Source: Oopsacas minuta (Eukaryota > Animalia > Porifera). From it: a stretch of DNA of 64,000 bases. The position numbers and the translations under genes are program-made. How positions within the stretch are numbered: position 1 is the first letter of the stretch; each line of letters opens with the position of its first letter. Below, one piece after another: positions 1 through 64,000 of this stretch. The notes below the pieces were generated by a model. It made no database searches, was not told where the DNA came from, and worked only from the letters and a program-made list of their open reading frames with translations. The DNA lies in NCBI GenBank assembly GCA_024704765.1, contig JAKMXF010000222.1, positions 186,001 through 250,000 on the forward strand, in the 5' to 3' direction.

Positions 1-444
1 ATACACTATGAGGCTTTCTCAAACAGTGAAGATTTTATAACCAACTCGCCTAAAGTAGAAAGGAAGGTTTCGTACGTGAAAGATTATGGACCACGTTTTA
101 CTCACTCAACACGAGAGGATAATTACAATTCGAAAGAAGATCTACGTTACAAAATGAAGTATAACAATTCAAGTCAGAATTACAGGAGTTATAGAAATGA
201 TCATGAGCGTAGATCTTATACAAATATTTCCTGGAGTCCTGATAACTCACCAGTGAGGCAAGGGCACTCAAACACACACTATTCGCCTTTCGGAAGGCCG
301 AGGAGTACGGATGGAATTCCTCGAGACCGCATGACCAGCCCGATTACTCCCCCTTCACTACGGAAAGAAATGACTCCAGAATTTGACATACCCGGGCAAC
401 AATGGGAGATGGAAAACGAACTGGTGCTATTAGACGATGTTTGA
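1..444 (+). CDS. 3' end of an unidentified gene (S/R/Y-rich low-complexity C-terminus), open from the window edge
   Basis: Frame 1 has no stop from base 1 to TGA 442-444. No recognisable domain. Confidence 0.5.
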   Translation: MHYEAFSNSEDFITNSPKVERKVSYVKDYGPRFTHSTREDNYNSKEDLRYKMKYNNSSQNYRSYRNDHERRSYTNISWSPDNSPVRQGHSNTHYSPFGRPRSTDGIPRDRMTSPITPPSLRKEMTPEFDIPGQQWEMENELVLLDDV

Positions 445-754
445 CATGAAATTACAAAGCAGAAATACAAATGAATTGCTATGAATTTACTGATAGAATC
501 GAATGCTAGTGCTTTATAGTTCGTAGATTAGTCTCTAATTACTCCTGATTATTAACTTGTTTGTTTCACAATGAAGCAAGTCAAATAAAGAATTATCTTT
601 ATCTTTGGTACATATTGAAGACAAACCTAAGCACTTAATAGTTTGTTAAAAAGTGTGTTTATATTTATTTGAAACGGCTTATTTGGCTGATTTACTATCA
701 GATATTTATTTGATCGTTTACAAAATCACTTTTTATAGTACCGGAATTTGTGTA

Positions 755-934
755 CAGTCAACTCCCGTTATATCGAAGGGACCGCGATAATTACTTCGAT
801 ATAACCGTAGTTCAATATAACCAATAAAATGTATATATGTTACTTTGACTGTTTGGGACCATATTTGTACATTTTCACTTCAATATAAGTGGGTATTTCC
901 ATATATTCGTGTCTGATATAACTGGAGTTGACTG
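755..934. mobile_element. MITE family A copy 1 (Tc1/mariner-pogo type, TA target site)
   Basis: TA-CAGTCAACTCCCGTTATATC ... GATATAACTGGAGTTGACTG-TA: terminal inverted repeats flanked by TA on both sides. Confidence 0.85.
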
Positions 935-998
935 TATTTAATAATCTTATTTGTTCAATGTTAGTATACACTTTTTCAAAGTTTTTATCCAAATTGCC

Positions 999-2387
999 AT
1001 GGAGAAAGATGCAGTACTATGTCATCCTCAACGAACAGACTTACGTGAACATTTCTATAAGTTCATCATGGATATATCACCTCATTTGCATGTAAGTCTC
1101 CTCGCGAAATACATGCAAGATTCTTTGAATGGTCATAATAGTACGAAGTTAATGGAAAAAATGACGAATATCGATTATATGAAACATTTATACAAACTTG
1201 GACTAATCCATCCTCGAAATATCGACTATATTTTAAACTTTGCCAACTACACGCGAAATGAAAACCTGCAGCATCATATAGTTTTGTATTATAGCGTAGT
1301 AGACGTTAGAGATGATTTGCTAATAGATGTTAATACGAAGTTCATGCTAACTAATGATAATCCCGGTTCCAGACAAAGTTATTCACTTCCCCCAAGAGAT
1401 GAAACCCGCGGTTATTCTAGCCAAACACAACCCTCCCATCTCCCTAACACTCAACTAATCTATGGGAATGAACCTCAACCTACTATCGCTACTAGAAGTG
1501 TTTACAATGACAACCAAAGGCCACAAATTGAGCAAGTTCATGAAGTTTTTCACTCACAAGAAGAAACCACTCAACCGTTCATATACCCTGTTGTGTTTAA
1601 TCGTCCGCACGGATTTTGTGTAGTGATAAACAATGAAGTATTCACTTCAACTTCCGGTTATGTACTCAATTCAAGGATTGGTACTTCAAAGGACGGGGAA
1701 CAGCTTGTGGATGCATTCAAATTCTTGAATTATAACACTGACTTATTCGAGAATTTATCATCACGGGAAATAATGGATTGCTTAAATTCTTATGCAAAAG
1801 CAGATCATACAACTTTCGATTCTTTCGTTTGTTGTATTTTGACTCATGGCAATGCAGGCAGTATATTTGGTTCTGATTCTGTTGAGATAAAATTGAATCA
1901 AATTTTCGATTTATTCCAAGTTAATTCAGCTCATACATTATCCGGCAAGCCTAAAATTTTCGTTATACAAGCTTGTAGGGGTACATATATTGATCAAGGC
2001 TCGAAAAATCTCGTGAATGCTGCAGGTAAATACTTGGACGAATTGGAGGTAGAGGAAATTTCCCAAAATGAAAAGCCTGAATCCCCAATTCTAAGCAATA
2101 AACATTTGCCACTCTTCTGTGATTTTTTGATCGCATACAGCACCGTGCAAGGCTACGTAGCTTGGAGGCATCCTGATTGGGGCTCTTGGTTCATCGATAT
2201 TCTCTGCAACAAATTGAAACAACATTTTGATAAAAATCATATTGTGGACATTCTTACGTTTGTAAACTTCGATATGTCCCAGAAGAAAACGGGAGATGGG
2301 AGTAAACAGATGGCTGCACCTGTGAATTCTATGAAGGGTCTTTTCTACTTTAAACCACCCGAATCTATTCAAGCTAACTATATTTAA
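999..2387 (+). CDS. Caspase (peptidase C14) with a long N-terminal, probably death-fold, prodomain
   Basis: Catalytic motifs LTHG and QACRG; DFLIAYSTVQGYVAWR and GSWFI small-subunit motifs. First ATG is at 999; the ORF track uses an upstream TTG at 951. Confidence 0.93.
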   Translation: MEKDAVLCHPQRTDLREHFYKFIMDISPHLHVSLLAKYMQDSLNGHNSTKLMEKMTNIDYMKHLYKLGLIHPRNIDYILNFANYTRNENLQHHIVLYYSVVDVRDDLLIDVNTKFMLTNDNPGSRQSYSLPPRDETRGYSSQTQPSHLPNTQLIYGNEPQPTIATRSVYNDNQRPQIEQVHEVFHSQEETTQPFIYPVVFNRPHGFCVVINNEVFTSTSGYVLNSRIGTSKDGEQLVDAFKFLNYNTDLFENLSSREIMDCLNSYAKADHTTFDSFVCCILTHGNAGSIFGSDSVEIKLNQIFDLFQVNSAHTLSGKPKIFVIQACRGTYIDQGSKNLVNAAGKYLDELEVEEISQNEKPESPILSNKHLPLFCDFLIAYSTVQGYVAWRHPDWGSWFIDILCNKLKQHFDKNHIVDILTFVNFDMSQKKTGDGSKQMAAPVNSMKGLFYFKPPESIQANYI

Positions 2388-2519
2388 ATAAACAAAAATC
2401 TTTGTTACAAATATTGTTCTCAAGTTTCATATGATTTTGGATATTTTGTTAAAATTTTGTTTTATTGGAAGAATGTATTGTAATATTTACTGCATTACTT
2501 TGGGTGACATGATGTCAAT

Positions 2520-2650
2520 TACAGTGGAACTTGCATTTTAGTGGCTACATGAATGCAATCCCGAATCACGACCCTGTCAACTTCAGTAAACTCAAGTTAT
2601 AACTAAGTCGGATATAACGAAGCTCGCGTTATAATGAAGTGATTCATTAC
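2520..2650. mobile_element. Degenerate pogo/Tigger-like MITE remnants
   Basis: TACAGTGGAACTTG at 2520, and CAGTAAACTC..GTTATAAC..GATATAACGAAG repeats resembling TA-CAGT MITE ends. No matching right end found. Confidence 0.35.
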
Positions 2651-2704
2651 CCCCCTATAGCTTGAAAGTAAAAGTTGGAATCTTTAATAAATGTTATGTG
2701 AGGC

Positions 2705-2709
2705 AAAAA
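2705..2709 (-). terminator. T5 run, putative Pol III terminator of unit A
   Basis: A5 on the + strand at the end of the terminal stem; same position in unit B. Confidence 0.55.
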
Positions 2710-2736
2710 GGAGGATTGCATATATCACAGATGAGT

Positions 2737-2810
2737 TGGTGTCTCTTCTAGGAATCGAACCTAGAGCTTATTTGCCCAGAAAATAAATCATACCATTAGA
2801 CTAAAAAGAC
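2737..2810 (-). tRNA. tRNA-Pro(UGG)-like cloverleaf with genome-encoded CCA, AU-rich, atypical C33
   Basis: GTCTTTT/AAGAGAC acceptor; D arm GTCT-AATGGTA-TGAT; anticodon arm TATTT-TCTGGGC-AAATA; T arm CTAGG-TTCGATT-CCTAG; 3' A-CCA. A-box TAGTCTAATGG and B-box GGTTCGATTCC. Confidence 0.75.
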
Positions 2811-2859
2811 GAAGTAGTGATATATTTAGCCTCCTTAAGTGTATACCAATTTTATTGTA

Positions 2860-2867
2860 CTTATATA
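2860..2867 (-). promoter_or_regulatory. TATA box (TATATAAG) upstream of unit A
   Basis: Lies 24 nt upstream of the AGGAGG 5' end; an identical octamer lies 22 nt upstream of unit B. Confidence 0.55.
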
Positions 2868-3038
2868 CTATGCAAGATTGTATTAATTAATAGAAAGGGT
2901 TACTTTCAATCACATTATTTCCAATAGAAATTAGAATTGTTTCATTATTTGTATATGCTATCACACAAGAAATTGGCCCTCTACCAACTTTCATTTATTA
3001 AATTCATACACAGGAAGACAAACGTATCGCGAAATAAT

Positions 3039-4283
3039 ATGAAACGGAAGTTATCAACGGATGAACAAATGATTGAACCAACAGCCAAAAAAACAAAGAA
3101 AATATTTGACTTTTCACTTTACAATTTACGGCATGTAGCATTCAAAATTGCCTATCTCGGTCAAAACTATTCAGGTTTCGCTATACAACCACATGAGAAA
3201 AACACTATTGAAGAGGAGTTATTTAGAGCTTTCATTGAATGTAAGTTAATATCGAGTAGAACAACATGTAATTATTCACGTTGTGGACGTACAGACAAGG
3301 GAGTAAGCGCAGTTGGTCAAGTAATAGCATTACATGTTCGTTCTAACCTCAGGGAAGGTTTAGGTATAATTCCTCGAATTGAAAATACTACTGAAGGAGT
3401 GGAAGATAGAGTTGAATTGCCGTATGTCAGAATGTTACAAGCTAAATTACCAGATGAAATACAAATACTATCATGGGCACCTGTTCCTATTGATTTTTCA
3501 GCTCGTTTTTCATGTCTCTTCCGTAGTTACAAGTACTATTTCCCTAAAGGAAATTTTGATATCGAAAAAATGCAGGAAGCTGCCTTGAAATTCGAAGGTG
3601 AACATGATTTTAGAAATTTTTGCAAACTAGATAACGCAACACTCCGCGATTTTAACCGCCACATCCATAAAATAAGCATTCGCACTTTAGACTCAAACTC
3701 ACAGAATGTGTTTAAATTTTGCGAACTGAATATAACTGCTAAGTCATTTTTATGGCATCAAGTAAGGTATATGATGGGGGTATTAACGCTAGTCGGACAG
3801 GGCAGGGAATCCCCTGACGTCATCGATTATCTACTGGACGTGGAAGCTTGTAAAGCAAAGCCTAACTATTCGCCGGCAACACCAGATGGATTAATACTAT
3901 ACGATTCAGGATTTGAAGATATTAATTGGGTAGATAGCTCACTACATATTTCCTGTATTATAATACGGCTACAGAGGTTATGGGTAAAGAAATCCATTGA
4001 AGAATGTATGTTGAGAGGAATCATCGACTCAATTGACCCAAGCAAAATTAAAGAAGAGGAAATCAAGCATTTCAATTTATCTTTTGACCCTGTTACGAAA
4101 TTTCCTATTTCAACACTTGCAAATGAAATAAATTCAGATATATCTTCGAATAGGTCAAAGTATACGCTTTTGAAAGATAGGCCAATTCTGAAGGGAACAA
4201 GCTTTGAGGAGAGAGTGGATAGAATAAAGAAAAGAGGAAAATTGAAAAACACGATACCTCAACAAACTAGCAGTAACGATTAA
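3039..4283 (+). CDS. PUS3: tRNA pseudouridine(38/39) synthase, TruA family
   Basis: RHVAFKIAYLGQNYSGF, catalytic CGRTDKGVSA, GEHDFRNFCK, FLWHQVR. Likely start ATG 3039 (MKRK). Confidence 0.93.
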   Translation: MKRKLSTDEQMIEPTAKKTKKIFDFSLYNLRHVAFKIAYLGQNYSGFAIQPHEKNTIEEELFRAFIECKLISSRTTCNYSRCGRTDKGVSAVGQVIALHVRSNLREGLGIIPRIENTTEGVEDRVELPYVRMLQAKLPDEIQILSWAPVPIDFSARFSCLFRSYKYYFPKGNFDIEKMQEAALKFEGEHDFRNFCKLDNATLRDFNRHIHKISIRTLDSNSQNVFKFCELNITAKSFLWHQVRYMMGVLTLVGQGRESPDVIDYLLDVEACKAKPNYSPATPDGLILYDSGFEDINWVDSSLHISCIIIRLQRLWVKKSIEECMLRGIIDSIDPSKIKEEEIKHFNLSFDPVTKFPISTLANEINSDISSNRSKYTLLKDRPILKGTSFEERVDRIKKRGKLKNTIPQQTSSND

Positions 4284-4360
4284 GAGAAAATATATTTATC
4301 ATAATTATTTTCATTAAACATCTTCCATTCTTCGAATTCTTTTATATACATCAACTAATA

Positions 4361-4473
4361 CAGCGGTTCCCAACACCCGTGGACACTTTTACCAACTATA
4401 ACACATTCTGAGGACTCCTTGCTATCGTCCGTGTGCCATCAATGTGTCTATAAACCCAGGTTGGGAACCACTG
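4361..4473. mobile_element. hAT-like MITE
   Basis: TIRs CAGCGGTTCCCAAC ... GTTGGGAACCACTG. 8-bp TSD not clearly preserved. A lone right end (TTGGGAACCGCT) is at about 28741. Confidence 0.65.
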
Positions 4474-4614
4474 AACTTCCTGCAAAATCTCATATAATGT
4501 TAAATAGTACACAAATTTAATCTAACAATGCAGAAATTTTCCACCACAAACACAACTATTATTAATAGACAAACAAAATTATTTATTTATTTATTTATTA
4601 GTGAAGTTAATCCT

Positions 4615-7600
4615 TCATGAAATAGTACAACTACTTGACGAATCATATTCAGGTGTTTTTGGTGATAAACTATCATCTACTGACGTCATAGAAACAGCCT
4701 CAATACGATTTACTTTTAATTCATCAACATTTTGGTCAGATAAATAGTTTTGCATAGATTCCAGCAGTTTCTTCATACCCAATAGAAACTCGACATATCC
4801 ATTACAATTATGAAACGCCCAAATACTAATATCATGTAATCCTTCTGAAATACCTTTGACTCGATTCTGTCCCAATTGATCAGCTGATCTCATAACAGCT
4901 GATACTGTTTCCACTACGCTATGTTTGTCTAGTAGTAAAATGCCTGTCAAAATATGCCATTCATGGCAATCAGATTTCGAGAATATTTCTTTGTAGAATT
5001 TGATTTCTTTCTCGCAATGTTTTAAGTCAACGGAATTGTTCTCACCTTCCTCGCTCAGTTCCGCGAAATGATCCTCACTATCTAGATAGGTAGTGACCTC
5101 TACTTGGTCCATTTCTGATCGGAAACAAGACGCGACTTTTGGTAGAGAATACCCTGAATCTGATCTAACTTGTACGTTCTTTGTTGAAACAGATGACGTC
5201 ATTGACAACGTATCAATCTCCCTTTCATCATTGAACTCTATTTCATTAAAATAATTTTTCGGACTCTTCACATTAGTATTTGAATCTTGTCCCATTGACC
5301 TTTGACCTGGCATTGGCCATTTAAATAGTGTATGTAGCTGTAGGAGAGCATTTGAGTAACTTTCTATTTTGATATGGAAATAATCCTCGTTTTTCAACCA
5401 GTTCACCAATGAGAAATTTAAATTCGATGACATTACAGCTAATTCTCTGAGATTTAAGTTAGTTAACTGTCTACGTGCATGTCTTCCCAGTACTTTCTCT
5501 ACAATATCCTCTTCCTCCCTGATTTCTAAATTCGCCATGAATTGAGGTCTGGGAATCTTTTTATCATCAGGTGTGTTTTGTGGTTGATGTGTTTTCTTGG
5601 GTGTAACTCTTGGTGGGACGGTCTTTTTCGGGAAATCAATTTCATGATCAGTCGTCTGTAATTGCACATTACCGATTGGTATTGAAACTTTTGGAGATAT
5701 CGGTGATTGTGGGAGTTCATTTTTCGCGATTGCTTGAATGAATTGTATAAGATTAGTGCAAAGGGGCCAATTACTACTTTCAAGACAAGCATTTAGTATA
5801 CGTCTAACCAGTCTGTAAGCGACAGCTGGTTGTTCTATAGTCTCTACAATTAGTAGGTAGTTAGCAGCAATTTCTAAGTTGCCTTTCTCCATAGCTAACT
5901 CGAAAAGTTCTTTCGGCTTTCCAGCTGCGCCGAATAAATATGTCCACACAGCAATTTCCGTTTTACGCGCACACTCACCAACAATTTTTATAAAATTAGG
6001 GAATGGACGTATCAGCTCGATAACATTAGGCAAGAGTGCGTTCGCCGTTGGTGCGCCTTGAGCCGCCTCCTCTTCCAATACGCTATGTATCAAATGTTCT
6101 AAAATATAATCGAAATGTGGTAAGTCCGCACAGGAATACGTTATCCGCATAGCGTGGCTATTTAGATTCCTCTTCAATAGTTGTTTTAAAATCAACGATA
6201 CTGTCAACTGTATATTTCTCCGTGGTAGCGAATAAGCTACAGATCGTTTTATCTTATCATAATGCAGCTGGTCGCATTCAATTCCAGCGATAGTTCCATC
6301 TTCAAAGAGTACAGATAATGGTTGTATACGCGTGTATATAGTTAGCATGATCCATTTGGAAAGATATGATGGATTACGTGGATCTTCCTGTGGGTATAAC
6401 GGGAGCCATATTTTGAGTCCTGCTTGTCCACATGCTAACCACAGGGCTTGTGATAAATACGGTCGACTTTGTGTACCTAGTCCAGGAGGGAGATACGGGT
6501 AGCTAAACACTGTTTCTACGCCGGAAGCTATGCAAACTGGACTCAAAGATTTGACTAAGTTTTTCTGTGAATGTAAATCATAATGTGATACTATCTGTAA
6601 CATCATTAGATAACCTTCTACGTTTATAAGTATAGAAGCTAAGCCAAATTCATTGACAGGTGACAGTACTTCAGTTTGTACAGTTGACATTGAAGCGGAT
6701 ATTATATTATACGGCGACCAACCATATTCTTCATATGAAGTATTCAGTATTAAATCAGTAGTTAGTGTGTTCTTGTTACCAAGCTGAGTTTTGGAAAGAT
6801 GGTAGATTAATAGTTTATGATTAGCAGTCAGTACTAGTAGATTATCAAGATATACATCAAGTATACATACACGTTGCGGAAAGTTGATTTTCAATAGAGT
6901 TTGGCTGTCTTCTAATTTTTCATGTAACGAATTGAAAGTAATATTATTTTTCTGTGAACTGTTTGTTGTAGAGCTGACCACCAATATCTCATTCCACCAA
7001 GCTATTCCTCCGTTACACCGGAAACTCATCTCTTGAGTTTCATTTACATATAGTTTCCATTTATTTTTGCTGTAATTACACATGCATAGACCGTTTGAAC
7101 CAGCTACAGCAAGATATTTGTAACGCTCATTCAATGCAACCATTTTAATAGGCCAATTCTTCATTATGTAATTACGCTCAACTTGGATAATATTGCAAAA
7201 ATGCATATTTTGTTGATGCTCGATTTCGGTCTTACAGAATGTTGATTTAGGATAAATGTACACTGTAGTTGGACTATGTAGTATCACATTTTCTTGATTG
7301 GAGAGGATAGGTAAGAAGGATAAGGCGCTTTTAAGAAAGTTGAAAACAAGAAATTCATTTAATCTAAATGAGCCATGAGAATTTACCTGACGGAGTAACC
7401 ATAATGAGTATCCATCTTTCGTCCAGTTTATAGGTCCAAGGTGCGGATTTGCATTCATATCAAGCTCATCATAAGTTGAAATCAGTGATCCGAAAACTGA
7501 AAATATACTGAGAAAACCGTTCATCCAAAGCACAGCTAATACTTTCTCATCGCCAGTAGACCACTGCAGAGAGAGAACCTGATTATTTGTTGATGTATTC

Positions 7601-8499
7601 TCATCTGGATTATCTAGAATATGAGAGTTTTGCCAATTCCCAGAATCAACATCTTGCTTCCATATCTGAACCTGACCAGATCTACACCCAATAGCTGCTA
7701 TCTTAAATTTGTAATTAATAGAAATGTCAACTGCATCTATGATACCTTTGAAATAATACAGTTTAGTTGAGTCGTTAAAAAACGCGTTTATATCTGAACT
7801 GGCTAAGAAATAAACTTCACCATCATTCACGATAACAAACATACCCAATGGAGAAGTTGATGGAAATATTGATTTGATTATGACATTTTTGGCAGGCCCT
7901 TCTTCCGGTATAGTCGCCGTACTGTCGCGCTTATGGTGAACAAGTCTTGTTATATTGACTGACATTTGTGACGAAGACTGTCCATCCCAGTCTAACTGAT
8001 GCAAATATCCAGTTTGTGTACTGAGAATAATATAATCTCCAAATGTTGCTATCGAGCTAATGATTGTATTGAAAGATATACGAACGAGCTCTTCAAAGTG
8101 CGTTAGAGAGAAATCACAAGAATTCGACTTTATCGTGCTCATGTCGATTAAAAAATCGATTCCTTCTTTTGAGTATGTTTGTGAGTTTTCAGAATAATTA
8201 ATTTCCTTCATGTGTACTGCGAATATTATTATATGGCCGATTTTGGTTAGAATAACGAAACGTTCGCCGTCACGATGCCAACAACCGTACATATTCAAAC
8301 CAAGTTCATCAAATGTTGAATCAGGACGTTTGTAGACTGCGAAAAGTGTGGAATTTCGTGTGTCCCAGAACTGTAATGTTCTAGAGGTGATTAGGATTAA
8401 GATGGGGAGGTAAGGGTGTCTACAAGGCTTGATATAAGAAGAGTCTTCATCGCTTGTGTTGAGTTTGATTACTTTCGGCCAACCAGTAGGGAAATACAT
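4615..8499 (-). CDS. RIC1: RIC1 (RAB6A GEF complex partner), intronless
   Basis: N-terminus MYFPTGWPK, WD40-like region, CARKTEIAVWTYLFGAAGKPKELF RIC1 domain. Confidence 0.93.
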   Translation of the reverse strand: MYFPTGWPKVIKLNTSDEDSSYIKPCRHPYLPILILITSRTLQFWDTRNSTLFAVYKRPDSTFDELGLNMYGCWHRDGERFVILTKIGHIIIFAVHMKEINYSENSQTYSKEGIDFLIDMSTIKSNSCDFSLTHFEELVRISFNTIISSIATFGDYIILSTQTGYLHQLDWDGQSSSQMSVNITRLVHHKRDSTATIPEEGPAKNVIIKSIFPSTSPLGMFVIVNDGEVYFLASSDINAFFNDSTKLYYFKGIIDAVDISINYKFKIAAIGCRSGQVQIWKQDVDSGNWQNSHILDNPDENTSTNNQVLSLQWSTGDEKVLAVLWMNGFLSIFSVFGSLISTYDELDMNANPHLGPINWTKDGYSLWLLRQVNSHGSFRLNEFLVFNFLKSALSFLPILSNQENVILHSPTTVYIYPKSTFCKTEIEHQQNMHFCNIIQVERNYIMKNWPIKMVALNERYKYLAVAGSNGLCMCNYSKNKWKLYVNETQEMSFRCNGGIAWWNEILVVSSTTNSSQKNNITFNSLHEKLEDSQTLLKINFPQRVCILDVYLDNLLVLTANHKLLIYHLSKTQLGNKNTLTTDLILNTSYEEYGWSPYNIISASMSTVQTEVLSPVNEFGLASILINVEGYLMMLQIVSHYDLHSQKNLVKSLSPVCIASGVETVFSYPYLPPGLGTQSRPYLSQALWLACGQAGLKIWLPLYPQEDPRNPSYLSKWIMLTIYTRIQPLSVLFEDGTIAGIECDQLHYDKIKRSVAYSLPRRNIQLTVSLILKQLLKRNLNSHAMRITYSCADLPHFDYILEHLIHSVLEEEAAQGAPTANALLPNVIELIRPFPNFIKIVGECARKTEIAVWTYLFGAAGKPKELFELAMEKGNLEIAANYLLIVETIEQPAVAYRLVRRILNACLESSNWPLCTNLIQFIQAIAKNELPQSPISPKVSIPIGNVQLQTTDHEIDFPKKTVPPRVTPKKTHQPQNTPDDKKIPRPQFMANLEIREEEDIVEKVLGRHARRQLTNLNLRELAVMSSNLNFSLVNWLKNEDYFHIKIESYSNALLQLHTLFKWPMPGQRSMGQDSNTNVKSPKNYFNEIEFNDEREIDTLSMTSSVSTKNVQVRSDSGYSLPKVASCFRSEMDQVEVTTYLDSEDHFAELSEEGENNSVDLKHCEKEIKFYKEIFSKSDCHEWHILTGILLLDKHSVVETVSAVMRSADQLGQNRVKGISEGLHDISIWAFHNCNGYVEFLLGMKKLLESMQNYLSDQNVDELKVNRIEAVSMTSVDDSLSPKTPEYDSSSSCTIS

Positions 8500-8599
8500 A
8501 GAACTAAAAACAATGAAGGAATTTACGTTAAGTGTACGGAGGCATAGATTTAATCTAATCAGGTTAATTACTCGCTCATTTCATATGGCTACAAAATCC

Positions 8600-8715
8600 C
8601 ATAATCACCAACCCTCATAGATTCTTGGATATTACGTTTTACAAGATGTCAAGGTTAATTTTATGATACTACTTGCTAATATGCGAGCTCCGCTCTATAA
8701 GGGTTGGTAAGTATG
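8600..8715. mobile_element. MITE family C (CATACTT(G/A)CCAAC-type TIR)
   Basis: CATAATCACCAACCCTCATAG ... CTATAAGGGTTGGTAAGTATG inverted ends. The same right end GTTGGCAAGTATG ends at 26267 and 48278. Confidence 0.6.
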
Positions 8716-8814
8716 GAATCCCCAGCTGTTATTAAACAGTAATTAAACGCATTCAAAAATTTATAATTACGTCGTGACGTTGAAATTAAAGAACTAGACA
8801 CCATAAAATAATAT

Positions 8815-11800
8815 CTAGCAGGCGAACTTATCAGCTAGGCACGTTTTTATAGAATTAATTAACTCCTCTTTAACCTCGTGAAATTCCTTAGCTGAAATAA
8901 GTAGCATACTTCTCATCACGCGTCGAGCATCTGTCTTAGAACATAGCACAACAACTTCCGGTATATACTTAATGATTCCGCTAACCATAACAGGGTCACC
9001 AGAGGTTAACGCTTTCAAAATATACGGGATAAACTCTGCACAGCTACTAGGATTCAGTTTAAGATGGCGAATAGATAAGAGTGTAGCTAGCTTTCTACAG
9101 AATTGATCCGGGTGAACTATCAGTGTATGTAGACATGGAGCAAACTCAACTAGGATACTAGCACGGGACATAGATTGATCCTCCAATTCCTGTAACACGT
9201 ATAGGATAGTCTCATTGCTGTTGTGACGTAATAACCGGTTTTTAAACGGGATCAATTGTACAGTTCTTGGAGCAGGCGGTTCTGGGAAAATAAACCCAAA
9301 ATTCCTGTTGTTGATACATAGCATTTTAGGCTTGTTATAACGAATGGAAGTCACGATTTGTTGGATAGATTCAACGCTATGATGGTTAGAAGCTATTCCT
9401 TCTAAATGCTGTCTGTGTTGAATTATAAATTGATAGAATTGCTTGAAATTTGCACTTAAATACGCTAGCAACATTTCACCCATTGATTCTAATAATGAAT
9501 TACAAGATGCAGTACTTTTCTTGTCAGTTGAAAAGGTATTGAAATAACAAGTGAAAATCGCGTTTAGTGACTCACTGTATATATCTTTATAAATGTTAGG
9601 CTGCAAGAGTTTGAGTAAGCTCAATATCTGCGATAAAAGAACTTGATTTTGCCGTATATTATCAGATTGCAACGAAACAGAATTCGAACTTATAAATGAA
9701 GGTAATAGGGGAAGATGACGTAGAAAAAGTGTTTTATGTTTAGTTGCGATTTTTTTCAAAATAAGCACGTATTTTAATTGGGAATTTTGTGTATCATTGG
9801 GGAGGACTAGACGAGATAAAAGTTGGTGTAATCTTGTATCACAAACACTCGGATGCCATAAACTCATGCTTAGGGGTAAAGTGTCAAATAAATCTGATGG
9901 TATTTCCGTTTCCGGCCAGATGAGGTAAAGAAAAAGTGCAAAATGTAACGCTAACAGTTCTTTCTTATTTATCAGGAAGGAAATAGAGTTTTTTTGCTTC
10001 TCTGTCTCATCTTTTAATAGTACAATTAACATTGGGATCCGTTTGTAAAGAGCGTCGAAGAACAATTTACGATATGATTCGCTCGTGTCTAAACTATCCA
10101 GGAATTCAGAAAGAATTACACCCGTTTGACCGGACATAGCCTGGACCGTGTCTTTGAATTCGTTATAAATTCTATTAAGGATATTAAGAATGTTGTCAGT
10201 TACCTCCAATTTATACTGTTTCCTCAACCCAAAACACCATAAAGGCGAAACAACATTGAGGTTTGAGCGTCCTTGCCATAAACGAGCTGCGTTCAAAGAG
10301 CCCCAAAGAAAATCTAAATAAGCAGTGTTGGATGATTGGAAACCGTTTGATAATAACAATTCGGAAACAAACTCCCAAGATAGTTCAGACATAAAGAATG
10401 ACAACATATACGGCAGATAGTATTGGTTAAAAAGTACTGGAGCAAGCTTATGTGACGTGTAATGCGCTGAGAAGCCAATATCCGGATCAAGCAGAGTCAA
10501 ACAGTCGAAATATTTTCCAACAGAAACTCTGAAATAACCAAACTCTGGCGTATCAAGAGACATCACTAAATTCTGTTCAAACTGTTGGTGAAGTAAAGTT
10601 AGAATAAAATTTAATGTTTTTTGCGAATCTCCATGTTGCAGAGTAGATAACAGCACATGCCAGATCAACTTATTAATCTTGTTGTACTCAATCTCTTCAA
10701 GGATATTCAAAACCTTCATTAACTTGTTGAAATCAAAACGTCGAAATTTCTCACTGTCAGCTGTCAAGCAAATAAGTTGGTTTGCTAACTGAATAGTCTT
10801 TTGAGTGTCTCGCGATGCTTTTTGTATAATTTCATTAATGAGTTTGCTTGGGTCTTCTCTTAGCCTTTCTTGTAAAGGATGTGATATGTCAGGGAAATAT
10901 TCGTGGATTAAAGGCACAAGAGAGCCGGTTTGATTCGGATAGTGTGTTATGAAGTGTAAAGTTTCGGTAAATTCACGTGTAGCACCCTGATTAACATGTG
11001 CAATACATAGCAGTTTTATAATCGGACAAGACCAAGTACCTTTCTGGAACAAAGCGTCAAGCACTGATCGACCAGATCGATTTGAAGACACCAGTTTATG
11101 AAGTTTATTCACTACCATGGTGATGGTGGTAAAATTCTGATTCCAATTTGTAGTAGCGTTTTCAAGGATATTTGATGTAATAGATCGTAGTAGTAGTGCT
11201 TGGTTTGAGTTAGATTCATTGACTATACAAGATGTACGAGTATTGAATACCTGAAGTAAATGTTGCTCTAAGGATTTTCCATCCAATTGGTCATATTTTG
11301 ATATCTTCTTTGCTGGGATTTCACCACTAAATGAAGTAATTTGTAAGTCTAGCATGGAACTCGTGTGCGGATAGATGACACTTTGTATTCCCATTGTCTC
11401 TGTTAAAAATCGGTTAAAATGTCTACCCTCTTGATAACCCATATGTTTATAGGAATCTGTGAGATTTCGCAGATAAGGCAGGCTGTTGCCTAGCTCTGGA
11501 TTCTGTAACCCGATTTTTAGCGACTCAACTGAGTGAGAAACCTTCTCGTCAAGAGATCTCAAAATAACCCTAGCACTCTTTCCAGTGAGGCCTTGGAATG
11601 TTAGCAATTTGAGTGTAGTTTCAGTATCAAGCATTTTTACAATAGTTTGAGCCACAGGGTGCCTGGAGGAGTTCAGAAAAGCTAATACATACTCATTGGG
11701 AAGGAAATCTTGTTCTTTGATGAATATTTGAAGTGGAAATGGTTCACAATCTGGAAACCATAAATGAAACATTTCTTCACCGCCGATATTTTCATTTACG

Positions 11801-14800
11801 AGTGAATCATAAGCTAACACCATGAATGTTGTCTTTATAAGGGAATCAGGTAGCTTTATTGATGTTCCATTCAAATGTACAGGAATCCAGTTTATAGTGT
11901 CAAGCTGGTCAAAATGTGTGAAAATATAGTTTGTTGTTTTTAGGATAATATTGTGTAAACAAGCCAGTAGTTGTGTCGAGATTATTAAGTCTTGCATTTG
12001 GAAGCAAGAATTGAAAAATAAATATCGCTCTTGTAGCATATCAACAAGAGATAAGATGAAATTTTCTAGATTTTCTGGTATATATTTGTCGATGAAGGTA
12101 AGTGCAGCAATAATGACGTCATGTTGGAATTCAGACCGACAGCAACTCAATATAATTTGTATAAGATTTGGTCTGAGTATTTCAAACGATGGCAAATTTG
12201 GTATACCATTCAAAAGCCATGAGATATTTGAAGCTTTTTCCGTTTGAGTCTCAAATATAGACTCTAATGCTGTCAAAGTAAGTTGTCTGTCAGAGGTAAG
12301 AGTCTGTTTGGGTGGAATTAATCGCGATAGGAAATAGCTTAACACAGTTAAACTCGTCTCACATTGATCTGGTGGAAGGTATAATACGTTACGTAAACGT
12401 TCTGTGATCGTTTTCTGACGTCGTTCGAATTTCTCAGCTAATTTGTGCTTTTTCACAGCTTTCATAGACATTTGCTCGTCTAACCCCGATATATACAATT
12501 CGCATAACGAAATTATGGGAAGCGCATTCACCGAATATTCTCCGTCAGTTTCCAATACATCTGACAGCCATTTAAGCGACCCAGCGCTTCCTTGACGTTC
12601 AATAAGTTCCAGCAAAAAATCTGGCTCTCGACATTGGAAAATTTGTTTAGCTAATCCAAAGCTATTATTCAGTTCAGTTATATGATCGACAATACTCACA
12701 GCTGGTCTACGTGGTTCACCATGAATGTCATATATCATTAAGTTCAACTGCGGTTCATCGTCAGTGAACCTTCTCGCGGAAAATTTGATCGTTTCTTCCT
12801 CCTCTTTCTTTCCTAAAATACTCTCTCTAGACAGTACACCCATTTCAGTAGCATGCTTAAAACCTAAAGTAGTAGGGTATTTGTATTCACCAGTCAGACA
12901 CATCTCTATAAGCATACTTAAAGTTGGGTAGTTCTTAACTGCTTCGCTACCTAGAACTTGTAAATTACAAATCGATAGAATCAATAGCAGTACCCAACTT
13001 CGCCAATAATATTCTGTGTAGCAATATACGAAGTTTTCTGTATCTTTTGAGTCAGTATGTGTTTCACCGTTCAACAGACTTAGCCGAAGAATATTTTCAA
13101 AAATATCTGGATTCGTGCAAACGAGATTGTAATGGGAATTGAGACTGTTATAAAAGATCTTTTCTAGAAGAGAAATGATAGTTGGAGATGTAACATGGAT
13201 ATTTTCCTTATAAGGGAATGAACATATGGTTATTAGAGAATTTTCTAGAATCGTTCCTTGGTGGAGCATTTTCTGCAAAGTGCTACGCTCGTTTTCATTC
13301 GGCCATTCTTCTTTGCTCCAATCCGCTTCAAATAATACTAATCTCCTTATAAGTACATTATAGAATTGTTCAGTAGTAGTAGTAGCAGGAAGTATTGTAG
13401 ATACGACGTTGATGAGCCACGAAATTGCATGCATTTGGACTATGGATAAGTAGCTGTTCATATCTTTCATGTTGTGTGCGGCTTTCTTAGAAGCTTCGTG
13501 TGAAAGAGACAAAGTATCGCGATTTAGAAAATGCGCATTGTTGACAGAAACCCATATAACAAGATCCGCGATTATGTAAACATATTTCAACTTGAAAGTT
13601 GTCTCCATTCTGCGAAATTTCTCTTGATTTCTTTCTTGTAACAAACAACTTGCTAGTATTTGAAAATTCAAATCCTGCTTTACCTGCCGAACTAATTCAT
13701 GAATCAATTGCTTTAGCGGTTTCAGCATTTCATCTTGTTCAAGTAACAACTCTTGACAAATTAAAGCTAATTTTCTAGCACATTCATCTGTGTAATTTTT
13801 AAACATCATTTGCAGAAGAGGAATATTTGTACTTTGATTCTTCCTGGAGCTCAATTCGTTGAGCAAGATCTGTTTGAAACATAGCGCTAAGTTCTCTTTC
13901 GTTCTGACAAGAATCTGCATAGCTGCTATGTATGGTGGGTTGGATAACTTCGTTTTTAGACGCATTGTAACTAGAGTTGTTATAGTCTCTGTGTCTTCTG
14001 GTGCCTCGCATACAGATACAATCGTATTGAGTAGGTCTATCAGACCTTTTGATATTTTCACTCCATTTAGCCAAACCTCAAACTGCTTCGAAATAGACAG
14101 TCGTAGCTCTGGATAACAACTAGCTATCCTCAGAAACATGTTTAGAGATTTAGGTACGCTAACCAATTGTCGTTTCTGTAATGCATCATTCACAACTGTC
14201 ATAACATATTTCTTTATGGAAGATTGAGAGGTATGAGTGAATCTGAGCTTTATTTCACAACCGGGGAACAAGAATTCCGAATTAGGCTGACTAGAAAGGC
14301 TCTGTTCTTGCTCTTCGATTTCGTTTCGTATCAGGGCAGAGTTGTGTCCGAAACCTGTCAAAATGTTTAGTACAAACTTACGACAAGAAGGCAAATCAAC
14401 CCATACTCTATCCCCCATAGCATCATCTATATAATAATGTGCTATCACCTCTGGCCAATCCTGTGATTGAGCTAAGATCTCCAAAATGAGATTCGCGATG
14501 AAAATATGTAAAGTAGGTGATTGCTTTTTGAATGGTTCTTTCTTCAAAAAGCTTAGAATAGTTTCAAATACTTTTGGTGAAGATAGAGTTTGTGGTTTGT
14601 CTTTAGCAATGTACATAAATGAAGTAAGGAGAGTCGTGTCTGGTTTTGTTTTAGAGAACTTCAGCGTTCTGAGTCCGTTCATCAGAATATTATCTCGTCG
14701 AGTATCTGAATCAGCTAGATTGACTTCTTTAAGAAATTCGTGTGCAGAGGTTTCATTGCCGAGGAGACTGGAGTAAGTTGGGTTCAGGATTTTGGGAGTT

Positions 14801-14943
14801 GTAATAACAGGTTCTGCTTCCTCGGGTTTCATGTCAGATTTTAGGGTTGGAGGTTTAGCCCCGAGCTTGAAAAGCTCAGAGGTAAGTGGTTTCTGGTGTT
14901 TACCTCTACGCATGCCTGGTACTTTTTTTTCTGTCTGCTCCAT
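8815..14943 (-). CDS. INTS1: Integrator complex subunit 1, intronless
   Basis: LFKLGAK N-terminus, DWPE..DDAMGDRVWVD motif, FEVWL, long HEAT-like body of 2042 aa. Confidence 0.88.
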   Translation of the reverse strand: MEQTEKKVPGMRRGKHQKPLTSELFKLGAKPPTLKSDMKPEEAEPVITTPKILNPTYSSLLGNETSAHEFLKEVNLADSDTRRDNILMNGLRTLKFSKTKPDTTLLTSFMYIAKDKPQTLSSPKVFETILSFLKKEPFKKQSPTLHIFIANLILEILAQSQDWPEVIAHYYIDDAMGDRVWVDLPSCRKFVLNILTGFGHNSALIRNEIEEQEQSLSSQPNSEFLFPGCEIKLRFTHTSQSSIKKYVMTVVNDALQKRQLVSVPKSLNMFLRIASCYPELRLSISKQFEVWLNGVKISKGLIDLLNTIVSVCEAPEDTETITTLVTMRLKTKLSNPPYIAAMQILVRTKENLALCFKQILLNELSSRKNQSTNIPLLQMMFKNYTDECARKLALICQELLLEQDEMLKPLKQLIHELVRQVKQDLNFQILASCLLQERNQEKFRRMETTFKLKYVYIIADLVIWVSVNNAHFLNRDTLSLSHEASKKAAHNMKDMNSYLSIVQMHAISWLINVVSTILPATTTTEQFYNVLIRRLVLFEADWSKEEWPNENERSTLQKMLHQGTILENSLITICSFPYKENIHVTSPTIISLLEKIFYNSLNSHYNLVCTNPDIFENILRLSLLNGETHTDSKDTENFVYCYTEYYWRSWVLLLILSICNLQVLGSEAVKNYPTLSMLIEMCLTGEYKYPTTLGFKHATEMGVLSRESILGKKEEEETIKFSARRFTDDEPQLNLMIYDIHGEPRRPAVSIVDHITELNNSFGLAKQIFQCREPDFLLELIERQGSAGSLKWLSDVLETDGEYSVNALPIISLCELYISGLDEQMSMKAVKKHKLAEKFERRQKTITERLRNVLYLPPDQCETSLTVLSYFLSRLIPPKQTLTSDRQLTLTALESIFETQTEKASNISWLLNGIPNLPSFEILRPNLIQIILSCCRSEFQHDVIIAALTFIDKYIPENLENFILSLVDMLQERYLFFNSCFQMQDLIISTQLLACLHNIILKTTNYIFTHFDQLDTINWIPVHLNGTSIKLPDSLIKTTFMVLAYDSLVNENIGGEEMFHLWFPDCEPFPLQIFIKEQDFLPNEYVLAFLNSSRHPVAQTIVKMLDTETTLKLLTFQGLTGKSARVILRSLDEKVSHSVESLKIGLQNPELGNSLPYLRNLTDSYKHMGYQEGRHFNRFLTETMGIQSVIYPHTSSMLDLQITSFSGEIPAKKISKYDQLDGKSLEQHLLQVFNTRTSCIVNESNSNQALLLRSITSNILENATTNWNQNFTTITMVVNKLHKLVSSNRSGRSVLDALFQKGTWSCPIIKLLCIAHVNQGATREFTETLHFITHYPNQTGSLVPLIHEYFPDISHPLQERLREDPSKLINEIIQKASRDTQKTIQLANQLICLTADSEKFRRFDFNKLMKVLNILEEIEYNKINKLIWHVLLSTLQHGDSQKTLNFILTLLHQQFEQNLVMSLDTPEFGYFRVSVGKYFDCLTLLDPDIGFSAHYTSHKLAPVLFNQYYLPYMLSFFMSELSWEFVSELLLSNGFQSSNTAYLDFLWGSLNAARLWQGRSNLNVVSPLWCFGLRKQYKLEVTDNILNILNRIYNEFKDTVQAMSGQTGVILSEFLDSLDTSESYRKLFFDALYKRIPMLIVLLKDETEKQKNSISFLINKKELLALHFALFLYLIWPETEIPSDLFDTLPLSMSLWHPSVCDTRLHQLLSRLVLPNDTQNSQLKYVLILKKIATKHKTLFLRHLPLLPSFISSNSVSLQSDNIRQNQVLLSQILSLLKLLQPNIYKDIYSESLNAIFTCYFNTFSTDKKSTASCNSLLESMGEMLLAYLSANFKQFYQFIIQHRQHLEGIASNHHSVESIQQIVTSIRYNKPKMLCINNRNFGFIFPEPPAPRTVQLIPFKNRLLRHNSNETILYVLQELEDQSMSRASILVEFAPCLHTLIVHPDQFCRKLATLLSIRHLKLNPSSCAEFIPYILKALTSGDPVMVSGIIKYIPEVVVLCSKTDARRVMRSMLLISAKEFHEVKEELINSIKTCLADKFAC

Positions 14944-15454
14944 CCTAATGAATTTCCTAATATAGTTTTGTTCAAAGATAGTTATCAGATAAATTCATGG
15001 GTGACCAAGAAATATACAACTTATACTCAATTATGCGTAAAACATTGAATGAGTAAAGCCATAGTTTTTAGGAAATCTATGGCAAAATGACCCATAAGAG
15101 AAATGAAAGTGAACCAGTGCAGAATATAATTAGATGTGGGTTGATAATATTTAAGAATATTTGTTAATGCGTAGCAGTTTATGATTGTCATCCACTTAGA
15201 ATCTGGGAATCCCTAATAATTTCCCCATTAGTTATAATGATGCTAGTTCGGAGAAATCAATCTGATATCCGCAAATGACTTGATTATTTTGGGGCAACAA
15301 ATATTTTGCGAGTAGACAATTTTCACATGCAGTTTTCCGAATGTTTGGTAGCCTTAGTCATAATTTTTTTGGGGCAAGGCTTCATTCTAAATATCTAGAA
15401 AACTTGATTATGCTATTATTATGGGCGTGTTAGTTATCTTATTCTAGTTATAGC

Positions 15455-16342
15455 ATGTCTAGTTGGACAATAGGAACAAGATGTGCTTCTCAACAGAGAG
15501 CACGTAGTGTAATTCCACATGACCCAGGGTTCGAAATATTACCAAATAACCCTCTTTCACCACACGGCTCAATGAGCTCTCGCGTAGACTACTTCCCAGC
15601 TGGGAGAGTCCGTCCTGAGGCGAGAGAAATCGCGAGTCACCACCACTCGGGCACAGTAGGTGTATTATTCCAAGCTGAACCGAGACAATTTGTACCAAGG
15701 AAACCTGCAAAAAAGGATTATTTCAAACAGAATTATCGTCGTGTTCGCGAAATAGAACGCTTCACTCAATCACGTTTAGAACCCCCTATAGAGAAACAAC
15801 AGCCAGTCATCAAATCTGCGCTCAAATATCGCGAAACCCCTTCTAGATTAGGCGCCGTAACGCGGCCATCATCAACTTCAACTGCCCGACCACTTACTCC
15901 CTCTCAGAAGAACTATATTTCCCTCAATAACAAACAAGCAGCTGATTTCCGCTTAAAACGTCCACCAAGCGCAGAAAAAATTCGCGCAGTGGAGGAAAAA
16001 CTAGATCAAAACCTAAGAGCCTATAAACGAGGCTCTATCCCTTCCTACCTAAGGAAGAGACAGGAAGAATGGCACCAACATGAAGTAGAACGTATTTCTA
16101 AAATCCCAGATCCTGAATGTCCACCAGGTCACGTGGCAATGGCTGAAACCGAGCGAATGGAAACAATGAATTTACTAACTAAAAGTAAAAACGAGCTATT
16201 AGAAGACCTAAAATCTATGCCAATGTGTACGGATACACTGAAGGGAATGCAAAAGAAATCCTTACTTGAGAATAAACTAGCTGAGATAGATGATGCAATA
16301 AAAATATTCTCACGGAGGAAAGTGTATGTCAAACAAGACTGA
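15455..16342 (+). CDS. ENKD1: Enkurin domain-containing protein
   Basis: GSIPSYL...PDPECPPGH...ERMETM...LENKLAEIDDAIKIFSRRKVYV enkurin C-terminal domain. Confidence 0.85.
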   Translation: MSSWTIGTRCASQQRARSVIPHDPGFEILPNNPLSPHGSMSSRVDYFPAGRVRPEAREIASHHHSGTVGVLFQAEPRQFVPRKPAKKDYFKQNYRRVREIERFTQSRLEPPIEKQQPVIKSALKYRETPSRLGAVTRPSSTSTARPLTPSQKNYISLNNKQAADFRLKRPPSAEKIRAVEEKLDQNLRAYKRGSIPSYLRKRQEEWHQHEVERISKIPDPECPPGHVAMAETERMETMNLLTKSKNELLEDLKSMPMCTDTLKGMQKKSLLENKLAEIDDAIKIFSRRKVYVKQD

Positions 16343-16501
16343 TACAAACTTGTATCAGCTTTTGCTGCCTTTATGACATCATCTTGCTATTTTTACTATT
16401 GACGAGCTGTGTGTACAACATTTACTATCTGAAACAAATTAATCATCTGCAATTAACATTTATATATTCAATAAGGGGGAATTTACAATTCCGTATTATT
16501 A

Positions 16502-16685
16502 CAGTCAACTCCAGTTATATCAAATTTCAAGGGACTGCGATAATTTATTCGATATAAGCAGAGTTCAATATAACCGATTGGGTGTATGTTAGTTTGACGG
16601 TTAGGGACCATATTTGTACAATTTCAGACTTTTATAAAAGCGGGTATTTCCATATTTCCGTGTTTGATATAACAGGAGTTGACTG
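16502..16685. mobile_element. MITE family A copy 2
   Basis: TA-CAGTCAACTCCAGTTATATC ... GATATAACAGGAGTTGACTG; internal sequence similar to copy 1. Lies 91 bp upstream of the enolase ATG. Confidence 0.85.
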
Positions 16686-16776
16686 GATTTGTTGCTGAAT
16701 AGTATTCCAGATAAATATACGATAGTATTACAATGATTTTGTAATTACGTATTAGAAAGATATAAGAATACTTCTA

Positions 16777-18087
16777 ATGTCGGTTACATCATTATACGCT
16801 CGTGAGATAATCGATTCTCGTGGCAATCCAACAGTAGAAGTAGACCTCAAGACGTCTGCTGGCCTCTTTAGAGCAGCAGTCCCTTCCGGCGCTAGTACAG
16901 GAATCTATGAAGCGCTTGAGCTGCGTGACAAAGACCCCAAACGGTTTCTAGGCAAAGGTGTACTAAAAGCGATATCAAATATCAATGACATAATTGCGCC
17001 AGCTCTTGTAGCACAAAGCCTTGATCTTACAGATCAAACTGCAGTAGATAAATTCCTAATTGACTTAGATGGAACTGAAAATAAAACCAAATTGGGCGCC
17101 AATGCGATATTAGGCGTATCTTTGGCGGTTTGCAAAGCTGGAGCTGCTATAAAAGGAAAACAATTGTATGCTCATATTGCAGATTTAGCTGGGCGTCCTA
17201 CTGATAAATTTGTTCTGCCCTGTCCTGCGTTTAATGTCATCAATGGAGGCACACATGCTGGGAACAAACTGGCCATGCAGGAGTTCATGATATTACCGAT
17301 TGGAGCTGATAATTTCCGCGATGCATTGCGAATTGGTTGCGAGGTTTACCAGGTGTTGAAAAAGGCGATCAAAGATAAATACGGACAAGACGCAGTTAAT
17401 GTAGGTGATGAAGGTGGTTTCGCGCCTAACATTCAAGATAACACGGAAGGTTTGGAGCTGTTGAAAGTCGCGATTGAGAAGGCAGGCTATACAGATAAGA
17501 TTGTAATCGGTATGGATGTAGCTGCTTCTGAATTCTGTAAGGATGGGAAATACGATCTCAATTTCAAAGATAAAAACTCTGATCCCTCGAAATACTTGTC
17601 AAGCGCCCAGCTAGGGGATCTCTACAAGACTTTCATCAAGGATTACCCTGTTGTATCTATTGAAGATGCATTTGATCAAGACGATTGGGAGGCTTGGTCT
17701 GCACTCACAACTTCAGTGGACCAACAAATCGTAGGAGATGACTTGACAGTTACCAATTCTATACGCATACAAACTGCCATTGAGAAAAAGGCCTGTAATT
17801 GCCTTCTGCTAAAAGTTAACCAGATTGGTACAGTGACTGAGGCCATAAAGAGCTGTAAGCTCGCGCAGGACAACGGTTGGGGTGTAATGGTATCTCATCG
17901 TAGCGGAGAAACTGAGGATACCTTTATTGCAGATCTTGTTGTCGGTCTTAGAACCGGACAAATCAAGACCGGCGCACCGTGTCGTTCAGAGAGAACCGCA
18001 AAGTATAACCAACTTCTCAGGATCGAAGAGGAGTTGGGAGATAGAGCTATTTTTGCTGGTAAGAAATTCCGTAATCCTCTTCTATAA
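16777..18087 (+). CDS. ENO: Enolase
   Basis: [54 protein letters not shown]. Confidence 0.99.
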
Positions 18088-18278
18088 GAAATTTATTCCC
18101 TTAGGCTTTGGCTAATTAGAGGAACTTCTAATTTCGGTATGTTAGGTATATATAATAGCATTGTGTGTGATTCGATTTATTCCTTAATCATTCTATTACG
18201 GTGAAATTTCATTTTTTCATCTCATTATTTATAAGTTAATTGTAATTGCATCTTTGCCATACAGTTAGATAATTATTA

Positions 18279-21200
18279 ATGAGTTCAGGATCTACAGAAA
18301 CATCTGAGCTACCTATAGAGCCAGTTTCCAAGCCTGTTGCCAAAACAATTTCAGAAATATCAGAATTCCTGACCCGATTTTCATCTTCAAAACGAGCTAA
18401 TGTATTCTACTGTAACATACAAAATGTTATTATGGATGCTCAGTATATTTTGTTGGATGGAGATTCGCTTCTGGTAGGTTTTATTTTATATTTATTTATT
18501 GTTGCCGTATTTTATAAATATCTCATTTCTAGATCGATTTTTTTGAATCTCCATACCTAGATTGGGAGCATGGAGGTCAGTTATTATCTCTAGTCTACCA
18601 AGTAGAACGATTCATTCATATTCTAAGTAAACACACGAAGTCTGTCCTGTGTATTACATTCTTCAAATGCATGCGTTCTATTTGGCTATCTGACCCTACG
18701 AAAATGCTTGCTAGAGAGTTGATTATAACTCATCTCAAGAATAATACAGACTTAACTCTACTCGATCAGTACAATTCATGGCTTGATCCTAAATTCAAAA
18801 AGTATACTTCTATCTACTACCCATATATAGCGTTTATAACTGATAAACATTATTCCACATTGAAGAACACAAGAAAGGGAGATATTTTGTTGTTATTCGA
18901 GTACCATTTGTTGTGTCAACACACGAATTGCGTATACATTGAAAGCGTTGTTGAGAATTTGATGCGATTATTCTGTTATATCGTAATAGACGTTGGTTTG
19001 GATAATCATTACGAGCCGTCTAATGCTGAAATAATAGTCCATCTTGAATGTTCATTCATTTCTCTCATTAGTGATGCATCTTACCAAGGATTTAGCGCAA
19101 ACTTGATTGAGATAGAAAAGTTGCTTTTCAAAGATTTCCAAGCATTTCCTAAATCAGAAAATCAGAATTGTAGAGATATCTTACTAATCCCAGCACTCAG
19201 GTACTTCCTACAATCTTCTGCCGATTCTGAACAAAAACTATTGATTTTATTCTATGTCAAAGTATTCATTATTCATCTCGAAATTTTGAAAAATTTCGAC
19301 ATTCAATCTCGAAATATATATCTTCCTGATGAGATAAATACTAATACTGATGATACACTGTCAAAACTCGCTATTATTCATTCTAATTTCTGCTTTGCAT
19401 TGCTCCTAATGCATCATGTAGCATACGGAAATGATTACCAATTTAATACTGAAGCTCCTCTCGGTAGTTTGCAACATCCTCTTTTCGCGTGTCAGTTGCC
19501 TGGAGATAGGACAGATATTTCTTCAAGTGTAAATTACCAACTTATTTGTGACCTATTCGATGGTAGGCTAATTACATACATTAGTGTATGTCTATTACAG
19601 AATATGAAGACAGTTAAGTCTCTTGATAGCTCAGGAATTGGCCTTGAAGTTGGTATCACTGATTCTATCTCAGTTTTCTGGAATAAACTACAACTAGATC
19701 CAGCTACAGAATTCTTTCCAATCGATTCTCCATGCACTGTGTCGTTCAAATATAACCTAATTACACTTCCTGGCCACTTTTCAATACCAAATGTTGAGAT
19801 TCCACTACACAACACTCGACTAGTCCATAAATTATCTGGTAATCTTAAGGAAGCGATGCAAGCCGAAAATGTGATAACCCAAGGGAATATTCGGTTCAAT
19901 GCGATATTTGTGGATTTCAAACGACATACGCTTAGTTCAGATAAATTTTTCCCATTATTAGGCAATATGCAGTCCAGATTAGGGTCTAAGGGTCTTAGAG
20001 AAGACGAAGAAGAACTCTCTAGAAAGAAGAGATTGAAAAGGTTACAGCAATATCATAAATTCATGACTTTCTATTCATCATCATTGAGCGGTGGTCTTGG
20101 TTGGAAGGAACCAATTATTGTTGAGAAAGTCCACGAAAAAGTTGTGGCGAAACAGAAAAGAGACAAAGCAAAGGCAGTTAAAGCGAAAATTATCTACGAA
20201 AAGCAACCCAGACAGAAATCACAAGCTCACAATAAAAAGGCAGCATCAATGAAAGATACAATAATTAAACAGAATATGGAGAAGCGAATTAATGAAATTG
20301 ATTCAAAGTATAATGAAGAATGGTCACGTTTGAAAGAGTCTCTAAAATCATCACTAGTAACTGATGGTCACATTCGACTTCTAGATGCGTTCATTATATC
20401 TTGTTCTTCAAGATCATATAGGTTGGAGGCACAATTACGAAAACTCCAATATTTGGTTATAATCTATCGAGAATGTAAAGACAAGGTAATCAATGTATGT
20501 AATATACTGCAGTTAGTTAATCATATCATAGACCAGAATTCTGGTGAAGAAGAGAAGGATTTTTCTAACAAGGCAAGGAAATGGGTAGTAACCGCCATTT
20601 TAGAGTTGGGATTCAACTTATACGCGAGTTTAGTTGCTTCGGAAATCAGCTATGATATCAATAATCTTATAGACCCCTCAGAAAACCATACAGATGAAGG
20701 AATACAAGAATTAACATGCATTGAGTTTCAATTGAAATACATGGGACATCTTATGCCAAGAGATGTAGGTAAGGAAAGAGATGATCGTGTCTCAAATTTC
20801 ATCCCTGACGACTGGCAGGTAAAGCTGTTAGATGCAGTTGACCGTAGAGAATCTGCTGTAATACATGCTCCAACTTCTTCAGGTAAGACGTTCATATCCT
20901 ACTACAATATGCTCAAGACGTTAAGAACTAATGACGAAGATTTAGTTGTATATGTATCACCGAGCAAAGAATTGATGAACCAGGTTGCAGCGTCCAATTA
21001 CGCGCAATTTGGGCATAAAACATACCAAAATCTCTCAATGACCTTATATGGCATACTCGCTCAAGGCTATGAAATGAAACCATTCCATAACCAAATCCTG
21101 ATCACATTACCAGAGCCATTCGAGTATTTATTACTGAGTACTGACCGTGAATGTATGGAGCTTGTGAAACGTATAAAATATGTTATTCTAGATGAAGTAC

Positions 21201-23692
21201 ATTGTATTAGTGCAGAAGAAAAGAGCGAATGTTGGGAGAGAATACTCTTATTGATACAGAGCCCTTTCTTAGCATTATCAGCTACAATTAGAAACGCATT
21301 AGAATTCACTAAATGGCTGAGAGGGGTCCAGAAGAGGAAATTTGAACTTAAAGAAGCAGGGAAACTTCCATCAGCAGGGATAGTGCATTTGATTTCACAT
21401 GAACAAAGATTTTCAGATCTTTCCAAATTTCGATTTGACAATAAAACAAACACACTGCATCATGTTCACCCTTGGACTTGTTTGAAATATGAACATCTAA
21501 AAACTTCAGGCTACCCTGAGGATCTCACATTGATAAGTGATGAGTGTTTGGGTGCGTATGAAGCACTGCGTTGGGTGTCGAGGGAATCTGAAGAGATCGA
21601 TGAAGATATCCTAAATGCAATACCTCCGTTAGATCCAAACTTTTTCTTCAGTGATATAAGAGAAATTACTAAAAATGACGTCAGGGATTACGATAAAGAA
21701 CTTTCTCAATTGTTATTAATGCTTGCGGAAAAAAGTTTTCAAAAGGAATATGAACAGCTGATGGAACGATTGAGGTCAGAGTTCAGCCAAGAACAGAAAC
21801 TAGCTATCACCACCACGCGAAAAGTTACGAAAATTCAAAGTGAAAAAGATATGGAAAAATTGAAGGAATCTCATGACTTGAAGTTTCTACGTGATTTAGA
21901 ATCCTCAAACAAACTTCCTTGTATAATATTTATCACAGACTTATATGATGTAGGCCGATTGGCTAAGGGACTACTTGGAGAACTCGAACATTTGGAAGAG
22001 ATAAAAACATCACTAGAGGGTGAAGACAAGGCAGTCAATAAAGAGAAAAGGATCAGAGAACTGACACGAGAACTTGATAAACTCCGCAAGCGATTAGATA
22101 CTAAATTAGGAGAAGAATCGAGAGATGAGATCGAAGCTCAAGTCCAAGGTTTATTAGACGAGTTAAGTGCTGTTCCTGAAGAGGACGAAGTTGATGAGGA
22201 TTACACATTTGCGAATCGTGGAATTCTCACCGCAAGTGACAAGGCTAAGTTAATCGATAACATGAGATATAAAGACAACATCTCTCTATTCAAACGATTA
22301 CTTGCACGCGGCATAATGATCCATCATGAAGAATTAACGAATAAAGAAAAACAATTTTCAGAAATTTCCTATCGCTGTGGTTATGTAAAAATTTTGATTT
22401 CAACAAGTACCCTTGCTTTGGGTATCCATATGCCTTGTAAGACAGTTGTATTCTACAAAGATTCTCTCTTCCTAACAGCACTACAATACAGACAAATGTC
22501 TGGTCGTGCTGGTCGAAGAGGTTATGATTTAATTGGTAATGTTATCTTCCATAACATTCATTCAGAAAAATTCAATTTACTCAATACAGCCCCTGTAGGG
22601 AGATTATACGGTAATCATATTTGGTCTACTTCAACTCTACTACGCTTGATAATTCTATTGAACGAGGAAGAAACGAAAGAGAACATTGGCATGGCTCTAA
22701 CCCTATTCCACAGACCATTCTTGTCATATATTGCTAGTGGTAATCATATTTCTGAGGTGATCAAATTCGAAGTATTATTTTCAGATCATTATCTAATACA
22801 AGAGGATTTCCTTGATGGTAATGGCGCACCAACTGTAGACGCAGCCTTGCTTTCGTACTTTTCATTCGCAGAGCCTTCAAACTTCTTTCTTCTCACTTTG
22901 CTACGTTCTGGGCTCTTAATCCGAATCGCTGATGGATATAATGATTCTAGTAGCGATCAGAAAAGGCAAATAAAGGAAAAATTAATGCTAGTGTATTGTC
23001 ATATATTATACTTGCAATATATCCCTCCTATGAAAATGTTATTATGCAATACTCTACCTGATTTACCAGATGAAATATCAAAAGTTTTTAATGAGCATAA
23101 TTTCAGGGCATTTTCTCTCTATCGCTATCATATCCAATCAATGTGCTGTTCACTCTGTATTAAAAATGAGCTAAAACACTTAAAACAACTACCAATGAGT
23201 AATATAGACTTTTCAAAGGAAGAGCCCATTCACAATCCTGTCGAAGATTCTCTAAACGATTCTCTTCAAAAATCTCGCCTCAGTAGTTACCTACTTTCAC
23301 CATTTATACAGAATAGTGGTCTTTCAGATGGTAGCGTTGCTTCAACATGCGCACTAATCAAATGCATACCTCCATCTATTGACATTGATACCAGCATACT
23401 TCCTATATCTCAATTCTGGAGTTTAAATCATACTGGCATCCCTAAAAACAACTACGTGTTTAAACTGTATACCGTTTCGGATATTTCACTGGAAGAAGTT
23501 TTAAATATCTCAGGGCTAACTGATCCTGATTTATTCAAGAATTTGAGGTATTTTTATGTAGCAATAAAGTCAGTTTATTATGTGGCAAAGCGTAAATTGC
23601 CTTTGGAGGATGATTTCAGAGCTGCTATGGATCATATTAATATGGACATCAAGTTATTAATGAAGAAAATGTATCGTGGTGTGAGAGTATAA
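18279..23692 (+). CDS. DDX60: DDX60-like Ski2-family DExD/H RNA helicase (2 exons; intron 18474-18532)
   Basis: PDDWQVKLLD, APTSSGKTF, ILDEVH, LALSATI, QMSGRAGRRGYD. Exon 1 (..DGDSLL) joins in frame via GT 18474 / AG 18532 to IDFFESPYLDWEHGGQ. Confidence 0.88.
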
Positions 23693-23944
23693 CTTTGTGA
23701 TTCTATCAAAATAAGAAATTCTTTATTTCTACTATTTTCTTCAGATAATTTGAATTTAGTTAGTTGATTGTTAGGTTAGATTGTATATGGATTTGAGGAA
23801 ATTTCAAGCCCCGTTTCCTTGATCAATCTTTTATTAGAATTCTTTTTTGGTCATTTTTTGGTTGTTTTTTTTGGTTATTATCTATCAGGTAAGGAATTTT
23901 TGAAATATTTTGCTTTTTTATTGTTGCTAGCTTGTATTCGTATA

Positions 23945-26900
23945 ATGGAGGATTTGGTTAGGAGGCTGATTAGCTCTGTGGGGGCCACACATATGTCTCC
24001 TCAACAATTTACATTTTTTAAATCATCAAAGGTGAAAGAAAGAGATATACCATTGGATAAAATATTAGCTATTCTTTCTGACGAAAATCCTAAATCTGAA
24101 GATTCTGATGATGAAGAAGGAATAAAGAGTGTTGACGATTCAGAATATAACTCTCTTAAAAGCTATATTTCTTATCTAATAACTAAATATTCCAATGGCA
24201 AATCCACCGAGCGTGTCGCGGAACTTTTCGAAGGTTTAGACAATATTAACACAATAAACTTACCCGTAAAACTAGGAATGTTGAAGTCATTGTTAATCCT
24301 CTCCGAATCAAGAGAAGGGAAAACAAATTATAGACGTCCAGAGGCTTTACCTTACAGTGATGGCACACAAGCATTTTCATTATACACTGATGATTATTTT
24401 GATAATCTTTCAGCAAAAAATCGAATGTTGTTTTCTAATACAAGTCAATTGGATAATGTTGGATCGAATCTTTCCTTGGACAGCGGATATTTTAGCCTAC
24501 CCACTTTGCCAACACCGAGATCAAGAAGTAGTGGTAAATGGAGCGAACTCAACGATCTAACTGATGTACAAACTATTTTATCAAAATATTCCGGTAATTA
24601 AGATTAGAAATAGGTAATGGAAAAATTCAAAATGACAATAAAATTTGAAATATGTTGAAACAAGTAGCAGATTGTCAGTTCAAAAATCGTATGCGAGATG
24701 CACATCTGTAGGTCACATTGAACCTGATGACAAAGTTTCAGCACTTAATCTTGAACGGTGTGGGCCGTGGGACCGTACACGGTAAAAACAAAAATCTGAA
24801 ATTACAACATGTAGCTGTCCCGATAGCATAGTAATTCTTGTTAACATTGTATATAGTTTTCAAAATATATACTCTACAGATATATCTCAATACAATTTAT
24901 CATCTGCATTTGCATCTGTACAGAAAGAAGCTAACCCAGAACGTTTCACAAAAAAGCGAGTAAAAAAGGAAGTACGTCCCAGATTGATATCAGAAACGCC
25001 TGAACTATACTCTGACTACATTATTTTCATAAAAAATAAAGATCTACTCGATCAAGCTATTCACCCAATCATTCACCCAGCACCAACTCCACACATAGAA
25101 CTATTCAATGCTGCAACCTACACATTACAAGGTATTGACTCTAATATTTGTTTGATGAATAGACGCTCTACGAATTTCAGAGTGAATGAGTATATTGCAT
25201 CAGATATGTACAGCACAACAACATTAGTTAATCTATTTAGAAGGTTTGCCAAAATCGGGAGTTGTTATTCGAGACTTAAAAAGCTCGCCGACTATCTACA
25301 AACTGGGGCAAACGGGACCATCGGTACAGCACTTGGCGTGGCCTTAAACGTAGTACTAAATCTATACCTGGTTAATATAATTAACTTCTCTCCACCCAAA
25401 GTAAATCCTGATGACGTAACACTACTACAACTTTACTCACATTTCCATCCATTATTCATATTAATGGAAGGCTTAGGGAAGATATTCAATTGTCTGAATA
25501 CGACAGATGATAAATGGGAGCCATACTTAATTTCCCTTCAACGAGGTCTTGATCTCTTGCTGTACATACAAGATTGCACTATAGGAATTGTTAACACAGA
25601 TCCATTGCATAGTGCCATGTGTTATTTGCTTAAACAGTCGAATATACCTCTGCTGGGCTATATACAACACTGGATATTCCATGGACAGGTAAGGATTGTA
25701 TTTTTCGATTTTATAAGCAAACTTACAGAAAATTTCTAGATTAAAGACCCAACGAATGAATTCGGGTTAGAAGCTAATGAAGATAAACTAGCTTGTAGAG
25801 ATGAAGAATTCTGGACGCGAGGGTTCACTTTCGGTGAGAATTTCAAGTTCCCTTGCTTCCTGGAGGGAATTGAAGACAAATTACTTCTCTGCGGTAAATC
25901 TCTAACCTTGTTGAGGATATGTGATCCTACACACTATTTGATAGCTAAACAACCTTTCTCTCAACTTAGAATGAAAGTGTGCCTCAACACACGAATTATC
26001 AGGGTACTTAGATATCATATTACAGCTCCTATAGGGAGATACATATCCTAATAGTATGGACAATACATGACAGCCAAGCTTCAAATTATCTGTGATTAAT
26101 TGGATGGATATATTTTGGGATAGTTTCAGAATTTTTTGGTTTTTAAAATTTCGGAAATTTTCCTTGCCAAATACAGGGATTTTTAATATTTTCCCTCTAT
26201 TCCACCCGAAATTTCCAGAAATATAGCAAAAATGGACCAATTTTCCCGGGAAGAGTTGGCAAGTATGTAATTTGTTTATTCCTTCTTTGCTAGGAGTACA
26301 TGGAGTACTGGGAAAACTACAAAGGCGAGATAACGAGCTATTTGGATAGGTTAAGACGTAGAGAAGAGGAAGAAAGGAAACAGATCGAAATAGACAGAGC
26401 TCAGGTTATAATTAAAAACAACGAAGAGAAGAGACGAAAAGCAAGAGTATACAAACAAGAGCAACAAAGAATGGCTACAGAACGTAAACAGAAATTAATG
26501 GCAGATTTACAAGTACAAATTGATGAGAAGAAAAGATTGAAAATTGAACAAAATGAAAAGGAGAGAGAACTTGATGCGTATTATGCAGCGAAATCTGGTA
26601 CGGTATTAGAAGCTGGGGTGGAAGCTTCTGGATTAGTTGAAATAGTTAAAAAAGAAATTGTAGAAGAATACGCAGCTTTGGAGCAGGAAGCTTTGGATAA
26701 ACGGAAAATTGCTGAAAAGAAAAAAATTGAATTAGCAGAGAAATTAGGTATCATTGAGACACAGCCAGAGACTGGGCTTGATTCACAAGAGAATACTCTA
26801 GAATTTTCAGACAATCCTGTTGAAAGCAGTCCAGTAGACCAAAAACCAATCGAAAGTCCTCCAAAGTTATTCTCAGCAGTTCCTGAACCTGAAATTTTGG

Positions 26901-28651
26901 TTGAAAAAGACTACACGGAAAATCTTGTAAAATCAAAAATAGATGAATATGAAATTATAGAATCAGACAAACCAGTAAAAGAAGGGTTGATACTACCTGA
27001 ACCAAATCCTGAGTCACCAGTCTCAAAAAAGGAACAAGAATCAAAAAAGGAACAAGAATCAAAAAAGGAACAAGAATCAAAAAAGGAACAAGAATCAAAA
27101 AAGGAACAAGAATCAAAGAAGGAACAAGAATCAAAAACTTTCAAAGACAATTTTTATTTTAAAACGCAACAAAAGTTTAAAGACTGTTCGCTCATGGATG
27201 AAAACCTAATTTTAGAAATTAGCGAGGCTATGGAAGACCAATTTAAGGATTTTTTCAAAGAACAAGAATCTTTCACAAACTACCCAATAGCTGAACTTGT
27301 AAAATGTTCATATTTCTTCCCAGTACATACACAAGCTAAAATCGTGAATATTTACGTTTTAGACTATTTCCGGAATCATTTAGAACTCGATAAGCATTTG
27401 ACTGTACTGAGGAAATTTGTAATGATGGAGAATGGAGAATTTGGCGATTCCCTTTCAATGCAGATTTTTAACCTATTATACATGCCAGATAGGCCGCAAT
27501 ACTTTTTCCATTTAAATCTAATCCTTGAAAGGGCATTGATCGCTTCGAGAATTAACAAACTGCCTCAAGTCGAGAACTTAGTTCTTGGCTATAAAGAACA
27601 GGAAAATATCTCAATTGCGAGTAGGAGATCTTCAGAAAAACAGCATTTAGTCACAGATGAATTATCTAATATTGTATTAGAGTATAATGTAGGATGGCCG
27701 ATAAACGTAGTGTTAAGAAATTTTACAGTTAAAACTTGCTATACGAAGATATTCAACTTTCTAATGCAAGTGAAGAGAGGTATTTGGTGCATGAATTCTG
27801 TGACCTCAGCTCTCAAGGCGATACAGGTATATTTTAATCTGGCCAATCTAGCCTTGTTCAATTCGATATAAGTAGAATGCAATATAACACAATATAATAT
27901 CAATGATACAATCAACTCCCGTTATATCGAAGCTCAAGGTACCGTGATAATAAAATGATATAGCCGCTGAGATTTATATTACTTTCACGATTTGGGGCCA
28001 CATTTGTACAATTCAGACTACGATATAAGCGGGTATTTTGATATCGTATTCGTGTTCGACATAACGGGAGTTGACCGTATAAGCCAAAATTTGAATTGGA
28101 TTCATACAAATTAACATTTTTAGGACAGGCTTGTGAACCCAAACCAACACGCTTTGAACCAGATAAAGTGTCTCCATCTCTACAGACATGAAATGCAACA
28201 TTTCGTAATAGTACTTCAAAACTACCTTGCTAACCAAGTGCTGAAAGTAAGCTGGGCATCTTTCCAGGCTCGCTTAGAAAAAATTGAAAATCTTGAACAG
28301 TTATACATGGAACATAGAAACTATGTGAATCAAATAATGATAAATATGGTGCTTAACATTAAAGGAAAGCCAATTTACAATTCCATAAAAAGGATATTCT
28401 TCTTCATTTTCAAATTCTACACACGAATACAGGAATCTCATTGGGAAGAAGACGAATCATCTTTGAATAATTTCGAACTTTTGAAAGAACAATATTTCCA
28501 ATACAAAAAGGTTACAAATTTCGTTTGCTCTTTAATAACGAAATTAATTAACAACGGCTATTCCTCCCAACTTGAATATTTTATTCTATTAATAGACTTT
28601 AATGATCGTTTTGCTAAAGAGAATGTTTCCAAACATCCTAGAGATTACTGA
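23945..28651 (+). CDS. TUBGCP6: Gamma-tubulin complex component 6, multi-exon (approximate exons 23945-24593, a small unresolved exon near 24680-24780, 24880-25688, 25740-~26004, 26294-27826, 28124-28651)
   Basis: GRIP motifs WIFHGQ|IKDPTNEF, LRKFVMMENGEFGDSL, LEYNVGWPINVVL..YTKIFNFLMQVKR, RHEMQHFV; large coiled-coil/repeat insertion typical of GCP6. Splice junctions near 24.6-24.9 kb not resolved. Confidence 0.82.
26030..26267. mobile_element. Family C element in a TUBGCP6 intron (right end clear, left end approximate)
   Basis: Ends in GAGTTGGCAAGTATG, shared with 8715 and 48278. Confidence 0.4.
27023..27136 (+). repeat. 18-bp coding tandem repeat x6 (SKKEQE)
   Basis: TCAAAAAAGGAACAAGAA repeated six times with a single substitution. 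Confidence 0.97.
27909..28077. mobile_element. MITE family A copy 3 (in the last TUBGCP6 intron)
   Basis: TA-CAATCAACTCCCGTTATATCG ... CGACATAACGGGAGTTGACCG-TA. Confidence 0.8.
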
Positions 28652-29001
28652 TACTTAATTGTATTAGACGTTTATTAAATATATCTCTTATATAGCTAAA
28701 GTGACCTTATGACAACCACCAACGGCCCATTGACTCTTGATTGGGAACCGCTAACCTTAGGTATGCTTTTGATCAGGGTCGTGATTATCCGTTAGTATTA
28801 TAGTGTAATCTTTAAATACAATCAGCAATACGACAGATAAATGATCGTTTATCTATTGAAATTATCTACAAAATTATCCGAGTATTCGAATACCTCAAAA
28901 CTGTTTCTATATACATTTTTTATAATTTGAGGGAGGCCTAGAGGTCTGAAAGTGGATAAATATTAATAAATTCATCCAAATTCAGAGCTAAATATCTTCA
29001 A

Positions 29002-29814
29002 ATGCGACAAGGAAGGGGGAAGCTATTACTCACCATAACTCTCGTATGCTTAATACTAACAACTACACTATTAATCTATAATAAATACAATTCAAATCCC
29101 AAATCACTCAACCTAATACTCCAGAAAAACTTCCATTTTATCTGGATATCTCCTACACTCGATAAAACAACTATACCATCTATTGAGACTGATTTGATGA
29201 ATAACATCAAATCATGTCGTATACTACATCCAAACTGGAAATTCATTATATGGACAGATGACACAGTGCGATTAGAATTCCCAGAATTATCCAAGTTTCT
29301 AATTAAAGTGAAAACCCCCGCTGCAATGAGCGACATCCTCCGTATATATATACTAGTCCGTTATGGTGGCGTGTATTTAGATATGGACGTAACCTGCATT
29401 CAAAATATCGAGTCATTACTACAATTCCAATATTGTACAGCATTTGTTGGTAATGAAGAAAGCATGGTAGATAACGGTGTTGTAATACACATTACAAATG
29501 CATTAGTTGCTTCCACAGCTAATCATCGTATACTAACCAAGGCAGCAGAAGAGATAATAAACACTGCACTTGATGACGTCAGTCCTGATATCAAAACAGG
29601 ACGTGTATTTCTAGCTAATATTATTAACAAGTATAATACAACGGATGACGACTGTATCTATGTCTATAGGAAGAAAGTGTTTTATCCGTGTGCGTTCATT
29701 GAAAGGGAACATTGTAGTACAATGTATCAAGATTCTAAACATGATCCAGAAGTCTATACTTTCCATTGGTGGAAAAGTTCGTGGCTTAAAGAATGGGATA
29801 GTATTTTGGAGTAA
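29002..29814 (+). CDS. GT32 (DXD-motif, Och1/Sur1-like) glycosyltransferase with N-terminal membrane anchor
   Basis: FHFIW, HPNWKFIIWTD, SDILRIYILVRYGGVYLDMDV, YTFHWWKSSW; hydrophobic residues 8-26. Confidence 0.85.
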   Translation: MRQGRGKLLLTITLVCLILTTTLLIYNKYNSNPKSLNLILQKNFHFIWISPTLDKTTIPSIETDLMNNIKSCRILHPNWKFIIWTDDTVRLEFPELSKFLIKVKTPAAMSDILRIYILVRYGGVYLDMDVTCIQNIESLLQFQYCTAFVGNEESMVDNGVVIHITNALVASTANHRILTKAAEEIINTALDDVSPDIKTGRVFLANIINKYNTTDDDCIYVYRKKVFYPCAFIEREHCSTMYQDSKHDPEVYTFHWWKSSWLKEWDSILE

Positions 29815-30268
29815 TAATTAATTATTGCTAATACGTATGTATATTAAATCTTTGAGATTTCTCATTAACAATTCGAGAACTACTGTTTTCATGCAGAATA
29901 TCTATTGGAGAAATCAGCCAAAATAGAAGTTACGTCACAAAAATTGTCATAATGAACTTAGAAAATAATATATACATATCTACCAGTAACTAATTGATTG
30001 CAGTCCTTGCTCTACCTTGAACCCGCTACATACAATAGCTCCATGGGGCGAATTCAATAATCTCATATTCAAGTCATTACATTAAATTGTATTATCATCT
30101 CTACCAGATTACCATATTACAATGCTGATATGTATTACTATGTTTTCATGATAATCAATGGTATCAGATTAAATGGTATTTGTTACCTAGTGTAATTAAG
30201 TAATTAGGTGGAAACTAAGAAGATGGCTTAAATAACTATAAATAACATATTCCTTTTGGAAACAACAA

Positions 30269-31540
30269 ATGTCAGATAATATTTCTATTCATATAGGGCA
30301 AGCTGGATGCAATATAGGAAACACTCTATGGGAATTGTATTGTATGGAAAATGGTTTAGGAAGAGATGGTAATCTGGTTGATGCAAATTCAGACCATTTT
30401 TATCACGATACAACGTTCTTTACACAAAATTCAAAGAAACATTATACTCCTAGATCAATATTTGTTGACTTTGACAGCGTAAATATTGATGCAATCAAAA
30501 CGTGTTATCCAAAACTGTACAATCCTGATAGTCTAATATCTAAGCAAAATGGACTCAATACATTCGCTACGGGATATCACACAGAAGGTAAATTGATTCT
30601 AGAAAGTGTAATGGAGGAAATACGTAGAATTTGTGAAGTAACTGATAGAAGTAAAATATTCTGGATATTTCATTCTCTAAGTGGTGGTACAGGTTCTGGA
30701 TTAGGGAGTTTAATATTAGATGAAATTAACTGTGAATATAAAGGGATTAAATTCCAAGTTGCGACACTCCCTGATACAGATAAATTATCAAGTTTAGAAT
30801 GCTACAACTCAACTCTCTCATTCAGTTCGTGTATTGAATTAGCAGATATGAGTTTATTCTTCTCGAATAGAAAAATAGCACAAATTCTACAACAAGATTA
30901 CCATACAGTTCCCTTAACAAATACAAACAGACATATTTGCATAGCTCTATCCTCTCTAACTTCAAGTTGTAGACAATCTTTTGGTAAAGATATTAGCGAT
31001 CAAATTGACATCAAGGTTTACCCCAGAATGCATTACCCATTAATTTCATACTACCCAACTTCAAAAATACACCAGATATACAAGGAAAGTCCCACTGTAA
31101 AAGATTTGACTATTCGTTGTTTTGATAGTAGAAATGTTGTGCTAGAGGCCGACCCTTCATTTGGCTTATATATCAATGTAAATCTGTTTTATAGAGGTGA
31201 TGTACAACCACGTCACGTCATTGAATCGTTTGTACATTTAGGAGATAATGTTGAGTTGTTATATTGGACGCCAGCTGGGCTTAAGATATCCTATTCAGAT
31301 CACTCGCGGTTTATTTCACCTGAGAGAGATTTGCTACGTGTTAATCGTTCTGTATGTATGGTGTCACAAAACACAATATTTAAAGAGTATCTCAAAGGAT
31401 TGTCAGATAAATTCAGTGCTACTTTTCGCAAGAAGGAATTCCTAGATTTGTACATAAAGAATGGAGTTGAGGAATTAGAATTTCAGAATTCAAAAGAGAA
31501 TATTGACTCTCTGATACAGGAATATGAAGAGTTAATTTAA
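30269..31540 (+). CDS. Highly divergent alpha-tubulin-like protein
   Basis: ISIHIGQAG, PRSIFVDFD, HSLSGGTGSG, YPRMHYPL, RSVCMVSQNT, EELEFQ..EYEEL are collinear with alpha-tubulin. Confidence 0.85.
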   Translation: MSDNISIHIGQAGCNIGNTLWELYCMENGLGRDGNLVDANSDHFYHDTTFFTQNSKKHYTPRSIFVDFDSVNIDAIKTCYPKLYNPDSLISKQNGLNTFATGYHTEGKLILESVMEEIRRICEVTDRSKIFWIFHSLSGGTGSGLGSLILDEINCEYKGIKFQVATLPDTDKLSSLECYNSTLSFSSCIELADMSLFFSNRKIAQILQQDYHTVPLTNTNRHICIALSSLTSSCRQSFGKDISDQIDIKVYPRMHYPLISYYPTSKIHQIYKESPTVKDLTIRCFDSRNVVLEADPSFGLYINVNLFYRGDVQPRHVIESFVHLGDNVELLYWTPAGLKISYSDHSRFISPERDLLRVNRSVCMVSQNTIFKEYLKGLSDKFSATFRKKEFLDLYIKNGVEELEFQNSKENIDSLIQEYEELI

Positions 31541-31696
31541 TGATTATTATTTGTATATTTCACACTGTTTCCAGTCCCAATATATCCGTCTGGATTGTAA
31601 CAAAACTATATACCAAAATGTAAAATAATTCCAACTACCAATCTAACTACAACAATCTAATATAACCATAATATCTCTAATCCCAAGATACATACA

Positions 31697-32971
31697 CTAT
31701 GCATAGTAGACAAGATTTGTTTTTTTCTTAGCCTGTACCTCCAAAATCCCTTCCATATAGTCTTCATGTGTTAAGTCAACAGCTCCACGTCTGAGAGCAA
31801 TCATACCAGCTTCAACACATACTGCTTTACACTGTGCACCGTTAAAATCGTCAGTACATCTGGCTAACTCTTCGAAATTAACGTTTTCATGCAGATTCAT
31901 TTTACGTGAATGTATTTGCATTATACGCGCTCGACCCTCTTCATTCGGCATTGGGAATTCTATTTTACGGTCTAAGCGTCCAGATCTTAGCAGGGCTGGG
32001 TCTAGGATATCAACTCTGTTGGTAGCAGCTATAACCTTTATACGATCATCTGAAGAGAAGCCATCTAATTGGTTTAATAGCTCCAACATTGTACGCTGTA
32101 CTTCTCTATCTCCTTCTTTCTCACTTGCAAACCGTTTGCTACCAACAGCATCTAACTCGTCAATGAATATAATCGCTGGTACTTTTTCTTTTGCGAGAGC
32201 AAACGCGTCTCTTACCAACTTCGCACCGTCTCCAATAAACATCTGCACTAACTGCGGACCTGCTAATTTCAAGAAAGCGGAATTAGTTTGAGCAGCACAA
32301 GCTCTGGCTAGTAGAGTTTTCCCAGTGCCAGGAGCTCCGTAGAGAAGCACACCTTTCGGTGGCTGAATACCGATATTATCGAATTTATCCTTATGAGTCA
32401 TCGGTAATACAATAGCTTCAATCAATTCTTTTATCTGTTTATCTAATCCTCCTATATCGTTATATCTCTCTGTGGGTTTTTCGTCTACTTCCATTGCTTT
32501 CACTCTTGAGTCGTATTCAGCTGGCAAGGTGTCTAGGATAAGGTATGAGTCTTTATTGACTCCCACGAGATCCCCTGGGTGTAGTTTTTCAGGGTCAACA
32601 AGACCAATAACAGGTAGGAAGTACGTCTGTCGGGTTGATGTTTTTATGACAGCGCATTTTCCTTTTCGCTGTGCATCTAGATCAATGTTTCCCCCTTCTT
32701 CTTCTTCGTCTTGTGGGTCCATATCAAGAATTTCAACGACAGTCGACACCAAGTAAGGCAACACTTTGAAAACTTTTATTTTCTCAGCGTTTTCCTTGAT
32801 TTTCTCATTCATTTGCGTCATTTCTGATGTTGCTGTCCTTATTTCAGATCGCATTATTCCAATCTCAGTGTTCAGTAGTCTAATTCTATGCTGGAGATCT
32901 TCAGTAGACATCCGTAATATGTCTTCATCTATCTCTGTGTCTTGGATAAGCTCGTCTTCAAGATTTGTCAT
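31697..32971 (-). CDS. PSMC3: 26S proteasome AAA-ATPase subunit 6A (Rpt5/TBP-1)
   Basis: [41 protein letters not shown]-terminal LVYYA HbYX motif. Confidence 0.98.
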
Positions 32972-33488
32972 ATTTTTGACACCTGTCGATATAACTGTAA
33001 TTCAAAATAATTTGATATTTCAACCAAAAAAGATCAAAATATGTAAATGTTCTATATATTCTCATAAATCAAGCTAACAAAAGCTATTATTAAATTTCGA
33101 TCCATGGACCAGTTTGTGGTCCACAGACGACTGTAGGCGATCTATAGGATCTCAAAATTTGTTAAAATTGGAATTGGATCTCAATACCACCAATACATGC
33201 TGTGTAAAAAGAATAAAGTGCCGTACTTCGCGGTTCGAAAAAGTTTGTGAAAATAAACCGTAAGAATCCCATAATTATATACGGCATACAAATACGAGTA
33301 AAATGAATTAATCAGGAATACCTCATACACATAAGGTTCTATAAATACGCATGACGTTATCACGAGGAATTTGCAGAGATATTCGCATTATATTTATAAC
33401 TTCTAGACTATCTCTCGCTACTCACCATGGATGTGAATCGACTACTTAGCTAGCTAGCACTAAATTGGTTGTTAATCACAGGTGGTTG

Positions 33489-35921
33489 TTATTGACTGGA
33501 AGATTTCGCGTTTTTAGGTGAAGATTCCTTCGATCCTGGTTTAAGGTGAATTATCGTTTCCGGGTAGGTTTGAAGGTATGTGTAATTTTGACCGAAATTC
33601 TGTGGATTTATAAGATTAAACGATGGCATTTGTTCATTTGTCTGCGAAATAGTGCTTGTGTAATTATTCGCAAAAATCGCATTGCCAGGAGTTAATAGCA
33701 TGCTCTGATTAGGGAGAATACAAGTAGGCATCATATCAATTTTGCTGTGTGGTGTTAGAGTATATGAATTTGTTAGCGGAGTATTTTGTATTATTGGTTT
33801 AATATCTAATTCAGTTGAATAGGAAGATTGCGTATTGGGTGAATTCCTAACAGCCAACTCAGGTTTTGGAATGCTCTGTTTCGGAGATCTTTCGCTAAGT
33901 TTCAGCAAATCTTGTTTCAAATACGGTGATTTCTTGGATAAAGATGAAATAGACATTTGAGAAGCGACTGGGATTAGCTCTGGGTTTAGGAGGCTAGGAT
34001 GTGCAGACAATTGTTTAGGGGAATTAATTTTAAAAGTAGGGCTAAGTGATTTAGCGATTGGAATTGGTGTATGTTTTTTCGCATGTTGATCATTAGGTAT
34101 ATCGTGTGTTACAGCTTGTGTCGCGGCATTAGTTACATTAGAATTAGTTTCCTGACTTCCAATACTCATATGCATTTTCCAATTTCCAATTTTTGTGCTT
34201 GTTGTTTTTTGTATAGGAGGTATTGTTGTGCAAATTGTTGTTGTTGATAAAGGAAGTGTCTTGTTTTCTTGTACAAGTTCAGGTTGTGTAAAGTGCTCAT
34301 GGAAAGGCAAAGTAACTTTATACAACTTACTAGTTTTCATTCTTCCCTTAGGCCAAAAGGGTAGAACATAAATATTAAAAAACTGTAAGATAATCTGTTC
34401 ATTTGTGAAATTTTCCTGACACACACCAAATCCATTTTTCTCCAACTCAATCTGAGCTGTAATTGCACTACCGAGTAATTGTTTCAAACCAAAACTCCAC
34501 TTAAACCGTTTCTTGCAAGCATTTTGTTTATCGTCTTGGCTGTCAGTGAAATTCTCATTGATTCTGTCTATATAAGGTTGTATATTTGTCATCAGTGATT
34601 GAAGTGGGGCGCATAGATACGCGTTCTGAATAATCTGCAATATGGTATCAAGGATAAGGTGAAAGGAATGCAGTTTATTCACAAAAAAGTGTTCTAAATA
34701 GTTTTGAATTGCAAGTGTTAGAGCTTGATCTTGTTTACGTTTCAGACAAGCATATATTTTCCCGAGAATCAAACAACGTTGAAATTGACTTTCCTGTGTA
34801 TTCCAGCTAACAGGATTATTCAGTTTAACTTGAATATGACTGAAGAATAGCTGTAGAATTGTGGTTAAGGATTCTGGGATTTGACTGGCGAATTTGTGAA
34901 TGTCATTTTTCTCGTAGAAAGCTGGGGTGAAGCAGTCTTGTGTTAACTCCATTTGAACAAGAAGGCTGGCTTCTGAGAACTTTGTGAGTAAGATGGTATT
35001 CATGTCGATTTGAGAGATTGGGGAAATTTTGAATTGTTTACCAACTTTATCGCCAAATTTTGGCGAAATTTGAGGTGATTTAGAAATGGGTTGAGATGAT
35101 GATTGTGGTTGTAACGTCTTTTTGGATCCTATTGGTGGAATTTCTTTCGGCAAACGTTCAATTTGGCTTGAATTTGAAGGTAAACTTCCGATTTGTATGG
35201 AATTTGACGGCAGCTGTTTTTCAATCGGTCTAGGTAGTGGAGGAATTTGGCTGTATGCTTGAGGTTCAGTTTTGGTATCTTCTGAATACCCTTTTGATGA
35301 TTTGGATCGTTTGAGTACCATTTTTGGATTGAATTTTGTAGAGTCCTTGCGTTTTTTATTCGATTTCCTAGGTGGAGTAATCAGATATCCATCGTGCTCA
35401 ATAATGCAATTTGGTCGTGTTAAATTTTCAGAAGATCCAAGTTGATCATCAGCTGATTTTGACTGTTTACTTTTCACTTTTGGAGAAGGAGGACTCAACA
35501 TTGAATTTTCTTCCGAAGATTCATGCGGTAAATCAGAGTAAGTAACTTTCCCAAAATTGACATAGAAAGTTCCATGTTCTAATTTTGTTTCAAAAGGTGC
35601 TAAATCCTCATGAGCTTCTGAATCATCCACAAATGAATCATCAGTATCATAGCCTTGTGCTACTTCATGGAAATCCTGTTCTCGTATACCTTTATAAGTC
35701 TTACGTGATTGTAATAAGTTCATATGACGTGATATATCAACTTTCCCTTCCGTTTCAGTGGTAGGAAGAGGTTTAGGAGAACCATTTATATTTTCATTGT
35801 TTGTAGGAGTTTTAGCTAATTCTTTGACAATTTTCGCGAAATTTACTCTTGGAAAACCTTCACTGGTCATATGGTCCTTCAAGTCTACTGAAATGTCAAT
35901 AGTTCTATCCAAATCACTCAT
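33489..35921 (-). CDS. UBN: Ubinuclein (HIRA complex)
   Basis: HRD/HUN motif GYDTDDSFVDDSEA...GTFYVNFG; UBN middle domain KKRFKWS...FWPKGRM. Confidence 0.82.
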   Translation of the reverse strand: MSDLDRTIDISVDLKDHMTSEGFPRVNFAKIVKELAKTPTNNENINGSPKPLPTTETEGKVDISRHMNLLQSRKTYKGIREQDFHEVAQGYDTDDSFVDDSEAHEDLAPFETKLEHGTFYVNFGKVTYSDLPHESSEENSMLSPPSPKVKSKQSKSADDQLGSSENLTRPNCIIEHDGYLITPPRKSNKKRKDSTKFNPKMVLKRSKSSKGYSEDTKTEPQAYSQIPPLPRPIEKQLPSNSIQIGSLPSNSSQIERLPKEIPPIGSKKTLQPQSSSQPISKSPQISPKFGDKVGKQFKISPISQIDMNTILLTKFSEASLLVQMELTQDCFTPAFYEKNDIHKFASQIPESLTTILQLFFSHIQVKLNNPVSWNTQESQFQRCLILGKIYACLKRKQDQALTLAIQNYLEHFFVNKLHSFHLILDTILQIIQNAYLCAPLQSLMTNIQPYIDRINENFTDSQDDKQNACKKRFKWSFGLKQLLGSAITAQIELEKNGFGVCQENFTNEQIILQFFNIYVLPFWPKGRMKTSKLYKVTLPFHEHFTQPELVQENKTLPLSTTTICTTIPPIQKTTSTKIGNWKMHMSIGSQETNSNVTNAATQAVTHDIPNDQHAKKHTPIPIAKSLSPTFKINSPKQLSAHPSLLNPELIPVASQMSISSLSKKSPYLKQDLLKLSERSPKQSIPKPELAVRNSPNTQSSYSTELDIKPIIQNTPLTNSYTLTPHSKIDMMPTCILPNQSMLLTPGNAIFANNYTSTISQTNEQMPSFNLINPQNFGQNYTYLQTYPETIIHLKPGSKESSPKNAKSSSQ

Positions 35922-36429
35922 CGTAATTACACTAATACCATAAATACAAATATTTTCAATTGAAATAATAAACGTATAGCTGTGCGTGATGTCATGGACA
36001 TGTAATATATGTAAAGCTCGATATTAGAACAGGCGCGGCAGGTCCGGCAAGCGCCGTACCTCAATATCCGCTCAAGCTGGCAAATTTCCTGTTTTTGAAT
36101 TACTTTTAGTACTAGTGAATTAATTAAATAGAGCAGTTGGGTATTATAACACTATTTACGTGTATAAACCAATTCCCCGCGACACTTAAGAGTACGTATA
36201 GAGATTTGCGTATTCGTAAGGCAATAAAGCAGTAATGTAAAATGTGTTCATATTGATCGTATTTAATTGGTACGTATTACGCTCGAACTGGGCATTTTCG
36301 GGTAAAAAGTGGAAAGTTGGAAAGTTAAAATTATACAGCCATAACTCCTTATACAAACTCAGTAGAACAGAATCAATGAATGCAAATTAGACAATTCCTT
36401 GTTACTCAATTTCGCCAATAATGTGTGAG

Positions 36430-36434
36430 AAAAA
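36430..36434 (-). terminator. T5 run, putative Pol III terminator of unit B
   Basis: A5 on the + strand at the end of the terminal stem. Confidence 0.55.
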
Positions 36435-36462
36435 GGAGGATTGCGTCTATCGCAAGAGGAGT

Positions 36463-36533
36463 TGCTTACCTGGGGATCGAACCCAGATTCTCACATGTGA
36501 AAGGTGTGCGTTATAACCATTAAACTAATAAGC
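36463..36533 (-). tRNA. tRNA-like cloverleaf with Glu(UUC) anticodon, 6-bp acceptor stem, no encoded CCA
   Basis: GCTTAT/GTAAGC acceptor; D arm GTTT-AATGGTTA-TAAC; anticodon arm CACAC-CTTTCAC-ATGTG (C31-A39 mismatch); T arm CTGGG-TTCGATC-CCCAG. A and B boxes intact. Confidence 0.68.
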
Positions 36534-36580
36534 GAAGTAGCGATAGACAATGCCTCCTAAAAATATTGGAATTGGATCTC

Positions 36581-36588
36581 CTTATATA
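36581..36588 (-). promoter_or_regulatory. TATA box (TATATAAG) upstream of unit B
   Basis: 22 nt upstream of the AGGAGG 5' end, matching unit A. Confidence 0.55.
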
Positions 36589-37746
36589 TAGCAATGGTTC
36601 ACTTTTATTTCTCTTTTGGTTGGATAATAAAACTCAAAGATAGTTGTATCCGGAGCTCATGTTACAGTGGGCACTACGGGGCGCTGATTCTAAATATGTA
36701 CTTAAGACACGTATACCCCCGAACGATATATCTGGTATATGTCATAATACGTAGACTTGAACTTATAGAAAAGTTCAAGCCTAAGTGTGTTATTATTTGT
36801 ATATGTAGTAATGAAAAAGCAAATTTATTTTCTGTGTGCTGCCTGATTGCAACAATGCAATGATTAGGAATTATGAGGTCAAGTCTATAGCTCTATACTG
36901 AGAATAGCAATTTTTGTATAAACTATAAAAAGCTTGGAAAATGAGGCTCTATATTTTACGGAACGACGGAAAGCACAACTTTCGCCTAGGCAGCATTACT
37001 TTTCAAACGAATTATTAGCTAAAATATTACAATAACAGGGCTCTCAACCTGAAAACTTTCGATATTCTGATATTCGTGAATATTCTTTGTTGTTCACCTC
37101 ATTTATCTACATAAAATATTTTGCGCTTTCGAGCTTTCAAGGGCGAATTATAAAATATTGGGATTGATGGCACGATTTTTATCGAATTAATTGACAATCA
37201 AGCGTTACTTGCTGTAATTATGTATTTTACTATATGATTAGAAGTGAGGGTGGAAATCTGCCTTGGATTATTGTCTAACTTGGTCGGCTTGATGCCGCAA
37301 TTCAGAGACCCCTTGTTCAAATGGAAGTTTGACCAATTTGCTCTATTTAACCCCTACTCAAACGCTGCGTGTGTGCTCAGCAATTTTACATTCCTCGCAT
37401 AGGTATGCTCACTTAACCCAATGAGCAGCCGTACTCTCTTCATTCTGCATTCGCACTCGACTTTTCAATACAGAATTATCCATTATAATATGTAATATTG
37501 GTGTTCAAGGAGCAGCCCTTCTTGAATGTTAGCACTTTCATGTGAAGAGTACCAGAAACTAAGCAAATTTTGGTGGCACACAAATGTACGGCGGCACACC
37601 GGTTGATGACATCGCATTATCATGTATGACTATTTCATATACACATAGTTTTCAAAATATTCGGCAAAAATTGAGACATGTTTCTGCTAAACTGTATAAT
37701 TACTAAATATATTATGAGTATTTAGATTTACTTCAAGACGAGAAAG

Positions 37747-40700
37747 ATGGCTCAAAATCAAGCCTTACAAAACTCCGTCAAAGTTGGAGTAAATCCGAAA
37801 GAATTTATTGAATCTCTCCAACAAGATTTGAGAAATCTGAGCGTAGAAGCTAAAAAGAAATACCCAAACCTACGCGAACCATTAGAACGGGGTATAATGC
37901 AGTTACATGAGATATCAATACCTACCGAATCATTTGATGCTCTCAAAGATCATGTAGCCGAAATTGTCATTGCATCGATTATGGGTATATTTGATACAAA
38001 GGTCACTCGTTTGGTTTATCTAGGTCTCCAGTGTATTCAGAGGTTACTCACTGCCAATTCGGTCAATAAACAATCTCTCCAGCGTTTGACAGCTCTTCTG
38101 GCAGAACTAGCTATAACTGGACCGGAAGAAGTCAAAGTTATACAAACTCTACTCCAAATGGTTTCCACAGATTTGCGGTCAATACAAGGTTCGCTCCTTT
38201 CCAAATCACTACGTATAACAATCCTACTTCTTTCCAACAAGGATCCTATAGTATCGAACACAGCATCAACTGCTCTACGGCAAATCGTATTGACTGTATT
38301 TGAATGGGCTTCTACGGAGGATATGAAGGATATTTCACCCAAGGTAAGTTCTGATATCAAACCACGTACTACACCAACTCCTGGTATAAATGTGCTACCA
38401 CAGTTAACTCCACACGCACAAGACGCTCACTCCCTGTTCAGGGATTTATGTCAACTTACTTCAGGTGACCCTCCATTCTGGTTAGACCGTGATTTGAGTT
38501 TGAATAAAGAATTAGGACTAGAATTGATAGAAAGTGTTCTGCTTAGTCATAAGAGCCTATTCTTTCTGCATTCCGAGTTTAGCTGGTTGCTAACAGAGTG
38601 TGCATCTCCATTATTAATAAAATTATTCTCTCTAGTCGTAACTACACCCAAAATACAATCTTCTGGGTTATTAGCAATGACGTCAGTACTTCAGTCTGGA
38701 ACTGGACACGACATGAAAGCACTCAGTTTCTCCATTTACGTTCGGTTATTCCGCCTACTCCATATTCTAGTGAATACGTATCATCCTCTGCTGATGATGG
38801 AATGTGAAATTTTCTTTTCACTATTACAAAGGTTTATCGAGCAAAATTCACAATTATGGCAGACATCACTAGCATTGGAAGTAGTGAGAAGGTTTTGTAT
38901 TAAATCGGAATTGTTAGTTGCCTTGTGTAAGTATTACGATATGCAGCCGAAAAGCGCACAGGTTTTCGGCAACTTAATCGCCAGCATGTCACACTCTTTT
39001 GAGACAATGGTTCGGGAAGTTGTACAACAAGGAGGTAGTGGTCAGTTAGAATCTATAGGACAGATCAATAAGATTCCCTTACTTGGTTCAAATAAACAAT
39101 CACTACTGGAAATGATGGATAAACCAGATCCACCACATTTAAGTGAATCATATGGTTGTGCTGTTTGCTTGTCAGCGTTTGACCAGCTGATACGTAGCTT
39201 CGGGGGTTTATACGGTGAGGAATTAAACGCGAAAAAATCCGCGAATAGCTTAGAATCTCACGAGCATGTTACAAATAACGAACACACTAGAAAAGACGCG
39301 AATATAATCTCAGTGCTTACAGCAATGATAACTGCTACTTGGTTTCCAATACTGAACTCATTTAACTTAGTTATAGATCAGTTTATCGAAGAAGGCACTA
39401 TTGAATCTGTTCTTCAGTGTAAACAAACGTTTATATACCTAACAGCTTCATTACCGTTAGAAAAACCAAGGAATTATTTCGTGTTGTCTCACTGTAACTG
39501 GTCTCTACCACCTGGAGTACCTAAACTACCTTTAACAACCGAAATTACGAACTTAGCGACAAAACTGCGCGAATTCAGACATAACACAGATGAGAACCTA
39601 TTTATACCCCAGGTATCTGCCCAAAGGAAGCATTTACAGTGTCTACGTAGTCTCTTAACGTTAGCACATGTCCATGGTTCTGTATTGGGATTAGCATGGT
39701 ATCCAATTCTGTGTACCCTACAGGAAGTTTATTATTATTATAATTTAGAAGCTTACGCCTCAGCATTTTCTAGAAAAGAGCAATTACAACCTCAGATTGT
39801 ACCGCACTTCACTACTACAACTTTACGGGAGGATTTTATAGTACTACAACAGTTGATGTTGAAATTGTTTGACAGTTCGCAGTTCTTGAATGATCAAGCT
39901 TTGACCTGTTTACTTCAAGCCTTGTGTAGATTATGCACTGAATCCTTGGTCCATATCCATGTAATACCAAGCAGTCAGAATGAAAACCCGCGTTTGTTTT
40001 GTATAACCAAAATACAACAGGTCTGTTCTGCGAATTTATTCCGCTCGAATTTATTTTGGGAGAATTTAAGCGGGCATCTTCTGACAGCTTGTCAATCACC
40101 TAACCAGCTGATAGCCTCAGCAGCTGGTGAATCATTCATCGAATTAATCAGAAACGCTATAGAATTCAGTCACCATCCTGCTTTAGACGAACAAAAAGAA
40201 CTACAACGAACATTCATGCAATCATTTCTAGAACTATCCCTGGTCCAAAATGACAGACATTTCAGTCTACAGTTATCATCACTGAACGTAATCCTACAGC
40301 AGAGCATAACATACGTGAATTTCTCATGGGATATAATACTATCTATTTTAACCTATGCTGCTAGCACGAGCTCGACTGCAATTGTTAAATTAGGTTACCG
40401 TAACTTGCAGTATATTATAGCGGATTGTTTACCAGTTATTACGGTGGAATATCATACAGTAGTGATACTAACTACTGCTATGTATGGACGGCAAGAAGTA
40501 GAGATAAACACTTCATTCTCAGCTGTTGGTCAGCTGTGGAATCTTGCTGACTACTTCTTTCAGGATTGGAAACGTATACAAAGCGCGGATCATACAAATT
40601 CTTTTGAAAAAAATGCGTTTCTTAATAACTCCACCGACACGATATCAACCCCTATAATGAGATTCCTACAGAACAATAAACTTGTACAAATAGGCACAAA

Positions 40701-42759
40701 TTCTGCATTATCATGGGGAGATAACCTATGGATGACATTATTCCTATCTCTAGGACAATTATGTGTAGATGACAGAGGCACTGTACGTAGAAGCGCGGCT
40801 CAGTCATTATTCGCGACCTTAGAAACACACGGGGAGCTACTGAGTAAACCTGAATCTTGGAGTCATGTATTCTGGGAGTTGATCTTCCCTCTAGTTGATG
40901 AAATGAAGCTGGCTATAGAGACTGCTAGAACAACACCAGAATACGAATCTACTGTTATAATACATCATCATAGTAGGGATACAGCTCACAAGCAATGGGC
41001 AGAGACTCTTGCACTAGTTGGTATGCAGCTGGGTCGGTTAATCAAGGCCAGATGGGGAACTTTAGTATATCTGACAGATTTCGCGAAAATATGGACGGCT
41101 TATCTTGGCTTTGTTGAGTTCTGTTGTTTGAAATTCACACCCGAGGTAGCATTTCAAACGTTACAAAGTTTTCGTGATATTTTATTGAACGGTGTTAACT
41201 ATGATGAATCTAGCCAATCTATACACCTCTCCTCACAACATTTAGATGTCCGTTTGGATGAGGCTTATACGCAAGCCTGGTCAACTTGGATTCAACTCGC
41301 GAAAACTAAAATACCATCTATGCTTAAGGATATTGAAATTGCGACTGATAGAGCTATGTTACCGGAAATGTCCCATTTCCATGCTGTAGTTATAAATCTC
41401 GTCAAGTTAGGCCCTGCATTATTTATCCATGTAAAATCATCTTTACAAGTCTCACATATTTCTCAGCTATTCCAGCTGATTAGAACCTGTGTCCAGTGTC
41501 CAGTGGAGCGTGACGTATCACCTTTCCTTGTCCCTTCACCCACAGAAGATATCATTGCTCATTTACATGAATGCATTCTACATACAATCCATATTATCTT
41601 AATCGAAAAACTAACTACACAATCTATTCTGTGTTTTGAAGCTACAAGCCTTATGAGTCGTAAAACTGATTGGGAGGATAGTTTGTTGAATATTACTATC
41701 TCGAATGAATTTAAGCTATATATTCCTCTAATTTTGAAAGAATTATTCTTCTATTGCACTCTCATACATCAACCATTAGCTATACAAATTCCATCAGATC
41801 TTAAGTCCTATTTCATGGATGTAAATTATTACCCATTTTTCAAGGTTTGCTTGAGATTTCTGAAGGTATTACTGCCTCTATCTCTTGCTACTTCCATGGC
41901 TTATTCCGTATTTATTCCAGAATGTATGCCGAGCTTGGAAAAATTAATTCCCTTGAGATATCAATTATACACAAATTCAATGGAGAACTGGGAGAATATG
42001 ACCGATATGCTATTACTATTCTTCAAATGTTGTGTCCAGTATTCATTGGAACTCAATGAAACGCTCAAATCAACAAAAACGAGCATAAATCTTTCGCTCC
42101 TAGAATTATTCTCGCTTATAGAAAGTACAATATTTGAAATTACTCCAATCGACTCAACAAAGCAATATGTGTTAGACAGCCAGCGAAAAAGTATTCAGAT
42201 TATAGATCTACTGTTACGTAACTTTGAAAATAAACTACAAGAATTGCCATTTGACGTTTCTAATGCTTACCTCAACCTGTTGATAAAAGGTGCATTTCTT
42301 TTCCAAGAACTCGAATTCGAAATTGAACGAGAATTGTCCTATTCATGTTTAGATGCGTTTCTAGCTAGCACGCTCAAAGCCCAACCTGGCACATTTTCTA
42401 ATCGAACGTTTAAAAACTTAATTGACATTTCGATTGGAAAACTTTCATTATTTCCTAAGGAAAATATTGAATCCGAAGAGCCTTTGGTAAGTGAACAGGA
42501 AATGGTTTTAATCCTACAATTAATATGTCGTACTATTCAATCTGTCAACGAGCTACTTTCTCGTAACAAATCGAAACAGGATCAGAATTCCAAAGCCATC
42601 GTAGCGTTGTTAAGCAGAATATACATACCTTTAACAGACTGTTGTACTGTATCTTCGCTAAAAGTTAGAGAAACTCTCAAAATTACTCTCCAACAACTCG
42701 CCTCATGGATTATATTTTCAGGTACAAATTCTTATCTCTCTATTTCGTCCCAAGATTAG
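37747..42759 (+). CDS. MON2: MON2 (Arf-GEF-like Golgi/endosome scaffold), intronless
   Basis: LQQDLRNLSVEAKKKYP, DCB/HUS domains, LGLELIESVL, LCVDDRGTVRRSAAQSLF, HHSRDTAHKQWAET. Confidence 0.95.
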   Translation: MAQNQALQNSVKVGVNPKEFIESLQQDLRNLSVEAKKKYPNLREPLERGIMQLHEISIPTESFDALKDHVAEIVIASIMGIFDTKVTRLVYLGLQCIQRLLTANSVNKQSLQRLTALLAELAITGPEEVKVIQTLLQMVSTDLRSIQGSLLSKSLRITILLLSNKDPIVSNTASTALRQIVLTVFEWASTEDMKDISPKVSSDIKPRTTPTPGINVLPQLTPHAQDAHSLFRDLCQLTSGDPPFWLDRDLSLNKELGLELIESVLLSHKSLFFLHSEFSWLLTECASPLLIKLFSLVVTTPKIQSSGLLAMTSVLQSGTGHDMKALSFSIYVRLFRLLHILVNTYHPLLMMECEIFFSLLQRFIEQNSQLWQTSLALEVVRRFCIKSELLVALCKYYDMQPKSAQVFGNLIASMSHSFETMVREVVQQGGSGQLESIGQINKIPLLGSNKQSLLEMMDKPDPPHLSESYGCAVCLSAFDQLIRSFGGLYGEELNAKKSANSLESHEHVTNNEHTRKDANIISVLTAMITATWFPILNSFNLVIDQFIEEGTIESVLQCKQTFIYLTASLPLEKPRNYFVLSHCNWSLPPGVPKLPLTTEITNLATKLREFRHNTDENLFIPQVSAQRKHLQCLRSLLTLAHVHGSVLGLAWYPILCTLQEVYYYYNLEAYASAFSRKEQLQPQIVPHFTTTTLREDFIVLQQLMLKLFDSSQFLNDQALTCLLQALCRLCTESLVHIHVIPSSQNENPRLFCITKIQQVCSANLFRSNLFWENLSGHLLTACQSPNQLIASAAGESFIELIRNAIEFSHHPALDEQKELQRTFMQSFLELSLVQNDRHFSLQLSSLNVILQQSITYVNFSWDIILSILTYAASTSSTAIVKLGYRNLQYIIADCLPVITVEYHTVVILTTAMYGRQEVEINTSFSAVGQLWNLADYFFQDWKRIQSADHTNSFEKNAFLNNSTDTISTPIMRFLQNNKLVQIGTNSALSWGDNLWMTLFLSLGQLCVDDRGTVRRSAAQSLFATLETHGELLSKPESWSHVFWELIFPLVDEMKLAIETARTTPEYESTVIIHHHSRDTAHKQWAETLALVGMQLGRLIKARWGTLVYLTDFAKIWTAYLGFVEFCCLKFTPEVAFQTLQSFRDILLNGVNYDESSQSIHLSSQHLDVRLDEAYTQAWSTWIQLAKTKIPSMLKDIEIATDRAMLPEMSHFHAVVINLVKLGPALFIHVKSSLQVSHISQLFQLIRTCVQCPVERDVSPFLVPSPTEDIIAHLHECILHTIHIILIEKLTTQSILCFEATSLMSRKTDWEDSLLNITISNEFKLYIPLILKELFFYCTLIHQPLAIQIPSDLKSYFMDVNYYPFFKVCLRFLKVLLPLSLATSMAYSVFIPECMPSLEKLIPLRYQLYTNSMENWENMTDMLLLFFKCCVQYSLELNETLKSTKTSINLSLLELFSLIESTIFEITPIDSTKQYVLDSQRKSIQIIDLLLRNFENKLQELPFDVSNAYLNLLIKGAFLFQELEFEIERELSYSCLDAFLASTLKAQPGTFSNRTFKNLIDISIGKLSLFPKENIESEEPLVSEQEMVLILQLICRTIQSVNELLSRNKSKQDQNSKAIVALLSRIYIPLTDCCTVSSLKVRETLKITLQQLASWIIFSGTNSYLSISSQD

Positions 42760-42997
42760 GCAAGTTGTTTACTGCAGCGTTATAGTAGATGTTTAAATTT
42801 GGGTGTATTGTGCATTGTTGTTTTGCAGTAAGATTGTAATTCTCTTAATTAGTAAGATTCGTTTTACAGTATGCTAAATCGATACTTTACTCGCCAACAA
42901 TGCGAAATATGGAAGCATGGACAATGCTCTATTTCTCTGAAAAAATTGTTATTTGCATTGTTTTTTAACAAAATATTTACTATAAAATGTGTCTATA

Positions 42998-43178
42998 CAG
43001 TCAATTCCTGTTATATCTAACACGGATATACCGAAATACCCGCTTATATCTAAGTCTAAAATTGTGCAAATATGGCCTCAGTTCGTCAAAACAGAAATTT
43101 CATCGAGTATATAGAACTCAGCTTATATCTAAGTAATTATCGCGGTCCCTTGAGCTTCGATATAACAGGAGTTGACTG
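42998..43178. mobile_element. MITE family A copy 4 (inverted relative to copy 1)
   Basis: TA-CAGTCAATTCCTGTTATATC ... GATATAACAGGAGTTGACTG; interior is the reverse complement of copy 1. Confidence 0.85.
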
Positions 43179-43216
43179 CAATTATTGTTGGAATATTAGC
43201 TCATTTCCGGGAAGAA

Positions 43217-43864
43217 ATGAAAGAAGTATTTGTAACTCTCTATCTACTCAGTTCCTGTATATATTTCAAAGATTTTCCAAAAACACCACTATTCATCTAC
43301 AAGCTTTTACCAATAATACTCCTGCTTTTTAATACATTTATTAATGCATATTCATCATCATTTCCATCGCACCTTTTAATCTTATTACTAGCTCAATTTT
43401 TCTCCCTATTAGGAGATACCTTATTATTATTCCCCGCCCAATATTTTCTCCATGGAATAGGTGCATTCCTTATGACACAGATTTTATATACATATCTGTT
43501 TGGTGTTGATTTGTGTTATATAAATACTTTCACTTTAGTTGGTTGTTTATCCACGATTCTTTTCACTACAATTCTATATCCAAATCTACCTAACAGCAAT
43601 ATATTATTCATAGCAGTTTTGGTGTATTGTATTTTCATAAGTATAATGCTTGCCAGTGCAACTACACTGTTAGGAAGACAGGGATTTGGTTTAGCATCTG
43701 TATTCGCGTTTTTTGGAGCTGTCTTATTCTACATTTCTGATTTCAGTCTGGCATTCAATAAGTGGGTTGTAAAATTAGAGTTTTTTCAATTCGTAACTAT
43801 GTCTACGTATTATGTAGCTCAATTGTTGATTTCTCTTGCGATTGTTCGTTTAGATCTAGAATAA
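43217..43864 (+). CDS. TMEM86: Lysoplasmalogenase, YhhN/TMEM86 family
   Basis: FSLLGDTLL, FLHGIGAFLMTQILY, GAVLFYISDFSLAFNKW, MSTYYVAQLLI. The ORF-track TTG start at 43172 lies inside the MITE; first ATG is 43217. Confidence 0.88.
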   Translation: MKEVFVTLYLLSSCIYFKDFPKTPLFIYKLLPIILLLFNTFINAYSSSFPSHLLILLLAQFFSLLGDTLLLFPAQYFLHGIGAFLMTQILYTYLFGVDLCYINTFTLVGCLSTILFTTILYPNLPNSNILFIAVLVYCIFISIMLASATTLLGRQGFGLASVFAFFGAVLFYISDFSLAFNKWVVKLEFFQFVTMSTYYVAQLLISLAIVRLDLE

Positions 43865-44014
43865 AGTTTGTATTTGTATATATAAGTAAATTTATTCTGT
43901 AATCGGAATGGGTTATGTGTATTGTTTTAAATATTCTTTATACACGTATTATAACATTTTATTATTGATATTACATTGTAACCTCCACAAACCCGGTACC
44001 AGGGAAGCAGAAAA

Positions 44015-45490
44015 ATGCTACCCCGTATCTCCCTCGTTTTTGGAGTTCATTTGTATGGGATTATGAATTCACTCCGTTTCCACAGGCCCTGTTGTGGAGG
44101 TTACACGGCATTCATGTATTTTCGTACATTGATTAATATATTATATTTCTTTATAAGAATGACAATCGATTTGAATACAACTTCCTGGTTACATAAGAAC
44201 TGCCCAGGATTTTACGTGAAGGGAGATAACATAGAAATAATTAATTCGCCTCAACAATTCTACCGATCTCTTTTACACAAAATACAAACTTCAAATCACA
44301 GAATTACAATATCCTCATTATACATCGGGACAGGGAATTTGGAGGAAGAATTAGTGAATGCGATTGACAAGCGGATGTGTGAAAAACTGCACTTAAAAGT
44401 ATGTATTCTATTAGATAGATTAAGAGGTACACGTGGTGACCCAAACTCCCTCATGCTCCTTCTTCCTCTCATCAAAAAACACAAAAACAGACTCCAACTA
44501 AGTCTGTACACAACTCCCATACTGAGAGATTATAAACTTTACATGCCACAGAGGTTAAATGAAGGCTTAGGAGTACAGCACATAAAAGCATACATATTCG
44601 ACAATGATATTATAATTAGTGGGTGTAATCTATCTGAATTATATTTTACACACAGACAAGATCGTTATATACTATTACAAAACGCGCCTAATTTAATACA
44701 ATACATTGATGACGTAGTAAAGACTGTTTGTTTGCACTCTGAACAAGTGACAGGGAAATTAGGTAACGTTTCGAAAAACAATGCATTAATATCACAGACA
44801 TTAGGCAAAGCTGTAAAAAAATTAATTTCCAAATATACTGTGACGCCGAATGGTCTGGAAAGTGATACTATAATATACCCTACAATACAAATGTTCCAAC
44901 ATGGGATTATTCAAGATTTAACGGCGACGCGGGATCTATTCATGAATACAAACTCCACTGATTCAGTGTATATCTCTTCTGGTTACTTTAATATGCCTGA
45001 TTTATTCACCGATACATTTACATTGAGTAAAGCTAAATTTCATGTTCTAGCTGCATCTGAACAGGCTAATGGTTTCTACAAAGCACAGGGCTTATCTCGT
45101 TACATCCCCACGATGTATTTACAATTATCTAATCAATTCCTGGAGCTTATTAAAGATTCGAATAAACATATTAAATATTACGAATTCCAAAAGGAAAATT
45201 GGTCATTTCATGCTAAAGGGATATGGTATTATAAAAACGGCGATGATTTTCCTTTCCTTACACTAATAGGATCTCCGAATTATGGTTATAGATCTGTATG
45301 GAGAGATTTAGAACTTCAATTCTTCATACAAACTAATAACAACTCGTTAAAACGAAAACTCGATACTGAATGCAAAAGTCTATATCATCCATCTACAACA
45401 GCTGAGATAAGTTCCAAAGTTATTAGGAGAGATAGACATGTAGCAACTTATGTAAAATTAGCAACCAAATTACTTAGAGGTTTTCTATGA
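44015..45490 (+). CDS. PGS1: Mitochondrial phosphatidylglycerophosphate synthase (PLD superfamily)
   Basis: ITISSLYIGTG, HIKAYIFDN..ISGCNLS, RQDRY, FHAKGIW, IGSPNYGYRSVWRDLE. A short in-frame intron near 44110-44158 is possible. Confidence 0.93.
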   Translation: MLPRISLVFGVHLYGIMNSLRFHRPCCGGYTAFMYFRTLINILYFFIRMTIDLNTTSWLHKNCPGFYVKGDNIEIINSPQQFYRSLLHKIQTSNHRITISSLYIGTGNLEEELVNAIDKRMCEKLHLKVCILLDRLRGTRGDPNSLMLLLPLIKKHKNRLQLSLYTTPILRDYKLYMPQRLNEGLGVQHIKAYIFDNDIIISGCNLSELYFTHRQDRYILLQNAPNLIQYIDDVVKTVCLHSEQVTGKLGNVSKNNALISQTLGKAVKKLISKYTVTPNGLESDTIIYPTIQMFQHGIIQDLTATRDLFMNTNSTDSVYISSGYFNMPDLFTDTFTLSKAKFHVLAASEQANGFYKAQGLSRYIPTMYLQLSNQFLELIKDSNKHIKYYEFQKENWSFHAKGIWYYKNGDDFPFLTLIGSPNYGYRSVWRDLELQFFIQTNNNSLKRKLDTECKSLYHPSTTAEISSKVIRRDRHVATYVKLATKLLRGFL

Positions 45491-45936
45491 CACAATTCTT
45501 AGAAACCTTTTGAGTTCTTCCTTTAGTGGAATTTATTTATGCATTTATTACAAAGCATCAAACGACTGTTTTAAATATAGAAGAGCAAAATTTTTAATGA
45601 CTTTTATGTATTTTGCATATTTATTTACGAATTCTAAAGGATATCGTATACGGTATTAATTGAATGAACTTCCTGCAACGAAAGTCACGTACAACCAAAC
45701 TTCCTTTCAATTTTATTGTGTAGGATTTATAATTCCTTAAGTTTCTTGGTTTGTGTTTTTATTGCATTTACCACGTTAAAACATGTTTTTTCCTTCAATA
45801 AAGATGTATGCTTTACTCTGTAAATTGATATTTAAACAATAATTGTATTGAATATACAGTTTTGTAATTAGAATTTGAATGAAACCTTGATTGTTATTTT
45901 GAAAAAACAGTGATAATTAAATTCATAAAACGCAAA

Positions 45937-47742
45937 ATGTCGACAGATCGAATAACTGAACAGTCGAACTTATTTGATTCAGATGATGACGGTGGAGAAG
46001 ACATTTTTAACACAACAGAATCACCGCGAAAAGTAACTAAAAAAGTAGTCACACAAGAAAACGATCCATTTCTAAACATTCTCGATTCGGAGACGACCAA
46101 TTTGTCCCCCTATCTAACACCCAGCACGCAATCCCCAGGGGGCGTTGATATTAGCGATGATTTAGGATCCCAAAACATAGCAGATTCATCCGAAGACTTT
46201 GAGAAACAATTAGTAGCTGAAAAAGCACGTTCTGCTACATACAACGCACTGAACAATGAGCTCTATGAAAAACTGGAAACTGTAGAACTTGAATTGGAAC
46301 AAACTAAATTTGATTATGCAAAGAGTCAAGAAAAATTGTCTTCCAAACTCGAGGAAGAATCACAGTGGAATTTACAAAAAGAAGCATTGAAATCTCAGCT
46401 TAGAATCTCTCAAGACGAAAATCAAAAGCTTAAAACGGAAAATCAGGAATTAGGCGTCCAATCTCAAATGGAGAACGATACCACAAGCGACCAAGTAGCA
46501 GTATTGAGGAGTGAACTTAACAATGCTTTGACTGATAAGGAAAATGCCATCAAGAATTTACAAAAGGTGGAAACCACATTATCGAATCTAAGTAAAGAGA
46601 ATAAGAATCAGGATAATTATATTAGTGATCTAAAGTCTCAATTAGCAGAGAAAAATGAGACTATTGCTCAACTAGAACAACAAAAGGTTTCGGCCGCTAG
46701 AGAAGATATAAGTGATAAAGATATGAGTTCTACTATTAAAAATTTAGAAAAAAGTATTGCCTTGAAAGATCAGAAAATTTCAGAACTGGAGGATTTGGCT
46801 ATAATTGCTCGTCGCAGTAAGCGACAAGAACAGGAAATGAAATTACAAGATGAAAAGATAATTACACTTGAGAGGAGAGTCGAGTTCCTGCAAAATCAAG
46901 ACCGATTGAGGACCAAATCTCCGACCGAAGATCAAATATCAAATCCGCAAGTTGAACTTGTGCCGCAGCCAATCGAACCAGTTGAAAAGCAAATCGAACA
47001 ACTAGTTAAACCAGTTCTAGAGGTTGCCGAACCTGTACTCCAACAAACACAAGCTAGTCATACCAAGAAATCTGCTCCAGTGCCTGGAACACCTAAAATA
47101 TCGATAGACACGTCTGCACACGTGAATTCAGCTCTTCCTCCCCGTGAAACACAGAATAAGACTGCTGTTATTGTCGATAGACAAACCGGCAAAAGTTTAC
47201 GCACGGCTACACTCGAGGAGCGAATGAAGAAATTCCGGGGGTCCGCAGAGAATATCGCCAGTGATGAGTCTTCTGCGACTAAACACACTTTCCGACGTGT
47301 GTCATCCTCAGGGTCAGCTCGTAGTACACCCAGTCCCGACATTTTACGAGCTACGTCTCTCCCTGTATCACCGGATATCGGAGAAACTGAAATAAAGATC
47401 GATCCTCCTCAAAGCCTACCACCTCGGGATCCGAGTGATGCCAATAAAGTAGTCAAATCTCCACTCAAAAAGACATACAGCCCACTACTTTCTAGAGCTA
47501 ATAGAGCAGATGTAGATCCTGATATATGCATATCATGCGGACGTCGTGCCTACCCAATCGAAAAAATCACAGTTGACAAAATGCCTTACCATAAATTCTG
47601 TTTCAAATGCATAATCTGCAAATCAATACTGCGCCCTGGGAAACACGCATCTTATGAAGGCACTATTTACTGTTTAAACCATTTTAAACAGGAGTTTTTG
47701 GGAGGTGGAGGCAAATACCCTGGACAAATAAGACACTATTAG
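45937..47742 (+). CDS. Coiled-coil protein with a C-terminal LIM domain (LIMD2/EPLIN-type LIM)
   Basis: Heptad-rich residues ~85-330; CISCGRRAYPIEK..YHKFCFKCIIC..IYCLNHFKQEF. Confidence 0.85.
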   Translation: MSTDRITEQSNLFDSDDDGGEDIFNTTESPRKVTKKVVTQENDPFLNILDSETTNLSPYLTPSTQSPGGVDISDDLGSQNIADSSEDFEKQLVAEKARSATYNALNNELYEKLETVELELEQTKFDYAKSQEKLSSKLEEESQWNLQKEALKSQLRISQDENQKLKTENQELGVQSQMENDTTSDQVAVLRSELNNALTDKENAIKNLQKVETTLSNLSKENKNQDNYISDLKSQLAEKNETIAQLEQQKVSAAREDISDKDMSSTIKNLEKSIALKDQKISELEDLAIIARRSKRQEQEMKLQDEKIITLERRVEFLQNQDRLRTKSPTEDQISNPQVELVPQPIEPVEKQIEQLVKPVLEVAEPVLQQTQASHTKKSAPVPGTPKISIDTSAHVNSALPPRETQNKTAVIVDRQTGKSLRTATLEERMKKFRGSAENIASDESSATKHTFRRVSSSGSARSTPSPDILRATSLPVSPDIGETEIKIDPPQSLPPRDPSDANKVVKSPLKKTYSPLLSRANRADVDPDICISCGRRAYPIEKITVDKMPYHKFCFKCIICKSILRPGKHASYEGTIYCLNHFKQEFLGGGGKYPGQIRHY

Positions 47743-47989
47743 TTATACACAGTGTGAATTTGTGATATTATTACTTTTACATATAGCAACAAATAGTTAG
47801 AGTGATTTCTGTTTAGGTAGATTAAATATACAAATAATTACTAAATTATATCTTTTGATGTATTCAATAGGAAGTAAGTAGGTAGTATTGCTGTTATGCT
47901 ACCATCTTTTATTTAACCTTGGTTGTTGGTTGTGGATTAGTAGTTATTAATTACATATTTTTGCTTTCTTATAAGTGATTTTAACTTAA

Positions 47990-48278
47990 TATATATTCCC
48001 GAGATTTATTTACTAAATCTCGGTATATTCGACAATTCCCTGGATTTCTAAGTATTACGTCCATAAATAGAAGTTTTAGCTATTATTTGGGAAATGTACA
48101 GAAATTTGTAGTACAGTAGAATCTCGTTAATACGTACAAGAGCTGAAGTTGTGTACTTCTTATCCGGAAATTCGTATTAACGAAGTTCTACTGTATTTCC
48201 CAGGATTATCAAATGTGTCCCTGTATTTCCTGTAAAACCCCGGCATAATCCAGAGATTCAGGAGCGTTGGCAAGTATG
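47990..48278. mobile_element. Family C element (left end approximate) carrying a nested family B MITE
   Basis: Right end GTTGGCAAGTATG at 48266-48278; internal hairpin CCGAGATTTA/TAAATCTCGG. Confidence 0.4.
48114..48193. mobile_element. MITE family B (TA-CAGTAGAA TIR)
   Basis: TA-CAGTAGAATCTCGTTAATACG ... CGTATTAACGAAGTTCTACTG-TA. Confidence 0.85.
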
Positions 48279-48711
48279 GTTATTGTACATAGCATAGAAA
48301 TCCCTCTTACTGGAGTGTAAAATTCCGCACTAGAACCTATTATTACATTTATATTTATTCATTGAAATAATATCGAAGGGGTATATATTAATTATAACCA
48401 TGAGGATACTTTTTACAGTTATTATAACCACCATGATATGAGGTAGTATATTTGAGCGAAAATTCACTCAAAAACAATGAACTAACATATTTTCTAATAA
48501 AAACAATCAACACAACTCAAAATTGCTGAATATATTAATTGTGGTAAAGTTCACTGATTAAAACATAATATTCAGATGATCATGTAACTATTGCATGCTG
48601 AATACTGTGACGTAAGATTACACACAGTAGTATTATATTCAATAGCTTCTTCTGTCTAGCTATAAGTAGCTCATATTAGCTTGAATACAATACATAAATT
48701 GTTTCGTGAAA

Positions 48712-50310
48712 ATGGACACTTTTCAATGGGAACTCAATTCAATAACGGAGCTTGCTTCACCGAACTCTTTGAAACATGAAAAATCAGGTCAGCATGACTC
48801 TTTAGGTCTTACAGCGCTCGCCTGGGCAATTCTCTACCAGAGATGGGATCTAGCACAAAAATTGCTTGACAACGGTATTGACCCTAACGTATGTTGCGCT
48901 GATGGTATATCTGCCCTGCATATGGTCTTTGTAACGTTTAGCCCTAATATGTACGCGTTGCCAAGTTTCAGGCCATCTTACTATTATATTTATACTGAAG
49001 GCGTTTCCCCACAGTGTACATCCATACAGGAACTCGAAGATATTCCCCCGAAGTTTTTGACATCCCTTATAGAATACGGGGCAAGACTTATCCCTGATAA
49101 ATGGATGGTAACGCCATTGACCTTTGCGCGTATGGCATGTCTTAAAGCTGAGGCTAAATCAATGGAACATCATCTTGACCTGAGAGTGCATGATGTTTTA
49201 GAAAGTTCTATATTACAAGCTGTTTCCCCGTCATTGGAAATGTCACATGAAAATCTCTCTGCTTCGGTTAAACACGGTGTAACATTGCCAGAATCTTCTC
49301 TTATCTATCTTTGGGATAAAACTACCAGTCCTCTTGAAAGACTTCTATTACTATGCGATAAATTGAAACTCATATATCCATTCCCTTCCCTTCCCATCAA
49401 ATTTTATCTAAATATAGCATTTACTGCATTTATACTGAAATATGACTCCAAAGATGCACCACCAACCGACCAGTTGTATTTGTTCAAACTTTTCATTTTT
49501 TACCTTGAAATGATCGGTACTGGCTATCCGGCTCATTTCCTCCAATTCTTTAGAGACGATGCACTAAAAATTGCGAATAAAGAGCTGAGGATAATTACCC
49601 ACTTTTTGAAACATTTAGAAGGGTCATTAGAAACGCAATATATGACTGATGGCACCATAGAATGGTTCCAACCAATCGATCATATATTCAAAACGAACTA
49701 CTCTCAACTGCTAAAACTTGACTTGCCCCCTACTCAAAGCGATCTTGCGAAAGGAGAAGGATTAGTTTACAGACTTATGTTCGCTCTCACACGAATAAAT
49801 TCATGTTTACATAACGATTCTCGGTTGAACGAAAGCTATGCACAATGGGTAGATGAACTGAACTCATCCTTGTGTCGTATGGATCCACTCATGTCGATTC
49901 TCATTCAGTACTCAAACAGTATTCATACCTTCCAAGAAACGACTAGTATGATCGAGTTTCTACTGAGATACGGCGTTGATATAAATGAGAGGTCTCGTGA
50001 TTCCCTTACAAGTACTTTACATAAAACTGTACAGATCAACGACCCAGAAATGTTTATATATCTCCTCGATAAGAACGCGTATTTATTCATAGTAAACAGA
50101 GCAGGTTTAACTCCACTTGACCTAATAGACATGAAATACCCCGGACATGAAAAAGACCCGTTCTCCCAGACACAAAAAGTACATCCTCCTTTCCCTTTAA
50201 AGTCTCTCGCGGCACGAGTTATAAGTCGTCATGCTAAACTTAATGAGTTATTCGTGGGACATCACCACTCCCATCTTTTCAAGTACTTAGGTCTACACTA
50301 TAGTTCGTAA
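48712..50310 (+). CDS. Ankyrin-repeat protein with a C-terminal BC/VHL-box-like motif (FEM1-like layout)
   Basis: GLTALAWA..LLDNGIDPN, GISALH; C-terminal STLHK..GLTPLD repeats; FPLKSLAARVI. Confidence 0.7.
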   Translation: MDTFQWELNSITELASPNSLKHEKSGQHDSLGLTALAWAILYQRWDLAQKLLDNGIDPNVCCADGISALHMVFVTFSPNMYALPSFRPSYYYIYTEGVSPQCTSIQELEDIPPKFLTSLIEYGARLIPDKWMVTPLTFARMACLKAEAKSMEHHLDLRVHDVLESSILQAVSPSLEMSHENLSASVKHGVTLPESSLIYLWDKTTSPLERLLLLCDKLKLIYPFPSLPIKFYLNIAFTAFILKYDSKDAPPTDQLYLFKLFIFYLEMIGTGYPAHFLQFFRDDALKIANKELRIITHFLKHLEGSLETQYMTDGTIEWFQPIDHIFKTNYSQLLKLDLPPTQSDLAKGEGLVYRLMFALTRINSCLHNDSRLNESYAQWVDELNSSLCRMDPLMSILIQYSNSIHTFQETTSMIEFLLRYGVDINERSRDSLTSTLHKTVQINDPEMFIYLLDKNAYLFIVNRAGLTPLDLIDMKYPGHEKDPFSQTQKVHPPFPLKSLAARVISRHAKLNELFVGHHHSHLFKYLGLHYSS

Positions 50311-50941
50311 CTTTAGTAATTTTGTGTTAATTCAGCTTTCTTGTAGTATTGTCTTGATAGATACTGGCTTAGTGCTTTTGAGAAGGGAAATTCATTGAAG
50401 TGTTTGGGATATTCTTGTTAATTAAAGTGCTATTTTGATTCAAATATAATAATCTATTTCTTAATTGGGAAAACTTTCTTCTTATCAATAAATAAACAGA
50501 ATTACCGAATTACGGAAAAGTATAAATACGCTGATGTTCGCCATTTTGTTTTCGTAATAATTCCTATATTAAGTTCACGTATTCATTAGTAAGGGAAATT
50601 CCTGCAAAATACTAGTTGCTAATGCGTATAGCTGAACTCCATCGCATTTAGTTATATAAATTGGCTACACTGATATTCTTCGTTCCTTGGATAGCGGAAC
50701 CGATTGTACATAGAACCGTTATCCTAATTAAAATTATGTAGACTGTATTTGCGAATCACTAGTTATCCTTATTACTACATTTTGTTATCGATTATAATTT
50801 CATTCAACGAGCCGCCAGACGTCATACAACTAACGTAACATATGAATACACCATATATACTATTAATACTAATTTTAAACAGAATTCAGTGAATATTATT
50901 TGTATTTATTGTGTAGTCTTAGGATCAACAGATACAATACA

Positions 50942-51538
50942 ATGTCAAATCTCTATGCATTGGTATTGTACTATAAAGACAATGGGAAAGCAGTTACAAA
51001 ACGTGCATCTTATGATCTAAGCTCTTTCTCATTTTTCGTGCGTAGAAACGTGAAAGAGTTTATGGAATTCGCCGCTTCTGTTCTGGTAGAACGCACAGAA
51101 ATCGGTCAGAGAGTTTCCGTGAAAGAACGCGAATACAGATGTCACGTGTATGTCCGATCCGATTCCCTGGCAGGTGTTGTAGTCAGTAACATCGACTACC
51201 TGCCACGTGTTGCTTTTGCACTTGTATCACGTGCTCTAGAACAATTTACATATGATTTCCCACCAGGCGGATGGCCTGGCATAAGCCCAGACCTTTCTTA
51301 CCCACCATTAGACGCATTACTAGCTAAATACCAAAATCCCAAAGAAGCAGATGCTCTATTAAAAATACAATCTGACCTTGACGAGACGAAATTTGTGCTA
51401 CACGACACGATACAAGCCGCTTTGGAAAAAGGAGAATTATTAGATGAACTCGTTAACAAGACTGACAAACTTCGAGATTCTTCTAAAACATTCTATAACG
51501 GAGCAAAGAGCGCCAATTCCTGTTGTACCCTAATGTAG
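50942..51538 (+). CDS. YKT6: Longin R-SNARE Ykt6
   Basis: DLSSFSFFVRRNVKEFMEF, QNPKEADALLKIQSDLDETK, C-terminal CCTLM prenylation motif. Confidence 0.97.
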   Translation: MSNLYALVLYYKDNGKAVTKRASYDLSSFSFFVRRNVKEFMEFAASVLVERTEIGQRVSVKEREYRCHVYVRSDSLAGVVVSNIDYLPRVAFALVSRALEQFTYDFPPGGWPGISPDLSYPPLDALLAKYQNPKEADALLKIQSDLDETKFVLHDTIQAALEKGELLDELVNKTDKLRDSSKTFYNGAKSANSCCTLM

Positions 51539-51684
51539 ATATTATTTAACACCTTATAAACACAAAAATAGCCTCATAAATATGCTATTCATTAGGATTG
51601 TAAATAATAAATATATTCTAACTTCTTTTCTGCTGCTCAAGTGAATATTACTGCATGTTTGTATTTATTTTTAATATCTACATA

Positions 51685-51753
51685 CACTCAACTCCTGTCA
51701 TATCGAAGTAATTACCGCATTCCCTGGGGCTTCGATATCACAGGAGTTGATTG
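51685..51753. mobile_element. MITE family A copy 5, 69-bp internal-deletion derivative
   Basis: CAACTCCTGTCATATCGAAG / CTTCGATATCACAGGAGTTG inverted ends, TA flanks. Confidence 0.8.
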
Positions 51754-52184
51754 TATTTGCTTCTCATAATTATCCTTTATGAGTTCTAATTTTCAGCTCG
51801 TGCAGGCGGCCATTATTATTGAAGTACTCTAATCGAGATATTGAATATGTGTTATAGTGCCGCATACGTTATCTCACTTATAAATTATCACAGTAAGGAA
51901 TTCTGGATAGCTCGTAATTTCAGATATTTGCTCGAAAACTCACTTTTTCCGCGACCAAATTTCCTTTTCCGCACTTTACAAAACCATTGACCTAGTGCAA
52001 ATTATGATATAACAAGGCTAAAGATTTCCTTTCAAATTCGTATTATTCTCTAATTTATCAATTGAATTGTGTCATCTAATTGACAGTATATTATATCACT
52101 AACCAATTTCTATCAATGAATCATTAATAGAACCTAAAAACATATAAATACACACATTAAACCTGACTATTTACTTTATTAGGT

Positions 52185-55100
52185 ATGGATATTCGATCAG
52201 GTGAAGTCTCTGATGTTCTATTCTGTCGAATATCCTTTCAATACATGGGATCATTACAAATGCCACATGCATGGAAACAAGGGCCTTCTCTATCGTGTAT
52301 TAATACTTGCATAAAACGTATTGAATCTGAAGGCCGTGATCCAATACTTGTATCATTGGAGCTACACAGTAACAGTTTGAAACTTGTGAACAATTCAGGT
52401 AACACAATTCGTGTATTTCCATTTCATACTCTCGTATACACGGGTGCTTCTACTTCTAATACAGAATGTATGGTAGTTGTAACACGGTCATCTCTAGCCG
52501 AATATTCGCCACGAACTCAAGATGAAAATTTCGGGAAAATTATGAATATTTCGCATGCATTTAGAATCCAACCATCTCAAAGTGTTATAAAATACCACGG
52601 ACCTGCGAAAGCGCAGAGATTAATGCGGAATTTAGATGTTGTAGATTATCCACACGATGCACTACGTGTATTGAAATTGTTTATCCGTATGTTTGAGCTT
52701 TGCGCGAAATATGAACCAACCTTGAAAAAGCCAAGACCCCAATACGATAATAACAGTGGTTATGTAATACTCGTAGATTTCCGGACAAACACACACGATT
52801 TGAGCTCAAGTTCTGAGCATTCTCCATTCGTATCACTTCAACCTTCAAGTTCTGACGGTAGTATGACTGATAATCTAAGTTATACTGTGTCAGAGAATTC
52901 CCAGAAATTCGATTCATTATTCGACAATCTAGCTACACAATCTGATAGTAGATTGAATGGTAAATTGAATCCAATCAAAACATCATCAACTAGTTTGGAT
53001 TGTATCACGAAATATCAAACAAAACACACCAAACAAGGAAGTTACTCTAGTCTCCACGAATCGTCTTTACTGCAGATACCATCCTCACAGCGACGAAAAC
53101 CGCAGAATAAACAATTAAGCGAGAGCCAGCCTTGCTTAAGCAATAATACAAAGCATGTAGAGCAATGGATGGAGTCGCTAGACAATCTTCTACACGATCC
53201 AGTTGGTGTAGATTTATTCAGAGAATTCCTAAATAAGCAAATTTGTGTTGAAAACTTGGAATTCTGGCTTGCAGTTGAGAAATATAAAAGTCTTAAAAAC
53301 CCAATTGAAATTGGCTTACATAAATCTGCGATTTTTCAGAAGTTCATACATGATAAAGCTCCGTCTCAAGTAAATTTAGAATTGAAATTGCGAAAAGGTA
53401 TTTTCGCGAATATGCATCTACCAGATACTTCAATCTTCAATCAAGCACAAAAACAAATTTACCATACACTGCGATTTGATTGTTATCCCCGATTTAAGAA
53501 CTCTAACATTCTAAGTGATTATATCCGCGAAAATAGATACACACATTTGAAAGATAGCGTCAATAGCGAGGATATACGAATCAAAACCTCGATTACAGAT
53601 ATCCATAGTTCAAGCCAGTCAATTAATCCGAACGTATCCATGAGCGAGAATGATAAACAGCAAAGACATTCGTCAAACCCTCTGACATTTATTCGTAGAA
53701 GTTTTAGCAAACGTAAAAATTCCTCAACCAGAGACAACCCAGTGGAAGAATTCACCTTTGTGCGAAATAACATCCCCACAAATCAAGAACAAACAGAACG
53801 ATGCATTTACCTACACATACCAGGTCAAGACAAATTCCTCGTTGAACTGAAACCCGATCAGACACTACGCGAAGTGCTACGGCCTATCCTAAACAATTTA
53901 AATCTACTCCCTGAATTATACGAGTACAGACAAGCTGATAACCTCAATATCGTCCAACTTGATAAAAATTCACTACTTTTCAGTGGTAAAAATATTCTTC
54001 TACAACAACACACTGAAAGTTTCATACTAACAATGCAATTGTCCTCACAGCCAATACAAGAATACATTCTCCGTACATCTAACTCAAAAACAATTCTAGA
54101 CATTATACAGCCAATTCTTAGCTTAAAAGGCATAAGCAAGGATTCCGTATCTTTACACTTAGCTGATTGTAATGTTCCTATACAATTAGACGTACAAAGT
54201 ACAGTTTTGAATAAGCAAAGGGTTGAAATGATTGGGCAAGATAGTTTCGGGACTTTAAAGGTTAAAACTGGAGGTTACACTTCACCCGAAAGTTCACCAA
54301 CTCGCGATTCAAAACAGGAATTATTTAAAACTCAATACCCTAAAAGGAAAGTGAATAAAATTCGTACTTCCTTACGCGGTAAGAAAGAAAAAAGCGCAAA
54401 TACTAAAGAAATGTTTTCTCTCATAGAATCAGCGCAAGGTAACCGATTAAACGACCAAAGATCTGAAAGACAAGATAATTTCAATAAAACATTTCTCCCC
54501 GATAAGCCACCTAAAATCCCTGCGAATTCTAACACTAACCGATCTAATAACGCTGACATCTGTCCACATACAGGTGAAGTACTTTTCCAAAATGATGTAT
54601 ACCAACCGAAACACAATAATGTAGAAAATCGACCAATTGTCCCCCCTATCGATAGGTTAAACACAGATCCACCCAAATACACTCCTCATAAGCCAACTAC
54701 CCGCGTACCGTTAAACCTAGCAGAAGCTAAATTCCAACAGAATCAGGTGACGTCATTCGCGCAAAACTTAAAACTCAACAACAACGCAATTAAATACCAC
54801 ATTGCACCAAATGTACAAGCAAACTCTTATAACTACACACAGAACTATAATCCCTATCAAACAGGCATACAGCCTCATTCTACACTACCCGTAGCTCCTG
54901 TATACTCAATGCAACGCTCACAACAGTCACTTTTCTATAAAGGAACACAACATGTAGCATCTACGAAGATTACTACACACTATAATTCGGGTTATATCGA
55001 CAAGACAAATGAAATGTATAAGGAAACTCCTGTAATAAACTCTACACGAGCAATACTTGCAGTTCCTTCACCGTTTGACGATTGTAATCTACCATCAAGA

Positions 55101-55253
55101 ATGAATTTCTCACAAAACCTATCCCCCAATTTAAATGTTCATAATAACCTCGCATCTCCTGTAATTCTTGGTTACAGACAAGTGCCGGTTAATACTGAAT
55201 CGAAGTTAACTAATTCTTACCAGAAAACAGTCCATCCGCCTTCCTACTTATAA
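52185..55253 (+). CDS. RGS12: RGS12/loco-like: PTB, RGS, tandem RBD and GoLoco (an upstream exon is possible)
   Basis: FQYMGS PTB start; WMESLDNLLHDPVGVDLFREFL..ENLEFW..FDCYPRF RGS box; RBD-like region; EMFSLIESAQGNRLNDQR GoLoco. Confidence 0.85.
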   Translation: MDIRSGEVSDVLFCRISFQYMGSLQMPHAWKQGPSLSCINTCIKRIESEGRDPILVSLELHSNSLKLVNNSGNTIRVFPFHTLVYTGASTSNTECMVVVTRSSLAEYSPRTQDENFGKIMNISHAFRIQPSQSVIKYHGPAKAQRLMRNLDVVDYPHDALRVLKLFIRMFELCAKYEPTLKKPRPQYDNNSGYVILVDFRTNTHDLSSSSEHSPFVSLQPSSSDGSMTDNLSYTVSENSQKFDSLFDNLATQSDSRLNGKLNPIKTSSTSLDCITKYQTKHTKQGSYSSLHESSLLQIPSSQRRKPQNKQLSESQPCLSNNTKHVEQWMESLDNLLHDPVGVDLFREFLNKQICVENLEFWLAVEKYKSLKNPIEIGLHKSAIFQKFIHDKAPSQVNLELKLRKGIFANMHLPDTSIFNQAQKQIYHTLRFDCYPRFKNSNILSDYIRENRYTHLKDSVNSEDIRIKTSITDIHSSSQSINPNVSMSENDKQQRHSSNPLTFIRRSFSKRKNSSTRDNPVEEFTFVRNNIPTNQEQTERCIYLHIPGQDKFLVELKPDQTLREVLRPILNNLNLLPELYEYRQADNLNIVQLDKNSLLFSGKNILLQQHTESFILTMQLSSQPIQEYILRTSNSKTILDIIQPILSLKGISKDSVSLHLADCNVPIQLDVQSTVLNKQRVEMIGQDSFGTLKVKTGGYTSPESSPTRDSKQELFKTQYPKRKVNKIRTSLRGKKEKSANTKEMFSLIESAQGNRLNDQRSERQDNFNKTFLPDKPPKIPANSNTNRSNNADICPHTGEVLFQNDVYQPKHNNVENRPIVPPIDRLNTDPPKYTPHKPTTRVPLNLAEAKFQQNQVTSFAQNLKLNNNAIKYHIAPNVQANSYNYTQNYNPYQTGIQPHSTLPVAPVYSMQRSQQSLFYKGTQHVASTKITTHYNSGYIDKTNEMYKETPVINSTRAILAVPSPFDDCNLPSRMNFSQNLSPNLNVHNNLASPVILGYRQVPVNTESKLTNSYQKTVHPPSYL

Positions 55254-55562
55254 ATACTGGTTTGTTACTTATGTTATCGCTATGTTGTTTGCACATTGTT
55301 TCTATTATAATTTTTAGAATAGCAAGCTATTATATATTATATTAAACTTTATACTACATCTTCATATGATTCGTTTCTCAATTATTATGTGCATTTTTAT
55401 TTTATGGGGCGTTTGCGTTTCTTGTCAGATTGCCTTCTGACGGGAAGGTTGACAAATATGTCCATGGTTACTTCTTAGATAATTAATTTCCAATACATTT
55501 TAGCTTGACGTTCCTCTGAATCGAATGCCCTTTTCAATAACCTGACCACTTAAACAGACACA

Positions 55563-57797
55563 ATGTTAATGCAAGAATCATATGAATCTAAACCAATTCG
55601 CTTCACACTGCCTCTTACAACTCACAAGAAACTTCTACAAACACCTGCCATTAAACAAACACTAATCTCAATAGATACATACGATAATCCAACGTTCTTT
55701 AGCTACACACCGAAAATTAGTGTTAAAAGCCGCAAACTTGCAAGTAAGCTCAGCACAACTTTTCAAGAACGACAACAACTGCATTTAGTACGTCGTGATA
55801 AATTCTTTGAAACTGAACAAGAATCCATTCTCATTCACTCTAGATCAATTGAGAAATCAGTTCGACCTGAATCATTATTTTCCAAAGTTATCCCATTCAC
55901 CAGATCCCTTACAAGTTTACAAAAACAAACAAAAATAAATAAAAAACAAACTCCAACACCTCAACAACCAGAACCGGAAGTAACAAATTCACCGACACAC
56001 GTCAAAAAGGAAAGACCTCAATCACTCCATTTAAACTCTCATAAAGATTCAAAACGTCTGAACCGCCCGAGCACTGACAAAGTGCGAATTTTGAAAAGTT
56101 TTTACCAATCAAAATCAACTGACAAAAATATTGTACTTAAAACACGAGCAAATCGTGCTGTTAATAATAAAAATATATTTAAAGTTAAGGGTCCTTACAA
56201 CATAATGCGACGGCAATTACGTAAACGTGGTTGGCTTGAACAAGATTACGAATCAAAACATTCAAAAGATCGAACAAAGACAAATTTAAAAACAGATAAC
56301 GATACAGATTCAAGTGGATCAGATTATGAAAGTTCATCAGATTGTCCCTCAGATGAAGACGATTATTGTGCTGTTACACGAATTATTCGTAACGCACTTC
56401 CTAACTTTATTATTACACTCAAAAGTGGAGATACAGAATCTAAATTCCTTACAAAATCACAGTTTGCAAATCATTTCAGAAGAACTGGTAGTTTCACGAC
56501 TAAATCAGGGCTAACACAGACTATACAGGATCTAGCATGGTATTCAGATTCAAATCCTGTAGATTTCTTTCCCAGATGTTTTCTACTCTCATCAGCTGAT
56601 GATCAACCTGTTTTCATTCAAGATTACCTCAAAACAGCTGCAATTTCTATATTAAAAGATTTAAAAAATTCGATCGATAATGGTACATTCAAATCCATGG
56701 AAAACTCAAGTTCTCAAATTACTAATTCAACGGTTAAATTCGCATTCAGCGTTTGCAATGAAATTCTTAAAAGTATACAACATGATGACGTAGACGATAT
56801 ATCAGCTGTTACATCTTATGACGAGAATAGTCCACAATGGAAAACATTATTAGAAAGTTCATACAGGCTGAAAGCACAGCAAATTACATGGGAGAACGCC
56901 TGTAAGAATTTACACCAAGAGATAACTGCATTATTAACCTCATTACGTGACGTCATGCCACAATTTAATATGGACGGATCTTGTAATATATGGATTGTTA
57001 AGCCAGGAGCGATGTCGCGAGGTCGCGGTATAAAATGTCTATCTAGGCTAGATGCGATTCTCGAAATAGTCTCTGCACGTGTTTTACTGAAAGAAGGAAA
57101 ATACGTAGTACAAAAGTATATAGAAAATCCGTTATTAATAGAAGGAACTAAATTTGATATTCGTCAGTGGTTTCTTGTTACTGATTGGGCACCGTTAACC
57201 GTTTGGATGTATAGAGAATGTTACGTGAGATTCTCTGGACAACCGTTTTCCCTCGAAAACTTTCACGAATCGATTCATCTTTGTAACAATTCAATTCAGA
57301 AAAATTACTCTGTTTCTATAAGTCGTTCTTCAAAACTGCCGACTGATAATATATGCGACTTAGAAGAGTTCAGTCAGTATTTGATTAATATAACTGGATC
57401 AGATATATGGAATGAATCATTATTCGAAAAAGCTAAAAAAATTTTATTTTCACTTATGCTATCTTCCTCTCCTAATATAGAATCACATAAAGGCTCGTTT
57501 GAACTATACGGTGCTGATTTCATGATCAGTGATGATTTACAGTTATACCTGCTAGAAATAAATTCCAGCCCAACCATGGCGAGAAATACACAAGTAACAA
57601 AAAGGCTCTGTAAACAAGTCCAAGAGGACACAATTCGTTTTGTAATTGATAGTCAAAAATCGAAGCAACAAGCGGAAAGTTGTAATTGGGTTTTCGCAGG
57701 TAAGGGTCCTAAAGTGAACTTACAGTCTCCACCATATGGTGTGTGTCATGATATGATGGTTTTAGGCAAACAGATAAAACCGCATCGCTTCTGTTGA
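55563..57797 (+). CDS. TTLL3: Tubulin glycylase, TTLL3/TTLL8 family
   Basis: GPYNIMRRQLRKRGW, FTTKSGL, FFPRCF, WIVKPGAMSRGRGI, VVQKYIENPLLI, FELYGADFM, LLEINSSPTM. Confidence 0.9.
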   Translation: MLMQESYESKPIRFTLPLTTHKKLLQTPAIKQTLISIDTYDNPTFFSYTPKISVKSRKLASKLSTTFQERQQLHLVRRDKFFETEQESILIHSRSIEKSVRPESLFSKVIPFTRSLTSLQKQTKINKKQTPTPQQPEPEVTNSPTHVKKERPQSLHLNSHKDSKRLNRPSTDKVRILKSFYQSKSTDKNIVLKTRANRAVNNKNIFKVKGPYNIMRRQLRKRGWLEQDYESKHSKDRTKTNLKTDNDTDSSGSDYESSSDCPSDEDDYCAVTRIIRNALPNFIITLKSGDTESKFLTKSQFANHFRRTGSFTTKSGLTQTIQDLAWYSDSNPVDFFPRCFLLSSADDQPVFIQDYLKTAAISILKDLKNSIDNGTFKSMENSSSQITNSTVKFAFSVCNEILKSIQHDDVDDISAVTSYDENSPQWKTLLESSYRLKAQQITWENACKNLHQEITALLTSLRDVMPQFNMDGSCNIWIVKPGAMSRGRGIKCLSRLDAILEIVSARVLLKEGKYVVQKYIENPLLIEGTKFDIRQWFLVTDWAPLTVWMYRECYVRFSGQPFSLENFHESIHLCNNSIQKNYSVSISRSSKLPTDNICDLEEFSQYLINITGSDIWNESLFEKAKKILFSLMLSSSPNIESHKGSFELYGADFMISDDLQLYLLEINSSPTMARNTQVTKRLCKQVQEDTIRFVIDSQKSKQQAESCNWVFAGKGPKVNLQSPPYGVCHDMMVLGKQIKPHRFC

Positions 57798-57895
57798 ATA
57801 TGAATTATTCTGTTTAAAAGAATATAAATTTATTTATTATTTTGAAATATTTATTTTTTATATATTCAACTGTTTGCTCTATGAATTATTTATTA

Positions 57896-58030
57896 CAGTC
57901 AACTACGGTTGTATCAAAGCTCAAGGAACCGCGATAATTACTTCAATATGACTGGTGTAATTTGTGTTACTTGGGCAGTTTGGGATCATATTTGTACAAT
58001 TTAAGACTTCGATATAATTGGATTGGACTG
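57896..58030. mobile_element. MITE family A copy 6 (degenerate)
   Basis: TA-CAGTCAACTACGGTTGTATC ... GATATAATTGGATTGGACTG; internal CATATTTGTACAATT shared with other copies. Confidence 0.75.
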
Positions 58031-58136
58031 CATCAAGTAAGCTTAAATTGGTTAAAAATATATAAAAATTTAAATTCGATTTTTATTATTATAGCACTTA
58101 GTTATAAATTTATTTTATTGGTTGAGGATGACAGAG

Positions 58137-58965
58137 ATGCGAGGAGTAGTCGACACTCAGAAATCAAATTTCTGGAAAGAATCTCTAAAGAAGGAGGCAC
58201 AACTTCGAAAAGATTGGCATCTCAGATATTCCAAAGAATTCGTGAAATCCCAGAGTGCCCGTAGGCCACGAAAAATTGCTACAATCGACTTCACACCCAT
58301 CGTGGTACCAGACCCTATTCCCCCAGCTACACGCCAAACAAAGCCTGCATCTGCTCCTCAGCCATCCGGAACGATATCAGCTGATTTCACAGAAATGAGA
58401 CCAGCTACTGTTAACACCCATCAAATGCTGTATCAGGGTATTAGTCACCATGGGGAGGGTCGTTATAGGTATGTTTATACACACAACTATTGTTGTATAA
58501 ACATTTTTGAACCTCTAGCTATATATGGCGGAGCTGAATTTTTGAGTTTGTCAATTAGCACGTTCGCAAAATTTATCAAAATTATTGTGATTAACTTTTT
58601 TTAGTAGTGGTTATTATCATATTTCCATAATTCCTGCGATTTTAATGACTTTCCGATCTTTTCGCCGTTTTCGAATAGATGTACTTACGCTGGAGTGAAT
58701 GTGTTAAGCTTATGGCACAATTCCAAAGTGAATCGTTTAAACCAAGTCGATAGTAATCATATTTACCCTTGTTTATAGGTATTTAAATGCGAGGAAGAGG
58801 ATAGGCCCAGAGGTGAAATTCACTTATCCACAGACCTACAGCATGGAGTATGGATGGAAGATAACCGACAGGCCAAATACGAAAAAATCTGAGTTTGCTC
58901 GCTCTTTTATAATAAAGAATACATTTTTCAGGCCTTCTGGTATTAATATCGTACCAAACTTCTAA
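58137..58965 (+). CDS. ATP6V1FNB: ATP6V1FNB/SPMIP1-like microtubule inner protein (exons 58137-58468 and 58779-58965)
   Basis: FWKESLKKEAQLRKDW; splice GT 58469 / AG 58778 gives LYQGISHHGEGRYRYLNARKRIGPEVKFTYPQTYSMEYGW...FFRPSGI, stop TAA 58963-58965. Confidence 0.78.
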
Positions 58966-59373
58966 AAAACTCATCCACTTATGACGCAAATTTACTAACA
59001 GTATTATTATCCAATTTCAACACGTACATTCTAATTAACTCAAAATTGCGTATATTTTAATATAATGTAAACATTACCTGTAATTATATGCTTATAATTA
59101 GCTTAATTATATACTCGCCACCTCCTTAGATATACTTAATTGATATTAAGCTTACCCTGCCCATATTCACCACAGGGGCTTACGTCTTAACCCTAAAGCA
59201 CTGTACGAGTGTGTTTCATTAAAATGCATTGCTATCACCTTAATTGTTAATATATTGTGTCATGGCGTATCATTACATTGACTGGGAGGGACATCATCTT
59301 TTGGGCTGTTTTCTATTTGAGGTATAAAAGGATTAGATATGCATTTGATAAATCATATTATCTTTTCCAAAAA

Positions 59374-60990
59374 ATGAAGTTTTATTGGCCGTTTATTCTC
59401 CTAATACTGTATGTATTGAATTGTAATTGTGTGCTTTTATATGAAAAACGTTGTAAGTATCGTGCTAGATATACTGAATCGCGAATTGTTGCAGAAACAA
59501 AGAATATTCTCACTTCAACTTTGCATAAAGAAACGTTCCACTGTCCGAACCCAATAACATTCTTCCAATGTCATCGTGTTACCAAGATAAACAAATATAA
59601 ACAAATTGTTGTTTACAAAGTTGTGAATGAGGTTAAATACAAAATGAAACCGTGTTGTTGTAGGGGGGAACAGCGTGATACAGCTACTGATATGTGTGAG
59701 CCAATTTGTACCGAGGGTTGCCAAAACAATGGTGTGTGTACACGTCCCGATATTTGTTCATGTACACCATATTGGGAGGGTGAAACATGTCATTTAGATG
59801 TCAACGAATGTCATAATTCACCTTGCGAGCATGATTGCCGAAACCTCGTACCAGGATTTGAATGCAGTTGTAAACGAGGGTACAAAATTCATGATACTGA
59901 TCCTACACTTTGTACTAAGCATACAGTTAATGTTGATAAATTCTCAGTTGAGTCTGATTCTCTAACGCAGGCTAGAATTAATTGGAGACTCCATTCCACC
60001 TTTGAACTTTCCGAGCTTTTGGCTTCAATTAAAATAACCTTCTGTGCTGAAAACGAAACATCTAGCATATCATCAATGAACCCGAATCAGCGATCATTAA
60101 CAGTTATTGGTTTAAGCCCAAATACGTTATACACATTCAAAATGGAAATAATATTGCATAATACAATTCCTATGGAAGATCGAGGGAATCTAACTGGCAT
60201 TCAAACGATCAGATTCCACACACCATCTATGCTAATGACTAAATGTTTAAGATATCATAATGAACGTCAACGTGAACTGTCAATGTCAATAATCACACAT
60301 CAACTTGATCCAAATCCTTGTAACAATAATGGAGAATGTATTGACAACGATTTAAGGCCTTTTTACACTTGTAAATGCCCTGTCGGTTTAACAGGACATA
60401 ACTGTAATGAGTTATACGATCCTTGTTCAGAATCAGATTGTCAAAATGGTGGTATCTGTACCCCAACAGCTGATCGCTCTAACTACACCTGCACATGCCC
60501 TGCAATGTATACAGGTGCAAAATGTGACGTCAGAATATCACCATGTATAACCGACCCTAATTTGTGTTTAAACGGCGCTGTTTGTATCGATCGTTCATTG
60601 ACAGAGACCGGATATGAATGTAAATGTGCAACTGGATATATCGGCAGACATTGTGAAGTATCATACACGTATTGCGATGATAGAATTTGTCTAAATAATG
60701 GAGAATGCATCCATAATACAACTAGCGGAGAATCTCAGTGTAAATGTAGTCTGCCGTATTACGGAGAACGTTGTGAGATAACTATGGAACCTTGTGTTGA
60801 TAGTATATCAAATCCCTGTCAGAACAATGGTCTATGTTATAACTACCCAACTGATATACAGTTGAATGAACCATTTTGTGCTTGTCCGAGTCATGCAATA
60901 GGAATGCATTGTGAATCTACGTGTAGAGATGAGGGAGGCGGATTTTGTGATTGTGATACCCAAGGACAGTGTAGTGTGTATAATTATTGA
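59374..60990 (+). CDS. Secreted EMI-like / EGF / FN3 / multi-EGF protein
   Basis: Signal peptide MKFYWPFILLILYVLNCNC; CCRGEQ..MCEPIC; DVNEC cbEGF; FN3-like GLSPNTLYTF; about six further EGF repeats. The 3' end may splice onward. Confidence 0.85.
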   Translation: MKFYWPFILLILYVLNCNCVLLYEKRCKYRARYTESRIVAETKNILTSTLHKETFHCPNPITFFQCHRVTKINKYKQIVVYKVVNEVKYKMKPCCCRGEQRDTATDMCEPICTEGCQNNGVCTRPDICSCTPYWEGETCHLDVNECHNSPCEHDCRNLVPGFECSCKRGYKIHDTDPTLCTKHTVNVDKFSVESDSLTQARINWRLHSTFELSELLASIKITFCAENETSSISSMNPNQRSLTVIGLSPNTLYTFKMEIILHNTIPMEDRGNLTGIQTIRFHTPSMLMTKCLRYHNERQRELSMSIITHQLDPNPCNNNGECIDNDLRPFYTCKCPVGLTGHNCNELYDPCSESDCQNGGICTPTADRSNYTCTCPAMYTGAKCDVRISPCITDPNLCLNGAVCIDRSLTETGYECKCATGYIGRHCEVSYTYCDDRICLNNGECIHNTTSGESQCKCSLPYYGERCEITMEPCVDSISNPCQNNGLCYNYPTDIQLNEPFCACPSHAIGMHCESTCRDEGGGFCDCDTQGQCSVYNY

Positions 60991-61629
60991 AGAGACAGTT
61001 TTCAAATTGCTCACTTTACATGTATATTATATTAATTAACCCACATTTCCCAATTATATATTATTCATAATTCAAGGATAATCAATGTGAATTTATTGAA
61101 AATTAAAATATTATGGAAATTGCCAGGTTTCAATGGGAGGAGAAGGGTCACCCAAGAGATGGAAAAACATACTAAAAATACAGGCTATTTATATGATAAA
61201 TAAGCTAGTTAGGCTGTGGAGCGTATTTTAATCGTCATTATGTTCAGGTGGTTTGAGTGGCTGTTATAGCATTTCCATTGTCTTTAATTCAATTAGAATG
61301 TTGCCTAAGTAGGAACTAAACACCATTATCAGCTACCTTTTTCCTGTTAGGTATATATTTCTATCTTATTTGAATATATTACTACTTTGATGTAAACGAA
61401 CTTTGTATTCAAGTTCATCCTCCCTCAAAATTAATAATATTTGGCTGATAGACTTTAATTCAAAGGAAAAATGCCTTGATTTATATTCAAAGCCAAACTA
61501 CATGCCTTGCATCAAGTTTCATGGGCGTAATTCTATTATACCACCCTATGAACAATTCTAAAGAAAATGAATACTTTAGCTAAACCCTAAGTTAATATTC
61601 TATATCTTTACTAATTTCAGTTTATAACT

Positions 61630-62363
61630 ATGTCACAAAATGAGAATCAATGTGAATATCACCCCAAGAAGGAAATACCTCTGAATTTTGATGATCTCTT
61701 GAGAATCCATTGTATCCTTAAACCACCGGTAGATCCATACTATTTTAAAATGCGTGAGAATCCGTTACAGACACTACGGGATAAACTAAAGAAGAAAAAT
61801 GAGTTAGCAAGATTTGATACAGGACCTATTTTCGCTAAGAAATCCCCTAAAACTGTTTCTCCATCTGTTGATAATATATCTTCCATGCCTATTACACAAG
61901 GTATATTACATATACTAACAGCATTGGAGCAACAACAAACAAACAAACAAACAAACATAATAATAGCAGTAATATTTATAAACTTGTTATTAGACTTTCC
62001 TTCACAAATTCACGAAGAAACCAGTATTCTGAAGTATGGCAATCAATCTAATAGCAATTCTACATCTCTTCAAAATAGCCAATTCAACACAAATTCTCCG
62101 CCGATTGTAGAAGTTGCTTCTTTCTCAGTTACACAAGGTATGGACAACAAACACAAATAAACAAAGAACATATAATTTTGATTAAATGCTCTCTTTTATA
62201 TTTATACTCTCCTTCACAAGCACAACAAGTATCTCAAAATGGAGTAATCAACACAATTTCACCTAAAACTGGTTCTCCTTCTATTGATAAAGTATCTCCT
62301 CTGCCAGTTACTAAAAGTATATAACAGCAATGTATATTAACAAACAAACAAACTAACTAATAA

Positions 62364-62408
<45 letters not shown>

Positions 62409-63350
62409 ATTACCTTTTTAATAAATTGATTTTATGCTCTCCTATAATTATCCTTAGAAACTCCTTCAACAGCATGCCAGCGATTAATCAATATTACAAA
62501 GTTCCTCAGTGAGTATGAAAGCAATTCAACAATCTCAGAGAAACCGCCAAAAATTGTTTCTCCCTCTGTTAAGAAAGGATCTCCTTTGTTAGTTTGTTAA
62601 TATTGTACGTTTTCATTCAGTAATAATAATTTACTATATAATATGTATAGCTTACAACATCAGTTTATATCTCCACAAAGAGAAAAGAAGCACATACCTA
62701 TGGAGAATTTTGATGATCTGCTTAGACATTTCTGCATTCTTAAACCTCCGTTAGATCCTTATTATTTTAAAACGCGTGAGAATCCGTTACAGACACTACG
62801 GGATAAACTAAAGAAGAAAAATGAGTTAGCAAGATTTGATACAGGACCTATTTTCGCTAAGAAATCCCCTAAAACTGTTTCTCCATCTGTTGATAATATA
62901 TCTTCCATGCCTATTACACAAGGTATATTACATATACTAACAGCATTGGAGCAACAACAAACAAACAAACAAACAAACATAATAATAGCAGTAATATTTA
63001 TAAACTTGTTATTAGACTTTCCTTCACAAATTCACGAAGAAACCAGTATTCTGAAGTATGGCAGTCAATCTAATAGCAATTCTACATCTCTTCAAAATAG
63101 CCAATTCAACACAAATTCTCCGCCGATTGTAGAAGTTGCTTCTTTCTCAGTTACACAAGGTATATATAGTATATGAGTAACAACAAACAAATAAACAAGC
63201 ATAAACTAATATTCATTCCCTCGTATAATTTAGAATCTACACAAACAAGCCAAGTATCCAGTTCGCTAAGTTCAAGCAGTGATGCCAGTAGTTATACATC
63301 TAGTGATACTTCTTCCTCTGAAGATGAATCACTTGCTCCACCGAGAGTAA
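61630..63350 (+). CDS. Tandemly duplicated, intron-rich Ser/Pro-rich gene(s) of unknown function
   Basis: Two ORFs share NFDDLLRxxCILKPPxDPYYFK..; short GT..AG introns (e.g. ACACAAG|GTATAT..TTATTAG|ACT) are read through by the ORF track; recurring SPKTVSPSV-type exons. Confidence 0.5.
61683..63163 (+). repeat. Direct repeat, offset 1022 bp (61683-62141 versus 62705-63163)
   Basis: About 400 bp (61741-62141 versus 62763-63163) with only two differences seen by eye; the first ~58 bp are more diverged. Confidence 0.95.
62366..62403 (+). repeat. (AC)19 microsatellite
   Basis: Direct reading of the sequence. Confidence 0.97.
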
Positions 63351-63374
63351 GTTTTAAAGGGAGCAGATTGTGTG

Positions 63375-63423
63375 TAAATATTTGTTCGTCTTTTCCGGGA
63401 ATTCGTATTAACGAGGTTCCCTG
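63375..63423. mobile_element. Right half of a family B-related MITE; a similar segment starts at about 63958 and runs off the window
   Basis: AAATATTTGTTCGTCTT..CCGG..TTCGTATTAACGAGGTTCCCTG-TA resembles the right end of 48114-48193. Confidence 0.6.
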
Positions 63424-63712
63424 TATTGAATTAATTCGCATTTGAGAATACACTTTAATATAATATTAATAGAGAGAAGGTAAATATACATTGAGGGACA
63501 AGAGTTACATAACAAGTGAGAATATATTTTGTATCTCTTCGAGATGGGATGGATATAATTTGAGTTTCCAGAAGAGCGATGAATTCAAGCCAAAGAGAGC
63601 GAAAAATGTGGATACCCGAAAAGAGCCGATAAGGTTGGTAGATAATACACAGCAAAGAAAACAAAATCAAATACAAAAAACAAACTTTTTTACATGCATT
63701 AGACATGCATAT

Positions 63713-63813
63713 GGATTTAATATTTCAAACCTGTTCTGGTGGTTTATTCGTGTTTTTTGGAGAAACCCCAAAACACGAATAAACCACCAGAACAGGTTTG
63801 AAATATTAAATCC
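63713..63813. repeat. Perfect 44-bp inverted repeat with a 13-nt loop
   Basis: 63713-63756 is the exact reverse complement of 63770-63813; loop TTGGAGAAACCCC. Confidence 0.97.
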
Positions 63814-64000
63814 TCGTATATTAGTAAATTAGAACAGAACACTTGCGGAAGATAACCATGTGAATGAGCGAAAATGAAAATATATGCTGTACAAAAGTGC
63901 TTATAGGTTACACTTAATAACTTCAGTGGCACTTTGTTAATCAAACACCACGTGACGGTCAAATATTTGTTCGTCTTATCCACATCCGGTGTTCGTACTA

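Follow-up and report, generated by a model that had tools for sequence, protein, structure and literature searches.

A candidate vault-like RNA family with a tRNA-derived core, represented by two loci in a compact animal genome

In human vault RNAs, the structures of which are based on SHAPE, a 7-bp helix (P1), an internal loop (CUUUA/GCUCU) and a second helix (P2) are followed by UUACUUCGA, the B box, the returning strands P2' and P1', and a U-run (PMC10087102). The human genes have type 2-hybrid promoters and form a triple gene repeat (PMC10498592). Surveys published in 2009 placed vault RNAs only in deuterostomes and two lophotrochozoan lineages, and vault- and Y-type RNAs evolve too fast for homology search while their partner proteins are widespread (PMC2655684, PMC2770079). 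Several other RNAs join a tRNA-like or panhandle fold to functions other than decoding. Y RNAs are panhandle RNAs that RNA polymerase III (Pol III) makes, with conserved terminal stems and variable loops, and in YrlA a stem that binds protein is joined to a tRNA-like module, the closing stem replacing the anticodon stem. The mascRNA and MEN-beta RNAs contain a tRNA-shaped module in which the anticodon loop is unconserved and which is a signal for RNase P and RNase Z rather than a decoder. A trypanosome vault RNA has reportedly been described as well, as the title of one study indicates.

Here, two loci within a 64-kb stretch of DNA (the window, analysed at its full length) are compared with these systems. 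The host lineage is animal, with a compact genome: animal-type genes are present (INTS1, SLBP, KRIT1, Ig, adhesion GPCR and RGS), and the closest named enolases, at 76-78%, are those of crinoids, hemichordates, sponges and cnidarians. The possibility of yeast nuclear DNA, or of a mitochondrial insert carrying the yeast mitochondrial promoter ATATAAGTA, was considered and is ruled out by these animal-type genes.

ARAGORN calls two tRNAs in the window, Pro-TGG (2737-2810) and Glu-TTC (36461-36534), and no further ones. A preliminary description had placed both within one shared frame on the minus strand, and the element order that it gave for unit A (2705-2867, minus strand) and unit B (36430-36588, minus strand) was matched exactly by minus-strand reading and alignment. 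Unit A begins with TATATAAG (2860-2867), 24 nt, AGGAGG (2830-2835), CTAA, ATATATCAC, TACTTC and a cloverleaf, after which come ACC-AACTCATCT, GTGATATAT, GCAAT, CCTCCT and TTTT (2705-2708). The elements of unit B (36430-36588, minus strand) follow one another in the same way, its 9-bp stem being GTCTATCGC/GCGATAGAC, and the three double substitutions reported between the 9-bp stems of the two units are present as stated. The frame is not a product of chance, given that AGGAGG-N(10-20)-TACTTCG occurs twice against an expectation of 0.02; additionally, exact occurrences of the 15-mer GCAATCCTCCTTTTT are confined to units A and B. The features of unit A are as follows:

2894-2901, minus strand: upstream box AACCCTTT, -66 from the predicted start, proximal sequence element-like; a putative promoter element, as judged from its position
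2860-2867, minus strand: TATA box TATATAAG, at -32
2705-2835, minus strand: predicted transcript of 131 nt, from AGGAGG to the T-run (134 bits with covariance model R1)
2830-2835, minus strand: 5' strand of outer helix P1, AGGAGG, partner 2709-2714
2826-2829, minus strand: 5' side of the internal loop, CUAA (identity within type A 0.91-1.00)
2817-2825, minus strand: 5' strand of helix P2, ATATATCAC, partner 2720-2728
2811-2816, minus strand: single-stranded junction UACUUC, invariant in 19/20 members
2737-2810, minus strand: tRNA-shaped core, tRNA-Pro-derived, with an encoded ACCA end (ARAGORN; Rfam tRNA 49.2 bits)
2729-2736, minus strand: 3' junction ACUCAUCU, variable in the family (identity 0.32, length also varying)
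2720-2728, minus strand: 3' strand of helix P2, GTGATATAT, pairing with 2817-2825
2715-2719, minus strand: 3' side of the internal loop, GCAAU (identity 0.79-0.82 in types A and B)
2705-2714, minus strand: 3' strand of P1, CCTCCT, then the T-run terminator

The anticodon loop of unit A, UCUGGGC (2774-2780), has C at position 33, against the universal U. The corresponding features of unit B are:

36615-36621, minus strand: upstream box AACCAAA, at -63
36581-36588, minus strand: TATA box TATATAAG, at -30
36430-36558, minus strand: predicted transcript of 129 nt (R1, 124 bits)
36553-36558, minus strand: P1, paired with 36434-36439
36549-36552 and 36440-36444, minus strand: internal loop
36540-36548, minus strand: P2, paired with 36445-36453
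36535-36539, minus strand: UACUU
36462-36534, minus strand: tRNA-shaped core (Rfam tRNA 49.6 bits)
36454-36461, minus strand: 3' junction
36430-36433, minus strand: T-run

Its anticodon loop is CUUUCAC (36497-36503). If unit B is numbered as a canonical tRNA, the final C of TACTTC is position 1; this base is mismatched (C1-A72), and the acceptor stem is effectively 6 bp long.

When the window was searched with R1 with filters off, no units beyond A and B were found, the next matches scoring at most 15 bits; the two best of these (48111-48196 and 63721-63805) match on both strands. JGI metagenome contigs, scanned for the frame pattern, gave six chance matches, all in GC-rich bacterial coding DNA without a tRNA. 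In six related genomes, 18 more members were found in the same two gene-order slots, one between a caspase-like gene and PUS3 and the other between HPC2/ubinuclein and Mon2, for a total of 20 members in seven genomes. These slots stay occupied across genomes in which the PUS3 proteins are just 55-76% identical. Counting in the DNA contigs gave a single copy of unit A and, for unit B, at least two copies besides unit B itself (about three copies at ≥80% identity). Three relatives have three type B copies apiece. Between unit B and its paralogues in the same genome, similarity ends exactly at 36430 and 36558, the differences are concentrated at 36496-36504, and each paralogue has its own TATA box at -30. 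The members fall into two lineages, A and B, in which handle and core diverge in step; L008a, the most distant type A member, is intermediate between the two. One copy (L018, 8946-9066) is clearly decayed, having lost its T-loop and receiving no tRNA call. The preliminary description's proposal of a family of about 130-nt RNAs with their own TATA box, terminator and A and B boxes is thus borne out by 20 members in seven genomes, and the search for further copies that it had suggested enlarged the covariance-model family to that number at two slots. Its term "dispersed" was an overstatement, as the family has few members and they keep their positions.

The promoter geometry of the family is fixed. 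In 18/20 members (12/14 in the examined subset) an A(A/C)CC(C/A)WW box is found between -62 and -66, the other two having near variants, and a TATA box lies at -28 to -32 in 19/20 (13/14 in the examined subset; L005b has TATTAAA there). Internal A and B boxes are found in the core of the members, and a run of four to six T residues lies downstream. An upstream box near -64, a TATA box near -30 and A and B boxes in the core would together form a "type 2-hybrid" Pol III promoter. Transcription is predicted to begin on the initial base of (A/G)GGAGG and to stop at the T-run after CCUCC(U/C); the start at AGGAGG proposed previously agrees with the promoter spacing, which places it on the first base of that motif. 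With a start at (A/G)GGAGG and an end after CCUCC(U/C), the two RNA ends would pair. Type 3 Pol III genes of other kinds (U6 and the like) were found neither in the window nor in 139 kb of related loci.

All 20 members can form a 6-bp outer helix from the predicted first and last bases, and share the conserved internal loop CUAA/GCAAU, a covarying 9-bp helix and a complete cloverleaf, followed by the T-run. Across the 20 members, 93.4% of pair cells hold standard pairs, as opposed to at most 60% when the partners are slid by 1-3 columns, and both-side (compensatory) changes occur in 18/36 pairs; in a shuffle control, 0/500 replicates reached the observed pairing and covariation values. P1 is 97.5% paired, with five invariant pairs and, as its first pair, AU (14 members) or GC (3 members), and the 5' end AGGAGGC is invariant. 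In P2, 95% of cells are paired and compensatory changes are found in 6/9 pairs. Such changes are present in P1, P2, and the acceptor, anticodon and T stems. The linkers between the cloverleaf and P2 are 5-6 nt long on the 5' side and 3-12 nt on the 3' side (L007b, L007a; winA). Identity is 0.8-1.0 in the handle, D-arm and T-arm and 0.44-0.57 in the anticodon arm, the remaining RNA being at 0.82-0.97. The predicted fold, a handle plus a cloverleaf, is shown by this covariation, and the selection on RNA pairing previously suggested from two units is upheld by compensatory helix changes in 20 members of seven genomes. The handle would comprise a 6-bp sequence-invariant helix, a 4 x 5-nt internal loop, a 9-bp covarying helix and UACUUC, and would close a complete tRNA-derived cloverleaf in which the stems are maintained and the anticodon loop is not. 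It is very probable that this is a real family of Pol III RNA genes with a handle-plus-cloverleaf fold.

Vault RNA, which was not among the candidates of the preliminary description, is the closest match found. The full Rfam Vault model (RF00006, positions 1-99) aligned to the predicted transcript ends in 8/14 members tested, with scores of 25.7, 25.1, 23.4, 22.2, 20.3, 19.7, 17.1 and 11.8 bits (best E 0.0055), all of which are below the gathering threshold of 34 bits and stem in part from features common to any stem-closed tRNA gene (the B box, the U-run and two helices). For unit A the alignment covers 2706-2834 (11.8 bits), and for unit B 36429-36559 (22.2 bits, E 0.0073). In the other 6/14 members no Vault match was found at an E cut-off of 10 or 5, and no non-tRNA Rfam family other than Vault recurred. 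The mascRNA-type model RF01684 matched L007a only, at 15.5 bits against a threshold of 42.5. No Y_RNA match was found in the members searched (E cut-off 10 or 5), and the Ro-binding motif GGUCCGA (GGTCCGA in the DNA) is absent from both units of the window, as had been noted.

The likeness to vault RNA extends to organisation. The vault RNAs and, by prediction, those of the family are Pol III products of comparable size (88-141 nt; human vtRNA1-1, 1-2 and 1-3). Their promoters are of the type 2-hybrid kind, in which A and B boxes inside the gene are joined by upstream elements, a TATA box among them; as far as sequence can indicate, the A and B boxes, upstream elements and T-run of a vault-type promoter are all present in the family. 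The ends pair as a helix of 6-7 bp, followed by a loop of 4-5 x 5 nt (CUUUA/GCUCU in human vault RNA, CUAA/GCAAU in the family) and a second helix of about 9 bp, and this series of terminal helix, internal loop and second helix surrounds a variable centre in both. The motif U(U)ACUUCG after P2 is common to human vault RNAs and the family, as are a B box (GGUUCGA) near the 3' side, a variable central part and a U-run end. Additionally, both form small clustered gene families at conserved positions, with three copies per cluster in three of the relatives. In contrast, the centre of the family is a full cloverleaf with its own acceptor stem, whereas the vertebrate vault RNA has its A box within the P2 strand and has no cloverleaf, and homology is therefore not straightforward. 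The Y RNA and YrlA likenesses are those of the panhandle and of the stem joined to a tRNA-like module; the closing stem of the family extends from the acceptor end, as opposed to the anticodon-stem position in YrlA. In contrast to mascRNA and MEN-beta, which long Pol II transcripts carry at their 3' end, each member of the family would be a Pol III gene of its own and would have a terminal helix.

The best reading overall, to which a probability of about 45% is assigned, is that a small family of structured RNAs of ~125-131 nt, conserved in position, includes units A and B as two of its genes; its members would be vault-like ribonucleoprotein RNAs with a hybrid Pol III promoter and a tRNA-derived core. 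The RNA would serve at full length, in the manner of vault or Y RNA. Proteins would recognise the handle and the UUU-OH end, namely La together with a vault- or TROVE-type partner, and the internal promoter and a compact fold would come from the tRNA-shaped core, whose variable loop is comparable to the variable central domain of vault RNA. No MVP, TEP1 or Ro60 gene lies within the 64-kb window. Taken on its own, the part of this reading in which the full-length RNA acts in a vault-like particle is tentative, with odds a little short of even. Against it, a cloverleaf with single-stranded linkers on both sides is likely to be a good substrate for RNase P and RNase Z, so that processing is favoured over a full-length RNA that is stable. 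That the family is a true homologue of vault RNA is rather unlikely, although with a substantial chance of being correct, and it is doubtful to the same extent that it represents an ancestral state of vault RNA, with the vault handle around an intact cloverleaf, in an animal lineage that branched early or has otherwise escaped annotation.

Alternatively, the handle may be a device for processing. The core would then be a cleavage signal, as in MALAT1 mascRNA or viral tRNA-miRNA precursors, with RNase P cutting on the 5' side and RNase Z or exonucleases on the 3' side, and the products would be a tRNA-like small RNA and/or an imperfect 15-bp duplex between the 25-nt leader and the U-tailed trailer of ~30 nt. 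The conserved parts of the core are those that RNase P and RNase Z need (the acceptor stem, T-arm and D-arm), and the anticodon arm, for which they have no need, drifts; the core boundaries coincide with mature tRNA ends, the unpaired linkers set the cloverleaf apart from P2, and the AGGAGGC at the 5' end does not vary, a feature to be expected at the end of a guide RNA. However, in most type A members the acceptor stem is followed by an encoded ACCA; a clean 3' cut is doubtful in these members, as RNase Z is inhibited by CCA at positions 74-76. P2 covaries instead of keeping its sequence, unlike a mature small-RNA guide, and the 5' triphosphate of a Pol III transcript makes it a poor substrate for Argonaute loading. 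On balance, processing is an unlikely account with a modest chance of being right.

A lower chance is given to true tRNA precursors, in which a long paired leader and trailer and an external promoter, perhaps a lineage-wide tRNA architecture, would accompany anticodon switching among redundant copies. Like cytosolic tRNA genes (RF00005), the members have a full cloverleaf, A and B boxes and a T-run terminator. The core of type A is similar to tRNA-Pro, and that of type B to tRNA-Glu or tRNA-Val. Under the Rfam tRNA model, 17/20 cores score 36.2-53.3 bits (36-53 bits after rounding) against a threshold of 29; L005a, L005b and L018c, which have ARAGORN calls alone, are outside the 17 scored. Unlike cytosolic tRNA genes, the family has a conserved 25-nt leader that pairs with a trailer of ~30 nt, an external box and a TATA box, an unconserved anticodon, AU-rich acceptor stems and, in type A, an encoded CCA. 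All ARAGORN tRNAs in ~330 kb from seven genomes are framed, none being unframed; only ~0.5 ordinary tRNA genes are expected in the non-redundant sequence, and the absence of an unframed tRNA is therefore uninformative. The acceptor stems also differ from animal cytosolic tRNAs, which are highly conserved, the copy number is low, and the handle is more conserved than a processing leader requires.

The anticodons also bear on decoding. Those in slot A are TGG, GTG, TTG, GCA, TAG and TAA, with two unassignable loops, and those in slot B are TTC, GCT, GTG, GTC, GCA and CCT, so that one body at orthologous positions has identities of Pro, His, Gln, Cys and Leu (A) or Glu, Ser, Asp, Arg and Cys (B). 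About half of the loops are canonical (U33, a purine at 37, 7 nt), and about half are not, having C33, A33, a pyrimidine at 37 or a length of 6 nt. Divergence of the anticodon arm does not differ from that of the flanks (Fisher p > 0.17), and a faster-than-neutral change of this arm was considered and dropped, the two divergences being equal. UGG is kept in unit A, L007b and L008a, and UUC in unit B (winB), L016c and L019c; this retention in three type A lineages and several type B copies favours true tRNAs to a degree, as some constraint on the loop is possible. Of the properties of a functional decoder, the family has the cloverleaf score and lacks an anticodon conserved between orthologues and a consistently canonical loop. 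As the anticodon is variable between orthologues, often in a non-canonical loop, and drifts nearly neutrally, decoding tRNAs are unlikely; the members are probably not decoders, and true tRNA precursors are quite improbable. Functions for which the tRNA must decode, or be charged, with a fixed identity are likewise unlikely, namely the organelle import of specific tRNAs and the synthetase decoy of a given specificity that had been put forward. The idea of an interchangeable tRNA cargo is not supported either: handle and core diverge together in types A and B, and the cores differ mainly in the neutrally drifting anticodon arm.

It is very improbable that the units act as DNA only, binding TFIIIC and TFIIIB and marking a chromatin boundary between genes, with an RNA that has no function. 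The same protein-gene neighbours do recur across genomes, and conservation is strongest in the A, B and TATA boxes. However, compensatory changes in P1, P2, and the acceptor, anticodon and T stems reflect selection on RNA pairing, which DNA binding does not explain, and UACUUC and the internal loop are conserved despite lying outside known promoter elements. Least credible, and already largely refuted, is a tRNA-derived mobile element, dead or active (a SINE, or a MITE with AGGAGG/CCTCCT terminal repeats): the tRNA-derived core, inverted terminal sequences, several copies per genome and paralogue similarity confined to the unit would suit it, but the units do not fit either class, as two slots are shared by genomes with PUS3 only 55-76% identical, unit A is present once and unit B about three times at ≥80% identity, the paralogues retain their own TATA at -30, pairing in the family is under selection, the decayed L018 copy (8946-9066) shows by contrast what real decay looks like, and in place of the many randomly decayed, non-covarying copies by which a dead SINE or MITE was to be recognised, the copies are few and covarying.

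The family is thus a well-supported candidate for a small Pol III ribonucleoprotein RNA, with 20 members, clear covariation and a fixed promoter geometry. In the 2009 surveys, vault- and Y-type Pol III RNAs were largely unknown outside deuterostomes and a few lineages (PMC2655684, PMC2770079). Covariance model R1 can be used for further searches, and the origin of the RNA is still legible, its core being a full tRNA cloverleaf. For annotation, tRNA finders will label such genes as tRNAs with wrong and unstable anticodon assignments. If the family is true vault RNA, then vault RNAs would have arisen from a tRNA gene with paired leader and trailer extensions, and a search model would be available for non-bilaterian animals, in which, to our knowledge, no vault RNAs are known. 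If it is not vault RNA, then it would be a new tRNA-derived structured RNA, the anticodon loop of which has been freed from decoding.

Reading and aligning the two minus-strand loci designated units A and B bears out the element order claimed for them in the preliminary description, namely a tRNA-shaped core within a frame (or handle) of an outer helix (P1), an internal loop, a 9-bp helix (P2) and UACUUC:

2894-2901, minus: unit A, upstream box AACCCTTT
2860-2867, minus: unit A, TATA box TATATAAG
2830-2835, minus: unit A, AGGAGG (P1 5' strand)
2826-2829, minus: unit A, CTAA
2817-2825, minus: unit A, P2 5' strand ATATATCAC
2811-2816, minus: unit A, TACTTC
2737-2810, minus: unit A, cloverleaf and CCA
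2729-2736, minus: unit A, 3' junction ACTCATCT
2720-2728, minus: unit A, P2 3' strand GTGATATAT
2715-2719, minus: unit A, GCAAT
2709-2714, minus: unit A, CCTCCT
2705-2708, minus: unit A, TTTT
36430-36621, minus: unit B, elements ordered as in unit A, 9-bp stem GTCTATCGC/GCGATAGAC

Chance falls far short of explaining this frame: 0.02 occurrences of AGGAGG-N(10-20)-TACTTCG are expected and two were seen. The 15-mer on the 3' side of the frame has exact matches at units A and B only. ARAGORN called just two tRNA-like genes in the 64-kb window, Pro-TGG and Glu-TTC, and unit B scores 49.6 bits with the Rfam tRNA model. The unit A core (2737-2810) was dropped by the whole-window Rfam run at default filters and gathering threshold and scored 49.2 bits in a local search; default Rfam filters lose AT-rich tRNA-like genes in this window.

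The window has 36% G+C and few introns, and is dense in genes of animal type: caspase-domain protein, PUS3, RIC1, INTS1, enkurin, enolase, DDX60-like helicase, GCP, tubulin, proteasome ATPase, ubinuclein/HPC2, Mon2, and LIM, RGS, TTLL and EGF proteins. Among named proteins, none of which comes close, the best matches are from animals: octocoral proteins for PUS3 (47-48% identity) and, for enolase, those of crinoids, hemichordates, sponges and cnidarians (76-78%). Much closer relatives (55-92% protein identity) comprise six or more genomes, whose only source is long-read metagenome assemblies in ENA, with coverage of 100-470x. Introns do occur in this compact genome, as in the gamma-tubulin complex gene, which spans three ORFs (24984-28651, plus strand); the proteasome ATPase is one ORF in the window (31697-32971), and its copy in one relative (L016:3532-5058, minus) is interrupted by a gap of ~295 bp. 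The helicase at 18671-23692 (plus) is a 1673-aa protein whose N-terminal domain is PIN-like and of DDX60 type; DDX60 in vertebrates is an antiviral RNA helicase. At 2914, a contig end in the Logan assembly reads AGATGTGTATAAGAGACAG, the Tn5/Nextera mosaic-end adapter, which has been carried into that run's assembled contigs.

The gene family is conserved across relatives. PUS3 and Mon2 loci were retrieved from six of them, and all six have one or two framed elements directly upstream of PUS3 (slot A); with unit A these make up the 10 members of type A. Between HPC2 and Mon2 (slot B), three of the relatives carry three framed elements apiece, which together with unit B form type B (10 members); none were present in this slot in L015 and L017, where gene order is broken. 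A covariance model built on 14 members (R1) recovers 20/20 members at 83-134 bits, and with filters off it gave no score above 15 bits in the window beyond units A and B. Weak intergenic matches at 48111-48196 and 63721-63805 (13-15 bits, both strands) are probably hairpins or palindromes, not family members. The element at L018:8946-9066 (plus) has an intact handle, a deleted T-loop/B box and a few other changes; it scores 83 bits against 110-134 elsewhere, is not called as a tRNA by ARAGORN, and is a decayed member, an example of real decay. Additionally, a long palindromic stretch (L016:8305-8576), weakly matched on both strands by plant miRNA-precursor models, separates the type B copies L016a (plus) and L016b (minus), which are inverted relative to each other; an inverted duplication is probably centred on it.

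Comparison of the members shows that selection acts on the fold of the RNA. In the 20-member alignment, whose pair counts are biased toward the fold because it is structure-fitted and the sequences are related, standard pairs fill 93.4% of pair cells, against 42-60% with partners slid by 1-3 columns, and 18 of 36 pairs show two-sided changes; none of 500 shuffles reached the observed values. The slid controls and MAFFT-based counts agree with these counts, which were also made on a 14-member version; RNAalifold was also run. The acceptor, D, anticodon and T stems are all kept, with double changes at 5/5 anticodon-stem pairs and covariation at 6/9 P2 pairs. P1 is invariant apart from its first pair, and because that pair switches between AU (14 members) and GC (3), P1 extends to the predicted first base. 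The predicted Pol III RNA family, in which a covarying handle encloses a body shaped like a tRNA, is upheld and greatly strengthened by the comparative data.

The promoter geometry is likewise fixed across the family. Of 14 members, with positions counted relative to the initial base of (A/T/G)GGAGGC, 13 have a TATA start between -28 and -32 (L005b has TATTAAA at that place). The start of an A(A/C)CC(C/A)WW box falls between -62 and -66 in 12 members, and L006a and L016c have variants that differ at one base. A and B boxes sit in the D- and T-arms, and the gene ends in T3-6. Together these sequence elements match the type 2-hybrid Pol III arrangement known from vault, 7SL and BC200 genes (PMC10498592). 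The 125-131-nt transcript is a prediction, since it is drawn from promoter geometry and P1 covariation and not from RNA observation.

In sensitive Rfam scans, the sole recurring family besides tRNA was Vault RNA, and no Y_RNA match was found. The Vault matches always cover the full model (positions 1-99), exactly on the predicted transcript boundaries, with 25.7 bits (E 0.0055) in L016b, 25.1 (E 0.0079) in L019b, 23.4 in L016a, 22.2 (E 0.0073) in unit B, 20.3 in L019a, 19.7 in L001a, 17.1 in L016c and 11.8 in unit A, every score being under the gathering score of 34 and in part obtainable by any tRNA gene closed by a stem. The same scans gave no Vault match in L001b, L007a, L007b and L019c. 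Human vtRNA sequences and SHAPE-guided structures have their parts in the same order (PMC10087102): an outer helix (7 bp, against 6 bp here), an internal loop (CUUUA/GCUCU against CUAA/GCAAU), a second helix (9 bp here), a following motif (UUACUUCGA against UACUUCG) and, alike in both, the B box GGUUCGA, return strands and U-run. In contrast, vertebrate vault RNA carries its A box inside P2 and lacks the complete cloverleaf of this family. Vault genes form a triple repeat (PMC10498592), and surveys in 2009 knew vault RNAs only from deuterostomes and two lophotrochozoan lineages, having sought them in vain in Trichoplax and schistosomes, though major vault protein is present there (PMC2655684, PMC2770079). 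From these sequence likenesses, true homology to vault RNA is conceivable but doubtful.

That the family works like a vault/Y-type RNP RNA is given a probability of about 40%. Pol III would transcribe from AGGAGG to the U-run, and proteins would recognise the invariant P1, internal loop, UACUUC and UUU-OH end. In the main rival reading, RNase P and RNase Z would excise the cloverleaf, the pieces being the functional products. The conserved parts are exactly what these enzymes require, and unpaired linkers flank the cloverleaf on both sides; however, most type A members encode ACCA, and an encoded CCA end blocks RNase Z, and cleavage is considered unlikely.

That the members are genuine precursors of tRNAs, or reflect an architecture shared by tRNA genes in general, is more improbable still. 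Unframed tRNAs are absent from the sampled DNA, but this is uninformative with only ~0.5 gene expected. The anticodons called are TGG (three lineages), GTG, TTG, GCA, TAG and TAA in slot A, with two loops unassignable, and TTC (three), GTC, GCT (two), GCA, GTG and CCT in slot B. In the structural alignment, about half of the loops violate universal tRNA rules (C33 in unit A, A33, pyrimidine 37, 6-nt loops, broken stem ends). Identity is 0.8-1.0 in P1, the 5' internal loop, UACUUC and the D- and T-arms, but 0.44-0.57 in the anticodon arm and 0.32 in the 3' junction. When members were compared two at a time (13 pairs), divergence in the anticodon arm was like that of the intergenic flanks (Fisher p >= 0.18), with identities of 0.72-0.97 kept in the rest of the RNA; therefore the loop seems freed of constraint, without diversifying selection. 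The members thus appear not to be decoding tRNAs, and decoding-dependent roles proposed earlier fall away, given anticodons that vary at orthologous slots and loops that are often non-canonical and unconstrained.

A TFIIIC site acting purely at the DNA level is very improbable, and a mobile element hardly credible. When source-sample DNA contigs were mapped to the units at 80% likeness, unit A matched its own locus only and unit B two further paralogues. Similarity to these starts and stops exactly at 36430 and 36558/9, differences gather in the anticodon loop (36496-36504), and the flanks are unrelated, yet TATA stands at ~-30. Therefore, the family consists of a few genes that duplicated long ago, which, with the conserved positions, rules out a SINE/MITE.

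Types A and B differ both in the handle (P2 sequence, internal loop) and in the core, which we presume derives from tRNA-Pro(UGG) in type A and resembles tRNA-Glu or tRNA-Val in type B. Handle and core differ together, and L008a, the most distant type A member, has a P2, an acceptor stem and a 3' end like those of type B. A single ancestral gene that duplicated, with handle and core then diverging together, would account for this more simply than tRNAs swapping into a fixed carrier, and the idea of interchangeable cargo is not upheld. The family would belong to the known class of Pol III panhandle RNAs as a new form, with vault RNA as its nearest relative or analogue.

Follow-up and report, generated by a model that had tools for sequence, protein, structure and literature searches.

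A predicted small RNA of glass sponges that combines a paired terminal frame with a tRNA-like cloverleaf

A framed cloverleaf in the UBN-Mon2 spacer

The window, a 64-kb stretch of Oopsacas minuta DNA (JAKMXF010000222.1), carries two units on its minus strand in which a tRNA-shaped core is enclosed by a paired frame. Unit B, the subject of this analysis, lies in the spacer between UBN and Mon2, where a search with filters off found no further units; unit A is at 2705-2835. The preliminary description had presented unit B as a framed tRNA, and the framing proved to be real: paired flanks, a TATA box and a T5 run surround the core. The features are as follows.

36607-36630, minus strand: PSE-like conserved upstream block (...ATCCAACCA...), about 50-70 nt before the predicted start, seen in the upstream alignment; putative in function
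36581-36590, minus strand: TATA box TATATATAAG, 22 nt upstream of AGGAGG; TATATAAG lies at the same distance in 10 aligned units
36430-36558, minus strand: predicted transcript of unit B, AGGAGG to T5, 129 nt, panhandle plus cloverleaf (model, fold and Vault alignment)
36553-36558, minus strand: 5' strand of the outer helix H1, AGGAGG, pairing with CCUCCU at 36439-36434 (six pairs, 98% paired across 10 units)
36540-36548, minus strand: 5' strand of the inner helix H2, GUCUAUCGC, pairing with GCGAUAGAC at 36453-36445
36534-36539, minus strand: invariant single-stranded leader UACUUC (CUACUUC with the preceding C), adjoining the acceptor (alignment)
36463-36533, minus strand: tRNA-shaped core with 6-bp acceptor, D arm, anticodon arm, 5-nt variable loop, T arm and discriminator A (ARAGORN, Rfam tRNA, compensatory changes)
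36497-36503, minus strand: anticodon-like loop CUUUCAC, the tip of the RNA, with triplet UUC at 36499-36501 (sequence)
36454-36462, minus strand: pyrimidine-rich, variable trailer ACUCCUCUU, facing the leader; no transcribed segment is less conserved
36445-36453, minus strand: 3' strand of H2, GCGAUAGAC (fold and family pairing)
36430-36444, minus strand: conserved 3' end GCAAUCCUCCUUUUU, comprising the 3' side of the internal loop, the 3' strand of H1 and T5; exact copies only at the two units
2705-2835, minus strand: unit A, with the same frame, a different body, loop UCUGGGC, 7-bp acceptor and encoded ACCA (115 bits with covariance model R1)

ARAGORN assigned the core of unit B to tRNA-Glu(ttc) at 36461-36534 on the minus strand, and in a search of the whole 64-kb window the Rfam tRNA model matched it at 49.6 bits (E = 1.3e-7). 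The cloverleaf outlined in the preliminary description was confirmed at 36463-36533 on the minus strand, with loop CUUUCAC (36503-36497, triplet UUC at 36501-36499), a C31·A39 mismatch, six acceptor pairs (GCUUAU/GUAAGC, one U·G included) and no CCA, the discriminator A being followed by ACU. Comparison with 2705-2835 likewise bore out that both acceptor strands are shorter in unit B than in unit A. In the Rfam tRNA alignment, non-standard pairs occupy positions 1-72 (C·A), 13-22 (U·U) and 31-39 (C·A) of the core. The 6-bp acceptor and the C·A at 1-72 are kept in all nine B-type units, whereas the D-stem mismatch U13·U22 is specific to this copy, the relatives having a perfect GUUU/AAAC stem. 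All nucleotides of the tertiary interactions (U8, A14, G18 G19, U54 U55 C56 and A58) are present in unit B, and its loop is canonical at C32, U33 and A37.

Covariance model R1 matched unit B over its full length at 144 bits, and the minimum-free-energy fold recovered both frame helices, the 6-bp acceptor and the T arm. The 3' strand of H1 is 100% conserved. H2 is invariant in the nine B-type units and differs from that of unit A by three pairs altered on both sides; covariation in H2 was also seen among the unit A orthologues described below. The leader UACUUC is 100% identical in the nine B-type units and unit A, and the 6-10 nt flanking the acceptor are unpaired, being single-stranded in all units. 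In the whole window, the 15-mer GCAATCCTCCTTTTT has exact matches at units A and B only. The T5 run of unit B occupies 36434-36430; such a T-run is an RNA polymerase III terminator. When the 110 nt upstream of 11 units were aligned, a conserved block of the type ATCAAACCACATTCAAAAT stood out amid non-conserved surrounding DNA. The TATA box lies at position -30, and the PSE-like block and TATA box are at a fixed distance in units that also have the T-run.

Several other meanings considered for these elements had no support in the sequence. These were splicing at a bulge-helix-bulge motif, base pairing between the tip and either the trailer or the leader, and a Shine-Dalgarno meaning of AGGAGG, the locus being eukaryotic nuclear.

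Conservation across glass-sponge assemblies

Relatives were compared at the syntenic UBN-Mon2 spacers of three ENA assemblies (loci L003-L005), whose Mon2 orthologues are 82-84% identical to the protein encoded in the window. These spacers hold nine intact units and two decayed ones, 2-4 per assembly, and the count and orientation of units vary between species. Unit length is 126-131 nt. The frame, 6-bp acceptor, D arm and T arm of unit B are common to all L003-L005 units, yet their loops are assigned by ARAGORN to Ser, Asp, His, Glu, Cys and Arg. One decayed copy (L003:8946-9066) has a T-loop deletion and has lost its TATA box; the other is at L004:8907-9026. Syntenic units persist where Mon2 is only 76-90% identical and intergenic DNA no longer aligns. 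Two Mon2 loci with other upstream neighbours (L002 and L006) contained no units.

Orthologues of unit A were found upstream of PUS3 in four other assemblies, that of an outgroup species included. Their loops are 6-8 nt long, and the triplets of this lineage are UGG, GUG and GCA. Several relatives retain ACC after the discriminator. Loops such as Pro UGG also occur in the family, and the mtDNA of Aphrocallistes vastus does encode trnP (PMC2267718). A scan of JGI metagenomes for CTACTTCG, a gap and TWGTYTAATGG gave 35 loci, with no true member by the family model. L020:871-998 was rejected as a member: this tRNA-Cys is flanked by an inverted repeat of its own and sits on a contig that is gene-dense and prokaryote-like.

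Across the family, 96% of cells are paired and 10 pairs are changed on both sides. None of 500 shuffled controls reached the observed pairing, and slid controls pair at 36-62%. The compensatory changes support both frame helices and all four cloverleaf helices in intact units. Identity differs strongly by region: H1, H2 and the leader are 96-100% identical and the D and T arms 89%, falling to 58% in the anticodon loop and to 52% (mean pairwise) in the trailer, the lowest of the transcribed segments; DNA flanking the units is unalignable. The frame is thus kept better than the core, which is the opposite of the pattern of a real pre-tRNA, where leader and trailer are discarded and hence unconstrained.

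The two least conserved transcribed segments behave differently when orthologues and paralogues are separated. Using the UBN-proximal and Mon2-proximal lineages of L003-L005, we counted 4 differences in 102 tip positions for the same paralogue across species, against 24 in 51 for paralogues within a species. For the trailer, the corresponding counts are 33 of 59 and 9 of 29, so that trailers are more alike within species than between orthologues. The tip CUUUCAC is identical in the Mon2-proximal paralogue of L004 and L005; that of L003 is CUGUCAC. On this comparison, the tips are paralogue-specific and conserved across species, and neutral drift of the anticodon loop was rejected, tips being conserved within paralogue lineages.

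We conclude, from comparative sequence evidence, that unit B is the predicted gene of a small RNA of roughly 129 letters that is conserved in several glass sponges and is undescribed in the literature found. Indeed, a literature search on sponge vault RNA, or on a sponge polymerase III non-coding RNA of such a kind, returned no description.

Decoding, processing and decay as alternative readings

Two origins had been proposed for unit B in the preliminary description: a tRNA-Val whose anticodon had switched to Glu, or a structural mimic without a decoding role. The comparative data favour the mimic. A switched tRNA-Val is not supported, the same body carrying Ser, Asp, His, Glu, Cys and Arg loops in relatives. 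The D arm GGTTATAAC, taken as a sign of Val ancestry, turns out to be derived in O. minuta: its positional counterpart is GGTTCAAAC, and other B-type units have GG(T/A)CAAAC. The T arm, too, is common to units with other loops. The converse possibility, that relatives have a UAC anticodon and a 7-bp acceptor and that this copy has simply decayed, is excluded, since no relative at the locus has either. On the reading favored below, the 6-bp acceptor, missing CCA and mismatched anticodon stem are features of the family and not of decay. BLAST of both cores against 50,697 phage records gave no Val or Glu signal and was uninformative on isotype; the matches were to T-arm segments of Lys, Leu and Tyr tRNAs only, those of Lys and Leu being the best.

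Unit B could still be a genuine decoding tRNA-Glu(UUC), remoulded from tRNA-Val or encoded in the nucleus as an AU-rich tRNA for import into mitochondria, the frame serving as a processing or import signal. Such a tRNA would account for the canonical loop CUUUCAC, which recurs in the Mon2-proximal unit of two relatives, and for the complete set of tertiary-interaction nucleotides. We nevertheless regard it as very improbable. A single acceptor stem and discriminator occur with Ser, His, Cys, Arg, Asp and Glu triplets, which is incompatible with known identity rules: Ser is marked by a long variable arm, His by G-1 and Cys by U73. The amino-acid meaning also shifts among orthologues: UUC becomes GUC, GCU becomes GCA, and the lineage of unit A has UGG, GUG and GCA. 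In some units the loop is 6 or 8 nt long, or has no U33 or no purine at position 37, and conservation extends to the 6-bp acceptor and to the C31·A39 or U30·C40 mismatch. No part is better conserved than the frame, and the Val-like D arm is a derived state. As to import, the expectation that glass-sponge mtDNAs lack trnE holds for A. vastus, whose mtDNA is without trnD, trnE and trnT and must import them (PMC2267718), and the Mon2-proximal lineage has exactly UUC or GUC. For O. minuta (mtDNA KR709158), the mtDNA report lists 22 tRNAs and names only trnW as missing (PMC4520895).

The panhandle RNA might, on another account, be only a precursor from which RNase P and RNase Z excise the core, the products being a free 71-nt tRNA mimic, a leader-trailer duplex, or both. 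Every unit leaves the acceptor flanks unpaired, and both enzymes might gain access there; unit A has a 7-bp acceptor followed by ACCA, several relatives have ACC after the discriminator, and the loop of unit B is canonical and conserved in two relatives. Moreover, tRNA-like modules of other non-coding RNAs are processed in this way, for example in YrlA of M. smegmatis (PMC4201824). Against excision, the frame is conserved above the core, unlike what discarded flanks would lead one to expect; the acceptor of B-type units is only 6 bp long; and the end that immediately precedes T5 is fully paired, an arrangement shared with vault and Y RNAs. We consider this reading rather unlikely. Least probable of all, and only marginally credible, is a decaying tRNA pseudogene, tRNA-derived SINE or other selfish repeat that has no function as RNA. 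The family is indeed multi-copy with local turnover, unit number and orientation vary by species, and the copies at L003:8946-9066 and L004:8907-9026 are decayed. Those copies, however, show what lost constraint looks like, whereas intact units hold the frame and cloverleaf helices through compensatory changes (10 pairs, 96% pairing) and remain syntenic across species whose Mon2 is 76-90% identical and whose intergenic DNA is unalignable. Each intact unit also keeps a predicted upstream promoter of its own, which retroposed copies would lack.

Proposed mechanism and comparison with known RNAs

Hence we favor the reading that unit B is probably a member of a conserved glass-sponge family of small non-coding RNAs, composed of an intact panhandle and a non-decoding tRNA mimic, and not a working tRNA-Glu. 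Its structure, conservation, covariation, promoter and terminator motifs and tip pattern are shown by the sequence comparisons. RNA polymerase III would be driven by an snRNA-type upstream promoter (PSE-like block and TATA box) together with A and B boxes that lie inside the gene, within the D and T arms, giving a transcript of ~129 nt from about AGGAGG to T5. The ends would zip into a two-part panhandle, made of the 6-bp AGGAGG/CCUCCU helix, a small internal loop and a 9-bp helix; beyond it would lie a pyrimidine-rich internal loop and then a complete, L-shape-competent cloverleaf. The frame is under the strongest selection and most likely serves as a module for binding protein, and the U-tail would bind La. 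The cloverleaf may be the source of the internal promoter and of a tRNA-like surface. The anticodon-like loop would not decode; its paralogue-specific tip would be kept distinct between neighboring copies by selection. Transcription by polymerase III, an RNA that stays intact and protein partners are thus the elements of this model that we infer.

Such units have practical consequences for annotation. tRNA finders call them Glu, Pro, Ser, His, Cys and Arg genes, which could inflate or distort the glass-sponge tRNA census, and neither anticodon shifts nor mitochondrial tRNA import should be deduced from them. They would represent a family of small, structured RNAs, conserved in an animal lineage that branched early, in which a vault-RNA-like panhandle is joined to an intact cloverleaf. 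Tips conserved by paralogue, with bodies homogenized within species, provide a clean signature, open to testing, of selection that acts on an anticodon-like loop for reasons other than translation.

Non-decoding cloverleaves that lie within a longer transcript and are recognized by tRNA enzymes are known from mascRNA (MALAT1) and the tRNA-miRNA genes of gammaherpesviruses. RNase P and RNase Z excise these elements, which lack a conserved panhandle of leader and trailer, whereas in the sponge units the panhandle is the best conserved part. YrlA (RF02553), a bacterial Y RNA and Ro60-bound tRNA mimic, resembles the units in its modular build: the ends form a stem, and a tRNA-like domain contains D and T arms together with the conserved nucleotides of the tertiary contacts; its acceptor-like stem is shorter than 7 bp in most species and escapes RNase P (PMC4201824). 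In YrlA, however, a loop closes the acceptor-like stem, and the ends of the RNA exit elsewhere. YrlA is bacterial, and metazoan Y RNAs are reported to have no tRNA-like module (PMC4201824); in four scans the Y_RNA and YrlA Rfam models gave no match to the sponge units at E up to 10. Alloacceptor tRNA remoulding, known for example from sponge mitochondria, likewise places different anticodons on one body in related genes (PMC4783518). Remoulded tRNAs are free, decoding molecules with 7-bp acceptors, in which a switch is followed by fixation; the sponge units differ in their conserved frame and 6-bp acceptor, in the homogenization of the body between neighboring paralogues within a species, and in the persistence of tips of non-canonical length and composition.

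The closest known family is, on sequence and structural likeness, vault RNA (RF00006). The Rfam Vault model aligned to unit B at 22.2 bits over exactly 36429-36559, to six relatives at 17.1-25.7 bits, and to the outgroup unit L011:5729-5859 at 31.7 bits (E = 0.004 in a blind 53-kb search), scores that come partly from the B box and T-run, possible in any polymerase III gene. No unit reached the Vault gathering score of 34 bits (range about 17-32 bits). All of the alignments span model positions 1-99 and coincide with the unit ends. Unit A gave no Vault match at E up to 1, and a control locus with ~20 ordinary tRNAs gave none at E up to 10. Within the Vault consensus, the leader of unit B falls on the GUUACUUCG motif; along the whole length of the model, the likeness comprises the motif CUACUUCG (GUUACUUCG in the outgroup unit) and the 3' end GC..UCC..UCCUUUU.

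Vault RNAs have been described mainly in deuterostomes and also in Trypanosoma brucei (PMC2655684; PMC12547018), and are ~100-140 nt long; the sponge units, at 126-131 nt within the 80-150 nt expected of this family, share a two-part terminal stem, A and B boxes and an oligo-U end. In vault RNAs, too, pairing of the 5' and 3' ends builds a two-part terminal stem, an oligo-U tail follows it, and the central domain is variable. Their genes combine internal A and B boxes with external TATA/PSE-type elements (PMC7058938), an arrangement that the sponge units match if, as predicted, they use polymerase III. The sponge central domain differs: it is a complete cloverleaf that contains A and B boxes of its own, a feature of no described vault RNA. 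The units offer a concrete candidate for the vault RNA so far unreported in sponges, and they may be intermediate between vault RNA and tRNA. We rate true homology as a serious possibility, though somewhat short of an even chance. If it holds, the frame may correspond to the vault terminal stems, with the cloverleaf filling the variable central domain. A bolder and decidedly more tentative idea, which we think rather doubtful, is that glass sponges keep an ancestral type of vault RNA with a full cloverleaf center, its anticodon-like loops being interchangeable specificity modules. Those modules might, for example, act on proteins that recognize anticodon loops, either as adaptors or as decoys, selection keeping the loops distinct while the rest is homogenized, and vault RNAs would then descend from tRNA genes.

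Unit B and the family to which it belongs

Unit B, a cloverleaf enclosed in a frame of paired ends, had been read from the sequence as a Val-like tRNA body carrying a Glu(UUC) anticodon. The observation is confirmed, and all the structural statements in the preliminary description hold by ARAGORN, by Rfam and by direct reading: the loop is CUUUCAC, C31·A39 is mismatched, the acceptor has 6 pairs (GCUUAU/GUAAGC) and, since ACU comes after the discriminator A, no CCA is encoded. The Rfam tRNA model matches unit B with 49.6 bits (E = 1.3e-7, whole window), and in its alignment three pairs are non-standard: C·A (1-72), U·U (13-22) and C·A (31-39). The frame is real as well: AGGAGG pairs with CCUCCU and GUCUAUCGC with GCGAUAGAC, and T5 directly follows the last frame pair. 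A TATA box stands 22 nt before the unit. When a 135-nt segment with unit B is folded, its minimum-free-energy structure contains the two helices of the frame, the T arm and the 6-bp acceptor. Unit A contains a cloverleaf scoring 49.2 bits as a tRNA; here the loop is UCUGGGC, with C33, the acceptor has 7 bp and ACCA is encoded.

36461-36534, minus strand: tRNA-Glu(ttc) called by ARAGORN, unit B
2705-2835, minus strand: unit A, framed as unit B is, with a different cloverleaf inside

The window is nuclear DNA of the glass sponge O. minuta, JAKMXF being its whole-genome project (PMC10280926). Unit B adjoins a gene for a UBN-like protein, which contig JAKMXF010000222.1 (GCA_024704765.1) matches at every residue, and a Mon2 gene lies downstream (37747-42759). 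Mon2 orthologues with 76-86% identity were found on five long ENA contigs (L002-L006), from assemblies whose protein identity and synteny led us to treat them as relatives. By Mon2 identity O. minuta groups with the L002 species, L003, L004 and L005 fall together (89-90% mutual identity), and L006 is the outgroup. The UBN-Mon2 arrangement is kept in L003-L005, where CTACTTCG precedes each unit called by ARAGORN in the spacer:

L003: loops Ser(gct), Asp(gtc)
L004: loops Ser(gct), His(gtg), Glu(ttc)
L005: loops Cys(gca), Arg(cct), Glu(ttc)

When ten units were aligned, all nine B-type units (unit B and its relatives in these spacers) proved to have in common the frame of unit B, the 6-bp acceptor, the D arm, the T arm and an upstream TATA box; most of their differences fall in the trailer, the segment 3' of the cloverleaf, and in the anticodon arm. 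The covariance model made from this alignment recovers every one of the ten at 115-147 bits, plus two decayed copies, which show that units arise and are lost locally; no further units or relics were found in the O. minuta UBN-Mon2 spacer.

L003:8946-9066: decayed copy; 7 nt of the T loop and the TATA box lost
L004:8907-9026: decayed copy, weak remnant; outer helix and anticodon loop lost

Unit A adjoins PUS3 (window 2937-4283). In four assemblies, the outgroup's among them, the PUS3 orthologue is likewise accompanied by a unit A-type gene, with position and orientation unchanged; two of the four carry a second copy. The inner helix covaries among these genes (for example, ATATATCAC/GTGATATAT versus TCACATCGT/ACGATGTGT), and the outgroup copy has a 6-bp acceptor, as in unit B. 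Since the gene is found upstream of PUS3 even in the outgroup, the family is older than the divergence of all six species sampled. We conclude that unit B belongs to a family of glass-sponge RNAs that is conserved and, it appears, undescribed.

Several further observations were made at these loci. Each of the five species examined has its unit A-type gene immediately upstream of PUS3 (the window; L007, L009, L010 and L011, around 5450-7350). PUS3 catalyses pseudouridylation of tRNAs at positions 38 and 39, and the adjacency may be coincidence or conserved linkage. ACCA follows the unit A acceptor (window 2737-2740), and ACC is kept in several B-type units (L003, L005); as CCA is normally absent from nuclear tRNA genes, this hints at a family ancestor that arose as a copy of a mature tRNA or of a gene of organelle or bacterial type. 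Between tail-to-tail inverted units of L004 (8139-8268, plus strand, and 8621-8750, minus strand) lies a long palindromic spacer (8305-8576) with weak matches to plant microRNA models on both strands, probably merely an inverted duplication. The O. minuta gene call at L001:7382-8433 fuses a glycosyltransferase (Caps_synth/Gly_transf_sug) with tubulin (672 aa). These are two separate genes in relatives (L004:590-3114, L005:273-2948); the fusion is probably an annotation artefact, as the window holds a 423-aa tubulin ORF at 30269-31540.

Selection on structure and the promoter

With the structure specified by hand, standard pairs occupy 96% of 349 cells of the ten-unit alignment, and 10 of the 35 pairs have changed on both sides. 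None of 500 shuffles reached this pairing and covariation, and slid controls pair at 36-62%. The structure is under selection, the frame above all.

Region by region, mean pairwise identity of the nine B-type units
Frame helices and leader CUACUUC: 96-100%
Acceptor 5' strand: 96%
D and T arms: 89%
Anticodon loop: 58%
Trailer: 52%

DNA immediately outside the units is unalignable between species, the promoter excepted. A conserved block of the type ATCAAACCACATTCAAAAT stands about 50-70 nt before the units and is followed by a TATA box, TGCTGTATATAAG, about 30 nt upstream of them. Mixed-type polymerase III genes, such as those for vault RNA, combine an external PSE-like block and TATA box with internal A/B boxes and a T-run terminator (PMC7058938). 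From sequence we infer the polymerase used, as well as transcription of the units and the ends, processing and abundance of their RNAs. Unit B is thus seen as a gene of polymerase III type, specifying a cloverleaf enclosed by a panhandle, whose tip is under selection and peculiar to each paralogue.

The anticodon-like tip

The preliminary description offered two readings, a tRNA-Val switched to Glu or a structural mimic outside decoding. The switch is not supported. Its Val-like D arm, GGTTATAACG, owes the likeness to GGTTATAAC, a change private to O. minuta that creates the U13·U22 mismatch and is no relic of tRNA-Val: L004:8621-8750, in the position and orientation of unit B and 93.5% identical outside the anticodon arm, reads GGTTCAAAC, and all other B-type units have GG(T/A)CAAAC with a perfect GUUU/AAAC stem. 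The Val-like T arm, CTGGG...CCCAG, also occurs in L004 units with GCT and GTG loops and alternates with CTAGG...CCTAG through compensatory change. Neither a UAC anticodon nor a 7-bp acceptor was found at the unit B locus among relatives, so simple decay of such a tRNA fails as well. BLAST against phage tRNAs as an isotype proxy was uninformative. Comparison across relatives supports the mimic and sharpens it: unit B reads best as a tRNA-like cloverleaf inside a panhandle.

Free drift of the tips was ruled out by sorting the L003-L005 units into positional lineages.

Differences between units of L003-L005 (first value: between species within a lineage; second value: between lineages within a species)
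17-column anticodon arm: 4/102; 24/51
Trailer: 33/59; 9/29
Everything else: 8%; 9%

The extreme within-species pairs are Ser and Asp of L003 (6036-6163, 9498-9625), with 4/107 differences outside the tip and 9/17 inside (Fisher p about 1e-6), and Ser and His of L004 (8139-8268, 8621-8750), with 4/108 and 6/17 (p about 4e-4). Because within-species pairs differ little outside the tip and much inside it, bodies and flanks are homogenised within species, presumably by gene conversion, and each paralogue keeps its own tip: concerted evolution sparing the tip. The promoter spacer is also near-identical between these neighbouring paralogues. Unit B itself looks like a mosaic, its 7-nt loop being that of the Mon2-proximal lineage (CUUUCAC in L004 and L005, CUGUCAC in L003), its anticodon stem matching the UBN-proximal lineage, and its position and orientation those of the middle lineage, where tips are variable (His, Arg).

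The tip is constrained, yet it is no codon reader. Several points speak against decoding. One acceptor stem serves six "amino acids", and triplets change meaning between orthologues (UUC to GUC, GCU to GCA). Depending on register, either position 33 of the UBN-proximal tip is C or position 37 is a pyrimidine; the stems contain conserved mismatches, and loops of the unit A lineage have 6-8 nt, reading UGG, UGG, GUG, "UAGG" and GCA. The preliminary description saw a nucleus-encoded tRNA-Glu as especially relevant if glass-sponge mtDNAs often lack trnE. The suggestion has a basis in A. vastus, whose mtDNA lacks trnD, trnE and trnT (PMC2267718); for O. minuta mtDNA, 22 tRNA genes are reported, and trnW is the only one stated to be absent (PMC4520895). 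Moreover, the family has loops such as Pro UGG, though A. vastus mtDNA encodes trnP (PMC2267718). We consider a decoding or imported tRNA very improbable.

Comparison with vault RNA and other known RNAs

At permissive thresholds, Vault (RF00006) is the sole non-tRNA Rfam family that aligns over the whole unit, always at model positions 1-99 and with ends coinciding exactly with unit ends. All scores are below the gathering score of 34 bits:

Unit B: 22.2 bits
Six relatives: 17.1-25.7 bits
Outgroup unit A-type gene, L011:5729-5859: 31.7 bits (E = 0.004, blind 53-kb search)

In the alignment of unit B both frame helices are paired, and CUACUUCG and the 3' end match. Unit A of the window gave no Vault match at E up to 1, nor, at E up to 10, did a control locus containing some 20 ordinary tRNAs. 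Literature searches turned up neither an RNA of this kind nor any vault RNA from sponges; in 2009 vault RNAs were described as largely unknown beyond deuterostomes (PMC2655684), and one is known from trypanosomes (PMC12547018).

The glass-sponge family is probably related to vault RNA, which it resembles in the two-helix paired ends and the 3' end, but the Vault scores fall short of the gathering score; affiliation is the leading candidate, unproven, and we hold it at slightly under an even chance. A tRNA-Cys on a gene-dense, prokaryote-like JGI metagenome contig (L020:871-998), flanked by its own inverted repeat of ~9 bp (CCAGAG..TGA/TCA..CTCTGG), has a similar layout and is unrelated to the sponge family. 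The Y_RNA and YrlA models had no match on the scanned units at E up to 10. In design, the closest analogue is nonetheless bacterial YrlA, which joins an end-stem to a tRNA mimic and in which acceptor-like stems of <7 bp escape RNase P (PMC4201824).
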